The translations under genes and the position numbers were made by a program. This document shows, piece after piece, positions 1 to 64,000 of a stretch of DNA of 64,000 nt. The stretch covers positions 1,664,001-1,728,000 of the forward strand of contig CAWJGT010000003.1 of NCBI GenBank assembly GCA_963842525.1, read 5' to 3'. Within the stretch, counting starts at the first letter, position 1. Each line of letters opens with the position of its first letter. The notes under the pieces were generated by a model. That model was not told the DNA's origin, searched no databases, and was given only the letters and a program-made list of their open reading frames with translations. This DNA comes from an uncultured Holophagales bacterium. GTDB lineage: Bacteria; Acidobacteriota; Thermoanaerobaculia; Multivoradales; UBA5704.

Positions 1-522
1 TCGTATACCAAAATGTTGGGTCAGCTCCAGGATGCCGGAAACACCGTCACCCTGGCTCATTATCTGGAGCTATTGGCTGGCGCGGGGATGCTCACAGGTC
101 TTCAGAAATACGCGGCGAAGGCGGTGCGCCAGCGTGGGTCCAGCCCCAAGCTGCAGGTGTTGAACACCGCCCTGATGACCTCTCAGATGGGGCTCACGCC
201 GCAAGAGGCCCGCGCCGACCGCGAGCTCTGGGGGCGGCTTGTGGAGTCCGCCGTTGGAGCACATCTGGCCAACGCTGCCGCGGTCGGCGAGTGCGAGCTG
301 TTCTACTGGCGCGATCACAACCGGGAGGTCGATTTCGTCGTCCGATCCGGCCGTCACCTGACCGCCATCGAGGTCAAGAGCGGGTGGTCCCGGGATACGC
401 TGCCCGGAATGGCGGCTTTCGCAGAAGCTTTCAGACCGCAACGCAAGCTCCTCGTAGGCGGCGACGGCATCCCCGTCGGCGAATTTCTTGGCCGGCCGGT
501 CGCGTATTGGGTGAAGGGGTAA
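1..522 (+). CDS. AAA+ ATP-binding protein with C-terminal DUF4143 domain, 5'-truncated by the window edge
   Basis: Frame is open from base 1. Motifs SPKLQVLNTAL, GRLVESAVGAHL and FYWRDHNREVDFVV...AIEVKSG are typical of AAA_14/DUF4143 proteins. Confidence 0.85.
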   Translation, partial: SYTKMLGQLQDAGNTVTLAHYLELLAGAGMLTGLQKYAAKAVRQRGSSPKLQVLNTALMTSQMGLTPQEARADRELWGRLVESAVGAHLANAAAVGECELFYWRDHNREVDFVVRSGRHLTAIEVKSGWSRDTLPGMAAFAEAFRPQRKLLVGGDGIPVGEFLGRPVAYWVKG

Positions 523-532
523 GGACACGCAG

Positions 533-1000
533 ATGCCCAACCGAATCGACGTTCACCTGAAATCGCTCGGCATCGAGCTGCCGACGCCGAGCGCGCCCGG
601 TGCCAACTATGTGCCCTTCGTTCGGACCGGGGATCTCATCTTCCTCACAGGGCAGCTCTCGCAGTGGAACGGCGAGCGGCGCTTCATTGGAAAGCTCGGC
701 CGGGAGTTCGGGATCGAGGAGGGCCAGCAGGCCGCGCGGCTCTGTGCGCTCAACCTGCTCGCGCACCTGCGCGCGGCGCTCGACGGCGACCTGGACCGCG
801 TTGTCCGCTGCGTCCGGATCGCCGGCTTCGTCAACTCCATGCCCGACTTCGTGGCGCAGTCACAGGTGATCAATGGAGCGTCCGACCTCTTCGTGGAGAT
901 CCTGGGCGAGGCCGGGCGGCATGCCCGCATGGCGGTCGGTGTGAGCGCGCTGCCCTACGACGTGGCGGTCGAGGTCGAGGCGGTGTTCGAGGTTCGCTGA
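533..1000 (+). CDS. RidA/YjgF/UK114 family protein
   Basis: Motifs ANYVPFVRTGDLIFLTGQL, VINGASDL and GRHARMAVGVSALP..VAVEVE. Confidence 0.92.
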   Translation: MPNRIDVHLKSLGIELPTPSAPGANYVPFVRTGDLIFLTGQLSQWNGERRFIGKLGREFGIEEGQQAARLCALNLLAHLRAALDGDLDRVVRCVRIAGFVNSMPDFVAQSQVINGASDLFVEILGEAGRHARMAVGVSALPYDVAVEVEAVFEVR

Positions 1001-1004
1001 GCCG

Positions 1005-2105
1005 ATGACAGCCACCGCTCCGACCCTCACCACCCGCCAGCTCAACCGCGCCCTGCTCGCACGGCAGATGCTGCTCGCACGGGAAAAGACTACGGCGCTC
1101 GCGGCCGTCGAGCAGCTCGTCGGCTTGCAGGCGCAGTTGGCGAGGCCCCCGTTCGCAGGTCTGTGGACGCGTCTCGAAGGGTTTCGCCGCGACGATCTCC
1201 TCGACCCGCTCCGCGAACGCCGGATCGTCCGCGTGACGGCGATGCGCGGCACCCTCCACCTGATGAGCGCCGCCGATTACGTCGGGCTGCGGGGCGCCTT
1301 GCAGCCGGCGCTCGCACGTGGCCTGGAATCGATCCTTCGCGACCGCGCGAAGGGCCTCGACCTTGCCGCCCTGGAGACGGACGCGCGCGCGTTTTTCCCT
1401 GGAACTTTCGATGGCTTTCGGGTCCATCTGAAGACGAAGGATCCGCAGGCTGACGAGCGCGCGATGGCCTATGCGATCCGCATGCACCTCCCGCTCGTCC
1501 AGGTCCCGGCCGAGGAACGGTGGGGGTTTCCCGCGGCGGCCGATTTCGCCATGGCGGATGCATGGCTTGGTACAAAGATTCCGGCCGAGCCTGCGCCGGC
1601 GCACACGCTGGTCCGGCGCTACCTCGCCGCGTTCGGGCCTGCGACGCCCGGCGATGCGCAGGCGTGGTCCGCTCTGCAGGGTCTGCGCGAGGTGTTCGAG
1701 GAGCTCCGGCCCTCTCTCGTCACCTTCCGCGATGCGCGGAAACGTGAGCTGTTCGATCTCCCGGAGGCACCGCGACCGCCGGAGGATACGCCGGCGCCGG
1801 TCCGCTTCCTGCCGGATTTCGACAACCTGGTGCTGTCGCACGACGATCGCACCCGAGTGATCGCCGACGAGCACCGCCCGCGGGTCACGCTCAAGAATCT
1901 CCAGGTACGCGCAACGTTCCTGGTCGACGGCTTCGTCGCCGGGACCTGGAAGATCGAGCGCAAGAAGAAAGCCGCGGTCCTGATCCTCGAACCCTTTGGA
2001 AAGCTCGACAAGCGGACGCTGGCGGAGCTCGAGCGGGAAGGCGATGCATTGCTGCGCTTCGCCGAGGAGGACGCGGAGGCGCGGGACGTGCGATGCTTGC
2101 CGTGA
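1005..2105 (+). CDS. HTH_42 winged-helix DNA glycosylase, AlkZ-like (QxQ type)
   Basis: Motifs LNRALLARQMLL, GLQAQ (catalytic QxQ), MRGTLHL, RYLAAFGPAT and RFLPDFDNLVLSH. Confidence 0.88.
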   Translation: MTATAPTLTTRQLNRALLARQMLLAREKTTALAAVEQLVGLQAQLARPPFAGLWTRLEGFRRDDLLDPLRERRIVRVTAMRGTLHLMSAADYVGLRGALQPALARGLESILRDRAKGLDLAALETDARAFFPGTFDGFRVHLKTKDPQADERAMAYAIRMHLPLVQVPAEERWGFPAAADFAMADAWLGTKIPAEPAPAHTLVRRYLAAFGPATPGDAQAWSALQGLREVFEELRPSLVTFRDARKRELFDLPEAPRPPEDTPAPVRFLPDFDNLVLSHDDRTRVIADEHRPRVTLKNLQVRATFLVDGFVAGTWKIERKKKAAVLILEPFGKLDKRTLAELEREGDALLRFAEEDAEARDVRCLP

Positions 2106-2134
2106 GGAAATCAACCAGAGCAAGAGGACGAAAG

Positions 2135-3694
2135 ATGAAGAAGACCCTGGCCCTGACCCTCTGCGCCACACTCGCCCTGGGCAGCCTGACGCCGCTCCGC
2201 GCCCAGTCGCCGCCGGACACCAAGGAGTCATTCTTCGCCCGCGGACGAGCTGTGGTCGAGCGCAACGCGCGCATCAAGCCGAACCGCCGCAAGGCGCGCA
2301 ACGTCATCCTCTTCGTGGGCGACGGCATGGGGGTGACCACCATCACGGCGGCCCGCATCTTCGACGGCCAGCAGAAGGGGATGAAGGGGGAGGAGAACGA
2401 GCTGAGCTTCGAGAAGTTCCCCTACCTCGCCCACTCGAAGACCTGGCAGGTCAACCAGCAGGTGCCCGACTCGGCGCCGACCATGACCGCGATCGTCACC
2501 GGCAGCAAGACCAATGACGGCATGCTGTCGATCGCGCCCAACGTGATCGGCAACGACTTCACCGCCTCGGCCAAACCTGAAAACCGTTTACGGACGATCC
2601 TGGAGCAGGCCGAGGAGCGCGGGATGTGGACCGGCGTGGTGTCAACCGCCCGGATCACCCATGCCACCCCTGGCGCCTGCTACTCGCACACGCCGGCCCG
2701 CGACACCGAATCGGATGTCGATCTGGCGAAGATCAGCCCCGAGGCCGCGGCGGCCGGCTATCCGGACATCGCCCGCCAGCTCCTCGAATTCAAGGTCAGG
2801 CCGGCGACCATGAACGGCAAGGCCAGCCAGGGCCTGGAAGTGGCGATGGGCGGCGGCCGGTCGAAGTTCCTTCTCGCCACGGCCGACGATCCCGAGTACC
2901 GGGAACGCAAAGGCGACCGGAAGGACCGCGACCTGGCGGCGGAGTGGGCTGCGCGCGGCGGCGCCTACGTCTTCGACAAGGCGGGCTTCGACACCGTCGA
3001 TCCAACGAAGACCGGCCCGGTGCTGGGACTCTTCGAGCCGTCCCACATGATGTTCGAAATGGAGCGGCGGCAGCGCGAGGCGGCCGAGCCCGGCAAGCTC
3101 CGAGAGCCCTCCCTGACCGAAATGACCGAGAAGGCGATCCGCATCCTCCAGCGGAGCCCCAAAGGCTATTTCCTCATGGTCGAGGCCGGGCGGATCGACC
3201 ACGGCCACCACGCGGGCATCGCCTACCTGGCCCTCAGCGATGCCGCCGAGCTCTCCCGAGCCGTCGAGCGGGCGGCGAAGCTGGCCGGGGACGACACCCT
3301 GATCGTCGTCACGGCCGACCACAGCCACGTCTTCACCATGAGCGGCTATCCCGCGCGCGGCAACCCGATCCTGGGCCTGGTGGTGACCAACAACGAGAAG
3401 ACCGGGCTGCCGGAGACTGAGCCCGCCAAGGCGGCGGACGGCAAGCCCTATACGACTCTGGGGTATGCGAACGGTCCCGGTGCCGTCCCGGGAGAGCGGC
3501 CCGACCTGACCGATGTGGACACCCAGGCGCCGACCTTCAAGCAGCAGGCGCTCGTTCCGATGGGCTCCGAGACCCACGGAGGCGAGGACGTCGTGATCTT
3601 CGCCCGCGGCCCGCACGCTCACCTCTTCCAGGGGACGATGGAGGAGAACGCGATCTACTTCGTCATGGCCCGTGCCTTGAACCTCACCCCCTGA
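2135..3694 (+). CDS. phoA: Alkaline phosphatase (PhoA family), secreted
   Basis: Signal peptide MKKTLAL..., NVILFVGDGMG, active-site VPDSAPT, THATP, VEAGRIDHGHH, VTADHSH and ETHGGEDV. ATG 2135 follows GAGG. Confidence 0.93.
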   Translation: MKKTLALTLCATLALGSLTPLRAQSPPDTKESFFARGRAVVERNARIKPNRRKARNVILFVGDGMGVTTITAARIFDGQQKGMKGEENELSFEKFPYLAHSKTWQVNQQVPDSAPTMTAIVTGSKTNDGMLSIAPNVIGNDFTASAKPENRLRTILEQAEERGMWTGVVSTARITHATPGACYSHTPARDTESDVDLAKISPEAAAAGYPDIARQLLEFKVRPATMNGKASQGLEVAMGGGRSKFLLATADDPEYRERKGDRKDRDLAAEWAARGGAYVFDKAGFDTVDPTKTGPVLGLFEPSHMMFEMERRQREAAEPGKLREPSLTEMTEKAIRILQRSPKGYFLMVEAGRIDHGHHAGIAYLALSDAAELSRAVERAAKLAGDDTLIVVTADHSHVFTMSGYPARGNPILGLVVTNNEKTGLPETEPAKAADGKPYTTLGYANGPGAVPGERPDLTDVDTQAPTFKQQALVPMGSETHGGEDVVIFARGPHAHLFQGTMEENAIYFVMARALNLTP

Positions 3695-3734
3695 CCCCCT
3701 CTCCCATCGCCCTCCCACCGACCGGGAGAGGGGG
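3682..3734. repeat. REP-like palindrome, CCCTCACCCC..CCCTCTCCC...GGGAGAGGG family (half element); overlaps the phosphatase stop codon
   Basis: Matches one arm of the elements at 14847-14993 and 43217-43365. Confidence 0.75.
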
Positions 3735-3765
3735 AACGCGGCTCGCAACATCGTAGAATTGCACC

Positions 3766-4518
3766 ATGATCACCACGATCGATCACGGTCCCGTCCGCGA
3801 GCTGCGCCTGTCGCGTCCGCCGGTCAATGCCCTGGAATCCGGGCTGATGGATGCGCTCGCCGCGGCCGTGGCCCAGGCCCCGGAGGAAGGGGCGCGGGCG
3901 CTCGTCCTCTCCGGCGCTCCGGGCCGGTTCTCGGGAGGGCTCGACATCCCTCTCCTGCTCCAACTCGACCGGCCGGCGATCCGCCGCCTCTGGGAGTCCC
4001 TCTACGGGGTTCTGCGGAACCTCGCCGCCTCGCGGATCCCCATTGCCGCGGCCATCACCGGCCACAGCCCGGCCGGCGGCGCCGTCCTCGCCATCTATTG
4101 CGACTACCGGATCATGGCCGGCGGTGACTTCAGGATCGGCTTCAACGAGGTGCCGGTGGGCCTCCCCATGCCCGCCGCGATCCACCAATGCATCGCGCTG
4201 GTTCTGGGGCCGCGCACGGCGGAGCGCCTCTGCGTGACGGGGCAGCTCATGCCGCCCGCGGAAGCGGCGCGGATCGGCCTCGTCGACGAGGTCGTCCCGC
4301 CCGAGCGCGTGATCGAGCGGGCCGTCGAGTGGTGCCAGGGCCTCCTGAAGCTGCCGCCGCGCGCCATGGCCCTTACCCGCCAGACCGCCCGCGCCGGCCT
4401 CGTCCGCCGCATGGACGAAGGGCTCGCCGGAGAGCTGGACCTCCTCATGGACCACTGGTTCCACGACGAGGCCCAGGCCGCCCTGCGCGCCGTGGCCGAC
4501 CGGCTCAAGAAGAAGTGA
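3766..4518 (+). CDS. Enoyl-CoA hydratase/isomerase (crotonase) family
   Basis: Motifs RPPVNAL, FSGGLD, AAITGHSPAGG, CDYRIM and IGFNEVPVGL. Confidence 0.92.
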   Translation: MITTIDHGPVRELRLSRPPVNALESGLMDALAAAVAQAPEEGARALVLSGAPGRFSGGLDIPLLLQLDRPAIRRLWESLYGVLRNLAASRIPIAAAITGHSPAGGAVLAIYCDYRIMAGGDFRIGFNEVPVGLPMPAAIHQCIALVLGPRTAERLCVTGQLMPPAEAARIGLVDEVVPPERVIERAVEWCQGLLKLPPRAMALTRQTARAGLVRRMDEGLAGELDLLMDHWFHDEAQAALRAVADRLKKK

Positions 4519-4531
4519 GGAAGTGAGGGCT

Positions 4532-4786
4532 TCAGGCCCTCTTGATCAAGCGCAGCAGGAGCACCAGGATGACGGCGCCGACGAACGCCACGATGATCGA
4601 GCCGAGGAGGCCGCCGCCGGCCCCGATCCCGAGCTTGCCGAACAGCCAGCCGCCGAGGAACGCGCCGATCACGCCCACGACCATATCGCCCACCAGGCCG
4701 AAGCCACCGCCCCGCACGAGCTTTCCTGCCAGCCATCCGGCGATCAGCCCGACGATCAGCAATATGATCAAGCTTTCCAGGCTCAT
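4532..4786 (-). CDS. GlsB/YeaQ/YmgE family (transglycosylase-associated) small membrane protein
   Basis: 84 aa hydrophobic protein: IVGLIAGWLAG..GGGFGLVGDMVVGVIGAFLGG. Confidence 0.92.
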   Translation of the reverse strand: MSLESLIILLIVGLIAGWLAGKLVRGGGFGLVGDMVVGVIGAFLGGWLFGKLGIGAGGGLLGSIIVAFVGAVILVLLLRLIKRA

Positions 4787-4916
4787 AGCGCGCTCTCCTA
4801 TGGAAGTGAGGGTTCGGCGCCACTATACAGGATCTTCGCAGCGCGGCAGCGCCTTGCCGGAAAGCCGTGCTTCGCGGTAGCTTTTCTCTATTCACTCCAC
4901 GAGTGAGGAGAAGAAC

Positions 4917-7361
4917 CTGATCCGGCCCAAGGTCTTCGTCAGCTACTGCCACGAGGATGGCGCAATCCTCGAACAGGTCCGGATCCACCTCCGGCTGCTC
5001 GAACGGGACGGGCTCGTCCAGTCGTGGACGGATCAGAGCCTCCAGATTGGAGACCGCTGGCAGGAAAAGCTCGACGAGGCGCTCGAAGGCGCAACTGCCG
5101 CGGTGCTGATCGTGTCGGCGGGTTTCCTGGCCTCGGACTTCATCATGACGCAGGAGCTGCCCCGCATCCTGGCCCGGGAGGCGGCCGGCGAGCTCAAGGT
5201 CATTCCCATCTTCTGGAGCGACTGCCTGGCGGATCGCGAAATCGCCTTCGCCGAGGAGCGGACCGGCCGGCGGCGGACAAGGAAGCTGACGGCCTTCCAG
5301 GGGATCGGCTCGCCGCAGGAGCCGCTGGCGGGCCTCTCGTGGCCGGATCGGGAAAGGGAGCTGACCGGCCTTGCCCGCAGGCTTCTGGCCCTCGCAGGCT
5401 CAGGGACGACGCCCGTCCCTCCGCCGGTCCCAAGGCCGCCTACCACCGGTCCGGCCCGGGAGTACACGCTGACGGTCCGTCTGGAGCGCCGGGACGACGT
5501 CCTGGAGGTGCACTACCACCTCCCGGGGACCGACGCGATCGGCTCTGCCAGCCGGCCCTGGAAGGAGATCCAGGCCGAGGTGGCGCCCATCGCCGCGGCT
5601 CTCGACCATAGCGGTGACTTCGCCGTCCCGTCATCCTGGGGCGAGTCCCTCGCCAGGGTCCTCTTCGGGCCGGCTCCCCAGTGGCAGCCGGTGCTGCGCG
5701 TCCTCTTCGGCGCGCCCGAGCCCGCGCCGCAGCCGACGCCGCTGCGGGGGCCGGCCCGCCTGCGGGTCTGTACCGAGGACGCCCTCCTCGCCGGCCTGCC
5801 CTGGCGATTGACCTCCTGGAACGGCCGCGTCCTGGCGGAGATGGCTCCCGCCGGCTGGATCTTCGAGGTGATCCGGACCCTCGATCCCACCGGCGATTTC
5901 ACCACGACGGCCCCGTGCAACGTGCTCGTCGTGGCGCCGGCTGCCGCCGCCGAGGCCGGCAAGCTCCACGACCCCATGCATCCGAGGGCGGTCGCGGAGG
6001 TGCTCGGCGACGTCTGGCCGACCGGCCGCGATCCGGGCTACCTGCGCGTCGTGCGGACGCGGTTGGAGCTGGAGAAGGCTCTCGCCGGCATGCGTCCTCA
6101 TGTCGTCTACGTCTATGCGACCGGGGAGGTGGTGGGCGGCCGTCCGGCCCTTGTCCTGGACGGGGACCGGGAGGGCACCGTCGACCGGCTCCCCCTCGGC
6201 CGCCTGGCGGGCCTTTTCCAGGAGGCCGGCCACCGGCCTTCCGTGCTCTACCTCAACACCGCGGGCCTCGGCGCCGCCGCGCAGGCCCTGGACGGCAATG
6301 TTCCTCTTGTCCTCTGGCGCCGGCTGCCGGCCTGGACGCCCGAGTCCACCTCGGTCGCCCTCGCCTGGCTGCGCCGCTGGCTCGGCCGCGGCGAGGACCC
6401 GGTCGCGGCCCTGCACGAGGTCGCCCGCGACGATGCCGGACAGGAAGCCGCCACGCTGGCGGTTGCCGCCTCGTACCGTGCCTGGAGCACGCCGGCGTAT
6501 CAGGCCGTCGCCGTCCAGGACCGGTATGCGCGCCTCCGGCTCGACCGCCGGGAGCAGAAGGCGCTCGTCGCCCGTGACCTGCGCGAGCTCGTCCGCGGCG
6601 ACGGCTTCCGCACCCTGGCCCTCGTCGCCTATGCCGCGCCGGGCAATGCGATTCACTCCCTGGCCGCGCAGCTCGAGCACGACTTGGAGCTGGAAGTCGA
6701 GCCCTTTGCTGCGATCAAGTGGCGGCGGCTGGAATTCCCTCAGCGCCGGACGCAGCTTCGCGAGGACCTCCGGCATGAGCTGCACCTGCAGCTCGAAGCG
6801 GAAGCCAACGAGGTCACGCAGCACCTGCTGCGCCGGCATGCCCCGAAGGCGCTGCGGCCGGGCCGGCGGGCTGTCCTCTGGCTCGACTGGGGCTGTTTCG
6901 GCGAAGGCCACCAGCCGCCGCTGAGCCCGCCGCAGCTCGGCGAGTGGCTTCGCTTCTCCAGCGAATTCCTCACCGTCCACTGCCCGGCGGACCTGCGCCT
7001 CGTCTCCTTCCTGGCTGCCGAGGCCGAGCCGGCCCGGCACCAGCGCCTGAGGAAGGTCCTGGCGGACCAGGAGAGCGAGCCCTGGTGCCAGAGCCCCGCC
7101 TTCCTCTTCACCGCGCTGCCGCCGCTCGGCGACGTCGCGGAGGCCGACCTGCGCAAGTTCCTGCGCGATCCCGGCAACACGAGCTGCGATGCGGGCATCC
7201 AGACCGACGTCGCCCGGCGGATCTTCCAGCGGACCGGCGGCAATTTCGAGCAGACTGTCGCCCTTCTCGAAGAGGGGCAGAAGGGCTCGTGGTACGATCT
7301 GCTGAAACGCCTGCAACGCGAGCAGGGAGGCGCCCTGCCCGTCGACGACGAACCATTTTGA
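4917..7361 (+). CDS. TIR domain + catalytically dead CHAT-like domain + inactive-STAND-like C-terminus; probable CTG start
   Basis: The frame is open from stop 4878-4880. It reads [14 protein letters not shown]...[21 protein letters not shown]...[21 protein letters not shown] (TIR) upstream of the tracked start at 5103. GAGGAG at 4905-4910 lies 6 nt before CTG 4917. The central LAGLPW / HVVYVYATG / VLYLNTA motifs resemble CHAT without the catalytic His and Cys. LRLDRREQ opens the C-terminal region. Confidence 0.8.
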
Positions 7362-8278
7362 GCGAGCCCCTCCCCTTCGAGCTGCTGTCGCCGGACGACC
7401 ACGGCCCGGGCCGCCGGGAAGCCCTGGCCCGGCGCGAGCTTCCCGCATCGCTCGGCAGCCACGGGGTGGCCGCGCCCCTCTACCGGCCGGACCCCGGGCT
7501 GGTGGACGCCGTCAACGTCGCGCTGGCCGTGGGCGCGCCGCTCCTCCTCACCGGCGAGCCCGGAACCGGCAAGACCCAGGTCGGCCACTACCTCGCCTGG
7601 TATTTCGGCGTCGAGCTCTTCCCTCTCTACGTGCGCAGCACCACCACCGCCGAGGACCTCCTCTACCACTTCGACGCAGTCGCCTACCTCCACGCCGCCC
7701 AGGTGGGCCGTGTCGAGGCCATCGCCAAGGCGGATTTCGTCGAGAAAAGGCCGCTGTGGCAGGCCTACGAGGTGGACGGTCCCTCGGTCGTGCTCATCGA
7801 CGAGATCGACAAGGCGCCCCGGGACTTTCCGAACGACCTCTTGAACGTCCTCGATCAGCACACCTTCTACGTACCGGAAAGCAACCGCCAGGTGAGCCGC
7901 CGGAAAGGGGCACCGCCGCCGGTCGTGGTGATCACCAGCAACAGCGAGCGGCGGCTGCCCGAGCCGTTCCTGCGCCGCTGCGTCTTCCACCACATCGAGC
8001 TCACCGAGGAGCTGCTGCGCCGCGCCGTCGAGGCCCGGATCGGCGACTTCCCGGGCCTTTCCGCCACGGTGCGCGAGGCAGCGGTCCAGCGTTTCCTCGA
8101 GCTGCGCGGGCGCGAGGTCCGCAAGAAGCCGGCCACGGCCGAGCTGCTCATCTGGCTCACCGTGCTCTCCGCCCGCGGCGGCGTCACCGCGGAGCGGCTT
8201 ACCCTTTGCCGTCTGGCCGAGCTGCCGGCCGTTTCGGCCCTGATCAAAGACCGCGACGACTTGGCCCTCCTCGGCTGA
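7358..8278 (+). CDS. MoxR family AAA+ ATPase
   Basis: Walker A GEPGTGKT, Walker [10 protein letters not shown], and [17 protein letters not shown]. The TTG start overlaps the upstream TGA. Confidence 0.92.
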
Positions 8279-8319
8279 CCCCTTCGTTCTACTTTGTCAG
8301 ATTGCCTCGGTGGTACATT

Positions 8320-8524
8320 GCCAGCCCCGCAGGGGCGGCCGGAATTAGCCCGGGATTTCAATCCCGGGAACCGGGCATCCCAACCCTCAGGAGCCCCGCC
8401 AGGGGCGACAGGAATTTGGCCGCCGATCTCCTGCCGCCCCTACCGGGGCTGAATGGAGAGGGGGGGGCCTTCCCTTCCCGGGCTGAAGGCCCGGGCTAAT
8501 TCCGACCGCCCCTGCGGGGCTGGC
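8320..8524. repeat. REPIN-like long inverted repeat between moxR and the vWA gene
   Basis: Ends GCCAGCCCCGCAGGGGCGG...CCGCCCCTGCGGGGCTGGC are complementary, with nested AATTAGCCCGGG/CCCGGGCTAATT arms. Confidence 0.8.
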
Positions 8525-8595
8525 GTACGGCAGTTCAGGGAGCTGGTGGACGCTCGCGCAGCAGAGCTAGGGACGCTGACAAAGTAGAATGAGTC

Positions 8596-16052: not shown

Positions 16053-17351
16053 CTAGTAGGTCTCGTGCTTGTGGGGGCCGGCGGACCAGACGATCTGCAG
16101 GCTGAACCGCTTCTCGGAGTCGCCGCTCAGGTCATCTTTCAGGAAGCCGTACTCGCCGCGCAGGCGGACGAACTCGCTCTGCCACCAGGTCAGGCTCGGG
16201 AAGAGTCCCCAGACCACGTGGTCCGCGTCGAACGGGTCTTCCACCCGGTCGTAGCGCAGGCCGGCGTAGAGGTTCTGCCGCAGGAGCCCTTCGAGATAGG
16301 TGTAGCCGCCCCAGGCCTTGTTGCGGATCCCCTCTGCGTCGTCCCGTTCGGAGCGCAGCAGCTCGGTCCGCCAGGTGATTTCGCGGTAAAGGGCCTTGTC
16401 CGGTGGCTGCCAGTGGACGGTGAAGTCCGTGCCCCAGACCCGGCTGTCGCCGCCGGAACCGTTGCCGCCGGCAGCGCCGGACAGGCCCAGCTCGACATAG
16501 GTCGCCGGGTTGACGTCCCAGTAGTTCTTGAGGTGGGCAAGCCCGACGAGGCGCTGGAACGACTCGCCGCCGAAGGCCTCGTTCTCGCCATCGGTCAGCT
16601 CCAGGGTCAGCTCGTTGGCCGTCGCCCACGGCCGCGGGAGCAGCCAGGTGGCGGAGAGGCCGGTCTGCGCCAGCCCCTCGGCCCCGAAGTAGGTCTGGAG
16701 CGCGAGCGGATAGTCGAGCTGGGGGAGAGCGTGCAGGTGCCAGCGGTTGAGGAGGCCGAAATTCTGGCGGAGCTTGCCCGCCGTGAGCGAGAGGCCGCCG
16801 CGCAGCCCGGCATAGGTGACGTATGCCTCTTCGATGTCCACCCCCTCCTCGGGATTGAACGAGAGGGTCCATTTGGTCAGCGAGAAGGGATCGAGAGCCG
16901 ACTGGAAATTCAGCTCGAGCTCGCGGGCATTGAAATCCTCGGGTCCCTGGTCGGTCGTGAAGCCGACGACGTCGCCGGTGATCGAGATCTCCGGGTTCAG
17001 CCGGTTGAGGTTCCGCTCGCCGCCCGCGGCCACCACCGGCTGGGCCCAGCCTGAGGAAGGCTCCGCGGGCCCTGCCTCCGGGCCTGCCGCTTCGGCCGCG
17101 GCGGCGCGCAGGGCTGCCAGCTCATCGTCATCGGACGGCGTGCCGGTCTGGCCGGCGGCCTCCAGCTCGGCGAGCCGCCGTTCGAGGGTGGTGAGCCGAT
17201 CTCCGTATTCCTGTTTCAGCGCATCGATCTCCCGGCGGAGCGCGGTGATCGGGTCCTCGGTCGAGGCCTCCTGGGCCCGCGCTTCCGCGGGAGCCAGGAG
17301 GTACAGCGCACAGATCCCCGCCATCCAAAGGCGGGAGCGTGAAATGAACAT
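16053..17351 (-). CDS. Outer-membrane beta-barrel/porin of metal-uptake operons
   Basis: Signal peptide and coiled coil, then LNPEISITGD, RELELNFQSALDPF, IEEAY, FGLLNRWHLH, SEFVRLRGEY and a His-containing tail GPHKHETY. Confidence 0.7.
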   Translation of the reverse strand: MFISRSRLWMAGICALYLLAPAEARAQEASTEDPITALRREIDALKQEYGDRLTTLERRLAELEAAGQTGTPSDDDELAALRAAAAEAAGPEAGPAEPSSGWAQPVVAAGGERNLNRLNPEISITGDVVGFTTDQGPEDFNARELELNFQSALDPFSLTKWTLSFNPEEGVDIEEAYVTYAGLRGGLSLTAGKLRQNFGLLNRWHLHALPQLDYPLALQTYFGAEGLAQTGLSATWLLPRPWATANELTLELTDGENEAFGGESFQRLVGLAHLKNYWDVNPATYVELGLSGAAGGNGSGGDSRVWGTDFTVHWQPPDKALYREITWRTELLRSERDDAEGIRNKAWGGYTYLEGLLRQNLYAGLRYDRVEDPFDADHVVWGLFPSLTWWQSEFVRLRGEYGFLKDDLSGDSEKRFSLQIVWSAGPHKHETY

Positions 17352-17446
17352 GCTCGTTCTCTCCTCCAGTGAACGTCCCGCCTGCGGGCACCGTGGTGCC
17401 GCAGACGTCGTCGTGGTCGTCACCCGCGGGCGGGTGGACGGCCGCT

Positions 17447-17839
17447 CTAGGACGCGAGGAGGGAGGCCGGCGGGGCCCGGGCGGGGCCGAGCTCGACAGG
17501 GATCTTCGGGGCGATCTGCTCCGTTGCGACGGAGGCCGTCCCCAGCGGGATCGGCAGGGGAAGAGGCTCCGGCGCCGTGAGGTATGAGCCGCCCTGTACC
17601 TGCAGCAGGCAGGCTGTGCACCCGGGATGGTGCTCGATCCGGGAGCCCTCGAAGTGGATCGGGTCGCCTGGGTGTTGGGCGCCGTGGTCGATCTCGACGC
17701 CGGAGGGGGGGCCGGAATGCTCCGCGACGGAAGCGTGGGGGACGGCTACGCCGACGGCCAGGGCCACGCCCAGGGCCAGGGCGAGCAGGGCCCGGTTCCA
17801 TGAGAAGGGGGCCGGGGTCAATGCGCGGCGGCTCGGCAC
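17447..17839 (-). CDS. DUF2946-like leader protein (TM, His-rich, CxxC, C-terminal RAPP)
   Basis: Hydrophobic N-terminus, HHPGCTAC and GPARAPP near the C-terminus; first gene of the metal-uptake operon. Confidence 0.7.
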   Translation of the reverse strand: MPSRRALTPAPFSWNRALLALALGVALAVGVAVPHASVAEHSGPPSGVEIDHGAQHPGDPIHFEGSRIEHHPGCTACLLQVQGGSYLTAPEPLPLPIPLGTASVATEQIAPKIPVELGPARAPPASLLAS

Positions 17840-17908
17840 GGTCAGATCATAACAGACGAGGGGCCTGTCTCCGGGATCTGCAACAAGCCGGCGCGGCGGC
17901 GGATTCCG

Positions 17909-19039
17909 TCACGCCGCCGCTTGCGCGTGCCGCTTCTCTTCGGCCAGGCGCAGGAAGGCCGCGATCCGCAACGCCTCGTTGATGTCGTCCCGGTTGACCA
18001 GGCCGAGGAAGCGCTCGCCGTCGAACACGGCGGCGACCGAGGCGTTGCGCTCCGAGAGGACCTCCTGCGCCTGGTCCAGGGTCTGGCCGGCGTCGAGGCG
18101 GACGACGTCGCGGCTCATCACGCCGGTGACATAGCCGTCCGCGTCGCCGGTGAGCAGCGCCTGGAGGGCGGCATCCCGCGTCACGACGCCCAACAGCCGC
18201 CCGCCGTGGACGACGGCGAAATCGGGCTGGTAGCTGGTCAGCAGGTAGTCGATCACCCGGTGGACCGGATCGACCGGCTGCAGGAGCAGCGCATGCTTGT
18301 TGTAGGCGTCCCCGAGCCGCAGGGTCGAGAGCAGGGCTCGCGCCTCCTCGGCCGCCCGCTCCTGGCCCGCCCCCACGAAGACGAAGAAGGCCACCATCGC
18401 CAACAGGATTTGCCCCTGGAAGATGGCAAAGAGGCCGAGCCCGAGCGCCAGGAGCTGGCCGATGACGGTCGCCACCCGGGTGGCGCGCATGTAGCCGAGG
18501 AACATGGCGAGGATCGCCCGCAGCATGCGCCCGCCGTCCATCGGGAACGCCGGGATCAGGTTGAAGAGGACCAGCGTGACGTTGGCGGCGAGGAGCCAGT
18601 GGAGGAAGGTGGCCGCCGAAGGGCCCGCCTGGCTCAGGCTGACGAGCTCGCGACCGTCGAATGACAGCCGGCCGCTCGCTCCCAGAGCGAAAGCCAGGAC
18701 GATGGCGATCACCACGTTGACCAGCGGACCCGCGACCGCGATGAGCAGCTCGTGCATTGGGCGGCGCGGGATGCGGCCGAGCAGCGCCACGCCGCCGATG
18801 GGCAGCAGGATGATCTCGCGCACCTCCACCCCCAGCCGCTGGGCCACCAGGCTATGGCCGAGCTCGTGGAGCACCACGCAGGCGAAGAGCGTCGCCATCA
18901 GGAGGGCGCCGAACGCCGCTCCGCGCGCTCCCCAGGGGTTGGCCCACTGGAACGCTCCCAGAATCAGGATGAGCGGGAACGTGAAATGGATCTTGATGTC
19001 GATCCCGGCAATGCGCAGGAGGCGGTACGAGCTCTTCAT
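17909..19039 (-). CDS. Site-2 protease (M50) with CBS domains
   Basis: HELGH, AGPLVN, FNLIPAFPMDGGR and a C-terminal CBS pair. Confidence 0.93.
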   Translation of the reverse strand: MKSSYRLLRIAGIDIKIHFTFPLILILGAFQWANPWGARGAAFGALLMATLFACVVLHELGHSLVAQRLGVEVREIILLPIGGVALLGRIPRRPMHELLIAVAGPLVNVVIAIVLAFALGASGRLSFDGRELVSLSQAGPSAATFLHWLLAANVTLVLFNLIPAFPMDGGRMLRAILAMFLGYMRATRVATVIGQLLALGLGLFAIFQGQILLAMVAFFVFVGAGQERAAEEARALLSTLRLGDAYNKHALLLQPVDPVHRVIDYLLTSYQPDFAVVHGGRLLGVVTRDAALQALLTGDADGYVTGVMSRDVVRLDAGQTLDQAQEVLSERNASVAAVFDGERFLGLVNRDDINEALRIAAFLRLAEEKRHAQAAA

Positions 19040-20001
19040 CCTTCCATCTCCTCAGCCTTCGGCAGGCGCTCGATGCGGGCGGCCTCCTCGCGCCGGCTCT
19101 TCCACAGGGAGGCCGCGACGGCGGCGGCGAGCAGGAACGCGATCACCAGCAGCGACACGGACGAAGGGATCTTGTAGAGGTCGGCCAGGGTCATCTTGGT
19201 CCCTACGAACACCAGGACCCCGGAGAGCCCGAGCTTCAGGTAGACGAACTTCTGGATCACGCCGGCCAGCACGAAATAGAGCGAGCGCAGGCCGAGGATG
19301 GCGAACACGTTCGAGGTGTAGACGAGGAACGGATCGAGCGTCACGGCGAAGATCGCCGGGATCGAATCGACGGCGAACACCAGGTCGGTGGTCTCGACGA
19401 GCACGAGCACGAGGAAAAGCGGCGTGGCCATCCTCCGGCCGCCTTCGCGGACGAAGAAATGGCCCTCCCGGTAGCCCGAGGTCACCGGCACCAGCCGGCG
19501 CACCAGCTTGAGCACCGGGTTGTGCTCGGGATGGATCTCGGAGTCGCGCGTAACCGCCATTTTGACCCCGGTGAGGATGAGGAAGGCGCCGAAGACGTAG
19601 ATGATCCAGTGGAAGGACTCGATCAGCGCCGTGCCGGCCAGGATGAAGGCGGCCCGCATCACCAGCGCTCCCAGGATACCCCAGAAGAGCACCCGGTGCT
19701 GGTAGACCGGCCGGACCGCGAAGTAGCCGAAGATCAGCGCCATGACGAAGATGTTGTCGACGCTCAGCGACTTCTCGATCAGGTAGCCGGTGAGGAACTG
19801 CAGGGCCGGCTCGGAGCCGCGGAACCACCAGATCCCGGCGTTGAAGAGCAGCGCCATTGTCACCCAGACGCAGCTCCAGACCGTGGCCTCCCGGATCGAG
19901 ACCTCGTGGGACTTGCGGTGGAAGACCCCCAGGTCGAGGGCCAGCATGGCGAGGATGAAGAGGTTGAACCCTACCCAGAGCCACAGGGAGGTGTCGGACA
20001 T
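19036..20001 (-). CDS. TerC family membrane protein (Alx-like)
   Basis: Motifs LALDLGVFHRK, GYLIEKSLSVDNIFV, QHRVLFWGILGA, ETTDLVFAVDSIPA and YTSNVFAILGLRSLYF. Confidence 0.93.
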   Translation of the reverse strand: MSDTSLWLWVGFNLFILAMLALDLGVFHRKSHEVSIREATVWSCVWVTMALLFNAGIWWFRGSEPALQFLTGYLIEKSLSVDNIFVMALIFGYFAVRPVYQHRVLFWGILGALVMRAAFILAGTALIESFHWIIYVFGAFLILTGVKMAVTRDSEIHPEHNPVLKLVRRLVPVTSGYREGHFFVREGGRRMATPLFLVLVLVETTDLVFAVDSIPAIFAVTLDPFLVYTSNVFAILGLRSLYFVLAGVIQKFVYLKLGLSGVLVFVGTKMTLADLYKIPSSVSLLVIAFLLAAAVAASLWKSRREEAARIERLPKAEEMEG

Positions 20002-20070
20002 GAGCCCATCTCCTTTCCGAGACGGGCCGTGGGGGAGAAAGGCGAAACCCCACGGCACGGTTGACGTGTC

Positions 20071-20185
20071 GTGGTGGTCTCGCCGAGAGAGCTGTCAAAG
20101 CCTCTCCCGGACGACCGGGGGCGTGAGCCCCGTCTTGACGGCCGCCCGTCCCGGGGACGTCCCCGGGCGGCTACTCCCCACCGTT
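20071..20185 (-). ncRNA. yybP-ykoY (Mn2+) riboswitch
   Basis: The minus strand has GGTGGGGAGTAGC...CGTCAAGAC...GGCGAGACCACC in canonical order directly upstream of a TerC/Alx gene. Confidence 0.85.
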
Positions 20186-20299
20186 AGGTGCAAGAGTATA
20201 CAGGCAGGGAAAATTCCGGCCGGGGATGAGTCATGGGCGGGAGGACGACCCGGTTCTGCACGATCGTCGACCCGCCCGACATGCCGCCCTGCTGCGCCC

Positions 20300-20809
20300 C
20301 TACCGGGACTCCGTGCCCTCCGCGGTCCACAGGAGCCTGCCGGCCTCGCGGAGCGCGATGCCTCCGGCGGCTTCGAGGAGATGGGCGAGGGCCTCGGGGG
20401 AGCGCAGGAGGCACTCCGCCACGTGCATCGCATCCCGCAGGTTCTCGTCGAACAGGCGCAGGTGCCCTTCGACCTCGCCCCCCAGGCTCTCCAGGGCGAA
20501 GCCGTCGGGGTCCGGCTCCAGGTGCAGCCGCAGCAGCGGGTCGCGCCCCGTGCCCGGCAGGACCGCGGTGGCCAGCAAGGCCCGCTCGCGACGGCGGAAG
20601 GTGGCGACCGGGACATCGCCCCGTTCCGGGCTCTGACCCCGGCGAAACACCCCCCAGCCGCTGCCGGGCATCGGCTGCGCCACCCAAGTTCCGGCCGCCT
20701 CGGCTTCGGCCGCCGTCACCGGCTCGTCGAGGCGGTCCACCGCGGCCAGGAACGTCTCGTCGAAGGCGTTGGCGGGAAGTGGGGTGGCCCCGTTTCGTTC
20801 GCTGCTCAT
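20300..20809 (-). CDS. Hypothetical protein, paralog 2 of the three-copy family
   Basis: NAFDETFL...LDEPVTAAEAEAAGTW, AVLPGTGR, GHLRLFD and LLRSPEALAHLLEAAG; GGAGGG RBS before ATG 20809. Confidence 0.8.
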   Translation of the reverse strand: MSSERNGATPLPANAFDETFLAAVDRLDEPVTAAEAEAAGTWVAQPMPGSGWGVFRRGQSPERGDVPVATFRRRERALLATAVLPGTGRDPLLRLHLEPDPDGFALESLGGEVEGHLRLFDENLRDAMHVAECLLRSPEALAHLLEAAGGIALREAGRLLWTAEGTESR

Positions 20810-21041
20810 GGATTGATCCCTCCTCTGCGTCGGGCCCGGTCGAGGCCGTTCCTCCCTGGGCCGGTTGTGTGTTCGGCCGGCGATACTCCACCCTGCGTCG
20901 CCAGGGCCGGCGGAAACGTTACGGACTGCGTTAGACTTCGCCACGCGAGACAACTTCTGCGTCACGGAAATCATACGCCCTGTTTACGCCATGTGCAAGG
21001 GGTGCAATGGCGCGGATTCCGGACACGCCGAGGACCGGCCC

Positions 21042-22049
21042 ATGAGCGACATCCATCCCGATCCGGAGACCCTGGCGCGCTACGTGCGCGGCGAGCTTGG
21101 CCGTGACCCGCGCCGGGAGCTGGAGCGGCACCTGATGGGATGTTCCGCCTGCCAGAAGGCGGCCGACGAGATCCAGGCCGAGCCCGGCCAGGCCGGCGTC
21201 GTCCGTTGGCTGGGGCACCGGTTCGAGGAACGCCGGGCGCGTTGGGAGGACCGGAAGGAGCGGAAAGAGAACCTGGGCGGGGTGATGCGCGGGCTCGGCA
21301 ACCTCGTCGGAGCCTTCGCCGAAAAGCGGGTCCTGGAGCTGCTCCGCGCCTCCGAGCACGAGCGGCGGGCACTGATCCGGGACGAGGCGGAGGTCCGGAC
21401 GCTCCCCGTCTGCGAGCTGCTGGAGGCACGCTGCCGCGAGGCCTGGCTCGATGATCCGGAGGAGGCGGTGGAGCTCGCCAAGCTCGCCTTGCGCATCGCC
21501 GAGCGGCTGGACCCCGGCACCTACGGGGCCGAGCGGGTCGAGCACGCCAAGGCCCTGGCCTGGGTGCACCTCGGCAACTCCTATCGCATCGCTTCGGCGG
21601 GCCGGCGCCCGTCCCGTCCGGCCCTGGGGATCGCCGAGGACCGGAGGGGCCGGTCCGGAGAGGACGACGCCTACCCGGAGATCGTGCCGCGGCGCTTCTC
21701 GGTGAGGGAACGGCCGGCCGCCAGCACGGAGGCCGAGACCGCTCTCTGGGAGCTGCGCGATGCCTTCCTCGAGCGCGGGCTGGGCTTCGACGCGGCCCTG
21801 GTGACCCTCGAGCTCGCCATGGCCCTCCTGCGGCAGGGGAGGGAGGGGGAGGTCCGGGACCTGGCCGTGGAGACGGTGGCTCTCTTCGAGGAGCGCGAGG
21901 CCCAGCCCTACGCGACCGATGCGATGCGGTTCCTGCGCGATGCCGCGCTGCGGGAGGGGACGCCCTTGAGGCCGGACCTCCTGGTCCGGATGGTGGAGCT
22001 CCTCCAGCACCAGCGGAACGACCCGCGGCACCGGAAAGACGAGAGATAG
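21042..22049 (+). CDS. Hypothetical protein with N-terminal zf-HC2-like motif and TPR-like helices
   Basis: HPDPETLARY...ERHLMGCSACQ, followed by helical repeats EAVELAKLALRIAERL and AWVHLGNSYRI. Divergent from paralog 2. Confidence 0.7.
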   Translation: MSDIHPDPETLARYVRGELGRDPRRELERHLMGCSACQKAADEIQAEPGQAGVVRWLGHRFEERRARWEDRKERKENLGGVMRGLGNLVGAFAEKRVLELLRASEHERRALIRDEAEVRTLPVCELLEARCREAWLDDPEEAVELAKLALRIAERLDPGTYGAERVEHAKALAWVHLGNSYRIASAGRRPSRPALGIAEDRRGRSGEDDAYPEIVPRRFSVRERPAASTEAETALWELRDAFLERGLGFDAALVTLELAMALLRQGREGEVRDLAVETVALFEEREAQPYATDAMRFLRDAALREGTPLRPDLLVRMVELLQHQRNDPRHRKDER

Positions 22050-22053
22050 CGAG

Positions 22054-22113
22054 GCCCCCTCCCCCGACCCCTCCCCCGCGCGACCACCGCACCCCACCCC
22101 GAGCGGGAGAGGG
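22054..22113. repeat. Degenerate REP-like half element
   Basis: CCCCCTCCCCCGACCCCTCCCCCGC...GCGGGAGAGGG. Confidence 0.55.
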
Positions 22114-22210
22114 CGCCTTCACCCACCCTCGAAACACCCTCTGTGATAGAGTCTTTCAAATAGTTGTTCATGCGAGTTGTTCATGCGGTCGTTGGCGGGA
22201 AGGTCCCAAG

Positions 22211-24493
22211 ATGCGCAAATCGTCCGGGGTACTGCTGCTGCTCTGCCTTGCCGGCGCCTTCGCTGCCGGCGCGCAGGGGCAGGAGGGGCGCTGGCCCTCT
22301 CTCGAACAGCAGCTCGCCGCCGGCCGCGTGGTCGTCGACAGCCCTCTCCAGCGCCTGATCGAGGACAACCAGGACGTCTCGCTCCTCCGGCCGCAGGAGG
22401 CGGACGACCTCATCCCGGTGCCGCTCTGGCTGCGGGTGCTCTGGCGCAGGTCGCACCCTGAGGGCGCTTTCGCGGCGGATGATCCCACCGGGGGCTATCC
22501 CCTGGCCCTCAAAGAGGTCCACGAGTGGATGCTCTCTCACCAGGACCTGCTGCCGGGCTTCTCCGAGCCGGCCCGGGCGCCGCGGGGCAAGGCCTCGGCG
22601 CGGGCCGACCTGCGGATCTCGGGCTCCTCGCCGAGCCCGCGCAGCGAGTCCGACATCCGGGTCAACTACCAGGACCCGAACAAGATCGTCGCGGCGTCCA
22701 ACAACATCGAAGAGAGCGGGCAGCAGGCGCAGTACTGGTCGACCGACGGCGGACGCACCTGGGGGCAGACGTTCCTGCCTTTCGCCCCTGACGACTCCTT
22801 CCACACCGATCCCACCGTGGACTGGACCTCCGACGGCACCGCGTGGGCGACCACGATCGGCGTCGCCATTTTCGGCAGCGAGCTGCGCCTGCGTCTTTAC
22901 AAGTCGACCGACTCCGGGGCCACCTGGTCCTTCGACAGCACCATCTCGGGCGCGCAGACCGCGACCGACAAGCAGATGGCCTGGATCGACCACAGCCCCG
23001 CCTCGCCGTACCGGGACACGATCTACGCGACCTGGCACAACGACGAGCCGGTCTATGTGAGCTCCAAACGGCCCGGAGCCGGCTGGGGCGCGCCGATCCG
23101 GGTGAGCGGCGCCGAGACCACCGGGACCGGGATCGGAGGCGACGTCAAGACCAACGGCGCGGGCCACGTCTTCGTCCTCTGGCCGGACACCGGCAGCCGC
23201 AGGATCTACCTGGTGAAGTCGACCGACGGCGGCGTTTCCTTTTCAAAGCCGGCCGCGGTCGCCGGCACCTTTGACGGCTACGACATCGGGGTGCCGGCGC
23301 AGAACAACCGGCGGGCGCTGGTCTACGTCTCGGCTGGCGCCTGGCGGACGGCGGCCAAGGACCTGGTCTATGCCGCGTGGACCGACCTCGCCGGCTCCGC
23401 GGGCTGCACCGTCGCGACCCACGAGCCGGTCGGCAACGCCGGATCGGCCTGCAAGACGCGGATCTGGTTCGCACGCTCCACCGACGGCGGCGCCACCTGG
23501 AGCACCCGGAAGATGATCAACAACCAGGCCGGGAAGAACGACCAGCTCAACCAGGCCCTGGTGGTGGACGAGGCGACCGGGGCCGTGGCCGTCGCCTACT
23601 ACGACACGGTGGGAGACCCGGCGCGGAAGAAGACGAACATCTGGTACCAGTCCTCCCATGACGACGGTCTGACCTGGAGCGCCCCGTTCAAGGTGACCAC
23701 GGCGCCGAGCGACGAGACGGGCGCCGGCGCCGACCATGGGAACCAGTACGGCGACTACATGGGCCTGAGCGGCTACGCCGGGCTCTTCTTCCCGGCGTGG
23801 ACCGACCGCCGTACCAGCGGGCCGGAGGAGATCTGGACCGCGGCCCTCGTGGATGCGCCCGCCGCCTGTACGGCGAAGACCCTCTTCCACGACGGCTTCG
23901 AGAGCGCGAGCGGCCTCGCCGGCTGGGTCCGCAGGTCCTTCGTCCCGAAGGGTGGGATCGGCGACTGGCGCGGGGTCCGGGCCTGCCTGGCGAAAGAGGG
24001 AGGGAGGGTCTTCCGCTTCGGCGGCAACGGCTGCCAGAGCAACTACGGCAACAACCGCTTCGCCTATGCGCAGCCCGGCGGAGCGTCCGGCATCGCGATC
24101 CCGGCGGGAGCGAGCAAGGTGCGGCTCTCCTTCTGGCACCGGCACCGGTTCGAGAGCGGCGCCGACGGCGGCACCCTGGCGGTGTCGCTGGACGGCGCGA
24201 AGTACCAGCTCCTTCCGGACCGGGTCATCCTCTCCGGCGCCACCTTCAACGGCACGGCCCAGGGCACCTGCGCGCCCGCGGGCGCCAAGGGGGCGAGGAT
24301 CTTCACCGGGGTGCGGAGCTCGTTCGTGAGCACGGTGGTCGATCTCGACGCGGCCTGCGACCTGATCACCGGCAGCTCCGGGGGCTGTGCCGGCCGCTCG
24401 GTGCGCATCGCCTTCGCGGCGATCGCCGACTGCCGGTCGAGCGACGACGGGTGGTCGCTCGACGACGTGGCCGTGACAGCGTGCGTACCTTAG
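22211..24493 (+). CDS. Secreted BNR/Asp-box (sialidase-like beta-propeller) protein
   Basis: Signal peptide, five S.D.G.(T/S)(W/F) Asp-boxes, YGDYMGL and a Cys-containing C-terminal beta domain. Confidence 0.85.
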   Translation: MRKSSGVLLLLCLAGAFAAGAQGQEGRWPSLEQQLAAGRVVVDSPLQRLIEDNQDVSLLRPQEADDLIPVPLWLRVLWRRSHPEGAFAADDPTGGYPLALKEVHEWMLSHQDLLPGFSEPARAPRGKASARADLRISGSSPSPRSESDIRVNYQDPNKIVAASNNIEESGQQAQYWSTDGGRTWGQTFLPFAPDDSFHTDPTVDWTSDGTAWATTIGVAIFGSELRLRLYKSTDSGATWSFDSTISGAQTATDKQMAWIDHSPASPYRDTIYATWHNDEPVYVSSKRPGAGWGAPIRVSGAETTGTGIGGDVKTNGAGHVFVLWPDTGSRRIYLVKSTDGGVSFSKPAAVAGTFDGYDIGVPAQNNRRALVYVSAGAWRTAAKDLVYAAWTDLAGSAGCTVATHEPVGNAGSACKTRIWFARSTDGGATWSTRKMINNQAGKNDQLNQALVVDEATGAVAVAYYDTVGDPARKKTNIWYQSSHDDGLTWSAPFKVTTAPSDETGAGADHGNQYGDYMGLSGYAGLFFPAWTDRRTSGPEEIWTAALVDAPAACTAKTLFHDGFESASGLAGWVRRSFVPKGGIGDWRGVRACLAKEGGRVFRFGGNGCQSNYGNNRFAYAQPGGASGIAIPAGASKVRLSFWHRHRFESGADGGTLAVSLDGAKYQLLPDRVILSGATFNGTAQGTCAPAGAKGARIFTGVRSSFVSTVVDLDAACDLITGSSGGCAGRSVRIAFAAIADCRSSDDGWSLDDVAVTACVP

Positions 24494-25491
24494 ATCCTCA
24501 GTCAGATCCTCATTCGGGGCCTCGCGGACGCTATGCCCCCTCGCCCACCGGGCTGATCCACGTGGGCAATGCGCGGACGGCCCTCGCGGCGTGGCTCTCG
24601 GTGCGCGCGCAGGGCGGCACCTTCGTCTGGCGGCTGGAGGACCTCGATCCACCCCGGGTGGTGCCCGGTATGGCCGCCCTCCAGATGGAGGACCTCGCCT
24701 GGCTGGGCCTGGACTGGGACGAGGGGCCCGACCTGGGCGGCCCTTTCGCCCCCTATATCCAGTCGGATCGGCTGGCCTCCTACGAGGAGGCGCTCGCGCA
24801 GCTCGCCGCGGCCGGCCGGCTCTTCCCCTGCCGGCGGTCGCGCAAGGACCTGCAGTCCCTCGCCTCGGCCCCGCACGGCCCGGAGGGAGGAACGCCGTAT
24901 CCAGCCTCCTTCCGCCCGCAGCGCCTGGAGCCGGACTGGTTCGAGAGGCTCGGCCGCGCAGCGCAGCCGGACGCCGCGGACGCCGCGATCCGCTTCCTCG
25001 TCCACGACCGGGCGGTCGTCTGGCTCGACCTCGTTCAGGGTGAGAGGTCCGAACAGGTCGACCAGACCGTGGGCGACTTCGTCCTCAAGCGCCGCGACGG
25101 CCTCTACGCCTACCAGCTCGCCGTGGTGGTCGACGATCTCGCCATGGGCATCACCGAGGTCGTCCGCGGGGCCGATCTGCTCGACTCGACCGCGCGGCAG
25201 ATCCAGCTTGTCGAAGCCCTCGGAGGGGAGCCCCCTGCCTATGCCCATGTACCGCTCGTGGTCAATGCCCGAGGGGAGAAGCTCTCGAAACGAGACCACG
25301 GGCTGACCCTCCGCTCGCTGCGCGATACGGGCCTTCCGCCGGACGCGGTCTCCGGTTACCTCGCCTTTTCGCTGGGCCTGCTCGACCGGCCCGAGCCGGT
25401 GCCGCCGGGGGAGCTGATCCCATTGTTCTCGTGGCAGCGTGTCCGCAGGGAGGCCTGGGTGCTGCCGGAGGATGTGGATTTCGGGTCCTGA
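24481..25491 (+). CDS. gluQ: tRNA glutamyl-Q(34) synthetase
   Basis: RYAPSPTGLIHVGN, RLEDLD, DFVLKRRDG, YQLAVVVDD, RGADLL and KLSKR; no anticodon-binding domain. The GTG start is approximate. Confidence 0.9.
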   Translation: MRTLDPQSDPHSGPRGRYAPSPTGLIHVGNARTALAAWLSVRAQGGTFVWRLEDLDPPRVVPGMAALQMEDLAWLGLDWDEGPDLGGPFAPYIQSDRLASYEEALAQLAAAGRLFPCRRSRKDLQSLASAPHGPEGGTPYPASFRPQRLEPDWFERLGRAAQPDAADAAIRFLVHDRAVVWLDLVQGERSEQVDQTVGDFVLKRRDGLYAYQLAVVVDDLAMGITEVVRGADLLDSTARQIQLVEALGGEPPAYAHVPLVVNARGEKLSKRDHGLTLRSLRDTGLPPDAVSGYLAFSLGLLDRPEPVPPGELIPLFSWQRVRREAWVLPEDVDFGS

Positions 25492-25596
25492 CCGCGGATC
25501 CGCGGCATCGTTTCGCGGGTGCAGGGACCATGGTCCCCAGGTTAGAGGCCCCCGAAAGATTCCAGCCCCGCACCTTCTGAAGCGGCCGGCCTGCTG

Positions 25597-26499
25597 CTAC
25601 TTCAGGTGTTCCTTCAGGAACGCCACCGTCCGCGGCCAGGCCTGTTGGGTCGCCTTGAGGTTGGCGCCTTCACGTCCGTCCTGTCCGCGCAGGAACCCGT
25701 GTCCGGCGCCCTCGTAGGTGTTCGGCTCGTAGCTCTTCCCGAGCCTCTTCATCTCGGCGTCGGCCGGTCCGACGGTCGCGTTGACGCGCGCGTCGTCGCT
25801 GCCATAGAGGCCGAGGACCGGGGCCTTTATCCTGGCGAGGTCCGCGGCTTCCGGCGAGGTGCCGTAGTACACGACCGCGGCGTTCAGGGCCGGCTGCGTG
25901 GCCGCGTACCCGAAGCTCCGCGCGCCGCCCCAGCAGAAGCCCATCGTGGCGGTCTTGCCGTTCGCCGCGGGGATCTTCAGAGCGTAGTCGCGGACGGCGT
26001 TCAGCCGTGCCGTCGCGTCTTCGGGAGTGAGCCCGCGGACGAGCTTGACCACGTCGTCGCGAGTCGCCGCGGACGCGGTGCCTCCGCCGTTGGGGCCGAG
26101 TCCGGAGATCAGATCGGGAGCCACGGCGATGAACCCTTCCCGCGCGAGCTGATCGGCGACGCCGCGGATCCAGTCGCTGAGGCCGTAGATCTCGTGGAGC
26201 ACGATCACGACGCCGGCCTTGTCCTTGCGCTCGGGGTAGACGACCCAGGCGCGGATCGGGGTGCCGCCGGAGGGGAGCTTGACGTCCACGTACTCCCCGT
26301 GCCGGGGGGATTTTTCGAGGGCTGCCTTCGCCTGGTCCTCCCCGGGAGGCAGGCTCTCGTCGCGTACCGCGGGCGCCGCGGCGGCCTGCGGAGGCGCCTG
26401 CGGAGGGTTACCCGCCGGAGGGGCCTCGGGCTTCGCCTGGGCGGCGAGGGTCTGTGATGAAAGGGCCAGGAGCGCCAGAGTCAGGAGAACGGTCCGCAT
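25597..26499 (-). CDS. Dienelactone hydrolase family protein, secreted
   Basis: Motifs HEIYGL, GFCWGG, YGSDDARV and GAGHGF; signal peptide. Confidence 0.92.
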   Translation of the reverse strand: MRTVLLTLALLALSSQTLAAQAKPEAPPAGNPPQAPPQAAAAPAVRDESLPPGEDQAKAALEKSPRHGEYVDVKLPSGGTPIRAWVVYPERKDKAGVVIVLHEIYGLSDWIRGVADQLAREGFIAVAPDLISGLGPNGGGTASAATRDDVVKLVRGLTPEDATARLNAVRDYALKIPAANGKTATMGFCWGGARSFGYAATQPALNAAVVYYGTSPEAADLARIKAPVLGLYGSDDARVNATVGPADAEMKRLGKSYEPNTYEGAGHGFLRGQDGREGANLKATQQAWPRTVAFLKEHLK

Positions 26500-26502
26500 C
26501 TT

Positions 26503-27936
26503 TCACCTCCTTGAAAGGTCAGGCTTGCTGTACAGGTCGATCACCCGCTCGATGGCGCGCTGGCAGACCCGGCAGAACGGTACCTCGTTGCGGGTGAACA
26601 TGATGCAGTCGGCCTGCGGGCGGAAATAGCCGCGCGCCGCGTAGTTGGCCCCTTCGAACGCCCCCACCTTGCCGGCATGGCGTTCGGCGCCCAGGAGCCT
26701 GGTCTCCGCCTCCCGCTGCTCCAGGAAAAGGGCGTCCATCTCCTCCTCCGGCCGGTTCCGGGCACGGATCTCCCGCCGCCGCTTCTGGATTTCGGCCGCG
26801 TGCTTCTCGTACATCTCCTTCGACCAGGGCGTGGGGACCGGCGTGCCCGGCTCGACCAGGTCCTTCCACTTCAGGCCCTCGGGGTCGGCGTGCGCCGTCA
26901 CGTTCGGCTCCCAGGGCTCCACCAGCTCGGCCGCCGGCTCGTAGGCCACGTCGGAGGTGTAGTACTCGTCGGCCAGGGCCGCGAAGTGATGGCCGAATTC
27001 GTGGACGAAGATGTAGGGCGCCCACAGGCTGTCCGCCGCCACGGTCGAATAGAGTCCGAAGATGCCGCCGCCGCCATAGGTGCGGCTGTTGGTCAGGATC
27101 TCGACGAAGTCGTAGGGCGCAAAGGCGGCGACGTCGCGCAGCGCGCGGTTGTCGAAGGTCAGGACGTAGCGCTCGGAGCCGAAGGCGTCATAGGTGGCGC
27201 CGACCGGCGAGCGGCGATGGGCCCCGGTCGACGGGCGCGAAATGCCGGATTCCGCGGCCGGCGGGCAGAGCCCCCAGACGTTGAAGTCGCGCCGTCTCTC
27301 TTTGAACGGCGAGGTGGCGAAGAGGATCTCCGCCAGCCGCCGTGCGTCCTGTTCGAATTTCCCGCGCTCCGCCGCCGTGTAGCCGTCGCCGAGGATGAGG
27401 AAGTCGACCTTCTCGGCGGGCGCTCCGTTGCGCTCGATCTCGACGAGCGGCCCCGGCGCGGGCGGCGTGGACGTGTCGACGAACATGCCGGCCGGATCGA
27501 CCAGCAGCGACCAGACCTCGCGGAAGGCGTTGCGTGCATCGCGCTTCTTGAGGACCACCTGGACGGGCGCCGCCGGGGCCGGGAAGCGGAGCGATTCGTG
27601 GAAGGTCTGCCAGACCTCCCTTGCTTCGCCCGTCGTCTCCCATTCGCCGTAGACCGAGGCGAAGCCGCGCGAGTAGAGCAGGCGGTTGGTCTTGCGGTCG
27701 AGGACCTCGAACAGGTATTTGCCGAGGTTCGTGTCGTCGACCGGCCGGGCTGGATTGCCCGGCCAGGCGCCGGGCTCGAGGATCACCCGGTCCAGGCTGA
27801 AGTGCTCCTGAGAGGCGTTCCCGGAATGAAAGTAGTCGACCCGCAGGGTGCGCGGCGCGGTCACTGGAACCGGCGGAACCGGCGCCGGGGGCGCGGCGGC
27901 GAGGAGCATGGACGCGGAGAGCAGGGCGGCGATCAT
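26503..27936 (-). CDS. Peptidase M64 (IgA peptidase) family
   Basis: Motifs TLRVDYFHSG, ILGDGYT, YGGGG, HEFGHHFAALADEY and CIM...FCRVC. Confidence 0.9.
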   Translation of the reverse strand: MIAALLSASMLLAAAPPAPVPPVPVTAPRTLRVDYFHSGNASQEHFSLDRVILEPGAWPGNPARPVDDTNLGKYLFEVLDRKTNRLLYSRGFASVYGEWETTGEAREVWQTFHESLRFPAPAAPVQVVLKKRDARNAFREVWSLLVDPAGMFVDTSTPPAPGPLVEIERNGAPAEKVDFLILGDGYTAAERGKFEQDARRLAEILFATSPFKERRRDFNVWGLCPPAAESGISRPSTGAHRRSPVGATYDAFGSERYVLTFDNRALRDVAAFAPYDFVEILTNSRTYGGGGIFGLYSTVAADSLWAPYIFVHEFGHHFAALADEYYTSDVAYEPAAELVEPWEPNVTAHADPEGLKWKDLVEPGTPVPTPWSKEMYEKHAAEIQKRRREIRARNRPEEEMDALFLEQREAETRLLGAERHAGKVGAFEGANYAARGYFRPQADCIMFTRNEVPFCRVCQRAIERVIDLYSKPDLSRR

Positions 27937-27958
27937 GCCGCGGATGCTAGCAGAACGC

Positions 27959-27988
27959 AAAAGGCCGCCGGGATTCGCCGGCGGCCTG
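27959..27988 (-). terminator. Intrinsic terminator after the matrixin gene
   Basis: Minus strand AGGCCGCCGG-cgaatc-CCGGCGGCCT followed by TTT. Confidence 0.7.
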
Positions 27989-28013
27989 TGCAATCAGGGT
28001 CTTGGCGGGGTGC

Positions 28014-28667
28014 TCAGTAGCGGCTCTCGGCGCACTGCAGGGCCGACCGGTCGTCGGCCTCGAGCGTCCGGCCCGTGGTGCCGAAGTACGAGGCGTACAT
28101 CGTCGGCCGCGGCGTGGAGGTCAGTTGGGTGTGATGGATGCCCAGCGCGTGCCCGACCTCGTGCGCGGCGACCGCCTGCGTGTCGATGTCGGCTCCGCTG
28201 GTGCTCCAGCTCCAGCTCGAGTTGAAGGAGACGTCCGTCTCGACGATCACCTGGCCCGCCTGGAGGACCAGGGCGGTGATGGCGAGGCAGTTGCCCGTGC
28301 AGCCGTTGCCGTTCGCCCACAGGAACGTGTTCCGCCCGTCGGTGACGAACCCGGCGGTCGTGGTCCCGGCATAATTCAGCACATGGTCGGCGCTGGTCAC
28401 GGCCGTCCAGACGCTCATGGCGCCCTGGAGGGCCGTCTGCTTGCCCGAGCCCTGGCCCGCCGTGTTGTGGTACCAGTTGATGTTACGGATGTTCCAGTGG
28501 GTGAACCCGCCGGAGGCGGTGCACGAGACCGCGGCGCCGGCGCTGAAGCGGCCGACGCCCGTGTTCTGGATCATGCGGTAGGCCTGAGCCGGCGTCGCCA
28601 GGGCCACCATCCCAGCCGCTGCGAGGGCGCAGGCGGCGATGCGGGAGAAAGTCTTTGAGCGGTTCAT
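28014..28667 (-). CDS. Matrixin-family (metzincin) metalloprotease, secreted
   Basis: HEVGHALGIHH, Met-turn PTMY, DD motif and signal peptide. Confidence 0.9.
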   Translation of the reverse strand: MNRSKTFSRIAACALAAAGMVALATPAQAYRMIQNTGVGRFSAGAAVSCTASGGFTHWNIRNINWYHNTAGQGSGKQTALQGAMSVWTAVTSADHVLNYAGTTTAGFVTDGRNTFLWANGNGCTGNCLAITALVLQAGQVIVETDVSFNSSWSWSTSGADIDTQAVAAHEVGHALGIHHTQLTSTPRPTMYASYFGTTGRTLEADDRSALQCAESRY

Positions 28668-29266
28668 TATTGCACCTCCGGGCGACGGCCGTCACGGCCT
28701 GCGGATTCACGGACCGACTGCATCATGGCGCCGAGCGGATATCCTTCCGGACCGCCCGCTGCATCGAAATACCCGCTCTTGTCCGGGACCAGCGGATGCC
28801 GGTTCGCCTGGCTGACCGCACGCAGGCCGCGGCCGGCCATCACGACGTCGAACGCGCCTTGCGCGTGGTCGCGCACGGTGCGGACACCCTTGGCGCCCGG
28901 AAGGTCTTCGTCATTGAGGAACAGGACGTACGAATTCCCCGGGACCAGCTCGGCGGTGCCGATGATCAGCGTGGTCGTCTCGCCGACCGTCCCGCCCATC
29001 ATCGTGATCGTGAGGTCCCTGTCCAACGGATTTCCCTTGAGGACCTCGGTCGCCTTGAAGCGGACGTCCGTGAGGATGAACGTCCTTTCCGCATTCCAGT
29101 ACGAATAGGTGTCAAGGACCTCGCCCAGGACGACTGCGCCGTTGCCGGCGACCAGCTCGTCGAGGCTCGCACGAACCAGCGACGTTGCGCTCGCCGGCGC
29201 AACGACGCTCGCGGCGAGAGCCAGAACCAGGGCGCCGCGTAGCAACCTCTTCATGACTACATCCAT
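28667..29266 (-). CDS. Secreted hypothetical protein, translationally coupled to the matrixin gene
   Basis: Signal peptide ending ASA-TSLVRASLDELV...VVLGEV; GGAGG RBS; its stop overlaps the matrixin start. Confidence 0.75.
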   Translation of the reverse strand: MDVVMKRLLRGALVLALAASVVAPASATSLVRASLDELVAGNGAVVLGEVLDTYSYWNAERTFILTDVRFKATEVLKGNPLDRDLTITMMGGTVGETTTLIIGTAELVPGNSYVLFLNDEDLPGAKGVRTVRDHAQGAFDVVMAGRGLRAVSQANRHPLVPDKSGYFDAAGGPEGYPLGAMMQSVRESAGRDGRRPEVQ

Positions 29267-29477
29267 AGGAACCTCCCTTGGGGAAGGCCTTTCCTTCCCC
29301 TGGAAACCCGAGAGCCGGCTCGGCCCTCGGCGAAAAGCGGCACGGCAGGTAAACCAAGCTGACGACTGCTGTTTGGTCCTTCAATAGGTCTGGTGCTCCA
29401 CGTGGTCAAAACGTGACGCCGTTTTCGCGGGCCGGCGTTTGCGCCCTGCCTCCGGGCCGAGCTATCCTCGGGGACAG

Positions 29478-30029
29478 ATGAAAACAAGAAACGTGTGCGC
29501 CTTGATTGCCTTCCTGGCCGGTGCCAGCCCCTGTCTCGCCCAGAGCGACGCCGCCCAACCCGAGGCGGCTCGGGCCGCCCGCAACGCGGTGTACTGGGAG
29601 CTGTTCGGAAATGGAGGCGTCTATTCCTTCAACTACGAGCGCATGCTCAAAGACGACCTTGGGCTTCGCATCGGGTATGCCACCTGGAGGAGCCCGCTGT
29701 TCTGGCAAGGCGGCTCGCCCCCGGATCGCTACACGACCGTGCCGGTGACGGTGAGCTATCTTCTGGGCCATGGAGAAAGGAAGCTGGAGCTGGGCGGCGG
29801 CGTCACCTTCGGCCGCGGGACGCTCGACGGGTCCTCGAGCTTGAGGAGAAGCTTTTCTTTTCAGACGGTGACAGCCATTTTCGGATACCGGTCCCACCCT
29901 CCGGGGCGCGGTTATCTCTTTCGGGCCGGCGTGACCCCCTTCTACTCTTTCGATGAAGGAGAAGAAGACGCCTACCCGGACCCCGGGTTCACGTTTTCGG
30001 TCGGAGTCAGCTTCGGCTACCGGTTCTGA
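29478..30029 (+). CDS. Small outer-membrane beta-barrel-like hypothetical protein
   Basis: Signal peptide, NAVYWELFGNGGVYSFNYER and terminal GVSFGYRF. Confidence 0.7.
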   Translation: MKTRNVCALIAFLAGASPCLAQSDAAQPEAARAARNAVYWELFGNGGVYSFNYERMLKDDLGLRIGYATWRSPLFWQGGSPPDRYTTVPVTVSYLLGHGERKLELGGGVTFGRGTLDGSSSLRRSFSFQTVTAIFGYRSHPPGRGYLFRAGVTPFYSFDEGEEDAYPDPGFTFSVGVSFGYRF

Positions 30030-30177
30030 AGCCTACCCGCAGGCCTCGCGGAATACCCGCGCGAAGTTGCCGCCGAGGACCTTGTCGACGGCTTCGCCTT
30101 TGTAGCCCCGGCGTGCCAGGGCGCCGGCCACTTGAAGCCGGGTTCACCCGCTCGCGACCGGAATTGGCGCTGCTTTC

Positions 30178-31989
30178 CTACCCCTGCTTCGCCTCCAGCT
30201 CCGCCCACCGCGCATACAGGCGCTCGACGTTCTGCCGTGCCTCCTCCAGCTCCGTACAGCGGGCCTGGAGCGCGGCCGAGTCGGTGGCCACGGCGGGGTC
30301 TTCCACCGCTTCCTGCGCCGCGGCGAGGGCCTCCTCGGCCTCCATGATCTTCGCCTCCATCTGTTCCCATTCGAGCTTCTCTTTATAAGAAAGCTTTTTG
30401 GCAGGCTTCGCTTCCTTGCGAGACGGCGGCGGCTTGAGCGCGGCGGGCTTGGGCGCCTGGGCGGCTGCGCGATGGGCTTCCCACTGCGCGTAGTCGGCGA
30501 AATACTCGGCGTTTCCCTTGCCGTCCAGCGCCAGGACGTAGGTCGAGACGCTCTCCAGCAGATACCGGTCGTGGGTGACCAGGACGAGAGCTCCGGGGAA
30601 CTCCAGGAGGCTCTCTTCCAGGACCTCCAGGGTCGGGATGTCGAGGTCGTTCGTCGGCTCGTCCAGGATCAGGAGGTCCGTCGCCCGCAGCATGAGGCGG
30701 GCGATCAGGATGCGGGCCTGCTCGCCGCCGGAGAGGCGCGACACCGGCGTGTCGAGCTGCTCGGCGAGGAAAAGAAAACGTTTCGCCCAGGAGGCGACGT
30801 GGATGGGGCGGTCCTGGTAGAGGACCGTGTCCCCCTCCGGCGCCAGGGCCCGGCGCAGCGAGACCGAGCGGTCCAGGGTCTCCCGGCTCTGCTCGAAGCG
30901 GACGGTCTTCAGCCACTCCGCCCGCTCGATGGCGCCGGCGTCGGGTTGCAGGGTGCCGTCGAGCAGCGAGAGAAGAGTCGTCTTGCCGCTGCCGTTCGGT
31001 CCGATCAGGCCGAGCTTCGTGCCCGGCGTGAGCTTGAGGTCGAGGCCGGAGACGATCCGCCTGCCGTCGAACGACTTGGCGAGGCCGTGGGCCACGAGGA
31101 GCTTCTTGGTCTTGCGGTCCGAGGCGTTGAAGTCGATGCCTGCGCGGGCGCTGGTGGCCGGGCCCGTGCGCTCCTTCATCTCCTGGAGCTCGGCGATCAG
31201 CCGCTCAGCCTCATGGATACGGCCTTTCGCCTTGGTGGTCCGCGCCTTCGCGCCGCGCTTCAGCCACTCCACCTCGCGGCGGACCCGGTTGGCCAGCGAC
31301 GCCTGGTATTCCGCCTGGTTGCGCAGCACCTCGTCGCGCTTCTCCAGGAAATCGCTGTAGCTGCCCGGCGCCTGGAAGAGCCCCTCCGGATAGCGGCGGT
31401 CGAGCTCCAGCATGCGCGTGGCGACGTTCTCCAGGAACCAGCGGTCGTGGCTGACCACCAGGAAAGCCAGGGGCTCGCTGCGCAGCAGCTCCTCCAGCCA
31501 GAGGATGCCCTCCACGTCCAGGTGGTTCGTGGGCTCGTCCATCAGGAGGACGTCGGGCTGCTTGATCAGCTCGCGGGCGATGGCCAGGCGCTTCGTCCAG
31601 CCGCCTGAGAGGATGTCCACCGGCTGGTCCGGCCCCTCGAAGCCGGCCTTGCCGAGGGTGACGGCGATCCGGGCGGCCTTCTCGAAATCCTCGGCGGGAT
31701 CGTCCGCCAGCGCCGCGGTCAGGACCTCCTCGACCGTCTGCCCGGGCGGGAAGGCCGGGTCCTGCGGCACATAGCCGAGGCGGGTCCCGCGGCGCAGGGC
31801 GCGGATGCCATTGTCAGGCTCTTCGATTCCTGCCAGAATGCGCAGCAGGGTCGACTTCCCCGAGCCGTTCGGTCCGATGAGCCCCACGCGGTCTCCCTCG
31901 GACAGGCCCAGGGACAGGTTGTCGAAGAGCGGCCGGGCGCCATACCCCTTGCCGATGGCTTCGCAGCTCAGAAGGACGGCAGGTGGCAT
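30178..31989 (-). CDS. uup: ABC-F family ATPase, Uup-like
   Basis: Two ABC domains (GPNGSGKS/T, LSGG, DEPTN), linker WLKRGAKARTTK and C-terminal KLSYKEK...LYARWAELE. Confidence 0.88.
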   Translation of the reverse strand: MPPAVLLSCEAIGKGYGARPLFDNLSLGLSEGDRVGLIGPNGSGKSTLLRILAGIEEPDNGIRALRRGTRLGYVPQDPAFPPGQTVEEVLTAALADDPAEDFEKAARIAVTLGKAGFEGPDQPVDILSGGWTKRLAIARELIKQPDVLLMDEPTNHLDVEGILWLEELLRSEPLAFLVVSHDRWFLENVATRMLELDRRYPEGLFQAPGSYSDFLEKRDEVLRNQAEYQASLANRVRREVEWLKRGAKARTTKAKGRIHEAERLIAELQEMKERTGPATSARAGIDFNASDRKTKKLLVAHGLAKSFDGRRIVSGLDLKLTPGTKLGLIGPNGSGKTTLLSLLDGTLQPDAGAIERAEWLKTVRFEQSRETLDRSVSLRRALAPEGDTVLYQDRPIHVASWAKRFLFLAEQLDTPVSRLSGGEQARILIARLMLRATDLLILDEPTNDLDIPTLEVLEESLLEFPGALVLVTHDRYLLESVSTYVLALDGKGNAEYFADYAQWEAHRAAAQAPKPAALKPPPSRKEAKPAKKLSYKEKLEWEQMEAKIMEAEEALAAAQEAVEDPAVATDSAALQARCTELEEARQNVERLYARWAELEAKQG

Positions 31990-32086
31990 GGCTCAGGGTC
32001 GGAGTTGGAGCGGGACCAGCGGGCGTCGAGCACGCGCGATTATAGACACACCACCGCCGGCGGCGATTTGAGGCTCCTCGGCCGCC

Positions 32087-32465
32087 CGACGGACAGTTGG
32101 CCCTGGTCTGGCCGCAACCAGCGCCGGAAAAGGGGCGGTTCGCTCCGCAGGTCGGACGGTTAATGCTGCGGGTCGGACAGTGCGCTCTGAAGGTCGGACG
32201 GTTGTGGCCGCGGGACGGACAGTTTGCTCCGAAGGTCGGACAGTTGCTGGAACGGCTCGGACAGTCCATTCCGAAGGACGGACAGTTGACGTAGCAGGTC
32301 GGACAGCTCGCTCCGCGAGGCGAACCGTCCGACCCGCGGAGCCGACTGTCCCTTGTCCGGCACAGACTGTCCGTGTCGATCCTCCCGGAGCCACCATGCC
32401 GGTACGAACTGTCCGAGCCGGTCCCGTCGCTCAGGCGAGATCGGCGCCTACCGTCCGTACCGGTC
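32087..32465. repeat. 21-bp-period array, core GGTCGGAC(A/G)GT, followed by inverted copies of the core
   Basis: Cores at ~32150, 32171, 32192, 32213, 32234, 32255, 32276 and 32297. AC(T/C)GTCC(GA) units occur from ~32324 to ~32460. Confidence 0.8.
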
Positions 32466-32559
32466 TGGTGGACTGCGCGGGATCAGCCCCCACCATCCAT
32501 TTGGAGCTGCTGGAAGCCGCGAGACCGGAGCGATCGCCACCCGTCTCTATCTAATAAGG

Positions 32560-33102
32560 TCAGCTTTCCGGTCCGGCAACCTGCCGGTCGAGGATCGCTC
32601 CGGCCCGTTCCAGAGCGATCGCTCCCGCGGCCTCCAGCAGCCGGGCCAGCGACTCGGGCGACCTCACCAGCATCTCGGCCACATGCAGCGCTTCAATGAG
32701 CCGGTCGTCAAAGAGGGCCAGATGACCGACGAGCTCGCCGCTGCCAACCACGGCGTAGCCGGCCAGCTCCGGATCGACCTGCAGCCGGAATGCAGCATCC
32801 CGGCCCGTGCCTGGAAGGATGGCCGCAGCCAGTAGAGCCACCGACCGACGCCGGAACACCGCGAAAGGCCGGAACCGCCGGGCCGGTTCCTCGCCGAGGC
32901 GGAACAGCCCCCAGCCGGAGCCGGGGATCTCCTCGAGCTGCCAAGGCCCGGCCATATCGGCCTCGCCCGCCGTAAGAGGCTCATCGCGCTCGCCCACCCG
33001 CTTCAGAAACTCCGGGGTGAACGCATTCGCGGGATTGACGGGATACTGGGAGGACGAAACGTCGGGGACAGACGGGGTGCTATTCTCTTCAGAGCCCTTC
33101 AT
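32560..33102 (-). CDS. Hypothetical protein, paralog 3 of the three-copy family
   Basis: NAFTPEFL...RDEPLTAGEADMAGPW, AAILPGTGR, GHLALFD and LVRSPESLARLLEAAG; AAGGAGG RBS. Confidence 0.82.
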   Translation of the reverse strand: MKGSEENSTPSVPDVSSSQYPVNPANAFTPEFLKRVGERDEPLTAGEADMAGPWQLEEIPGSGWGLFRLGEEPARRFRPFAVFRRRSVALLAAAILPGTGRDAAFRLQVDPELAGYAVVGSGELVGHLALFDDRLIEALHVAEMLVRSPESLARLLEAAGAIALERAGAILDRQVAGPES

Positions 33103-33168
33103 GGAGTCTACCTCCTTGTGGGGTCAGGTCCGGGAGTTGAGCCTCCACTCACTTCCGGGCCGCTTGTG
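33093..33168 (+). ncRNA. Candidate ~75-nt cis-antisense RNA covering the RBS and start codon of 32560..33102
   Basis: Extended -10 TGCTATTCT at 33078-33086. The hairpin at 33127-33161 has two G-U pairs on the + strand and is followed by GCTTGT. Confidence 0.5.
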
Positions 33169-33281
33169 GATTGGCCGCGAGACAACGCGGCCGGCGAGAG
33201 AACGCTGCGGTGCGGCTTCGCGGTTCTTTGGATCTTGCCTGGCCACCTCCCTTCGTGGTTTACTGCCTTGATACCGCCTGC

Positions 33282-33311
33282 ATTGTAGAGAGGGGCGGCT
33301 GGGGGTGTCAA
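33282..33311 (-). promoter_or_regulatory. Sigma70 promoter of paralog 3
   Basis: Minus strand TTGACA-N18-TACAAT. Confidence 0.7.
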
Positions 33312-33430
33312 GAGGGAAGTTGTGGGGATTGGGAAATGAGCGGCTGATTTGTTGTGTGTTGACGGATTGTTGATGGTGGTAGGTTTGCGACCACGGGTGT
33401 ATGCTTCCGATGTCTCGTGTGAACGAACCA

Positions 33431-33814
33431 ATGTCAGCCTGTGTTAAGTGTGGCTCGAATGATTTCGGCGTTTGGACCTCAGCTACAACCGGCCGGGTTC
33501 ATCGCTACTGCCGACCGTGTCGTCGCTTCCGAGCTGCCGCGTACTCTGCTCGCAAGGCCGCGAGCGGCGAGTCTCATACTCGCGCAGAGTGGCTTGCCAA
33601 GCTTGCCCTGTTCGACCGCTGCCCGATTTGCAATCGCCTTTGGGGTGATATCCCACGGCGGCCAGACCGGCGGTATCATCACGTCTGGACCAAGGATCAC
33701 ATTGCTCCACTCACTCGCGGAGGCAGTGACCACGTCGACAACATTCAGCCCGCCTGCTACCAGTGTAATTCAGGCAAATGCAATGGCAGAACACCCAAGA
33801 ACCGCAACGCCTAA
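33431..33814 (+). CDS. HNH endonuclease with N-terminal zinc ribbon
   Basis: CVKC, CRPC, CPIC and KDHIAPLTRGGSDHVDNIQPACYQCNSGK. The start could be 33401, 33410 or 33431. Confidence 0.85.
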   Translation: MSACVKCGSNDFGVWTSATTGRVHRYCRPCRRFRAAAYSARKAASGESHTRAEWLAKLALFDRCPICNRLWGDIPRRPDRRYHHVWTKDHIAPLTRGGSDHVDNIQPACYQCNSGKCNGRTPKNRNA

Positions 33815-33872
33815 CGAAGGCGCGTTCAACCTGATGAGCATAGGGAACTCCCATTTCTGACAGGTTAACGAG

Positions 33873-34337
33873 ATGAAAATTCTTCGTGTCTACATCGATA
33901 CTTCGGTTGTGGGTGGGTGCTTTGACCCCGAGTTCTCGCCTTGGTCCAATGGGCTCATTCAAGATTTCCAAGAGGGGCGATTCATTCCGGTTGTCTCTGA
34001 GGTCGTTGCGGTAGAGCTTGAATTTGCGCCCGATGCTGTAAAGGCCAAGTGGGATGAGATTCTGTATATGGAGCCAGAGCTTCTCGAGGTGACTGAAGAG
34101 GAGAAGGGGCTTGCCGGCAAGTATGCGGAGCGCGGTGCTCTACCACCGAAGTTCCGTAACGATATGCTTCACATCGCGCTAGCTACGGTGGCAGATATTG
34201 ACGTCCTGGTGAGTTGGAATTTCAAGCACATCGTGCGGTTGGAAAAGATTCGCATTTTCAATGCTGTAAATCTGGAGCTGGGTTATAAGCAGCTACAGAT
34301 CCACTCGCCGAGAGAGGTGACGAGCTATGGAAAATAA
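33873..34337 (+). CDS. PIN-domain (VapC-like) toxin
   Basis: VYIDTSVVGG, DMLHIALA, LVSWNFKHIV and terminal IHSPREV. Confidence 0.9.
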   Translation: MKILRVYIDTSVVGGCFDPEFSPWSNGLIQDFQEGRFIPVVSEVVAVELEFAPDAVKAKWDEILYMEPELLEVTEEEKGLAGKYAERGALPPKFRNDMLHIALATVADIDVLVSWNFKHIVRLEKIRIFNAVNLELGYKQLQIHSPREVTSYGK

Positions 34338-34506
34338 GGAAATTGATGCAGTCGGTATGGTGCGCCGCATCCGTGATGATCTTTACGAAGAAACAAAGGA
34401 TCTGTCAACCGAAGAGTTGATTGCATTCTATCGCCGCCGTGCTGCTCCGACGAAGGAGAGATTGTCTCGGCTGCACGCGGAAAGAAAAGCGACCAGGCAT
34501 GCATGA
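34327..34506 (+). CDS. 59-aa putative antitoxin downstream of the PIN gene (not in the ORF track)
   Basis: MENKEIDAVGMVRRIRDDLYEETKDLSTEELIAFYRRR; GAGGTG RBS; overlaps the PIN stop. Confidence 0.7.
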   Translation: MENKEIDAVGMVRRIRDDLYEETKDLSTEELIAFYRRRAAPTKERLSRLHAERKATRHA

Positions 34507-34650
34507 CGTGTGTCAGACCTACCGACGCGGGACAGGGCCAATAGATGAAAACTGTGAACGCGCATTAACGCCGGGTAACCTACTGGGAGAACAGTGCGGA
34601 TCTCGCGCCTGAGTTTCCTTGCAGATAGCAGAAATGGGGCGTCGGTGGCG

Positions 34651-34833
34651 ATGAGAGAGGTTGAGAGTGATCCGGTGATCGACGAGATTCGAGAGATTCG
34701 GTACCAAATCTCGGCACGATTCAACCATGATCCTGCCAAGTTGGTGGAATACTATATGGAACTGCAGAGGCAGTATGAAGACAGGCTTAAAGCACTGAGG
34801 GGTGCGGATGAAGAGAACGATCTATCTGGATAG
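34651..34833 (+). CDS. Small putative antitoxin-like protein
   Basis: DPVIDEIREIRYQISARFNHD, a pattern typical of small PIN-associated proteins; overlaps the next PIN start. Confidence 0.6.
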   Translation: MREVESDPVIDEIREIRYQISARFNHDPAKLVEYYMELQRQYEDRLKALRGADEENDLSG

Positions 34834-35284
34834 CACCATTCCCAGCTACCTCTTCGACCAGAGAGACAGCATTCGAGAGTTCATTGGGATAACGAAGAGA
34901 TGGTGGGAGCAAGAGCGGAAGCATTTTCGCCTTGTAATATCTGAGGCGACTATCGCCGAAGTGAGCTCTGGTAGCCATCCTTACAAAGAGATGATTATCA
35001 GGGAGTGTATCTCCGGTCTCGAGGTGCTGCCTCCGCATGAGCGGCTGAAGGAAGTTGTATCTACCTACATCGAGAATCACCTGATGCCGGGGGGAGCAAC
35101 GGGAGACGCAGTGCACCTTGCCTATGCGTCATTCTATAAGGCTGACTTTCTTATGACCTGGAACTGCAATCATCTGGCAAATGCCAACAAGAAGCAGCAT
35201 ATAGCCATCATGAACGCCCGCTTGAGGCTGTTCATTCCAGAGATCGTGACTCCAATGGAGCTGTTTACGGAGACTGAATCATGA
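34808..35284 (+). CDS. PIN-domain (VapC-like) toxin
   Basis: IYLDSTIPSY, DAVHLAYA, LMTWNCNHLANA and IVTPMEL. Confidence 0.9.
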   Translation: MKRTIYLDSTIPSYLFDQRDSIREFIGITKRWWEQERKHFRLVISEATIAEVSSGSHPYKEMIIRECISGLEVLPPHERLKEVVSTYIENHLMPGGATGDAVHLAYASFYKADFLMTWNCNHLANANKKQHIAIMNARLRLFIPEIVTPMELFTETES

Positions 35285-35490
35285 TAACGAACCACATACT
35301 CGAAGATAAGTGGAAGGTGCAGAAGGAATTAAGTGAGCAGGCTGGACATGACCTCGGCAGATACATTGCGCTTATTCACCGGAAGGTCGAAGAGGCGGAA
35401 GAGCGTTATGGAATTAGGTTCCGGTACACTGAACATGAGGTTTCAAAGCCTAGACGCGGTCGTATTGGTTCGAGATCTTCCGGTACATGA
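35281..35490 (+). CDS. Small putative antitoxin-like protein
   Basis: ATGA overlap with the PIN stop; NHILEDKWKVQKELSEQAGHDL. Confidence 0.55.
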   Translation: MITNHILEDKWKVQKELSEQAGHDLGRYIALIHRKVEEAEERYGIRFRYTEHEVSKPRRGRIGSRSSGT

Positions 35491-35668
35491 TCTTCGCGCG
35501 GGGGACTTGGGTGCGGTCGTTGAAGTCTATGAGCCTGATGGTCTCGAGGTAGAGTTCGTTACTGCTTCGGGTAGGACGAATGCATTGGTCACATTGAATG
35601 TGGACGACGTCAGGCATATCGCTGATACAGACCTCGTTACGGTGCGGAGTCTGGCACGGTCGGCGTGA
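35435..35668 (+). CDS. DUF4926 domain protein
   Basis: LDAVVLVRDLP..DLRAGDLGAVVEVY...LEVEFV..SGRT.A.VTL. Confidence 0.8.
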   Translation: MRFQSLDAVVLVRDLPVHDLRAGDLGAVVEVYEPDGLEVEFVTASGRTNALVTLNVDDVRHIADTDLVTVRSLARSA

Positions 35669-35712
35669 TGCGCTCGGGGAAGAAATCGGCTCGCCTGGCG
35701 AGGTGACGGCCT

Positions 35713-36165
35713 ATGGGCAATAAAGAGTTCGATGCGGTGGCCATGGTGCGACTAATTCGCGATGAGATGTACGAAGAGACAAAGGACCTATCCAGGGAAA
35801 AGCTGATTGCGTTCTATCGCCGTCGCGGTGCTGCAGGCAGGGAAACACCGGCTCGCGCGCAACAGGTTACTGTGGGTGAGGAAGCACTGACCGTTGATCT
35901 CGTAGATGGAAGGACTCTCATTGTTCCCTTGATCTGGTTTCCACGACTTTGGCATGGAACGGCGACGGAACGTGACAATGTTGAACTTGTCGGGGATGGG
36001 ATCTTCATTCACTGGCCAGATTTGGATGAAGATTTAAGTGTGGCCGGGCTCTTGTCCGGCAATAGAAGCGAAGAGAGTTCTCAATCTTTGAAGAAATGGC
36101 TCGAGGCGCGTTCCGCCCAGCCCAATCCCCGGACTGGAGACGCAGTTCGTCGGGCGCCCGATTGA
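35713..36165 (+). CDS. Chimeric protein: PIN-antitoxin-like N-terminus fused to a DUF2442 domain
   Basis: The first ~38 aa are homologous to 34327..34506, followed by LTVDLVDGRTLIVPLIWFPRL...IHWPDLDEDLSVAGLL. Confidence 0.75.
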   Translation: MGNKEFDAVAMVRLIRDEMYEETKDLSREKLIAFYRRRGAAGRETPARAQQVTVGEEALTVDLVDGRTLIVPLIWFPRLWHGTATERDNVELVGDGIFIHWPDLDEDLSVAGLLSGNRSEESSQSLKKWLEARSAQPNPRTGDAVRRAPD

Positions 36166-36188
36166 AGCCGCGTTCACCTTGAGGCAGC

Positions 36189-36485
36189 ATGGACCACCCG
36201 ATCTACCGCGCGACTTCAGTAGAGCTTCTCGGTAGCTACAGGCTTCGAGTCGGCTTTGATGACGGCAGCACGAGGGAGATCGACTTGGAGCCAATCCTTG
36301 AGGGCGGGATCTACGGACCTCTGCGCGGCAGTACCTTGTTCGCTGCTGTAGAGATCGACCCGGAAGTACATACGCTCGTGTGGCCCAGCGGAGCTGACTT
36401 CGATCCGGCGATTCTGCACGATTGGCCAAAGCATGAAGGTGCAATGCGTGAGCTCGCCAAGCGATGGGCGATGGCAGGCGTATAG
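36189..36485 (+). CDS. DUF2442 domain protein
   Basis: YRLRVGFDDGSTREIDLEPIL.GGIYGPL...TLVWPSGADFDP. Confidence 0.82.
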   Translation: MDHPIYRATSVELLGSYRLRVGFDDGSTREIDLEPILEGGIYGPLRGSTLFAAVEIDPEVHTLVWPSGADFDPAILHDWPKHEGAMRELAKRWAMAGV

Positions 36486-36562
36486 GAAGGGTGCCGCGTT
36501 GGCTTACGCCGCCTGACACATGGCCTGCGGTCCGCGAGTCGCTGCAACGGAAGGAGAACCTC

Positions 36563-36955
36563 ATGTACACGTTCAATCGCGTCATTCCCCTCCTCGTCTA
36601 TGAGGATATCCCGGCGGCTCACGACTTCCTGGTCAAGGCGTTCGGCTTCGATTCCGGAGGCGTCGACCGCGACGGCGAGGGCCAGGCAGTTCATGGCGAG
36701 GTCCGTGCCGGGGATACGACGATCTGGCTGCACCGCATGACCGCGGAGCATGAGCTCAAATCTCCGCGTGCCGGGGGGATGTCGAGCTCAGGTCTTGTGG
36801 TACATGTGGATGACGTCGACGCGCACTGCGAGCGCGCTCGCGCGGCCGGCGCGCACATTGAATCCGAGCCGACAGACATGCCCTACGGCCAGCGTGAATA
36901 TGGGGCTCGGGATCCGGAAGGCCACCGGTGGTGGTTCGCGGCTCCCCTAAGCTGA
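36563..36955 (+). CDS. VOC/glyoxalase-bleomycin resistance family protein
   Basis: AAHDFLVKAFGF, VDDVDAHCERARAAGA and PYGQREYGARDPEGHRW; AAGGAG RBS. Confidence 0.9.
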   Translation: MYTFNRVIPLLVYEDIPAAHDFLVKAFGFDSGGVDRDGEGQAVHGEVRAGDTTIWLHRMTAEHELKSPRAGGMSSSGLVVHVDDVDAHCERARAAGAHIESEPTDMPYGQREYGARDPEGHRWWFAAPLS

Positions 36956-36972
36956 ATGGCAAAAGGAATGTC

Positions 36973-37392
36973 ATGCACATCAAAGACCTGTATTCGGTCA
37001 TCGTGACTGACAAACATACCGAATGCCGCGACTTCTATGTCCGCTGGTTCGGTTTTAAGGTTGTGTTCGAGGCGTCCTGGTTTGTCTACCTCGCAGCAAC
37101 GGGGGACCATGCGTTTGGCGTTGCCTTCATGTCTCCGGATCATCCTTCTCAGCCTCCGGGTCCCGAAACCTTCAATGGCAGAGGGATGTTCATCACGATT
37201 CAGGTCGCGGACGCGGCTGCGGAGCACGAGCGTCTGGAACGCGCCGGGCTTGCGATCGCGTATCCACTGCATGACGAGCCCTGGGGGCAGAGGCGCTTCG
37301 CTGTGTACGACCCGTCGGGAACGTGGGTCGATGTCATCGAGCAGATCGAGCCGGCGCCGGGATTTTGGGATAAGTATCTCACTGGAGAATGA
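36973..37392 (+). CDS. VOC/glyoxalase family protein
   Basis: DFYVRWFGF and DEPWGQRRFAVYDPSG. Confidence 0.9.
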   Translation: MHIKDLYSVIVTDKHTECRDFYVRWFGFKVVFEASWFVYLAATGDHAFGVAFMSPDHPSQPPGPETFNGRGMFITIQVADAAAEHERLERAGLAIAYPLHDEPWGQRRFAVYDPSGTWVDVIEQIEPAPGFWDKYLTGE

Positions 37393-37402
37393 GGTTAAAA
37401 CA

Positions 37403-38536
37403 ATGACATCACTCCAGCTGTTCGCCATTCTTGCGATAATTCTGGGTGCCGGCCCCGGGACGCCTGCTCTGGATTTCAGCCGCTCTGTTCCGCTGGAAAC
37501 GAAGGCGGAGGCTACGGCCAATGCCAGCCTGGGCGACTTGGATGGCGACGGCGATCTGGATGTCCTGTTGGCCAAGGGGCGGCATTGGCCCCAGCTCGAC
37601 CTAGTCCTTTTGAATGACGGCAAGGGGCGCTTCGACCAGCGACACCAGCTCGGCGACAAGGCCGATCGGACGTACACGGCGGCTCTCGGCGATCTCGACG
37701 GCGACGGCGACCTCGATGTCGTGGTGAGCAATGACTCTCCCGACGCGAAGGTGGTCTACCTCAACGATGGGAAGGCACATTTCACCCTGGCAGGCACCTT
37801 CGGACAGCCGGAGTGGCCCACGCGGAACATCACGGTCGCCGATCTCAACGGCGATGCCCGGCCCGACGTGGTCGTGGCGAACCGAGGAGGCCCGGAGAGC
37901 CTGAGCGCAAACCAGGTCTGCATGAATGACGGCCGCGGGCGCTTCCCGGCCTGCGCGGTGCTGTCGAAGGAATCGGCCACGTCGATCGCCGCGGGAGATC
38001 TCAACGGCGATGGTAAGATTGATTTGGTCGTACCGCACCGGGACGGAGGTCAGAGCTACGTCTTTTTAAATGATGGCAAAGGTGGCTTGGGGGATCGCCG
38101 CCCCTTTGGTCCTCCCAAATCGGCCTCGCGTGCAGTGGCGCTCGGTGACCTCGACGGAGATGGCCGTCTGGACGTCATCGTCGGCCATGAAGGCCTAGGC
38201 GGCGCGTTCGTCTTCTTGAACCGAGGAGAGGCGGCGTTCGCCGAGCCGGTGCCGGTGGCGGAGAAGAGCGACACTCCGTACTCGATCGCCGTCGCGGACC
38301 TAGACGGGGACAAGGACGCGGACCTCATCCTCGGGAACGAGCAGACGGCGGGGGTCGTGCTCCTGAACGACGGGACAGGCCGCGCGTTCACGCCGGTGCG
38401 CTTTGGCGACGGAAGTGGAGCGGTCTATGGTCTCGCCGTCGGAGACGTCAACGGCGACGGGTCCCCGGACATCGTTGCCGCTCGATCGGACGCCCTCAGC
38501 ATGCTTTTTCTGAATTCACTGTCGAGGCAGAAGTAG
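37403..38536 (+). CDS. Secreted FG-GAP/VCBS repeat beta-propeller protein
   Basis: Seven (G/A)DL(D/N)GDG..D repeats, each followed by an LNDG.G.F-like turn; signal peptide. Confidence 0.9.
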   Translation: MTSLQLFAILAIILGAGPGTPALDFSRSVPLETKAEATANASLGDLDGDGDLDVLLAKGRHWPQLDLVLLNDGKGRFDQRHQLGDKADRTYTAALGDLDGDGDLDVVVSNDSPDAKVVYLNDGKAHFTLAGTFGQPEWPTRNITVADLNGDARPDVVVANRGGPESLSANQVCMNDGRGRFPACAVLSKESATSIAAGDLNGDGKIDLVVPHRDGGQSYVFLNDGKGGLGDRRPFGPPKSASRAVALGDLDGDGRLDVIVGHEGLGGAFVFLNRGEAAFAEPVPVAEKSDTPYSIAVADLDGDKDADLILGNEQTAGVVLLNDGTGRAFTPVRFGDGSGAVYGLAVGDVNGDGSPDIVAARSDALSMLFLNSLSRQK

Positions 38537-38546
38537 TCGAGGGTCC

Positions 38547-39141
38547 ATGCACGCGACGAATATCACCTTTTTCGCTGCGCCCGCTGACTTCCGTGCATGG
38601 CTCGAAAAGCATCACGCCAAAGAGCAAGAGCTTCTGGGTGGGATTCTACAAGAAGGGCTCGGGCAAACCGAGCATCACGTGGCCCGAGTCGGTGGATGAG
38701 GCCCTGTGCTTTGGCTGGATCGATGGCGTTCGCAAGAGCATGGGCGAGGAGAGCTATACGATCCGCTTTACGCCCCGGAAGGACGGCAGCATCTGGAGCG
38801 CGGTCAATATCAAGCGCGCAGGAGAGCTGATCAAGGAGGGGCTCATGCAGCCGGCGGGTCTCCGGGCCTTCGAGGACCGCAGGGAGGACCGGGAGCGCCG
38901 CTATGCCTATGAGCAGCAGGGCTCGAAGCTCTCCGACGAGTATGAGGAGAAATTCAAGGCCGATCCAAAGGCCTGGAGCTTCTACCAGTCACAAGCGCCG
39001 TGGTATCAGAGGACGACCGCCTGGTGGGTGATGAGCGCGAAGAAGGAAGAGACCCGGCTCAAGCGGCTCGACCAGCTCATCGCGGACTCAGCGCGAGAAC
39101 AGACGATCCCGGCGTTGACACGCGACAAGAAGCCCAAGTGA
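38547..39141 (+). pseudogene. YdeI/OmpD-associated (bacteriocin-protection) family, frameshifted near 38632
   Basis: MHATNITFFAAPADFRAWLEKHH.KEQEL continues, one base out of frame, as WVGFYKKGSGKPSITWPESVDEALCFGWIDG. May be a sequencing error. Confidence 0.8.
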
Positions 39142-39152
39142 AACCCGCCTGA

Positions 39153-40511
39153 CTAGGGGTCCTCCTCCTTGGGATGGAGCACCAGCTCGAGCTCGATCGG
39201 CGGGTCCTGGTCGCCGCTGCCGATCACGATCTCCAGCGTGTCGCCCTTGATCTTCTGGCTTCCCCGTCCGAAGCTCGTATACAGCTCGTAGCGTTGCCCC
39301 TCGTACCCTTCCAGCCGGAAGCGGCCGGCCTCGTCGGTGTCGGTGCCATCGCCCCAGGTGTCCGGGTCGCTGAGGTAGACGGAGGCCCCGGCCGCGGGGC
39401 GGCCGTCCGGCCAGCGGACCACTCCGGTGACGGGGCGCCTCGCGAGCTTCGGCGGGAGCTGAAAGTCGATGGCTCGGACCTCGGAACGCCGCAGGGTGAT
39501 GCGAGTGGCCTTCGCCGGGTCGTCGGTGCCAGGGTACCAGGTGGCGGCATAGGGCGAGTCCTGGGCGCCGATTTTCCCATCCGGGTTGACCGCGACGAGG
39601 TAGTCCCCGGCGGGGAGCTCGTCGACGACGAAGCGGCCGTCTTCATCGGTCTGGGCCGACTGACTCGAGGACTCGTCTGTCGAGCGGGGAGCGTCCGCCT
39701 GCTGGATTTTGAGCCGCAGGTACACCGCGGGCTTGCCGTCGGCTTCGAATGCCCGGCCCCGGAGGGCAGCCAGGCGGCCGGCCTTGATCTCGACCCCGGT
39801 GCACTGCCCCGCGGGCACTTCGACCTGCTGCGGCTCGGAGGGCGCCAGATCCTTGGGCAGCCTGGCGTGGACGGTATAGGCGCCTTCGAGGCGGCCCTTG
39901 ACCTCGAACTCTCCTTCCGCGTCGGTCCGCGCCAGGTACCGCTGACCGCCGGGTCCTTCGACGGAGACGACGACCCCCGCGAGAGGCTCGGTCGAGCTGT
40001 AGCTCTCCAGGTCCTCTCGCTCCGCCCGGAAGACCCGGCCATACAGGGCTGTACGGACGCCTCCGCGGGCGACCAGCCGGGCATAGGCGACGTCGGCGGC
40101 CGCGTCCGCGAGGCGCTTCGTGGGGCTGCACAGCCAGGCGCTGAGCTCGCCCTTCTCGTTGCGTCCGGCATAGAGGAAATAGCTCGTGCCGATCGGAAAG
40201 TCGATCCCACAATCGCCCCCGCCGCTGCCGGTCAGGACGTCGACGGTCGGCCCCTCGACTCCGACGAAGGCTTCGACGACCTCGAAGGTAAAGCGGCGCT
40301 TCGGGCCGTAGTGGTCGCGCGGGCCGGGGATGTCCGCAACGCTGATCGCCCGGCCGACGAACACGGCATCTTCCTGATAATTCCAGTACGCCTCGCACGG
40401 CTGGTCGGCTCCATAGTCCATCGTGCAGGAGCAGGCGGTGGCGGCAGGGGGTGCCGCGAGGGCCAACCCCAGAAAGGTGAGAAGGGCGAGGGAGCGGATG
40501 GTGGATCTCAT
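39153..40511 (-). CDS. Secreted protein with TIMP/NTR-like N-terminus (CSC) and carboxypeptidase-regulatory-like domains
   Basis: Signal peptide ending ATA-CSC, AVFVGR, TGSGGGDCG..F, three TD..G.F repeats and TWYPG. Confidence 0.75.
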   Translation of the reverse strand: MRSTIRSLALLTFLGLALAAPPAATACSCTMDYGADQPCEAYWNYQEDAVFVGRAISVADIPGPRDHYGPKRRFTFEVVEAFVGVEGPTVDVLTGSGGGDCGIDFPIGTSYFLYAGRNEKGELSAWLCSPTKRLADAAADVAYARLVARGGVRTALYGRVFRAEREDLESYSSTEPLAGVVVSVEGPGGQRYLARTDAEGEFEVKGRLEGAYTVHARLPKDLAPSEPQQVEVPAGQCTGVEIKAGRLAALRGRAFEADGKPAVYLRLKIQQADAPRSTDESSSQSAQTDEDGRFVVDELPAGDYLVAVNPDGKIGAQDSPYAATWYPGTDDPAKATRITLRRSEVRAIDFQLPPKLARRPVTGVVRWPDGRPAAGASVYLSDPDTWGDGTDTDEAGRFRLEGYEGQRYELYTSFGRGSQKIKGDTLEIVIGSGDQDPPIELELVLHPKEEDP

Positions 40512-40586
40512 ATGGCTATAGACCCGCGAGACGCCCGGAGCGTTCCCTAGTACCTCGTCACAGTCCGAGTGACGGATAGCGTTTCA

Positions 40587-40645
40587 TGTAGGGGCGGCCC
40601 TTGTGGCCGCCCTCCGGAAGGGCACCCACAAGGGGCGCCCCTACA
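40587..40645. repeat. GTAG-type REP inverted doublet
   Basis: TGTAGGGGCGGCCCTTGTGGCCGCCC...GGGCACCCACAAGGGGCGCCCCTACA. Confidence 0.85.
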
Positions 40646-40711
40646 GAGGGACGATCCATCTTTTCCGACGTGACAGGGTACTAGGCCTCTTCACCTTCCT
40701 GGGTACCGCTT

Positions 40712-43700
40712 TCAGTCGAATCCCTTTCGGCTTTCGTACCACTGCTCGGGACGGCGGAGCTTGAAGTCCCGTTGCCCGTTGCGCAGCTCGATGCCGACCG
40801 CGAAACGGCCGTAGCGGAGGAACAGGTCGCCCTGCTTGGCGTCTTTGGTGAATCGCAGGCGCGAGCGGAGGTCGAGACGGCCGCCGGTCACCTGCAGGGG
40901 ATTGATTTCGATGAGGCCGTCGCCGAAACGCAGATCTCCCCGTGCCACGATGCCTTCGATGCTCAGGACGCGGTCGAACCAGCGCAGGAAGCTCTTCTTG
41001 CGGGCGAAGAGGGTGAGGAGGAAGCCGGAGTCCTTCATCTCCAGGCGCGCCGAGCTGCGCAGCGAGAGCGGCCGGCTCCAGACCATCGAGCCGTCCGTCA
41101 GCTCCAGATGGGCCCACCACCCTGGGCTGTGCTCGCCGGGAGCGGCATCCGTCTCGCGATAGGTGACCTCGTCGAGGTCGAGCCGGGTGCCGCCGAGCTG
41201 GAACCGGCCCGCCCGCAGGTCCGGGCTGGCGAGCTTCGTTCGCAGCATGAGCCGTCCCGCCAGCTCCAGGTCCTGGAAGCGGGCCTGGATCGCGTCCGAG
41301 CTCAGCACGATCTCACCCTGGCCGGACTGCGCGGCGCCGTCGAGGTCGAGCCGCAGCCGCAGCCGGCCCGTGCCGGAGAGAATGGCGACCCCCGTACCGG
41401 GAGGAAAGTAGGCATTGTAGACAGTGATGTCCGGCACCTCGGCCGCCGGCAGCTCGATGACCGCCCGCAGGTCGGTGACCGGCGTCGCCAGGTCGAGGTC
41501 CTTGGATCTGACGTCGAGCCGGAGCCCGCTGCCCCGGATGTAGGAGGGCGGCGCCGGCACGGACGGATCGTCGACGCGCGGCGAGATCTCGAAGCGGTCG
41601 AAGGCGACGCGGAAGGCCGCTCCCGTGCGCGGGTCGACGCTGCCGGTCACGGTGCCCTCGCCGATCGCCAGGCTGTCGAGGAAAGCGGCGGCCACGCGCG
41701 CGTTTCCGACGGCGAGGCGGGTGCCGGGCAGGAGCCGGCCCTTGTCCAGTCGGAGGTCGACGTCGAGCCGGCCTTCGCCGTCGATCCGCAGCCAGGGAAA
41801 TTTCTGGAACCAGCGCTGCAGGAGGCCCAGGGATGAGACCCGGCCCTGCACGGCGGCGGAGCCCGAGACGAGGCGCAGGAGCTCGGCGCCGTGGAGCTGG
41901 CCGGGGACCAGCGGATCGAGCCGACCCTCGGCGCGCACGGAGAGCCGGCGGGCGACGGTGGCTCCTCCTGATTCGACGCGGCCGGCCGGCACCGCGAAGA
42001 GGATCCGCCGGACCTCCAGGCCTGACCGCGGATCGAAGGCCAGGCTCCCCTCGATCGAGCCGGGTCCGAGCAGCCGGTCCCCTGCTGCGGCGATCGAGCG
42101 GATTCCGGTGAGACGGGCCTCCCGGAGGGCCAGAGACCAGGGATTGCGCGTGCCGGCGGACCGCGCCGCCGCCGGCCGGGCAGGATCGATCCAGACGCTC
42201 ACGCCGTCGCCGGTGACCTGGTCCAGGACGATTTGGCGGCGCCGCAGGGCCGCGAGATCGATCCGCCCGCGGCCTTGCTCGACCGTCACCTGCCAGACGG
42301 CCTCCGCGGTCGCGGAGCTCAGGCGGAGCTGCGAGACCTGGAGATCGCCCGGGAGGGACAGGGCCGGTTGCGGCGCTCCCCGCAGCTCGCGGGCCTGGAC
42401 CAGGAGACGGTCGAGGCGCAGCTCGGCGGTCGTGGTGTCGATCCGCGCCGTGGCGCTCTGGAGCAGGGGCGGCCGTCCACGCCCGCCGCCGATCGCCACG
42501 TCCCGGGCCTCGGCCGTCAGCCGCAACTGCGGCCTGCCTCCGGCCGCCTCGACAGCGCCGAGGACGAGGAGGGGCCGGGAGGAGATCGCCGGCACGGGCG
42601 TATGGAGCGCGAGCCGCGAGCCCGGCAGGAGCCGGCCCCGGTCCAGGGTCAGATCGGCATCCAGGTCGCCGCCCCCGCCCCGGTCCTGCCGGCCTTGCGC
42701 CTGGAGAGAGCCGGAGAGGAAGGCGAGGCCCGCCATGCCCGGGTGCTCGCGGGGGAGATAGGGACCGAGCCGCGCCGCGGCGTCGACGTCGAGCGCGCTG
42801 GCGATCGGTCCGCGCGGGCCTTCCAGATGGCCGGCGGACGTCCGCAGCGTCGTGGGGTCGAGGGTGAGCATCCCCTGCTCGTCCAGGTTGAAGCCGCCCT
42901 CGACCGCGACGTCCCCCGCGAGGCGGTATCCGTTGACGGCCACCTCGCGGACCGCGGTCAGATGGGCTCCAGCGATGCGGACGGCCCAGGGCCGGCGCGG
43001 CGCCTGGCCAGCCTCGGGAACGACGCGCCGCTTCCGCTCGACCCGTCCGGAGACGCCCTCGCCGCGCAGGCCTTCGACCACGGCCTGCCGGCGGAGCAGG
43101 GCGGGCAGGTCGATCCGCCCGGAGGCACGATCGGCAGCCACTTCCCAGGAGACGGTCCGGCTCGCGGAGGTCAGGCGGAGGTTCTCGGCGCGGAAGTCTG
43201 CAAAGAGGGTCGCGGGCCCCTCACCCCCCTGGCCCCCCTCTCCCACCCGCACTCCCAACCCACCGGGAGAGGGGGGAAAAGGCGCTGCGCCGGAGCTTCC
43301 TGGGTGGAGACTCCCCTCTCCCGCAGGTTGGGAGTGCGGGTGGGAGAGGGGCCGGGGGTGAGGGGCCAAAGCGCGGGCCGTGGCGAGCAGCCGGCTGAGG
43401 CGCAGCTCGGACGTCGCAGCCTTCAGATGAAGGGAGTCGCTGCGGAGGAACGGCGGGCGGTCCTGCCGGCGGCCCATCGCGAGGCCCGCGGTCTCGGCCT
43501 CCAGGAGGAGCTGATCCTCGCGAGGGACCCTGAGCATCACCCGAAGCGGCCGGGGCGACCGGATGTCGATGCGGCTCCCTGCGGCCAGCCGCCCCTGGTC
43601 CACCCGCAGGTCCACGGCGACCTGGCCCGGGCCTTTCGGGGGACCTGCGGCGCGCGACAGGATGGGCACCTCCAGGATGAGGCCCCGGACCCGCAGCGTG

Positions 43701-44368
43701 CCGTTGATGAAGTCGAGGCCCGCGACCCCCGGGTGCTGCCGTGGCGCGTAGGGCGCAATCCGGGCCTCCAACTGCACCTCGAGGTCACGCGCGAGCGCCT
43801 GGTCCGCGAGCAGCAGCCGCCCCTGCGCCATCTCCAGAGAACTGTTGTCAAGGTGAAAGGAACCGCCGATCTCCAGCGAGACACCACCCCGGACGCGGCC
43901 ATCGCCGGCAAGGCGGAACCGGCCGAGGCCGATCTCCCGGACGCCGGTGAGCGACACGTCCTCGATCCGCACCGTCCAGCCGCGCCTCTTGCGAGGGGCC
44001 GCAGCCTTCTTCCCCGGAGTCAGACCGACTGCCTTACGAACCAAGGACGAGCGCACGCCGTCCCCCGCGAACCCACGGACGCGGAACCGTCGCCCGAGCA
44101 GGCCCGGGAGGTCGATCCATCCGCCGCCGCGGTCGACCTCCAGGGACCAGGCCATCCGCGCATTGCTGCCGTGGATTTCCAGCCCGCGCACATCCACCCG
44201 TCCGGGCAGCAGGCTCCAGGCCGCGGTCCAATCGATCCGCAGCCGCTCCGGCCGCCGATTCAGGGCCCAGGAGCCGACCGGCGTATTCAGGAAGGCGTTC
44301 GCGGCGAGGAGATAGAGCCCCGCGAGCAGCGCGATCGCCAGGAGCAGCCGCTGGAGCCATTTGCGCAT
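40712..44368 (-). CDS. Large membrane-anchored beta-rich protein with three internal repeats (AsmA/TamB-like, uncertain)
   Basis: N-terminal TM; three repeats of W.V.....G.IDL..L..R and DL.(V/L)D.GRL..G(S/T)R; contains an in-frame REP insertion. Confidence 0.7.
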   Translation of the reverse strand: MRKWLQRLLLAIALLAGLYLLAANAFLNTPVGSWALNRRPERLRIDWTAAWSLLPGRVDVRGLEIHGSNARMAWSLEVDRGGGWIDLPGLLGRRFRVRGFAGDGVRSSLVRKAVGLTPGKKAAAPRKRRGWTVRIEDVSLTGVREIGLGRFRLAGDGRVRGGVSLEIGGSFHLDNSSLEMAQGRLLLADQALARDLEVQLEARIAPYAPRQHPGVAGLDFINGTLRVRGLILEVPILSRAAGPPKGPGQVAVDLRVDQGRLAAGSRIDIRSPRPLRVMLRVPREDQLLLEAETAGLAMGRRQDRPPFLRSDSLHLKAATSELRLSRLLATARALAPHPRPLSHPHSQPAGEGSLHPGSSGAAPFPPSPGGLGVRVGEGGQGGEGPATLFADFRAENLRLTSASRTVSWEVAADRASGRIDLPALLRRQAVVEGLRGEGVSGRVERKRRVVPEAGQAPRRPWAVRIAGAHLTAVREVAVNGYRLAGDVAVEGGFNLDEQGMLTLDPTTLRTSAGHLEGPRGPIASALDVDAAARLGPYLPREHPGMAGLAFLSGSLQAQGRQDRGGGGDLDADLTLDRGRLLPGSRLALHTPVPAISSRPLLVLGAVEAAGGRPQLRLTAEARDVAIGGGRGRPPLLQSATARIDTTTAELRLDRLLVQARELRGAPQPALSLPGDLQVSQLRLSSATAEAVWQVTVEQGRGRIDLAALRRRQIVLDQVTGDGVSVWIDPARPAAARSAGTRNPWSLALREARLTGIRSIAAAGDRLLGPGSIEGSLAFDPRSGLEVRRILFAVPAGRVESGGATVARRLSVRAEGRLDPLVPGQLHGAELLRLVSGSAAVQGRVSSLGLLQRWFQKFPWLRIDGEGRLDVDLRLDKGRLLPGTRLAVGNARVAAAFLDSLAIGEGTVTGSVDPRTGAAFRVAFDRFEISPRVDDPSVPAPPSYIRGSGLRLDVRSKDLDLATPVTDLRAVIELPAAEVPDITVYNAYFPPGTGVAILSGTGRLRLRLDLDGAAQSGQGEIVLSSDAIQARFQDLELAGRLMLRTKLASPDLRAGRFQLGGTRLDLDEVTYRETDAAPGEHSPGWWAHLELTDGSMVWSRPLSLRSSARLEMKDSGFLLTLFARKKSFLRWFDRVLSIEGIVARGDLRFGDGLIEINPLQVTGGRLDLRSRLRFTKDAKQGDLFLRYGRFAVGIELRNGQRDFKLRRPEQWYESRKGFD
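43217..43365. repeat. REP-like inverted doublet inserted in frame inside CDS 40712..44368
   Basis: Same family as 14847-14993; translates as HPRPLSHPHSQPAGEG...GVRVGEGGQGGEG. Confidence 0.85.
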
Positions 44369-44399
44369 GGGGGTGTGCGAGGAAGCCTCGCACGAGAGT

Positions 44400-44714
44400 C
44401 TATCGGAGGTTTAGGAACGACGCCGCGAGAATGGTTCGCACATCCCTCGCTCCGTGCAGGACTCGCAAGATCTGAAGCGGGCGGGTTTCAGGGCGATAGA
44501 TGACCAGATAGGAGTAAACAGGCCAGAATCGGATGGGCTCCTCAGTAAGATCCTCGCGAAGATGCCCCATCAACGGCGTGCCGGCCAGTTTCGCCATGGA
44601 TTCCCGTAGCTTGCTGAGGACACGCTTTGCCGCCTCCGGACTATCCTGCCGGATGAATTCAGCGATCTCTCGCAAGTCCTCCTTCGCTGTTGGAGTGAGG
44701 AGGAATCGACTCAT
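44400..44714 (-). CDS. parE: ParE/RelE family toxin
   Basis: LTPTAKEDLREIAEFI, PLMGHLREDL, YLVIYR and ILRVLHGARD. Confidence 0.9.
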   Translation of the reverse strand: MSRFLLTPTAKEDLREIAEFIRQDSPEAAKRVLSKLRESMAKLAGTPLMGHLREDLTEEPIRFWPVYSYLVIYRPETRPLQILRVLHGARDVRTILAASFLNLR

Positions 44715-44983
44715 TCCTGGCGCTCGGAATCCGAGCCGATCCATTCCTCCAGAGAGTCGAAGACTTCGTCGCCATCCAAGAGCTCACCCTTCTTCGCTTG
44801 TTCCAAGCTGGGGGCTATCAGAACATAGGCGGCTTCTCGAGCCAGATCCCGTTCCTCCAGCAGCCGGAGCCCTTCTCGGACAACTTCGCTTTCCGAAGCA
44901 TAGCGACCCAAGGCGATACGTGAGGAGACGAAGTCTTCGAACTCGGGAGGAAGAGAGACTTTGCGAGGAGCGTGGCCGGACAT
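44711..44983 (-). CDS. parD: ParD-like ribbon-helix-helix antitoxin
   Basis: VSLPPEFEDFV...GRYASESEVVREGLRLLEE; ATGA overlap with the toxin. Confidence 0.88.
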   Translation of the reverse strand: MSGHAPRKVSLPPEFEDFVSSRIALGRYASESEVVREGLRLLEERDLAREAAYVLIAPSLEQAKKGELLDGDEVFDSLEEWIGSDSERQE

Positions 44984-45093
44984 GACTTCAAGATACAACG
45001 TAGCGCAACAGGTTTCAACGAGGCGTCTGTCCGCGTCCTACGGCCCCGTTCCTGCAAGGTAGGATTGCGGTGGGTGTGGAAAGGGGGGTGAAG

Positions 45094-45501
45094 ATGCCAT
45101 GGCACCGGTGGGTGGACCACACGTCCGAAGCCCAGCTCCAGTTGGGAGCGGACAGCTTCGCCGGGATCGCGGCCGAGGCGGGGCGGGCATTGGCGGGCCT
45201 CCTGCTGCGCGGTGAGGCGGCTGAGCCCGATGGCACGCCGTGGATGCTCGAGGTCAGCTCCCACGACCGGGAGGCGCTCCTCGTCGACTGGCTCAACGAG
45301 ATCCTCTACATCGCCGAGACCCAGCTCTGGGTCCCGGTCGACTTCGACGTCCTGGAGGCCTCGGCCACGCACCTGCGGGCGAAAGCCCGAGGCGTGTCCG
45401 TTGCCATCTCCCCATCCCTTGTCAAAGCGGCCACCTTCCACGGCCTCCAGGTGGAGGAGGGGGAGGACGGACTGCGCGCGGAGGTGATTTTCGACGTATG
45501 A
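45094..45501 (+). CDS. Archease
   Basis: DHTSE, LLVDWLNEILY, VKAATFHGL and terminal VIFDV. Confidence 0.9.
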   Translation: MPWHRWVDHTSEAQLQLGADSFAGIAAEAGRALAGLLLRGEAAEPDGTPWMLEVSSHDREALLVDWLNEILYIAETQLWVPVDFDVLEASATHLRAKARGVSVAISPSLVKAATFHGLQVEEGEDGLRAEVIFDV

Positions 45502-46949
45502 CGACCCAGACACTGAAGGCCAAGGCATCCAGCTATCCCGCCAGCCGGGTGAGCCCCGTGCTGGTCGAGATCCCGAAGTCGGCGCGGTCCGACATGAACG
45601 TCCCGGCCCGCGTCTGGGCCGACGAGGTGCTCTGGGAGAAGGCGGTCACCGACCGCACCCTGGACCAGCTCGTCAACGTGGCCACCCTGCCGGGCATCAC
45701 CGGCTATGCCCATGCCATGCCCGACGCCCATGAAGGCTACGGCTTTCCGGTCGGCGGCGTGGCTGCTTTCCGCGCCGAGGACGGCGTCATCTCGCCCGGC
45801 GGCGTCGGCTATGACATCAACTGCGGCGTCCGCCTGCTTGTCTCCGACCTGCAGGTGAACGAGGTGCGGGACCGCATCGAGCCGCTCCTCCATGACCTCA
45901 GCCGGAGCATCCCGTCCGGCACCGGCAAGGGCGGCGACCTGAAGCTGGGCGCGGACGACATGGACCGCGTGCTCGCCGAGGGGTGCGGATACCTCCTGGA
46001 GCGCGGCCTCGCGCTGCCCGAGGACGTCGAGCATACCGAAGCGGGCGGGGCCCTGCCGGGCGCCGATCCGGACAAGGTCTCGACGCGGGCCCGCGAGCGC
46101 GGACGCGGCCAGCTCGGTACCATCGGCTCCGGTAACCACTTCGTCGAGATCCAGCGGGTCGACCGCATCCTCGACGACAAGGCCGCCCGTGCGCTGGGGC
46201 TGCGCGAAGGGCAGCTCACGATCCTGATCCACACCGGATCGCGCGGCCTGGGGCACCAGGTCTGCACGGACTATGTGCGGGCCATGGATGCGGTCATGGC
46301 CCGCCACGGCATCAAGCTGCCGGATCGCGAGCTGGCCTGCGCGCCGTTCTCCTCGCCCGAGGGCAAGGCCTACTTCGTTGCCATGTGCGCCGCCGCCAAT
46401 TACGCCTTCGCGAACCGCCAGGCCATCACCCACGCGGCCCGGCAGGTCTTCAAGCATGCCCTGGGGGACCAGGGACGGCTGCGTCTCGTCTACGACGTGG
46501 CCCACAACATGGCGAAGCTGGAAGAGCATGGCAAGCGCAAGCTCGTGGTCCACCGCAAGGGAGCGACCCGCGCCTTCGGCCCCTCCCATCCGGAGACCCC
46601 GCGGGCCTACCGGGGAATTGGCCAGCCGGTGTTCATCCCGGGCAGCATGGGGACCGCCTCCTACGTGCTGGTGGGGACCGACGAAGGCTTCGGCCTCACC
46701 TTCGGCAGCACCTGCCACGGCGCCGGCCGGGCCATGAGCCGGACCGCGGCGAAGAAGGTGAAGTCCGGCCAGGAGGTGCGCAAGGACCTGGAAGAGAAGG
46801 GGATCGTGGTCCGCGCCTCGACGGGCGAGCTGGCCGAAGAGGCCCCCCACGCCTACAAGGACGTCGACCGGGTCGTCGAGGTCGTCCACCAGGCCGGCCT
46901 GGCGCGCAAGGTCGCCCGCCTCGTACCCGTCGGAGTCATCAAGGGCTGA
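45498..46949 (+). CDS. rtcB: RNA ligase RtcB
   Basis: Motifs MPDAHEGYGFPVGG, GVGYDINCG, GSGNHFVE, HTGSRG, YDVAHN, HRKGAT, HGAGR and EEAPHAYK. Confidence 0.95.
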   Translation: MTTQTLKAKASSYPASRVSPVLVEIPKSARSDMNVPARVWADEVLWEKAVTDRTLDQLVNVATLPGITGYAHAMPDAHEGYGFPVGGVAAFRAEDGVISPGGVGYDINCGVRLLVSDLQVNEVRDRIEPLLHDLSRSIPSGTGKGGDLKLGADDMDRVLAEGCGYLLERGLALPEDVEHTEAGGALPGADPDKVSTRARERGRGQLGTIGSGNHFVEIQRVDRILDDKAARALGLREGQLTILIHTGSRGLGHQVCTDYVRAMDAVMARHGIKLPDRELACAPFSSPEGKAYFVAMCAAANYAFANRQAITHAARQVFKHALGDQGRLRLVYDVAHNMAKLEEHGKRKLVVHRKGATRAFGPSHPETPRAYRGIGQPVFIPGSMGTASYVLVGTDEGFGLTFGSTCHGAGRAMSRTAAKKVKSGQEVRKDLEEKGIVVRASTGELAEEAPHAYKDVDRVVEVVHQAGLARKVARLVPVGVIKG

Positions 46950-47037
46950 CCGGGAGGTGACCGGAAAAGAGGAAAGCACACCGATTGCCACACCCGCGGT
47001 GTGCGAAAGCCGGGTCGAGCGTTTAAAATGAATACCG

Positions 47038-47310
47038 ATGACCGAAAAGAAGGAACCGACCCCAAACCCGGAAGCCGGCCAGGGCCGCGGCCCCACCACC
47101 GTCAATGCCGCCACCCAGGCGCTGGAGCGCGCCGGCCGGCCCCTCACCACCCAGGAGCTGATCCCTGAGATGAAAGCGCTCGGCTGGAGGAGCCGGGGCG
47201 GCGAGTACTACTCCGTCTTCGGCGCCCTGGCCCGGGCCGCGAAGCAGGAGGGGACCCGGGTGGTCAAGGCCGGACCGGGAGCCTGGGGGCTGCGCGACTG
47301 GTTGTTTTGA
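47038..47310 (+). CDS. Small winged-helix protein (HARE-HTH-like)
   Basis: AATQALERAGRPLTTQELI...VVKAGPGAWGLRDW. Confidence 0.65.
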   Translation: MTEKKEPTPNPEAGQGRGPTTVNAATQALERAGRPLTTQELIPEMKALGWRSRGGEYYSVFGALARAAKQEGTRVVKAGPGAWGLRDWLF

Positions 47311-47338
47311 AGAGACGGCTCACGGTGCGAGATGAGCA

Positions 47339-47402
47339 ATGAGCCGGGTCAACGGTCAGGTTGCCTGACGATGAGCCCGGCTAACGGTCAGGCTGCCTGA
47401 CG
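47339..47402. repeat. 32-bp tandem duplication containing the palindrome GTCAGG-N3-CCTGAC
   Basis: ATGAGCCGGGTCAACGGTCAGGTTGCCTGACG and ATGAGCCCGGCTAACGGTCAGGCTGCCTGACG; a third core lies at 52726-52744. Confidence 0.8.
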
Positions 47403-47496
47403 ATTGGCAGGGTTGAGGAGCCCGTCTGAACAAACGGGCCTTCGAGGTGTCCAGAGACGGCACGGTGTTGCCACCGGAGCCGAAAGGAGCCTCGCG

Positions 47497-49203
47497 ATGC
47501 GCCGATCCGTTCGTAGCAGCCGTTTCTTCCTCGCCTCGATCCTGCTGATCCTGCTGGCCTTGTCCCGGCCTCCCCTTGCGGCCCAGGCTCTTCCGGAGCC
47601 GGCCGAGCCCGGGAGGCGTGCCTTCGTCCTCGGCCAGGACAAGCTGGCTGTGATCGACGACGCCAGCTTCTCGCTCCTCGCCACCATCCCCCTGCCGCAG
47701 CGCACCATGACGTGGTGGCTCTCCGAGGACGGCACCCGCCTGAGCGTCATCTCGCAGGAGGGCATCTTCCGCATCCGCGAGGCGGCCCGGCTGACCGTCG
47801 TCGATCTGACGACCCTCAAGGCCCTGCCTACAGTGCCGCTCGATTTTCACTTCCAGAGCGCGCTCAAGGCCAAGGACGGCAGGACCGGGTACGTGCTCTT
47901 CACGGGCCGGCCCGGCAAGAAGGGTGCGGAGCATGTGCCGCCTTCGCTCGTGCGGATCGACGCCGCGGCGGGCCGGCCGGCTGGCCGCCGCGAGCTGACT
48001 GAGGTCCCCACCTTCATGACACTTACCGGCGACGAGTCCGCGCTCCTGCTGTTCGACCGCGGCGAGCTGGGCACGGAGCCGGCGAAGAGGCGCCCCGCGC
48101 ACCTGGAGATCCTGGACGCCGGCACCCTGGAGCCGCGTGCCGTGCTCGACCTGCCCGGCCCCTTCGCCGATCTCTTCTGGAACGGCGACCGGTCGCTCTT
48201 CTATCTGCTCGACCCCGGCATCGACCACAAGCAGCCGGAGCGGGCCGTGCCCGGGCACGTCTATGTGATCGATCCGGCCGCGGCCAAGCTGGTGGCCGAC
48301 CTGGAGGTGGGTGTCGGCCCCGGGCCGCTCTCCTGGGACCCGCAGAAAGAGGTTTTCTATCTCCTCACCCGGCCGCGCAAGGCGAAGGACGCGGCAGCCT
48401 CGATCCAGGTGCTCGACCGCGACCGGATCGTCAAGGAGCTGGAGCTGCCGCGCCGGCCGCTGTCGGTCGTCCCGGCGCCGGACCGCAGCCGTTTCTATGT
48501 CCTGGAGGACGCGGGAATCACGATCGTGGACGGCGAGATCTCGGGCATCGAAGGACGGATCCCATTGACCCGCCCCGCCGCGAATCTGATCCTCCTCGAT
48601 CCGCCGGTGCGCGGCTACGTCCTCCACCCCGACTCGGGCGTCGTGAGCGCCATCGACCTCCAATCGCGGCACGTCCTCGCCGAGGTCACGACCGGGCGCA
48701 CAGGTGTGAAAGTTGGCAAGTGGATGGCGGCCGTGGCGGCGACGACCCTGGGCGGCATGCAGGCGCAGATGCTCTACGGCAACTACGCCCTCGGCCAGGT
48801 CGTCACCGTCCCGGCGGCGCAGACCGGAGCCTTCGTGGCGCCGGACGGCAAGACGATCTACGTCCACAACAGCCAGACCAACGACCTGACGCAGATCGAC
48901 ACCGAGACCCAGAAGGTCCTCGGCATGTTCGGCGCCGGATCGCACCTGGAGACCGTGCTCGACGGAAAATACCTGGCCGCACCAAAGCCGGGCGAGCTGG
49001 TCCTGGTCGACCTCGCCGCCCGCCAGCCGCTGCCGCAGATCGAGGTCCCCGGCATGACCACCCTCTGCCCCGACGGCCGCCACGCCTACAGCCTCGGCAT
49101 GCGCGGCCTCGGCATCGTCGACCTGGAGACGAGGAAGATCGTGAAGCAGCTTCCGGAGGTGCCGATGGGGTTCGTCTTCTATTTTCCGAAGGAGGGGAGC
49201 TGA
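47497..49203 (+). CDS. Secreted YncE/YVTN-like beta-propeller protein
   Basis: AAGGAG RBS, signal peptide, and repeats V.VID......VA.L.VG..P and (A/P)DG...YV. Confidence 0.75.
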   Translation: MRRSVRSSRFFLASILLILLALSRPPLAAQALPEPAEPGRRAFVLGQDKLAVIDDASFSLLATIPLPQRTMTWWLSEDGTRLSVISQEGIFRIREAARLTVVDLTTLKALPTVPLDFHFQSALKAKDGRTGYVLFTGRPGKKGAEHVPPSLVRIDAAAGRPAGRRELTEVPTFMTLTGDESALLLFDRGELGTEPAKRRPAHLEILDAGTLEPRAVLDLPGPFADLFWNGDRSLFYLLDPGIDHKQPERAVPGHVYVIDPAAAKLVADLEVGVGPGPLSWDPQKEVFYLLTRPRKAKDAAASIQVLDRDRIVKELELPRRPLSVVPAPDRSRFYVLEDAGITIVDGEISGIEGRIPLTRPAANLILLDPPVRGYVLHPDSGVVSAIDLQSRHVLAEVTTGRTGVKVGKWMAAVAATTLGGMQAQMLYGNYALGQVVTVPAAQTGAFVAPDGKTIYVHNSQTNDLTQIDTETQKVLGMFGAGSHLETVLDGKYLAAPKPGELVLVDLAARQPLPQIEVPGMTTLCPDGRHAYSLGMRGLGIVDLETRKIVKQLPEVPMGFVFYFPKEGS

Positions 49204-49306
49204 CGCTGGCTTTGGGGAGCGTACGCTGAGCCAGTGTCTCGGGAAACTGCGCCAGCGCGAGCTGACGCTGGCTTTGCGGAGCGTACGCTGGGCCAGTGTC
49301 TCGGGA
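49197..49306. repeat. 62-bp-period tandem duplication overlapping the upstream stop codon
   Basis: GAGCTGACGCTGGCTTTG(G/C)GGAGCGTACGCTG(A/G)GCCAGTGTCTCGGGA at 49197 and 49259. Confidence 0.8.
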
Positions 49307-49635
49307 CGCTGCACCCTGGAGTCTGCTGTCAACCGCTCCCGCGAAGAGCCGGCAAGACGCCAGCGCTCCCAGGGGGCGCTCCCAGGGTTTTCAAGGCACG
49401 TAGGGGTCACAGGGGTCGGCCGGTCCGGTGCCGGCGAGGAGCTTGCCCAGGGCTGGGCGCTCAGGAGGCACTCCGGTTGCAATCATAAGGGTATATGTGT
49501 TTATAACAAAGAATGTACCAGCTTGACAACTTTCTGGTCAAGAGTATTCTAGCTTTACAAAGTCATCTTCTTCACGGCGACCTGTGGGACTCCAGTCCCA
49601 TCTGGAGCCGGCCCGCCGGGGATCTTCGGAGAATT

Positions 49636-50751
49636 ATGGAACTGAAATCCGTGCCCTCGCCCTCTTCCAACATCTTTATCAACTATCGCCGCGACGACTG
49701 CGCGGGCCATGCGGGCCGGCTGAAGGATGTCCTCAACCGCCATTTCTCCGGCCGGGTGTTCATGGATCTCGACACCATCGATCCTGGAGTCGACTTCGTT
49801 GACGCGATCGAGCACGCCGTCGGCTCGTGCGAGGTGCTGATCGTCATGATCGGTAGGGACTGGCTGACTGCCACCGACGGGCGGCGGCGCCTCGACAACC
49901 CGGATGACTTCGTGCGCCTGGAGATTGCGAAGGCGCTCGAGCGCAGCATCCGGGTCATCCCCGTGCTGGTGGACGGCGCCTCGATGCCGCGGTCCTCAGA
50001 TCTGCCCCCGGTCCTCGCCAGTCTGGCTCGGCGCAATGCGATCGAGCTCAGCAATGCCCGTTGGGCTTTCGACGTGGAACGGCTCGAGCAGGTGATTACG
50101 GGCGTTCTTGTCGCTCGCGGAGCTGTCCAGATCGCGCCGCAATCCCCGGTTCCCGCGCGGACCCGTGGAATAGGCTCGAAGGCCTGGCTCGGCCTCCTCG
50201 CCGCGATAGTGCTGGCGGTGGGAGTCTGGGCGCTGTGGAACGCTGGCAGTCAGGGGCGAGTTCGCAACGGCAACGACGAACAGAACAGACCGCTGTCCGT
50301 AGAGACCGTGACGCCTTCGGACAACGACGTTGCGTTGACGCCCGCTCCCGGCGAGGAGAGTTCCGCAGTGGAGGTCTATTCCGAAGGTCGCTTGACCATG
50401 CGAGAGAACTCATTGTGCGATCTCGATGTAGGGAGCGAAAGCACGCTAGGCGCTGATCTCGCGTGGCGCCAGGTCTCGCGGACCAAGAGATTCCTCACAC
50501 CGCAGAATGGCACGGAGCTCAGCGTCGTCGGCCTGCGGGATTTTGATTCGATCAGACCCGCGGACCTGTCCCGGTTCCAGTATTCCCAGGAGGAGATCGA
50601 CGCCAGCAAAGCGACCTTCGGCGCGAAATCCCGACGGCTTCCCCAGGGCACCGTCATCGCCTATCGAACGAACGAGGGGCGATACGGGAAGCTCCGGGTC
50701 GAGGAATACGGTCAGGATCTGACCATCCGTTGGACCACGTATCCGAATTGA
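49636..50751 (+). CDS. TIR_2 domain + single TM + extracytoplasmic domain
   Basis: [35 protein letters not shown] and VIPVLV; [20 protein letters not shown]; C-terminal [13 protein letters not shown]. Confidence 0.85.
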
Positions 50752-50806
50752 TCCGATCCGCCCACTGACAGGGCGCGGCGCCTCCGAGGGCGAGCCGAGC
50801 GCCGCC

Positions 50807-51110
50807 GATTACAGAAATTTTACGTGCCCGCAACGCCTGCGGCACCAGCCTCCGTTACGATCGGAGCGCTCGCTCCTCGGGCTCGAAAAGGAGGACTCCG
50901 TGTCCATCCTGTCACGTCCTGTTGCCGCGGTCGCTCTCATCCTCTTGGCGTCGGTCGCTCTCGGGGCCGCTGCCCGCGACGCCTCGCCGGAGTGGCCGCA
51001 ATGGCGCGGTCCCAACCGGGATGCTGTCGCCAAGGAGACGGGGCTGCTCACGCAGTGGCCGGAGGCCGGGCCGCCGCTGGCCTGGAAGGCGTCCGGCCTC
51101 GGCAGCGGCT
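50807..51110 (+). repeat. Left copy of a ~300-bp diverged direct repeat (upstream region + 5' end of the PQQ-propeller gene)
   Basis: Colinear with 62998-63306 from GATTACAGAAA to GGC(A/G)GCGGCT. Confidence 0.88.
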
Positions 51111-51145
51111 GGGCTGCTTCGCGCGCTGCTGCGCGAGGGGTGTAG
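50900..51145 (+). pseudogene. Truncated 5' copy of the PQQ-like beta-propeller gene
   Basis: [13 protein letters not shown]...[37 protein letters not shown], then unrelated sequence and a stop. Confidence 0.85.
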
Positions 51146-51171
51146 CCGTATTCGCGGTCGAGCCCCCAGAG

Positions 51172-51696
51172 ATGGACGACGCGCCCTTCGGAGAGGCAGG
51201 TGTGGATCGGCTGCGGAAGCTGCGCGACCTCCCGCCGCCGCCGAGCCCGTGGCGGTTCGTGAGCGGAGAAACCTTTTTGTATCTGGGCCGGCAATACCGG
51301 CTGCGGGTCGAGGTTCCCGGCGAGCCGAAGGCCGGCGTCAGGTTGCAGAGCGGCTGGCTGACCGTGGGCCTGCCTGCGGAGACGTCGGACGAGGCGCGGC
51401 CGGCGCTGATCCGCAAGGCGCTGCTGGCCTGGTACCGGCGGCATGCGGCCGAGAGGGGCCCGGAAAGAGTGACCTGGTGGAGCGAGCGGCTGGCACTGCA
51501 TCCCGCGGGCGTTCTGATCCGCAGCCAGGAGAAGCGGTGGGCCTCCTGCGATCCCGCGGGGGCTTTACGTTTCAACTGGCGGATCATCCATCCCGACCAC
51601 ACCCCCGCCTACTGGGCTGCCCTGGGGCAGGCACTGCCGGATTACGAAGACCGGCGGGACGCGCTGCGCAAGGCCGGGGCGCGGCTGGTGTGGTGA
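51172..51696 (+). pseudogene. DUF45/YgjP-type (M48-like) metallopeptidase remnant lacking its N-terminus and HExxH
   Basis: FVSGETFLYLGRQYRL, KRWASC and LRFNWRII joined directly to HPDHTPAYW; the YVVxHELxH segment is missing. Confidence 0.75.
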
Positions 51697-51734
51697 GACC
51701 GAACGCACGCCGTGCGCCGGTTGTTCGTGACCCA

Positions 51735-52388
51735 ATGTTGCGCGACCACGTCTTCCCGTGGGTGGCCATGAAGCACACTATGCAGAATCGGCTCCGCGGG
51801 CTCGATGTCGAGGAGGCCGCCGAGGATCTGATCGATTATGCAGAGGGCCTTACAGAGATGCCCGGTTATGCCTATGCAGCCAAATGGTACAAAGACCAGC
51901 TCACGAACTGGATCAAGTTAGCGAAGAAAACAGAAAATCCCGACAAGAAAACGATTAATGTCTGGGTCGAGCAACTCCTCAGCTATCGCAATGCGCTTCC
52001 TCTGTCCGTCACCACCTACCGGCGGTCGTCGGGTGGGCATAACGAAGGGCTATTACTCGGGAATCTCGCGCACTATGACAAACTTGCCGAGGACGGTAAG
52101 CTCACAGATGCCAAGGACTGCCATTATGATCCGGTGGCCACCGTTTGGGCGGTCTGCGACTACCACCCACCCACTTCGGTCTCCGACGATGAGATCGCCG
52201 CAACCCTGGCGCAGTTCATCCACTCGATGGAGTGGGGATACCCAAGTCTTTTTGCTGAGGACGGGTTGATCGGAGAGGGCGCGATCTTCAAAGGGCTCGC
52301 TGGCGTGATCGACGGCTTCCTGGACCGCGTGGCGGATGCCAAAACGAGGAAGGTGGGGATTCTCACCAAGGTCCAGGCTCTTATGTGA
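51735..52388 (+). CDS. Hypothetical protein, lower GC, possibly 5'-truncated
   Basis: 217 codons with natural amino-acid composition; no family recognised. Confidence 0.55.
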   Translation: MLRDHVFPWVAMKHTMQNRLRGLDVEEAAEDLIDYAEGLTEMPGYAYAAKWYKDQLTNWIKLAKKTENPDKKTINVWVEQLLSYRNALPLSVTTYRRSSGGHNEGLLLGNLAHYDKLAEDGKLTDAKDCHYDPVATVWAVCDYHPPTSVSDDEIAATLAQFIHSMEWGYPSLFAEDGLIGEGAIFKGLAGVIDGFLDRVADAKTRKVGILTKVQALM

Positions 52389-52461
52389 AGTCTCCCTGGC
52401 CCCCTTGAAAAGGATCTCCACCGGTCCGGACAGAAGGCGAGACCGGGCATACGGCGCTGAA

Positions 52462-52689
52462 TCAGGCCGCCTTCAGCATGAAGTTGACGTGCACGGCGTC
52501 AAACGGGAATACGATTTGGCCGTCCTCGGTCTTTTGAAGGACTCCCGCGTTGAGCAGTGCATGGACATCGCCGTGTACCGCCTTGACGTCTCGTCCCACC
52601 CGCCGGGCCGCTTCACGGAGCGTCACCGGCCCGGCGCCTGTCAGCACCGAGAGCAGCTCCCACCGCTTCTGCGTCAGCACCTTGAACAA
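52462..52689 (-). pseudogene. C-terminal fragment of an HTH regulator/antitoxin (HVO_A0114-like)
   Basis: VLTQKRWELL...TLREAARRVGRDVKAVHGDVHAL..AGVL...FPFDAVHV; the N-terminal part is absent. Confidence 0.7.
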
Positions 52690-52831
52690 AAGCGCCGGGT
52701 GCTGTCAAATACTCCCGGGGAGGATAACGGTCAGGCAGCCTGACTTGAACCGGCCGGATGTTTTAGTAACGGCAGCGGAGATTGTCGCAACCTGCGTAAT
52801 GTTTATCGCAACTTAAGGACCTCATGGCCGC

Positions 52832-53023
52832 CCTATCCGGCCCAACGGGCCGGGAGATCCCAGCCCAGGGATGAGGCCGCAGGCCGATTCCCTGGGATTC
52901 AAAGGCCGCCACGATCATGCGGCCTGAAAGGCCGCGGGGTAGATCGGCCTCCTAGGACCCAGGGCGTCGGCCTTCGGCCTCGGCCCTGGGCTATGTTCTC
53001 CCGGCCCCTTGGGCCGGATGGGA
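52832..53023. repeat. REPIN-like inverted repeat
   Basis: ATCCGGCCCAACGGGCCGGGAGA...AGCCCAGGG pairs with CCCTGGGCT...TCTCCCGGCCCCTTGGGCCGGAT. Confidence 0.75.
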
Positions 53024-53317
53024 ATTCAGTGCGCCTAGGTTATTTCGGACAGGCCCTAAGCAGAGTTTGTCGCAATCTGTGCAGGGAACATCGCAACTGG
53101 CAGGAATATTTTAGTGGATTCCGCAGCCCGGCAATGCCTGTGGCCTGACGACCTGTGGCGAGTGGCTGGAGAGCCAGGGAAGCGAGGGGGCGTTCGCCTT
53201 TTCCATGCCTCTCGCGACGCCGGCCGAAGCTCCGGCGAGCTGCGAGCAGGCGTTCCCCTGGCTGACGGGCGCCGTGAGCCTTCCCGCGGCGCCCCGATCC
53301 GGCTTCTGCTGGAGCTG

Positions 53318-55450
53318 CTACGGCACGAGGAATGGGCTGGTGGTCGAGCTCTTGCCGTTCACGACGAAGGAGAGCTGGATGGTGTCGGCGGTGACGCCGG
53401 CGGGAAGCCCTTTGACGACCAGCTTCTTGCGCGTCCTCAGGTCCAGGGCGTAGGTCTCGCCGCCGACCTTGAGGGTCGCTGAAGAGAGTGCGCTCGCGTC
53501 GGCGTAGTCCGGGTCGATCTCGATGAACGCCGTCGCGCTGGCTCCGCCCCCGCCGCCGGGGTCCAGGCTGCAGGTGGTGCAGGGGTTGGAGCCGGGCTGC
53601 GGGCCGACCGCGGCTTCAAGGTTGGTGTCGAAGCTCTGCCAGTGCGGGCAGCGGAAGGGCGGAACAGCCAAGCCGGCCGGGAGGAAGAGCCGCTCGGTCG
53701 CGGCGCCGCCGGGCGCCGTGGACAGCTTTGCGGCGATGGTCGCGGTCGGACAGGCGGCGAACGTCGGCGGGCTTGCGGGACGGAGTGCGCTGCGGTCGAC
53801 CTGCGGCGCGCCGGCGAATGCGCGGGCGATGCTCTGGCGCCCCTCGACGACGATCCGGAGCGGGATGGTCTGCCTGTCGAAGGACGGGCAACGCGGGCAG
53901 CCGGGGCCTTTGCACTCCGCGCAGGACCGGCCGGCGGTCGTCCGGACGTCGACGTGGCGCACCGGCGGGCGGCCGGCCGCCGGGCAGGGCGTTGCGGCCT
54001 TTCCTCCGAGGCAAAAGGCGGCCGGCCGCCGCAGGTCGCCGCCGTACTGGTGGAGACGGTCCGCCGCCGCAAAGGAGTCCAGGGCCGGGAGCTGGTGCCG
54101 TACCCAGGCAAGGGCCGTCGCGGCCACGACCGTGGAGACGGAGGTGCCGGTGAGCATGGCGGTGGGGGCGCCGAAGCGGTCCGCCACGACGGCATGGTCG
54201 CCGAAGGCCACCAGGCGCGGCTCGCCCGCGAGGCGGCTGTTCAACAGGAGCGAGCCGCCGGCCCGCACGCCGCCCACGGCGTGGATCAGCGGCCGGTAGG
54301 AGGCCGTGCCGGCGCCGGCGAGGGCCGGCAGACCCCCCGGGCTGAGGGCTGCCGCGCAGGCGGCCGGTACCGGGGCCGGGCGGACCTCCCAGGCGGCGGG
54401 CAGGAGCGGGCCGCGGCCCAGCTCAGGGTCCGGCCCCCAGCTCCGGTTGCCCGCCGCGGCCAGGGTGGAGGCGCCGCGGCAGATGGCATCCACCAGGGCT
54501 GCGTGCACGGCCTGCACGGCCGGCCGAGCCGTTGACAGGTCGTCTTCGAGGCCGCCGAAGCGGCGGCCGTTCCAACCCAGGGACAGGTTGAGGAGGAGGA
54601 ACGGCGGCTGGCCGGGCTGCTGCCAGGCCACCACCTCCTTGCGGATCGCCTCCGCCAAGTCTCCCATCGTCCCGACGGAGCCTCCGCGCACGAGGTCTGG
54701 CGCGCTCGCCGCGCCCGACGCCGGGTTGTAGGCCGGCCGGGGCAGGGCGAGCTGGGAGGTCACCCGGGCCGCGCAGGTGGCGCCTGCACAGGCGAGCTTC
54801 CTCGCCATGTTGGCCAGGCTGTAGCCGTGCGGCGAGCTGTAGTTGTTGTTCGGCCTGGCCGTCGGATCTTCCGCGGTCGGAGCGGTATCCAGCAGAGCCA
54901 GCCGCACCCGGGCGTCGCCCACCGGCGCCGACCCGGAGGTGCCGGCATAAGAGAGGAAACGCTCCTCCATCAACGGCAGCGCCGTCCGCAGAAGGGAGGG
55001 AGGGGCGGGCGCCCGCGCCGGCCGCGGGGCGGGAGGCTGCTCGGCCGGCAGCACGGCCATGCAGTCGCGGTCCAGGGCCGACAGGCCCGGCAGCTCCGCC
55101 AGCGTCAGGGTGCCGCCGCTCCCCGGGTGCTCGTAGAGGCAGAAGGAGCGCAGGCCGAGCGGCAGGATCGACTGGCCGCGGTCCGTCTGTGAAAAGAGCG
55201 GACGCACTTTCCAATCCGGCTGCCGCGGCGCCGGGCATTCCACGCAGGGGTCTGTCTTGATGCCGATCCAGCGCCACGCCGGGCAGGCCGCCCGCTCGTC
55301 GGAGGAGGACGGCGGCGTTTGGTCGATCCGCGGACCTTCGGGAGGGATGGTGACGGGGTACTGGGCGGCGGCCGGCAGGGCCAGGAGAGCCGCCGCGAGG
55401 GTCAGGACGGAGAGGATCTGCAACGGATCGATGGTCGGTCTGGGGCTCAT
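53318..55450 (-). CDS. Secreted S8 (subtilisin-like) serine protease, Cys-rich
   Basis: Start MSPRPT with signal peptide; triad motifs ALLDT, PHG and LTGTSVS, plus NLSLGW and AAAGN. Confidence 0.78.
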   Translation of the reverse strand: MSPRPTIDPLQILSVLTLAAALLALPAAAQYPVTIPPEGPRIDQTPPSSSDERAACPAWRWIGIKTDPCVECPAPRQPDWKVRPLFSQTDRGQSILPLGLRSFCLYEHPGSGGTLTLAELPGLSALDRDCMAVLPAEQPPAPRPARAPAPPSLLRTALPLMEERFLSYAGTSGSAPVGDARVRLALLDTAPTAEDPTARPNNNYSSPHGYSLANMARKLACAGATCAARVTSQLALPRPAYNPASGAASAPDLVRGGSVGTMGDLAEAIRKEVVAWQQPGQPPFLLLNLSLGWNGRRFGGLEDDLSTARPAVQAVHAALVDAICRGASTLAAAGNRSWGPDPELGRGPLLPAAWEVRPAPVPAACAAALSPGGLPALAGAGTASYRPLIHAVGGVRAGGSLLLNSRLAGEPRLVAFGDHAVVADRFGAPTAMLTGTSVSTVVAATALAWVRHQLPALDSFAAADRLHQYGGDLRRPAAFCLGGKAATPCPAAGRPPVRHVDVRTTAGRSCAECKGPGCPRCPSFDRQTIPLRIVVEGRQSIARAFAGAPQVDRSALRPASPPTFAACPTATIAAKLSTAPGGAATERLFLPAGLAVPPFRCPHWQSFDTNLEAAVGPQPGSNPCTTCSLDPGGGGGASATAFIEIDPDYADASALSSATLKVGGETYALDLRTRKKLVVKGLPAGVTADTIQLSFVVNGKSSTTSPFLVP

Positions 55451-55461
55451 GTTCGGATCCC

Positions 55462-58223
55462 TCAAGGAACGAAGGCGCGGAAGCTCTGCCAGGCGGAGCT
55501 CGCGCCCTTCTGTCGCAAGGTGAGCTGGGCGCGGCGCAGGGCCTCCACCGTCGAGGCGCTCCGCGGGAAGCTCGGCGTAGAAGGACTGCATCAGGGCCGC
55601 GGACTCCCGGTCCGCGACCGGGCGGACGGCGGCGATGACGGTCGTCGAGCCGGCTGCAAGGAAGGCGTGCGCCAGCCCGATGGACTCCACGGCGCTCTCC
55701 TCCGAGCTGGCGCCCGTCTCGCACCCGGAGAGCACCACCCGGGCCGGGGACCGCGGCAGCGCCAGGACGTCGTCCACGGTCAGGCGTCCCCCGGCGGCCA
55801 GGGGGAGATGGCTGTCCCAGCCGGCGAAGACGGCGTGCCCGGCATAGTGGAAGAGGCCGCTTGCCGCGAGCAGAGGCCGGACCGCCGGTCCCGTGGCCTG
55901 GCGGCCCAGGAGCACGCGGACCTCCGGAGAGGGCCGGCCGGCCTGCAGCTCCGCCTCCACCTGCCCGGCCTCCGACCGGGCCCCCGGCAGGTTGCCCTGC
56001 GGATCGCCCACCACCAGGGCCCGCGCGCCCTGGAGCGCGGCGGCCGGCGAGGCGGGAAGGTCCAGGGCATAGGCCACCGGCTTCGCGGCCAGGAGCACAT
56101 CGCTGTCGAACGGAAGGGCATGCAGGTCCACCCGCCGGAGAGGGCCGTAGGGGAGCAGCCGCACCTGCCGCGCCCGCCGGATCTGCGCGGCGAAGGGGAC
56201 GAGCAGCCGTTCCGCCACGAGGGCCGGCTGCTCGAGCACGTCCTCCACACGGCCGAGCCGCCGGGCGACGACCCCGGTTGCGTCCGCTGCAAAGCCTGCC
56301 CAGCCGTCAGGCAGCGGATGGAAGGCCAGCAGCACCTCTCCCGCCGCGAGCGGCGGCGGTGCGGCCTCGCTCGCGCCGGCGATCCCGAACCGGGCCAGGA
56401 GGGCATCGATCTCGCCGCGCAGCTCGCGCAGCCGGCGGGCCCTGTCCTCCACCGCCTGCCGCAGCTCGTTGCCTGGCAGGCGCCAGTGCTCGGCCGCCGC
56501 CCGGTCGAGCGCCTCGCGCTGCGCATGGTGCGCGGCGAGGGCGCGGTCCCAGGCCTGCCGCTCGTCCGGCGGCAGGCCCGCGAGGCGGACGGAGACCTCC
56601 AGGGTGCGCAGGAACCGCGAGCGGGCCCGGCGCGCCAGGCCGAGGGCCTCGCCGGGCCGGCCGGCGCGCAGCAGCAGGTCGAGGTGGCGGCGGGTGGCGT
56701 CGTCCCTCTGGCCGAGGAATGTGTCGCGGCCCTGGTGCATGGGGATGAGGAGGCTCTCCCGTTCCAGCAGCTCCTCGGCGCGCCCATAGGCGGCGAGGGC
56801 GGCCGGAACCTCCTGCAGCGCCTCTTGAGCCCGCGCCTCGCCGGTCGCGGCACGCCATTCGGCCTCCGGCGCCAGCGCCTCCCGGGCGTGCACGGCGAGC
56901 TTCTCGATAGGCGGCGAGCGCGCGCCGGGCCTGCCCGGCCGCGAGGTCGATCCGCGCTTCGAGGTCCGCCCACCAGAGCAGGATGTTGCCGTCCGGCTCC
57001 GGCATGAGCTGCCGCGCCTCCGCGAGCCGCCGGCGCGCCAGGCCCGGCTCGCCGTCCTGGAGGTGCGCGAGAGAGAGGTTGACCCGTACGTTGACCTGCT
57101 CTTCGGCGCGTTGGGGAAAATTCGGGCACTTCTCGTCGAAGGTGCGCAGCGCCTCCGCAAGGAGCGGCTTCGGGTCCTCGGTGGCGGCGCCGGCTTCACG
57201 GGCCAGGAGCCAGGACCAGGCCTGATTGTTGTGGAGCTGGGCGCGGGTGCAGACCGGGAGCCCTGCCGCCGCCTCGCCGCCGATCCGCGCGAAGAGAGCG
57301 CGGGCATCGCCGGTGCGGCCGGCCCGCTGAAGCTCCCGGGCCAGGACCTGGCCGGCCGCCGTCCGGTACCTCAGGCTCCCGCCGCGCTCCGCATGATCCA
57401 CGGCGTCCTGGAGCCGGCGCAGCCCGGCGCGCAGGTCCCCCACTTCCGTGGCGAGGACGCCCCAGGTGTACTCCCGCTGGAAGGCCGAGTCTGCGTGCCC
57501 CTGCGGATCGGGGAACGCCTCCAGCACGGTGCGGGCCGCGGCGAAGCCGCGCCGCGCGATGAGCTGCTGGGCGAGGCGCGTCGCGTCCTCCACCTCCCAC
57601 GATAGGGCGCCGCTCTCCCGGTGCGCCGTGATGGCGCGGCGCAGCTCCGCGAGCCCTCTCTCTTCCTCGCCGGCCGCGAGGTGCAAGCGCGCCGCCACGT
57701 ACAGGGCGAGCCCGCGGTCTGTGGGAGACGAGGAGGCGAGCCGCGGCTCCACCCTCTGCCGCGCCGCCGCGATGTCCCCGGCCGCGCCCACCTTGCGGGC
57801 CTCGGTGAACCAGCCTGGCGGGCGGTCCTCGTCCACCGCCAGCCGCCAGGTCCGGGTTGCGCCGGCGTGCCGGACCTCCACCACCGTCTCCCGCGCGCCC
57901 GAGGCCAGCTCTGCCTCGATCCGCAGCCCACCTGCCACCGGGACGGGCAGGCCCGCTGGCGCCCGGCCATCCATGGTGATCGCGGCTCCCGGCGCCGCCT
58001 CCATCCACAAGCGCAGCCGGCGGCTCTCGGGCAGCGTGCACACCGGCCCCCGGCGCACCGTTTCGCAGCCCGAAAACTCGACGTGCAACGGCTGCGGCAC
58101 GTGGCTTTCCGGCCCGGGCCCCCCGCATCCCTGGAGGCCCGCTCCCACGGCGAGGACGGCGAGCCAGCCGGCGAGGTGCCTGCCGGCCGCTCGTGCCTCC
58201 GCCGCGCGCGCTATGTCCGCCAT
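55462..58223 (-). pseudogene. Lipoprotein with TPR repeats and C-terminal CHAT (caspase-like) protease; two single-base frameshifts (~56907, ~55565)
   Basis: Lipobox LQGC and TPR-like helices. CHAT motifs FHYAGHA and VVLSGCETG are intact. Correcting the frames gives ALAAY-EKL and a normal end ALRRAQL...WQSFRAFVP*. Confidence 0.8.
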
Positions 58224-58263
58224 CCTGCCCTCCATGGCCGATGAGCTCAGCGTCCGGCTGGAC

Positions 58264-58291
58264 ATTCGCGTTCTCCTTCGATTTTCTGACA
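58264..58291 (-). promoter_or_regulatory. Putative ECF promoter upstream of the TPR-CHAT gene
   Basis: TGTCAGAAAA-tcgaaggagaac-GCGAAT. Confidence 0.72.
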
Positions 58292-58356
58292 AGGCGGGGT
58301 TTCGCCCTTTATTGAAAGTCTTCAAAGGATAGCAGGAATCTCCGGGATGCATCGGC

Positions 58357-58384
58357 TGTCAGAAAGCCCAAGGTCGCGGCGAAC
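58357..58384 (+). promoter_or_regulatory. Putative ECF promoter upstream of the SLT gene
   Basis: TGTCAGAAAG-cccaaggtcgcg-GCGAAC. Confidence 0.7.
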
Positions 58385-58439
58385 TTCGTGGTGCGTTAGC
58401 GAGCTGGCATGTCCACGTTTCCCCGAGAAAGGTCAAGAC

Positions 58440-59279
58440 ATGAAGAAGAAACCTGTCGAAACGAAGCCACCTTCCGATACTTCGATCCCTCAAATACTCT
58501 CAGGGGTGAAGGGCCTCCAAGCCAGTGTCGAGCGGCTCGAGCAATCCGATGAACAGATCAAGGCCGGCCTCCGCGCCCTCCTTCAAGCGCAGCCGCTTCC
58601 CATGGCGCCCGCCAGGGTCGACCTCGGACCGCTTCGCAGAAATGCCAAACAGTGGAAGGCCCGCGAAGACTGTCCGAGGAAGACCAAGGCCTGCGAGGAC
58701 GCGGTCCGTTGGGTTCGGGAAAAGGGCCGGTTCCCACCCGCAGGAACCGACAAGAACTTTGAAACAGCAGTGTCTCTTTCCGGGGGAGACACCCTTGCTT
58801 CCGCCTTCAAGCTCGCAAAGCTGCTGGGCATCCTTGGCCAGGAAAGCTCGTTCGGAACCAAGGAGGACACGGAAGGGCCGATCCGGGGTCCATTTCAATT
58901 GTCCGAAGCTGCCGTTCAAGACTACAACCAGAACAATGATCCTGATGTCAAATGGCCCGATGATGTGGATGGCCTGAACGACCTCAAGACGGCTGCACAG
59001 GTTGCGGCCTGGTATCTGGCTTCTCTGCTGCAACAGCTCACTTTTAACCAGCCCGTCGGACCGACGACCGATCCGGAAGAAGCGAACAAGCTTGCTGTGG
59101 CCGCGTACAACGCTGGAATAGGCAAGCTGCGGGAAGCACAAAAGAAGGCGAAGGAGGCGGGTAAGGATCCCCACAAGTGGGACGACATCAAGGAGCATAT
59201 GCCGCTGGAGACGCGCGGCTACGTCGACAACGTGAAGGGCTACGAGCAAATCGCCTACGAGCTCGGCTGTGTCCTCTAA
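58440..59279 (+). CDS. Lytic transglycosylase (SLT) domain protein, no signal peptide
   Basis: QESSF (catalytic Glu), GPFQL, AAYNAG and ETRGYV; N-terminal coiled coil; lower GC. Confidence 0.82.
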   Translation: MKKKPVETKPPSDTSIPQILSGVKGLQASVERLEQSDEQIKAGLRALLQAQPLPMAPARVDLGPLRRNAKQWKAREDCPRKTKACEDAVRWVREKGRFPPAGTDKNFETAVSLSGGDTLASAFKLAKLLGILGQESSFGTKEDTEGPIRGPFQLSEAAVQDYNQNNDPDVKWPDDVDGLNDLKTAAQVAAWYLASLLQQLTFNQPVGPTTDPEEANKLAVAAYNAGIGKLREAQKKAKEAGKDPHKWDDIKEHMPLETRGYVDNVKGYEQIAYELGCVL

Positions 59280-59439
59280 GGCACAACGGCCCCTGATCGC
59301 CTGCCCATTCGGTCCCGGCCGGTTTGTGTTAGCCCCAATGCTGTTCACTTTGGCCGCCGCGGGCGGGGTTGCGCTGGAGCTGGCCGGGGTCGGGCTCGAC
59401 GCGATGTATCCGGAGGCGTCCACAAAATCGGACGGGTAG

Positions 59440-59740
59440 AGTTGCTCCGAGTCGTGGGCCAACCCAGTAGCCTTTGGGACCTCCTGCTCCGAGTCGTCTG
59501 GGAGCTGCTCGGGTTCGGGAGGGTTGGCAGCCGGTTTTTGTAGGTTCCTGGAGGATTTGTGGACCACCTGGACCGCGGTCGGGGCTGGCTGCACCGCGGT
59601 GCAGGTGGTCCGACCGCGGTGCAGTCGGCCTAGACCGCGGCGGGCCCACCCACGCCGCGGTGCAGGTGGCCTGGACCGTGGTGGGGTCGGCCTGGACCAC
59701 GGTGCAGGTGGACCCGACCGCGGTGCAGGTGGCCCCGAAG
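59440..59740. repeat. 21-bp-period array, core GACCGCGGTGCAGGTGG
   Basis: About eight units between 59570 and 59735; TGCTCCGAGTCGT units at 59443 and 59485. Confidence 0.8.
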
Positions 59741-59746
59741 CGCATC

Positions 59747-59886
59747 CTGGGAGCGCCGGCGTCCCGCCGGCTCGGAGCTGCGCCGGTCGCCGAGGCACCG
59801 CCAGGCATCACCGCCGCTGCAACCGTCTGTGGCTCTGCCTCCTCCACGGCCTCGTGGAGAGCCGGCGGGACGCCGGCGCTCCCAGG
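59747..59886. repeat. Inverted REP doublet (GGAGCGCCGGCGTCCCGCCGGC family)
   Basis: CTGGGAGCGCCGGCGTCCCGCCGGCTC...GAGCCGGCGGGACGCCGGCGCTCCCAG; a related single copy lies near 49346-49373. Confidence 0.8.
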
Positions 59887-59965
59887 GACGAGCCCCTCCC
59901 CTACGTCAAGAACGCCTTAAACGAACGCTATTGGTGTTAGCCCCGGCCGGGACGCGCGCCGTCAG

Positions 59966-60769
59966 CTAACGAGCAGTCCCCTTCCGGAAGACCACCAGCA
60001 GGCTGCACGCCACCGCATTGCGGTCATGGGGGCGGCAACCCGGACCGCCGCGGTCGGACAGCTCTTTGGCCGCCGGGAGGGAGCCGCGGCGGCCGAAGAC
60101 GACGAGGAGCGTGCTCTCTCCCTCCGGCAGTTGGACCTCTTCTCCGATCACACCGGCCACGCGGATTGCGCCCTGTTCGGAAACCTCCACCGGAGCGGCC
60201 CAAGGGGCGACCTCCTCACGGCGCACGACAAAGGTTTCCACTGCGAGATCCTCTGCGGTCTCACGCTCGGGGGTGAGGATCAGCTCGAAGGAGTTGCCTG
60301 GGGCGAAAACCGGCGTGCCGCCCGATGCCGGTGCCTCTCCCGCGCGCAGATCCTCGGTGCCGCCGGCCAGGAGGGCCACATAAGGCGGCAGGGGCTCCTG
60401 CCAGGGCTGTACAACAAGGAGCAGGATGGAGGCCGCAAGGGCCGCCGCCGCGGCCGAGCCGGCGCGCCACCCGCGGCGGCGGCGCAGGGGAGCCGCAGCG
60501 GCCGGCGCCACTCGCGGCGACGGCGAAGCGACACGCTGCCGGACCGCCTCGGCCATCCGCGACCGGAAGTCGGCGCCGAGCGGCGTGAATGCTGCGTAGG
60601 TCACCCGGCCTGCCGGGGACTCACCCGCCTCGGCCCGGAGAGCTTCGGCGTCCGCCGCGGGCAGGGCGCCGGCGGCCAGGGCCTGCCACCGGGGATCGAG
60701 CCGTTTTTCCTCTTCGTCCTCCTGACGGGCCGTTTCGGCCAGGCGTGTCAGGAGCTCCTCTTCGTCCAT
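59966..60769 (-). CDS. Putative membrane anti-sigma factor
   Basis: Directly downstream of the ECF gene; acidic helical N-terminus, RRRR + TM AAAAALAASILLLVV, and an extracytoplasmic beta domain. Confidence 0.68.
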   Translation of the reverse strand: MDEEELLTRLAETARQEDEEEKRLDPRWQALAAGALPAADAEALRAEAGESPAGRVTYAAFTPLGADFRSRMAEAVRQRVASPSPRVAPAAAAPLRRRRGWRAGSAAAAALAASILLLVVQPWQEPLPPYVALLAGGTEDLRAGEAPASGGTPVFAPGNSFELILTPERETAEDLAVETFVVRREEVAPWAAPVEVSEQGAIRVAGVIGEEVQLPEGESTLLVVFGRRGSLPAAKELSDRGGPGCRPHDRNAVACSLLVVFRKGTAR

Positions 60770-60789
60770 GGCCCACCATCCTCAAAGAG

Positions 60790-60817
60790 ATTCGCGCATC
60801 CTATCGATTTTCTGACA
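60790..60817 (-). promoter_or_regulatory. Putative ECF promoter overlapping the sigma gene 3' end, upstream of the anti-sigma
   Basis: TGTCAGAAAA-tcgataggatgc-GCGAAT. Confidence 0.72.
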
Positions 60818-61421
60818 TAAACTCATCGAGCAAACGTCGCGCCAGCTTCCGCAACCGGCTGCGCCAGGCATAAATCGCGTTCCGGCTCATGCGGGTCCGC
60901 TGTTCAACCTCCTCGACCGGCAGCCCCTGGACGAGGAGGAGCTCGAAAAGGTTCCATCCCTGCGGGCTGAGCTCCTCCTGCATCCGCCGGAGGAGGAGGC
61001 GCAGCTCCTGCCGGGAGGCGGCCCGGGCCTCGGGGTCGGGATCCGCCGCCGGCTCCTCCTCATGCTCCTCATCGAGCGTCGGGTCCTCCCGCCAGGGGTT
61101 CCGCCTGCCGCTGCGCAGACAGGAGATGGCCCGCCGCCTTGCCACCAGGCCGACGAAGTTCTCCAGCGATAGACCCTCGGCTGGACGCCAGCTCCGCAGC
61201 ACCCGCGCACCTTCGTCGAAGAGCGTGAGGAAGACGTCCTGTGTGAGGTCCTCGACCTGTTGGCGGGCGGAGCTTTCGTCTCCGGGAGGGTGAAACGCGA
61301 TGAGGACCTGGGCGACCCGGTTCTGGATCACAGGCGTGAGGAGGTCCACCAGGCTCCCCACAGCCTGCTCGTGCCCGGACAGGGCCTGCGTGACCAGCAT
61401 TTGCCGAGGGCTGGTTTCCAT
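60801..61421 (-). CDS. ECF-type sigma-70 factor
   Basis: Region 2 VEDLTQDVFLTLF and FVGLVARRRAISCLR; region 4 ELSP...LFELLLVQGLPVEEV...MSRNAIYAWRSRLRK. Confidence 0.88.
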   Translation of the reverse strand: METSPRQMLVTQALSGHEQAVGSLVDLLTPVIQNRVAQVLIAFHPPGDESSARQQVEDLTQDVFLTLFDEGARVLRSWRPAEGLSLENFVGLVARRRAISCLRSGRRNPWREDPTLDEEHEEEPAADPDPEARAASRQELRLLLRRMQEELSPQGWNLFELLLVQGLPVEEVEQRTRMSRNAIYAWRSRLRKLARRLLDEFMSENR

Positions 61422-61520
61422 GCCCCGCAATCCCTCTCGTTGTAGAGGTTTGGCAAGACGTCGCGAGTGAGGATAGCAGAAGTGGCGGCAACTTTTCGGG
61501 GAACAAATGTGGCCTGGGTT

Positions 61521-61548
61521 TGTCAGAAAAGCCGGGCTCGCGGCGAAT
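61521..61548 (+). promoter_or_regulatory. Putative ECF promoter upstream of 61616..62275
   Basis: TGTCAGAAAA-gccgggctcgcg-GCGAAT. Confidence 0.72.
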
Positions 61549-61615
61549 ACCAGAGCGGCTTGTGCTTTCACCCGAGACCCAGGAGTGGCCCCAAAGGGGA
61601 CCAAGGAGGTGAGCA

Positions 61616-62275
61616 ATGCGCGGCAAGAAGCCCGAAGCCGAACGTGGCGACAATCTCGCGACGGCCAGTTCTCAGCCGTCGGCCGAGCTCGCAGCCCTGC
61701 ACAGCAGGCTTGCCAAGCTCGAAGCTTTCTTCAGACCGCAAGCGCCAACTCCGGGAACGGTCTTGATTGATTCGCCAGCTCTTCCTTCCGGCAATCTGCT
61801 GATCAGCCAGGGCGGCTTCGAGTCGACGGCCGCAGTTGCAGGAGAGTTGGTCTCCCAGGCAGAGGACATGGCCGATGACAACGCGCTGGATCATGATGAG
61901 TTAGATCCTCTGATCGACAAGATCGGTAACGCACCTGCACCTTCGAGGGATAAAATAGAACCTTTCCAGACAAAAGCTGACGGACTGGCGAAAAGACTTC
62001 GCGAGACGCTCAACAAGGCGCGGGCTGCCAAGGGTAAGGTGGCTGGGGCCGCCGCCGCTGCAAAGCAGTTCAAGGCAGAAAAGATCAAGAAGGCCGAAGC
62101 TTCCTTCAAGGAAGCAGCGAAGTTGCTCCGAGAGTATGACGCAACTCCAAAAGCCAAATCGAAGGATACGGCCAAAAATCTGGCCGAACTGCTGAAGAAA
62201 GCCTTGGAGAAGCTGGCCACGGATCTGGATCATCTGAAGGAGGCCCTGGAAGCCATTGAAGATAAGAATGACTAG
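61616..62275 (+). CDS. Hypothetical Lys/Ala-rich helical protein
   Basis: AAGGAGGT RBS, coiled-coil composition and lower GC; flanked by a 27-bp direct repeat. Confidence 0.72.
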   Translation: MRGKKPEAERGDNLATASSQPSAELAALHSRLAKLEAFFRPQAPTPGTVLIDSPALPSGNLLISQGGFESTAAVAGELVSQAEDMADDNALDHDELDPLIDKIGNAPAPSRDKIEPFQTKADGLAKRLRETLNKARAAKGKVAGAAAAAKQFKAEKIKKAEASFKEAAKLLREYDATPKAKSKDTAKNLAELLKKALEKLATDLDHLKEALEAIEDKND

Positions 62276-62285
62276 CCGGACAGCC

Positions 62286-62312
62286 AGCCGGGCTCGCGGC
62301 GAATACCAGAGC
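62286..62312 (+). repeat. 27-bp perfect direct repeat of 61530-61556
   Basis: AGCCGGGCTCGCGGCGAATACCAGAGC at both positions. Confidence 0.9.
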
Positions 62313-62355
62313 ATAAGCCGGGGCTGCCACCTGGCCTCAATGAAGGGGGAGTGAA

Positions 62356-62952
62356 ATGCTCAGCAACAGCCTGTTTGCAAGCCTCGTCTGCATGTTCCTG
62401 GCGATCGGCTGCCACGCCGTGAACGAACCGGCAACGCATCGCAACGGCAACTTCGACCTCCGTATCCAGCAAATGATCGAAGAGCGGGGAGACCCGATCC
62501 TGGTCGTGGCGGATGGCACGGCCCTCCTGCTCGAGGGCCTCCCTTCGGCCGTCCTCGAACAGGCCGGGATCAGCATCCATGGTGACGAGCTCATCCTCCA
62601 CCAGTCGAGCGGCGGCGAAGAGGTGTACCACTTTGCCTACGTTCGCGCTCCCCAGGCTCTGCTCTGGTATGCGCTGGAGCTGGAGGACAGCGGGGATCCA
62701 GTGGAGGTCACATACCGCCATTCCGAGTGCCTCACGCCGGTCGCCTGCCGGGTCGAGTGCCACACGGCCGGTCTCAACTTCTACGCCAAAGAGACCCCGA
62801 TCGGCGATCCGAAGAGGTGCAAGAGGATCCAGGAAGACAAGACCTGTACGGACACCCTGAAAGCGGTCTGCTCCCGGCAGCTTTTCTTCGACCCGCGATG
62901 CACCCGGCCCGCGGGCGGACCTTTCGATCGCGAAGACCTGCGCTGCAACTGA
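62356..62952 (+). CDS. Hypothetical lipoprotein with Cys-rich C-terminus
   Basis: Lipobox-like LAIGC; eight Cys in the C-terminal third. Confidence 0.68.
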   Translation: MLSNSLFASLVCMFLAIGCHAVNEPATHRNGNFDLRIQQMIEERGDPILVVADGTALLLEGLPSAVLEQAGISIHGDELILHQSSGGEEVYHFAYVRAPQALLWYALELEDSGDPVEVTYRHSECLTPVACRVECHTAGLNFYAKETPIGDPKRCKRIQEDKTCTDTLKAVCSRQLFFDPRCTRPAGGPFDREDLRCN

Positions 62953-62997
62953 GAGGGTCTCTCGACGCGGCGCACCCGGGTCGCCGTGGGAAGGGCG

Positions 62998-64000: not shown

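Follow-up and report, generated by a model that had tools for sequence, protein, structure and literature searches.

A candidate iSTAND-type MoxR-vWA conflict locus of four genes with a fossil DGR cassette in an uncultured Holophagales bacterium

Does a TIR protein gene that overlaps a MoxR ATPase gene and is followed by a gene for a membrane protein with a lectin-fold tip belong to a ternary conflict system, and is that tip still being diversified by a DGR? The locus raising this question lies in a 64,000-nucleotide stretch of the genome of an uncultured Holophagales bacterium (hereafter the window). MoxR-vWA ternary systems occur widely and are predicted to serve immunity or suicide, and how they work is likewise a prediction (Kaur et al. 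2020, eLife, PMC7159879; Doré et al. 2024, PNAS, PMC10907252; both cited throughout from parts of their text). We put at about 0.7 the probability that the locus represents a four-gene ternary conflict system, for defence or suicide, of the iSTAND-type MoxR-vWA class, with a fossil DGR. It is of the immune type, with a TIR effector (A), a MoxR ATPase (B) and two membrane lectin-fold sensors (C and D), and loci of this kind are already described in publications.

Gene content, synteny and integrity

The three co-oriented genes A (4917-7361), B and C (8596-11244) reported in the first-pass annotation were all found, with the features ascribed to them, and moxR proved syntenic with both partners, as had been supposed. 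Indeed, B adjoins A in 32 of the 36 unique informative loci (those with at least 400 nt downstream of A), and of the 25 loci that extend at least 700 nt past B, 21 contain C, which follows B directly in 19 and has another place in the locus in two. This three-gene account had overlooked the 317-nt B-C spacer with its repeat and a fourth conserved gene, D, which is convergent with C, is conserved alongside A, B and C, and stands beside C in all 13 other tabulated loci; its homology to relatives begins at about residue 235 of a 562-aa mechanical ORF, and Pfam FGE-sulfatase matches it at 5.9e-51. The source labels of the loci are Thermoanaerobaculia, Holophagales, Accumulibacter, Competibacteraceae, Methylococcaceae and Myxococcales. 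The features of the locus are collected in Table 1.

Table 1. Positions of the genes, domains and remnants of the locus within the window
Feature	Position	Strand	Details
ACG at the orthologous ATG position of gene A	4899..4901	+	Compared with the P0005 start, MNEEKNLVQPKVFVSY
Gene A, TIR + inactive CHAT + iSTAND-like	4917..7361	+	814 aa if started at CTG 4917
TIR domain of A, residues 1-160	4917..5396	+	Pfam TIR_2, residues 6-103, 5.7e-13
CHAT/caspase-fold domain of A, residues 181-527	5457..6497	+	No catalytic dyad; VIA on the model
iSTAND-like AAA+/STAND-fold domain of A, residues 528-805	6498..7331	+	P-loop replaced by YAAPGN
Gene B, MoxR-type AAA+ ATPase	7358..8278	+	306 aa; TTG start at 7358
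B-C spacer	8279..8595	.	317 nt, with a palindromic MITE-like repeat of ~200 nt; blastn, Rfam
Gene C	8596..11244	+	882 aa; 4-helix N-domain, TM1, TM2, vWA-like + helical cytoplasmic module, TM3, FGE/CLec sensor
vWA-like fold of C, residues 222-417	9259..9846	+	Degenerate MIDAS; VIA wide
FGE-sulfatase/C-type-lectin-fold domain of C, residues 659-878	10570..11229	+	VIA
Former VR of C	11113..11244	+	Aligns with TRs and VRs of L020, L024 and L027
GC-rich hairpin + T run, terminator-like	11267..11291	+	Right behind C
Promoter-like site before the HTH stub	11306..11334	+	TTGACA-17-GACAAT, 10/12 matches
HTH gene stub, DGR-associated	11343..11396	+	First 18 codons; MQLTLEEAAARLGRTPRQ vs L024 HTH residues 1-18
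MITE-like palindromic repeat inside the former cassette	11450..11610	.	Spacer positions 206-366
RT fragment 1	11598..11663	+	~RT residues 94-123, 21-22 codons; L024 RT
RT fragment 2	11663..11722	+	Last ~20 residues, other frame than fragment 1; L020 RT
GC-rich hairpin + T run, terminator-like	11758..11774	-	Right behind D
Gene D	11798..12769	-	323 aa; ATG at 12769; short N-terminal hydrophobic region + FGE/CLec
Former VR of D	11798..11929	-	Aligned with relatives' TRs/VRs

The frames of all four genes are intact (814, 306, 882 and 323 codons for A, B, C and D), and the deviations at conserved columns, 18 of 232 in A (family median 14) and 5 of 241 in C (family median 8), do not exceed those of typical members; the coding sequences of A and C are not decayed. 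Both observations run counter to a reading of the whole locus as an eroding relic that is pseudogenising after loss of its DGR, with nothing functional left. That reading draws on the MITE-like repeats present in both the B-C and the C-D spacers, and on the start of gene A. Position 4917 is a CTG, a non-canonical start, and the first canonical in-frame start, a GTG at 5103, would cost A 62 residues of the TIR domain. The homologue P0005, 81% identical to A, starts with an ATG (N-terminus MNEEKNLVQPKVF) at the codon that reads ACG in the window, and the annotation of P0004, the closest homologue (87% identity), likewise gives a shortened N-terminus. With ACG in place of the conserved ATG, A may be translated poorly or not at all; of the gene called earlier from 4917, the frame stands, whereas the start is doubtful. 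On the other hand, CTG 4917 aligns with the Met of most A homologues and has GAGGAG 6 nt upstream (4905-4910). This hexamer was set aside as a Shine-Dalgarno sequence of A, as the same letters encode the conserved N-terminal Glu-Glu of the homologue.

Domain architecture of the encoded proteins

Gene A translates without a stop, with FIMTQELP at residues 75-82 and LDRREQ at residues 542-547, and its AlphaFold model has a mean pLDDT of 87.3. The first-pass annotation had read the product as a TIR domain with its Glu retained, a CHAT-like domain without its His/Cys dyad and an iSTAND-type C-terminal region, and all three parts were borne out. Indeed (i) the TIR domain, recognised by Pfam TIR_2 in 48/48 members of the A family and by the PADLOC ThsB TIR-like model (3.2e-19), superposes on 7xoz_B (Z 14.8, rmsd 2.6, 139 aligned residues; VIA, AlphaFold model) and on AbTir 7uxu_A (Z 13.5; VIA), and its Glu80, kept in the window and in 47 of the 48 members, aligns with the Glu of the 'YEL' motif in AbTIR 8g83, which we take to be the catalytic glutamate of AbTir and of plant TIRs, (ii) the second domain aligns with Csx29 7y9x_B (Z 20.4, rmsd 3.4, 283 aligned), SAVED-CHAT 8tl0_D (Z 20.2) and separases (Z 18; all VIA), while at the dyad positions, which were placed by following the order of strands in the model and not by residue-level superposition, Cys (position 448) occurs in 0/48 members and His (position 402) in 12/48, the window having Thr, (iii) residues 528-801, a range resolved in a single VIA row, match the ORC module 5uj7_C (Z 11.1, rmsd 5.4, 234 aligned; VIA wide), Foldseek finds CED-4 4m9s_A (4.6e-6) and RPP1 7dfv_A (1e-5) with A, and the ESM-feature clusters nearest to the C-terminal region carry PF19995 iSTAND (0.94, 0.93 and 0.92). 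No column of residues 181-527 reaches 50% Cys among the 48 members, and PF12770 (CHAT) matches none of them at E<=1; the dead CHAT domain is presumably a scaffold. A Walker A motif (GxxxxGK[ST]) is likewise found in 0/48 members, and PF19995 matches none of them at E<=1 and nothing in the genome from which the window comes. Aligned by hhalign to six Pfam-iSTAND proteins, A gave E 0.0044 over 194 colinear columns at a probability of only 7.9%.

Gene B, correctly noted before as overlapping A, shares 4 nt with it at the TGA of A (7359-7361). Its product is an active-looking MoxR AAA+ ATPase, with a Pfam AAA_5 match (1.7e-14), a weak bpMoxR match, and Walker A (GEPGTGKT) and Walker B (LIDEIDK) motifs. 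Over its full length it shares 41-44% identity with the MoxR genes of L032-L034, which neighbour Pfam-iSTAND genes; these iSTAND genes, TIR-iSTAND among them, come from the same phylum and lie directly upstream of the MoxR genes. The NCBIfam model 'MadB family AAA-type ATPase' gives a weak sub-threshold match (69.9 bits, the cut-off being 475), and a literature search for the names MadB and MadC returned nothing relevant. The repeat downstream of B has 52 blastn hits across the genome, with Rfam Acido-Lenti-1 matches at 8323-8368(-) and 8477-8521(+). It is missing in relatives in which C abuts B, such as L019, where 11341 is the last position of B and 11354 the first of C, and might uncouple the expression of B and C.

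Gene C encodes three hydrophobic segments. With the topology of C and D taken from hydrophobicity only, C would be an inner-membrane protein whose FGE/CLec tip lies across the membrane from the cytoplasmic vWA-like module, and D would be a second, short membrane lectin-fold protein. Of the vWA-like/TM/FGE layout first given to C, the TM part corresponds to these three hydrophobic segments, and the FGE part is clear: Pfam FGE-sulfatase covers residues 725-876 (4.4e-53), and the domain superposes on TvpA 2y3c_A of Treponema denticola, its best structural match (Z 31.9, rmsd 1.5, 214 aligned, 37% identity; VIA), as well as on Mtd 1yu0_A (Z 14.5) and TaqVP 5vf4_A (Z 13.9). The vWA part is vWA-like at the level of the fold. 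The best non-FGE matches of residues 222-417 are Rea1-MIDAS 6qta_A (Z 9.0, 147 aligned) and MDN1-MIDAS 8ql1_A (Z 8.9), and the VWA domain of NorD from the NorQ(MoxR)-NorD pair, 9qh8_G, gives Z 8.4; scores in this range (8.3-9.0) are 'middling' on the tool's own scale. D285 and T349-D350-G351 of the MIDAS are invariant, the consensus being D-E-A-A-x, with both Ser positions of DxSxS lost throughout the C family. Pfam vWA gives no match on C, NCBIfam VWA_dom_MadC matches N-terminal residues 12-94 only (2.2e-7, far under its cut-off), and the ESM Atlas scores for residues 205-640, 0.85 and 0.80 only, name no vWA family.

A profile search of the PDB with families A and C returned TIR and FGE only, with no CHAT, STAND or vWA by sequence. 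As the Pfam iSTAND, CHAT and vWA models fail to match, the assignment to the iSTAND-type systems is carried by folds, context and a lead from a language model. PADLOC hits A with TIR models alone and has no system-level model for B or C, on which it gives only weak AAA hits. This would suit a role other than anti-phage defence, namely envelope or kin-recognition signalling or social regulated cell death in which the tips read self or neighbour surface molecules, as would the predicted extracytoplasmic position of the C tip and the association of iSTAND systems with a multicellular habit (77 of 103 organisms, P 3.9e-24; Kaur et al. 2020, PMC7159879). However, immune systems are where TIR, caspase-fold and STAND modules typically occur, and the flanking genes are unrelated housekeeping genes (alkaline phosphatase, enoyl-CoA hydratase, ZnuA/ABC-3 transport), as in defence islands or isolated inserts; a role outside anti-phage defence is in our opinion unlikely, although the observations fit either reading.

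Remains of a DGR between genes C and D

The first-pass annotation had presented the tip of C as hypervariable and apparently DGR-diversified, in the manner of an adaptive immune receptor, which holds for its history. The 132-nt blocks at the ends of C and D show 16 differences, 15 of which fall in the TR-adenine columns of relatives (hypergeometric P 2e-9) and one in the 3' constant part, while upstream of the block the two genes share only ~40-65% identity per 45-nt bin. Four relatives have an intact HTH-Avd-TR-RT cassette between C and D that targets both tips. In L020, L024 and L027 the TR (125-133 nt) is 85-90% identical to the 3' ends of C and D, with 107 of 109 mismatches at TR adenines. 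As far as can be judged from the sequence, the adenine pattern in the window is the footprint of past, not current, mutagenesis.

For the present day the claim does not hold. The C-D spacer of the window measures 553 nt against 2376-2624 nt in the four full-cassette loci, and what it contains is remnants: the HTH stub (67% identity to L024 HTH, E 4e-4), a first RT fragment (90% identity over 21 aa to residues 103-123 of L024 RT, E 8e-10) and a second one (70% identity over 20 aa to residues 318-337 of L020 RT, E 2.6e-5), with the ~195 RT codons in between, YxDD region included, missing. The MITE-like repeat in the former cassette has matches at dozens of places in the genome, in both orientations, and Rfam places Acido-Lenti-1 at 11552-11595(-). 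The promoter-like site, the sole one found in 4400-13600, is perhaps the relic cassette promoter. Avd has no match at the window locus, and a direct-repeat search of the whole window found no template repeat at the C or D ends. In the 9.95-Mb genome, blastn of both VRs found no TR-like copy, the best non-self hits being C and D mutually (85.5%) and coding paralogues on contig C24. RVT_1 has 18 hits in the genome, none inside the window. Most of these hits belong to multi-copy genes of 450-530 aa with identical scores, which we read as group II intron-like. On these sequence grounds the DGR cassette of the window is dead and present diversification is unsupported; only stubs of the cassette are left, with a MITE inserted among them, and both tips would therefore be fixed alleles.

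The tips could in principle still be diversified in trans, by a DGR located in another part of the genome or on unassembled or mobile DNA. For DGR-associated VMAP systems the TR can sit elsewhere in the genome (Kaur et al. 2020, PMC7159879). Furthermore, a second DGR lies ~700 kb away on the same contig (C3:958074-961942), its TR and VR sharing 89% identity across 145 nt and all but one of their 16 mismatches falling on TR adenines, and, the genome being only 96.4% complete, a TR could reside in unassembled sequence. However, besides the empty genome-wide search, the TR of the second DGR gives no match to the window VRs, its RT is split across two frames near 961600, before YVDD, the RT fragments at the locus show that its own cassette was broken up on the spot, and one of the 16 C-D differences is off the adenine columns. 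Diversification in trans is thus highly improbable.

The absence of RT, Avd and TR would also fit the eroding relic considered above, but among the 14 loci with both sensors seven are without a detectable RT and still keep all genes; two more, the window included, have RT fragments only, and the sensors are intact in all of these loci. We regard wholesale decay as unlikely. The locus may capture a natural switch from an adaptive-like to an innate-like receptor, one that may have occurred repeatedly in the family. The live, partial, vestigial and absent cassettes of relatives at one position form a natural series on what diversification contributes and what its stopping does.

Predicted binding, proposed working and related systems

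Residues 196-632 of C and 530-814 of A are predicted to bind each other with an ipSAE of 0.83 (0.82-0.84 in three runs), against 0.01 for the best of three controls; in the calibration, 58 of 80 solved complexes scored this high, as did 2 of 110 mismatched pairs, counts which apply only roughly here because own alignments were used. The runs share at least 87% of contacts, with a partner pLDDT of at least 87. The interface residues are nearly invariant on both sides, at 210-215 (GPPR), 286-287 beside the invariant D285 and 476-480 in C, and at 601-606, 624-625 and 643-645 in A. The prediction supports binding of the vWA/helical module of C to the iSTAND domain of A.

We infer the following working after Kaur et al. 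(2020) and Doré et al. (2024). A ligand would dock on the lectin tip, and TM3 would relay the signal to the vWA/helical module, which would hold A via its iSTAND domain. MoxR would then spend ATP to remodel or release the A-C complex, upon which the TIR domains would come together and either use up NAD+ or produce a signal, bringing the cell to a halt. In the ancestor, one HTH-Avd-TR-RT DGR between C and D would have rewritten both tips; its later deletion to stubs and MITE invasion would have left a germline-encoded receptor that no longer diversifies. A joint scenario, in which DGR-searched tips had two useful specificities fixed by the cassette deletion and the dead MIDAS face serves as the iSTAND dock, is tentative, the odds being somewhat against it. 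If true, it would offer the first concrete testable ternary wiring, from lectin tip through TM to a vWA/iSTAND clamp and MoxR-driven TIR release.

In the iSTAND systems of Kaur et al. (2020, PMC7159879), MoxR is without long extensions, the vWA component has a 4-helical domain at its N-terminus, then TM segments, and at its C-terminus an FGS/FGE domain, the commonest effector (~22% of examples), and the third protein is an inactive STAND with N-terminal TIR or caspase-like domains. The short MoxR, the 4-helix/TM/FGE layout of C and the N-terminal TIR of A agree with that description. Unlike the systems in the cited parts of that paper, A combines a TIR with a dead CHAT and escapes the PF19995 model derived from that work, the vWA-like domain of C lacks the MIDAS serines, and a separate second lectin-fold gene, D, is present. 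The DGR link is described there for VMAP systems, and the source-data tables may already list the family of A.

The 'clade 5A' DGRs of Doré et al. (2024, PMC10907252) have a second, short CLec-only target, an HTH in the cassette and adjoining TIR or caspase-like effector genes, with the CLec target proposed as the sensor and the N-terminal domain of the third protein as the effector. The window locus resembles them in the short CLec target D, the cassette HTH and the adjacent TIR gene, and differs in that its DGR is dead and the N-terminal extension of C folds vWA-like as a predicted iSTAND binder. The 'N-terminal extension without predicted domains' of clade-5A targets (PMC10907252) is vWA-like here, which would tie clade-5A loci to ternary systems.

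The tips share with TvpA (2y3c), Mtd (1yu0) and TaqVP (5vf4) an FGE-type C-type-lectin fold with the VR at its C-terminal end; TvpA, however, is a lipoprotein with a live DGR, whereas the domain of C would form the outer end of a membrane vWA-like protein, with its TR and RT gone. The middle of A has the two-lobed caspase-type fold of Csx29/TPR-CHAT (type III-E CRISPR), SAVED-CHAT and separase (Z 18-20), but in contrast to CHAT proteases lacks the catalytic Cys, a conserved dyad His and a PF12770 match. The TIR fold and its conserved Glu are those of AbTir, ThsB, RUN1 and RPP1, and by analogy the domain would be an NADase or signal maker. The domain order of A, TIR then NTPase, resembles that of plant TIR-NLRs (RPP1 7dfv_B aligns with residues 1-805 at Z 14.2 but rmsd 12.5). 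Unlike in these, the NTPase-like domain of A cannot bind nucleotide through a P-loop, and activation is presumably delegated to MoxR.

Taken alone, the window is an ordinary member of a published class with its adaptive feature switched off. The family also offers a compact, four-gene version: its three partners can all be folded with good confidence, and the vWA-iSTAND interface predicted for it scores high and consists of conserved residues. In a soil-metagenome sequencing run, 21% of the sampled words were found, and three short contig pieces were identical to the window.

Gene layout and the product of gene A

The genome of the uncultured Holophagales bacterium (9.95 Mb, approximately 70% GC) encodes three co-oriented genes, A, B (a MoxR ATPase) and C, together with a fourth gene, D (see the table). 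The genes flanking this locus are functionally unrelated, namely those for an AlkZ-like glycosylase, an alkaline phosphatase, an enoyl-CoA hydratase and a small transglycosylase-associated membrane protein upstream, and an ABC-3 gene and a ZnuA gene downstream. The frame of gene A is open from 4881; the start chosen at 4917 in the first-pass annotation is a CTG, and the earliest canonical in-frame start is a GTG at 5103. Gene B starts with TTG at 7358 and thus overlaps the gene A stop (TGA at 7359-7361) by 4 nt (ATTTTGA). The mechanical ORF of gene D resembles its relatives only from residue ~235 onwards, and the start of the gene is likely the ATG at 12769, with a product of 323 amino acids.

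Gene A has 69 homologues of similar length (41-87% identity, the window's own record left out), 48 of which form the alignment (A1) on which the structural model is based (mean pLDDT 87.3). Pfam recognises TIR_2 alone (residues 6-103, E 5.7e-13), and PADLOC reports a ThsB-type TIR. By structure comparison the model is composed of three parts, of which the second is also matched by SAVED-CHAT (Z 20.2) and by separases (Z ~18); Foldseek with the whole model also returned CED-4, the NB-ARC core of RPP1, Cdc6 and RFC (E 1e-5 to 5e-6). Glu80 of the TIR domain is aligned with the Glu of the AbTIR 'YEL' motif, which we take to be the catalytic residue. It had been proposed from the sequence alone that the protein combines a TIR domain retaining its Glu, a CHAT-like domain lacking its dyad and an inactive STAND-like C-terminus; the fold matches and the motif states among the 48 members bear out all three, including the STAND-like fold, which was run as a check.

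The iSTAND model PF19995 gave no match at E ≤ 1 in any of the 48 family members. In the ESM Atlas, residues 530-814 lie beside clusters carrying PF19995 (scores 0.94, 0.93 and 0.92), which is a lead and not proof; the members of these clusters often carry EAD domains, and one family or clan is common to nine of the ten best named matches. When 301 genomes belonging to the same phylum were searched with PF19995, three of them produced six matches, four of which are TIR-iSTAND or DUF4062-like-iSTAND proteins, and in three of these loci a MoxR gene is located immediately 3'. Gene B shares 41-44% identity over its full length with MoxR proteins encoded beside PF19995 genes. In hhalign, the C-terminus of the A family aligned with the six PF19995 proteins over 194 colinear columns (E 0.0044, with a probability of only 7.9%), and both share a [LC]DRxxQ start, a 'P-loop' strand and LPxL...V/I near the end. 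Because fold, P-loop loss, ESM Atlas neighbourhood, hhalign and MoxR context combine in this way, gene A is identified as a divergent iSTAND protein that escapes the PF19995 HMM and is recognised by its fold, motif loss and context.

Features of the locus and of its products (nucleotide positions in the window, or residues of the product)
Feature	Position	Strand	Observation
Gene A	4917-7361	+	TIR, CHAT-like and iSTAND-like protein
Gene B	7358-8278	+	MoxR ATPase
Gene C	8596-11244	+	FGE/lectin-fold membrane protein
Gene D (mechanical ORF)	11798-13486	-	converges on gene C
A, TIR	residues 1-160		top match 7xoz_B (Z 14.8, rmsd 2.6, 139 aligned); AbTir 7uxu_A, Z 13.5
A, CHAT/separase-type double caspase fold	residues 181-527		Csx29 7y9x_B (Z 20.4, rmsd 3.4, 283 aligned)
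A, match to the ORC AAA+ motor module	residues 528-801		5uj7_C (Z 11.1, rmsd 5.4, 234 aligned)
A, TIR Glu (within FIMTQELP)	residue 80		Glu in 47/48 members
A, caspase His position	residue 402		His in 12/48; Thr in the window
A, catalytic Cys position, after fourth caspase strand	residue 448		Cys in 0/48 (T 25, V 12, A 7, L 3, M 1)
A, Walker A GxxxxGK[ST]			0/48; equivalent loop YAAPGN
A, predicted interface	residues 601-606, 624-625, 643-645		conserved
C, four-helix N-terminal domain	residues 6-86		
C, two membrane helices	residues 106-123, 173-194		flank a disordered Pro-rich loop
C, α/β domain	residues ~229-400		
C, helical region	on to residue ~630		
C, third membrane helix	residues 633-653		
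C, FGE domain	residues 659-878		
C, vWA-like matches	residues 222-417		Rea1 MIDAS Z 9.0; MDN1 MIDAS Z 8.9; NorD VWA of the NorQ-NorD (MoxR-vWA) complex Z 8.4; more vWA domains
C, predicted interface	residues 210-215, 286-287, 476-480		conserved; 286-287 beside invariant D285
Promoter-like site	11306-11334		remnant in C-D spacer
HTH gene stub	11343-11396		remnant in C-D spacer, first 18 codons
Multi-copy palindromic repeat	~11450-11610		C-D spacer
RT fragment 1	11598-11663		21-22 codons, 90% identity to residues 103-123 of the RT of locus L024
RT fragment 2	11663-11722		last 20 RT codons, other frame
Acido-Lenti-1 RNA	8323-8368	-	
Acido-Lenti-1 RNA	8477-8521	+	
Acido-Lenti-1 RNA	11552-11595	-	

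Genes C and D, the predicted A-C contact and synteny

At least 100 homologues of gene C were found, of which 46 sequences were aligned (A2), and the predicted model has a mean pLDDT of 81.2. Three transmembrane segments are supported by hydrophobicity; a cytoplasmic N-terminus would place the vWA-like module in the cytoplasm as well, and the lectin tip outside. In a library of 48,161 chains, the top match of the FGE domain is the DGR variable protein TvpA (2y3c_A, Z 31.9, rmsd 1.5, 214 aligned, 37% identity), and Mtd and TaqVP are likewise among its matches. For the remainder of the protein, the top-scoring matches are those of residues 222-417 to vWA/MIDAS domains; since the Z values are middling, this predicted fold is named vWA-like rather than proven. 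Within alignment A2, D285, T349, D350 and G351 are invariant, and both MIDAS serines are lost family-wide. Gene D encodes a short hydrophobic N-terminus followed by an FGE fold as in gene C.

In one gene C homologue (P0114) the FGE tip is swapped for OmpA and NMT1-type binding domains, and a group of proteins of ~1240 amino acids, including one from Haliangium, is without any Pfam domain (examples of such members are P0114 and P0156-P0171). As some family members replace the FGE tip, the outer module of the vWA-like scaffold is exchangeable. Most FGE-bearing members are ~200 amino acids longer than gene C of the window, with an additional segment between the third membrane helix and the FGE domain.

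Complex prediction was performed with residues 196-632 of gene C (the cytoplasmic part) and residues 530-814 of gene A (the iSTAND-like domain). The binding score (ipSAE) was 0.83 (0.82-0.84 in three runs), against 0.01 for the best of three controls; contact agreement between runs was at least 87% and partner pLDDT at least 87. In calibration, 58 of 80 solved complexes attained this mark, as did 2 of 110 mismatched pairs, counts that are rough with custom alignments. The prediction supports, but does not show, binding of the cytoplasmic part of gene C to the iSTAND-like domain of gene A.

The A-family profile, run against contigs from genomes and metagenomes, detected 47 loci, 40 of them unique, in records labelled Thermoanaerobaculia, Holophagales, Acidobacteriota, Accumulibacter, Competibacteraceae, Methylococcaceae and Myxococcales. 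Of the 36 loci whose sequence continues for 400 nt or more past gene A, 32 have gene B immediately 3' of A (the others are L026, L041, L053 and L068). Among the 25 that continue for 700 nt or more past B, gene C follows B directly in 19, lies upstream in L020 and L029 (permuted order C, D, A, B) and was not found in L023, L046, L061 and L063. Synteny of moxR with both partners, run as a further check, is hence upheld (B in 32/36, C in 21/25). A convergent gene D is present beside gene C in all 13 other loci tabulated.

Diversity-generating retroelements in the window and its relatives

Within the window, the 3' ends of genes C and D are repeated nowhere but in each other, and a reverse transcriptase (RT) gene was not found. 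In four relatives (L020, L024, L027 and L049), a C-D spacer of 2.4-2.6 kb contains genes for an HTH protein and for Avd, a template repeat (TR) and an RT of 330-350 amino acids. In the three loci examined, the TR (125-133 nt) matches the 3' ends of C and D alike at 85-90% identity, and 107 of the 109 mismatches between TR and variable region (VR) are at TR adenines. As one TR matches both ends, a single DGR diversifies two sensors in these relatives.

The C-D spacer of the window measures 553 nt and retains the remnants listed in the table; Avd, TR and the RT core including the YxDD region are gone from it. The 132-nt block preceding each stop codon differs between C and D at 16 positions, of which 15 are adenine columns of a relative's TR and 13 are adenine in all three TRs (P 2e-9); upstream of this block, C and D share only ~40-65% identity per 45-nt bin. 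With a lone difference off the adenine columns, the cassette loss looks recent. Counting the window, 14 loci have both sensors: four carry the full cassette, one a partial RT of 284 amino acids (L031), two RT fragments only (L051 and the window), and seven have no RT match at E ≤ 1e-6 (L017, L018, L021, L029, L042, L044 and L048). In alignments inspected by eye, several RT-less loci keep the adenine-column pattern (e.g. L044) and others are decayed (e.g. L018, L048). The DGR of the window is a fossil, and cassette loss is recurrent in the family.

A second DGR is located ~700 kb upstream on the same contig (C3:958074-961942), with an FGE-domain target, an HTH gene, Avd, TR and RT. Its TR (960646-960790) shares 89% identity with its VR (959151-959295), 15 of 16 mismatches being at TR adenines, and is unrelated to the VRs of the window. 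Its RT is in two frames, split near 961600, just 5' of the YVDD motif: either both DGRs of the genome are inactivated or the split is an assembly error. On another contig (C24:128643-133518), four tandem FGE-domain paralogues spaced by ~1.4 kb share 52-60% protein identity with the gene C FGE domain, with no RT near them; the 3' end of the first resembles the former VRs of gene C and gene D (78-82% DNA identity), and this paralogue may be another former DGR target. Furthermore, multi-copy RT genes with identical RVT_1 scores (three at 152.1 bits, four at 146 and three at 121.7) occur on several contigs as ORFs of 450-530 amino acids, the nearest (C3:1641386-1642051) 22 kb before the window, which points to active retroelements, either group II introns or similar ones.

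Relation to published systems and state of the locus

In its account of iSTAND ternary systems, Kaur et al. 2020 (PMC7159879) defines these with MoxR proteins without extensions, TIR or caspase-like domains N-terminal to iSTAND, and vWA proteins that have TM segments after a 4-helical domain at the N-terminus and among whose C-terminal domains FGS is the most frequent, and ties the FGS domains of ternary systems to DGRs and TvpA. For the loci of DGR clade 5A, Doré et al. 2024 (PMC10907252) describes a MoxR gene 5' of a long target in which no domains are predicted, a second target that is short and consists of CLec only, an HTH gene, and TIR or caspase-like genes in the vicinity, and proposes the CLec protein as sensor. 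The traits of the window locus match exactly those that Kaur et al. 2020 gives for iSTAND systems, and the locus is a member of the published kind. The A family may already be among the supplementary listings of both papers. What is added here is the naming of a cryptic vWA-like domain, a dead CHAT and a divergent iSTAND at fold level, the predicted vWA-iSTAND contact, gene D, and the fossil DGR with recurrent cassette loss in the family. The operon features noticed in the first-pass annotation (TIR, MoxR, vWA-like) are confirmed, and its reading as an iSTAND-type ternary system with a TIR output stands; its hypervariable, adaptive-like sensor holds for the ancestor and some relatives, but not for the window genome.

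Besides the dead DGR, signs of wear include an ACG at the orthologous ATG position of gene A and the separation of B from C, which abut in relatives, by 317 nt that contain a MITE-like repeat. All four reading frames are intact, and deviations at columns conserved at ≥85% are like those of typical family members (A 18/232, median 14; C 5/241, median 8). Most homologues have their Met where the CTG at 4917 aligns, and GAGGAG lies 6 nt 5' of this codon; these bases also encode a conserved Glu-Glu and are therefore no separate argument for a ribosome site.

The Rfam Acido-Lenti-1 RNA (RF01687) is found at the ends of MITE-like palindromic repeats in both operon spacers. Genome-wide, 122 of 150 candidates scored are matches, 98 of them above the gathering score and many as inverted pairs ~155 nt apart. 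In this genome, the 'sRNA' motif has the appearance of a hairpin at the end of a mobile repeat. Elsewhere in the window, 50804-51110 and 62995-63306 are mutual repeats 12.2 kb apart (D12 and D2; 81% identity over 52 nt and 89% over 204 nt). Each is situated where a long ORF of the plus strand begins, and the two resemble duplicated promoters or gene starts. A tandem array (D1) of at least five degenerate 21-nt units, GGACxGTT...GGTC (61-75% identity), is present at 32133-32342, and a 40-nt REP-like palindromic element (D17), CCCCTCTCCC...GGGAGAGGGG, occurs at 14860-14899 and 43235-43274 with 95% identity.
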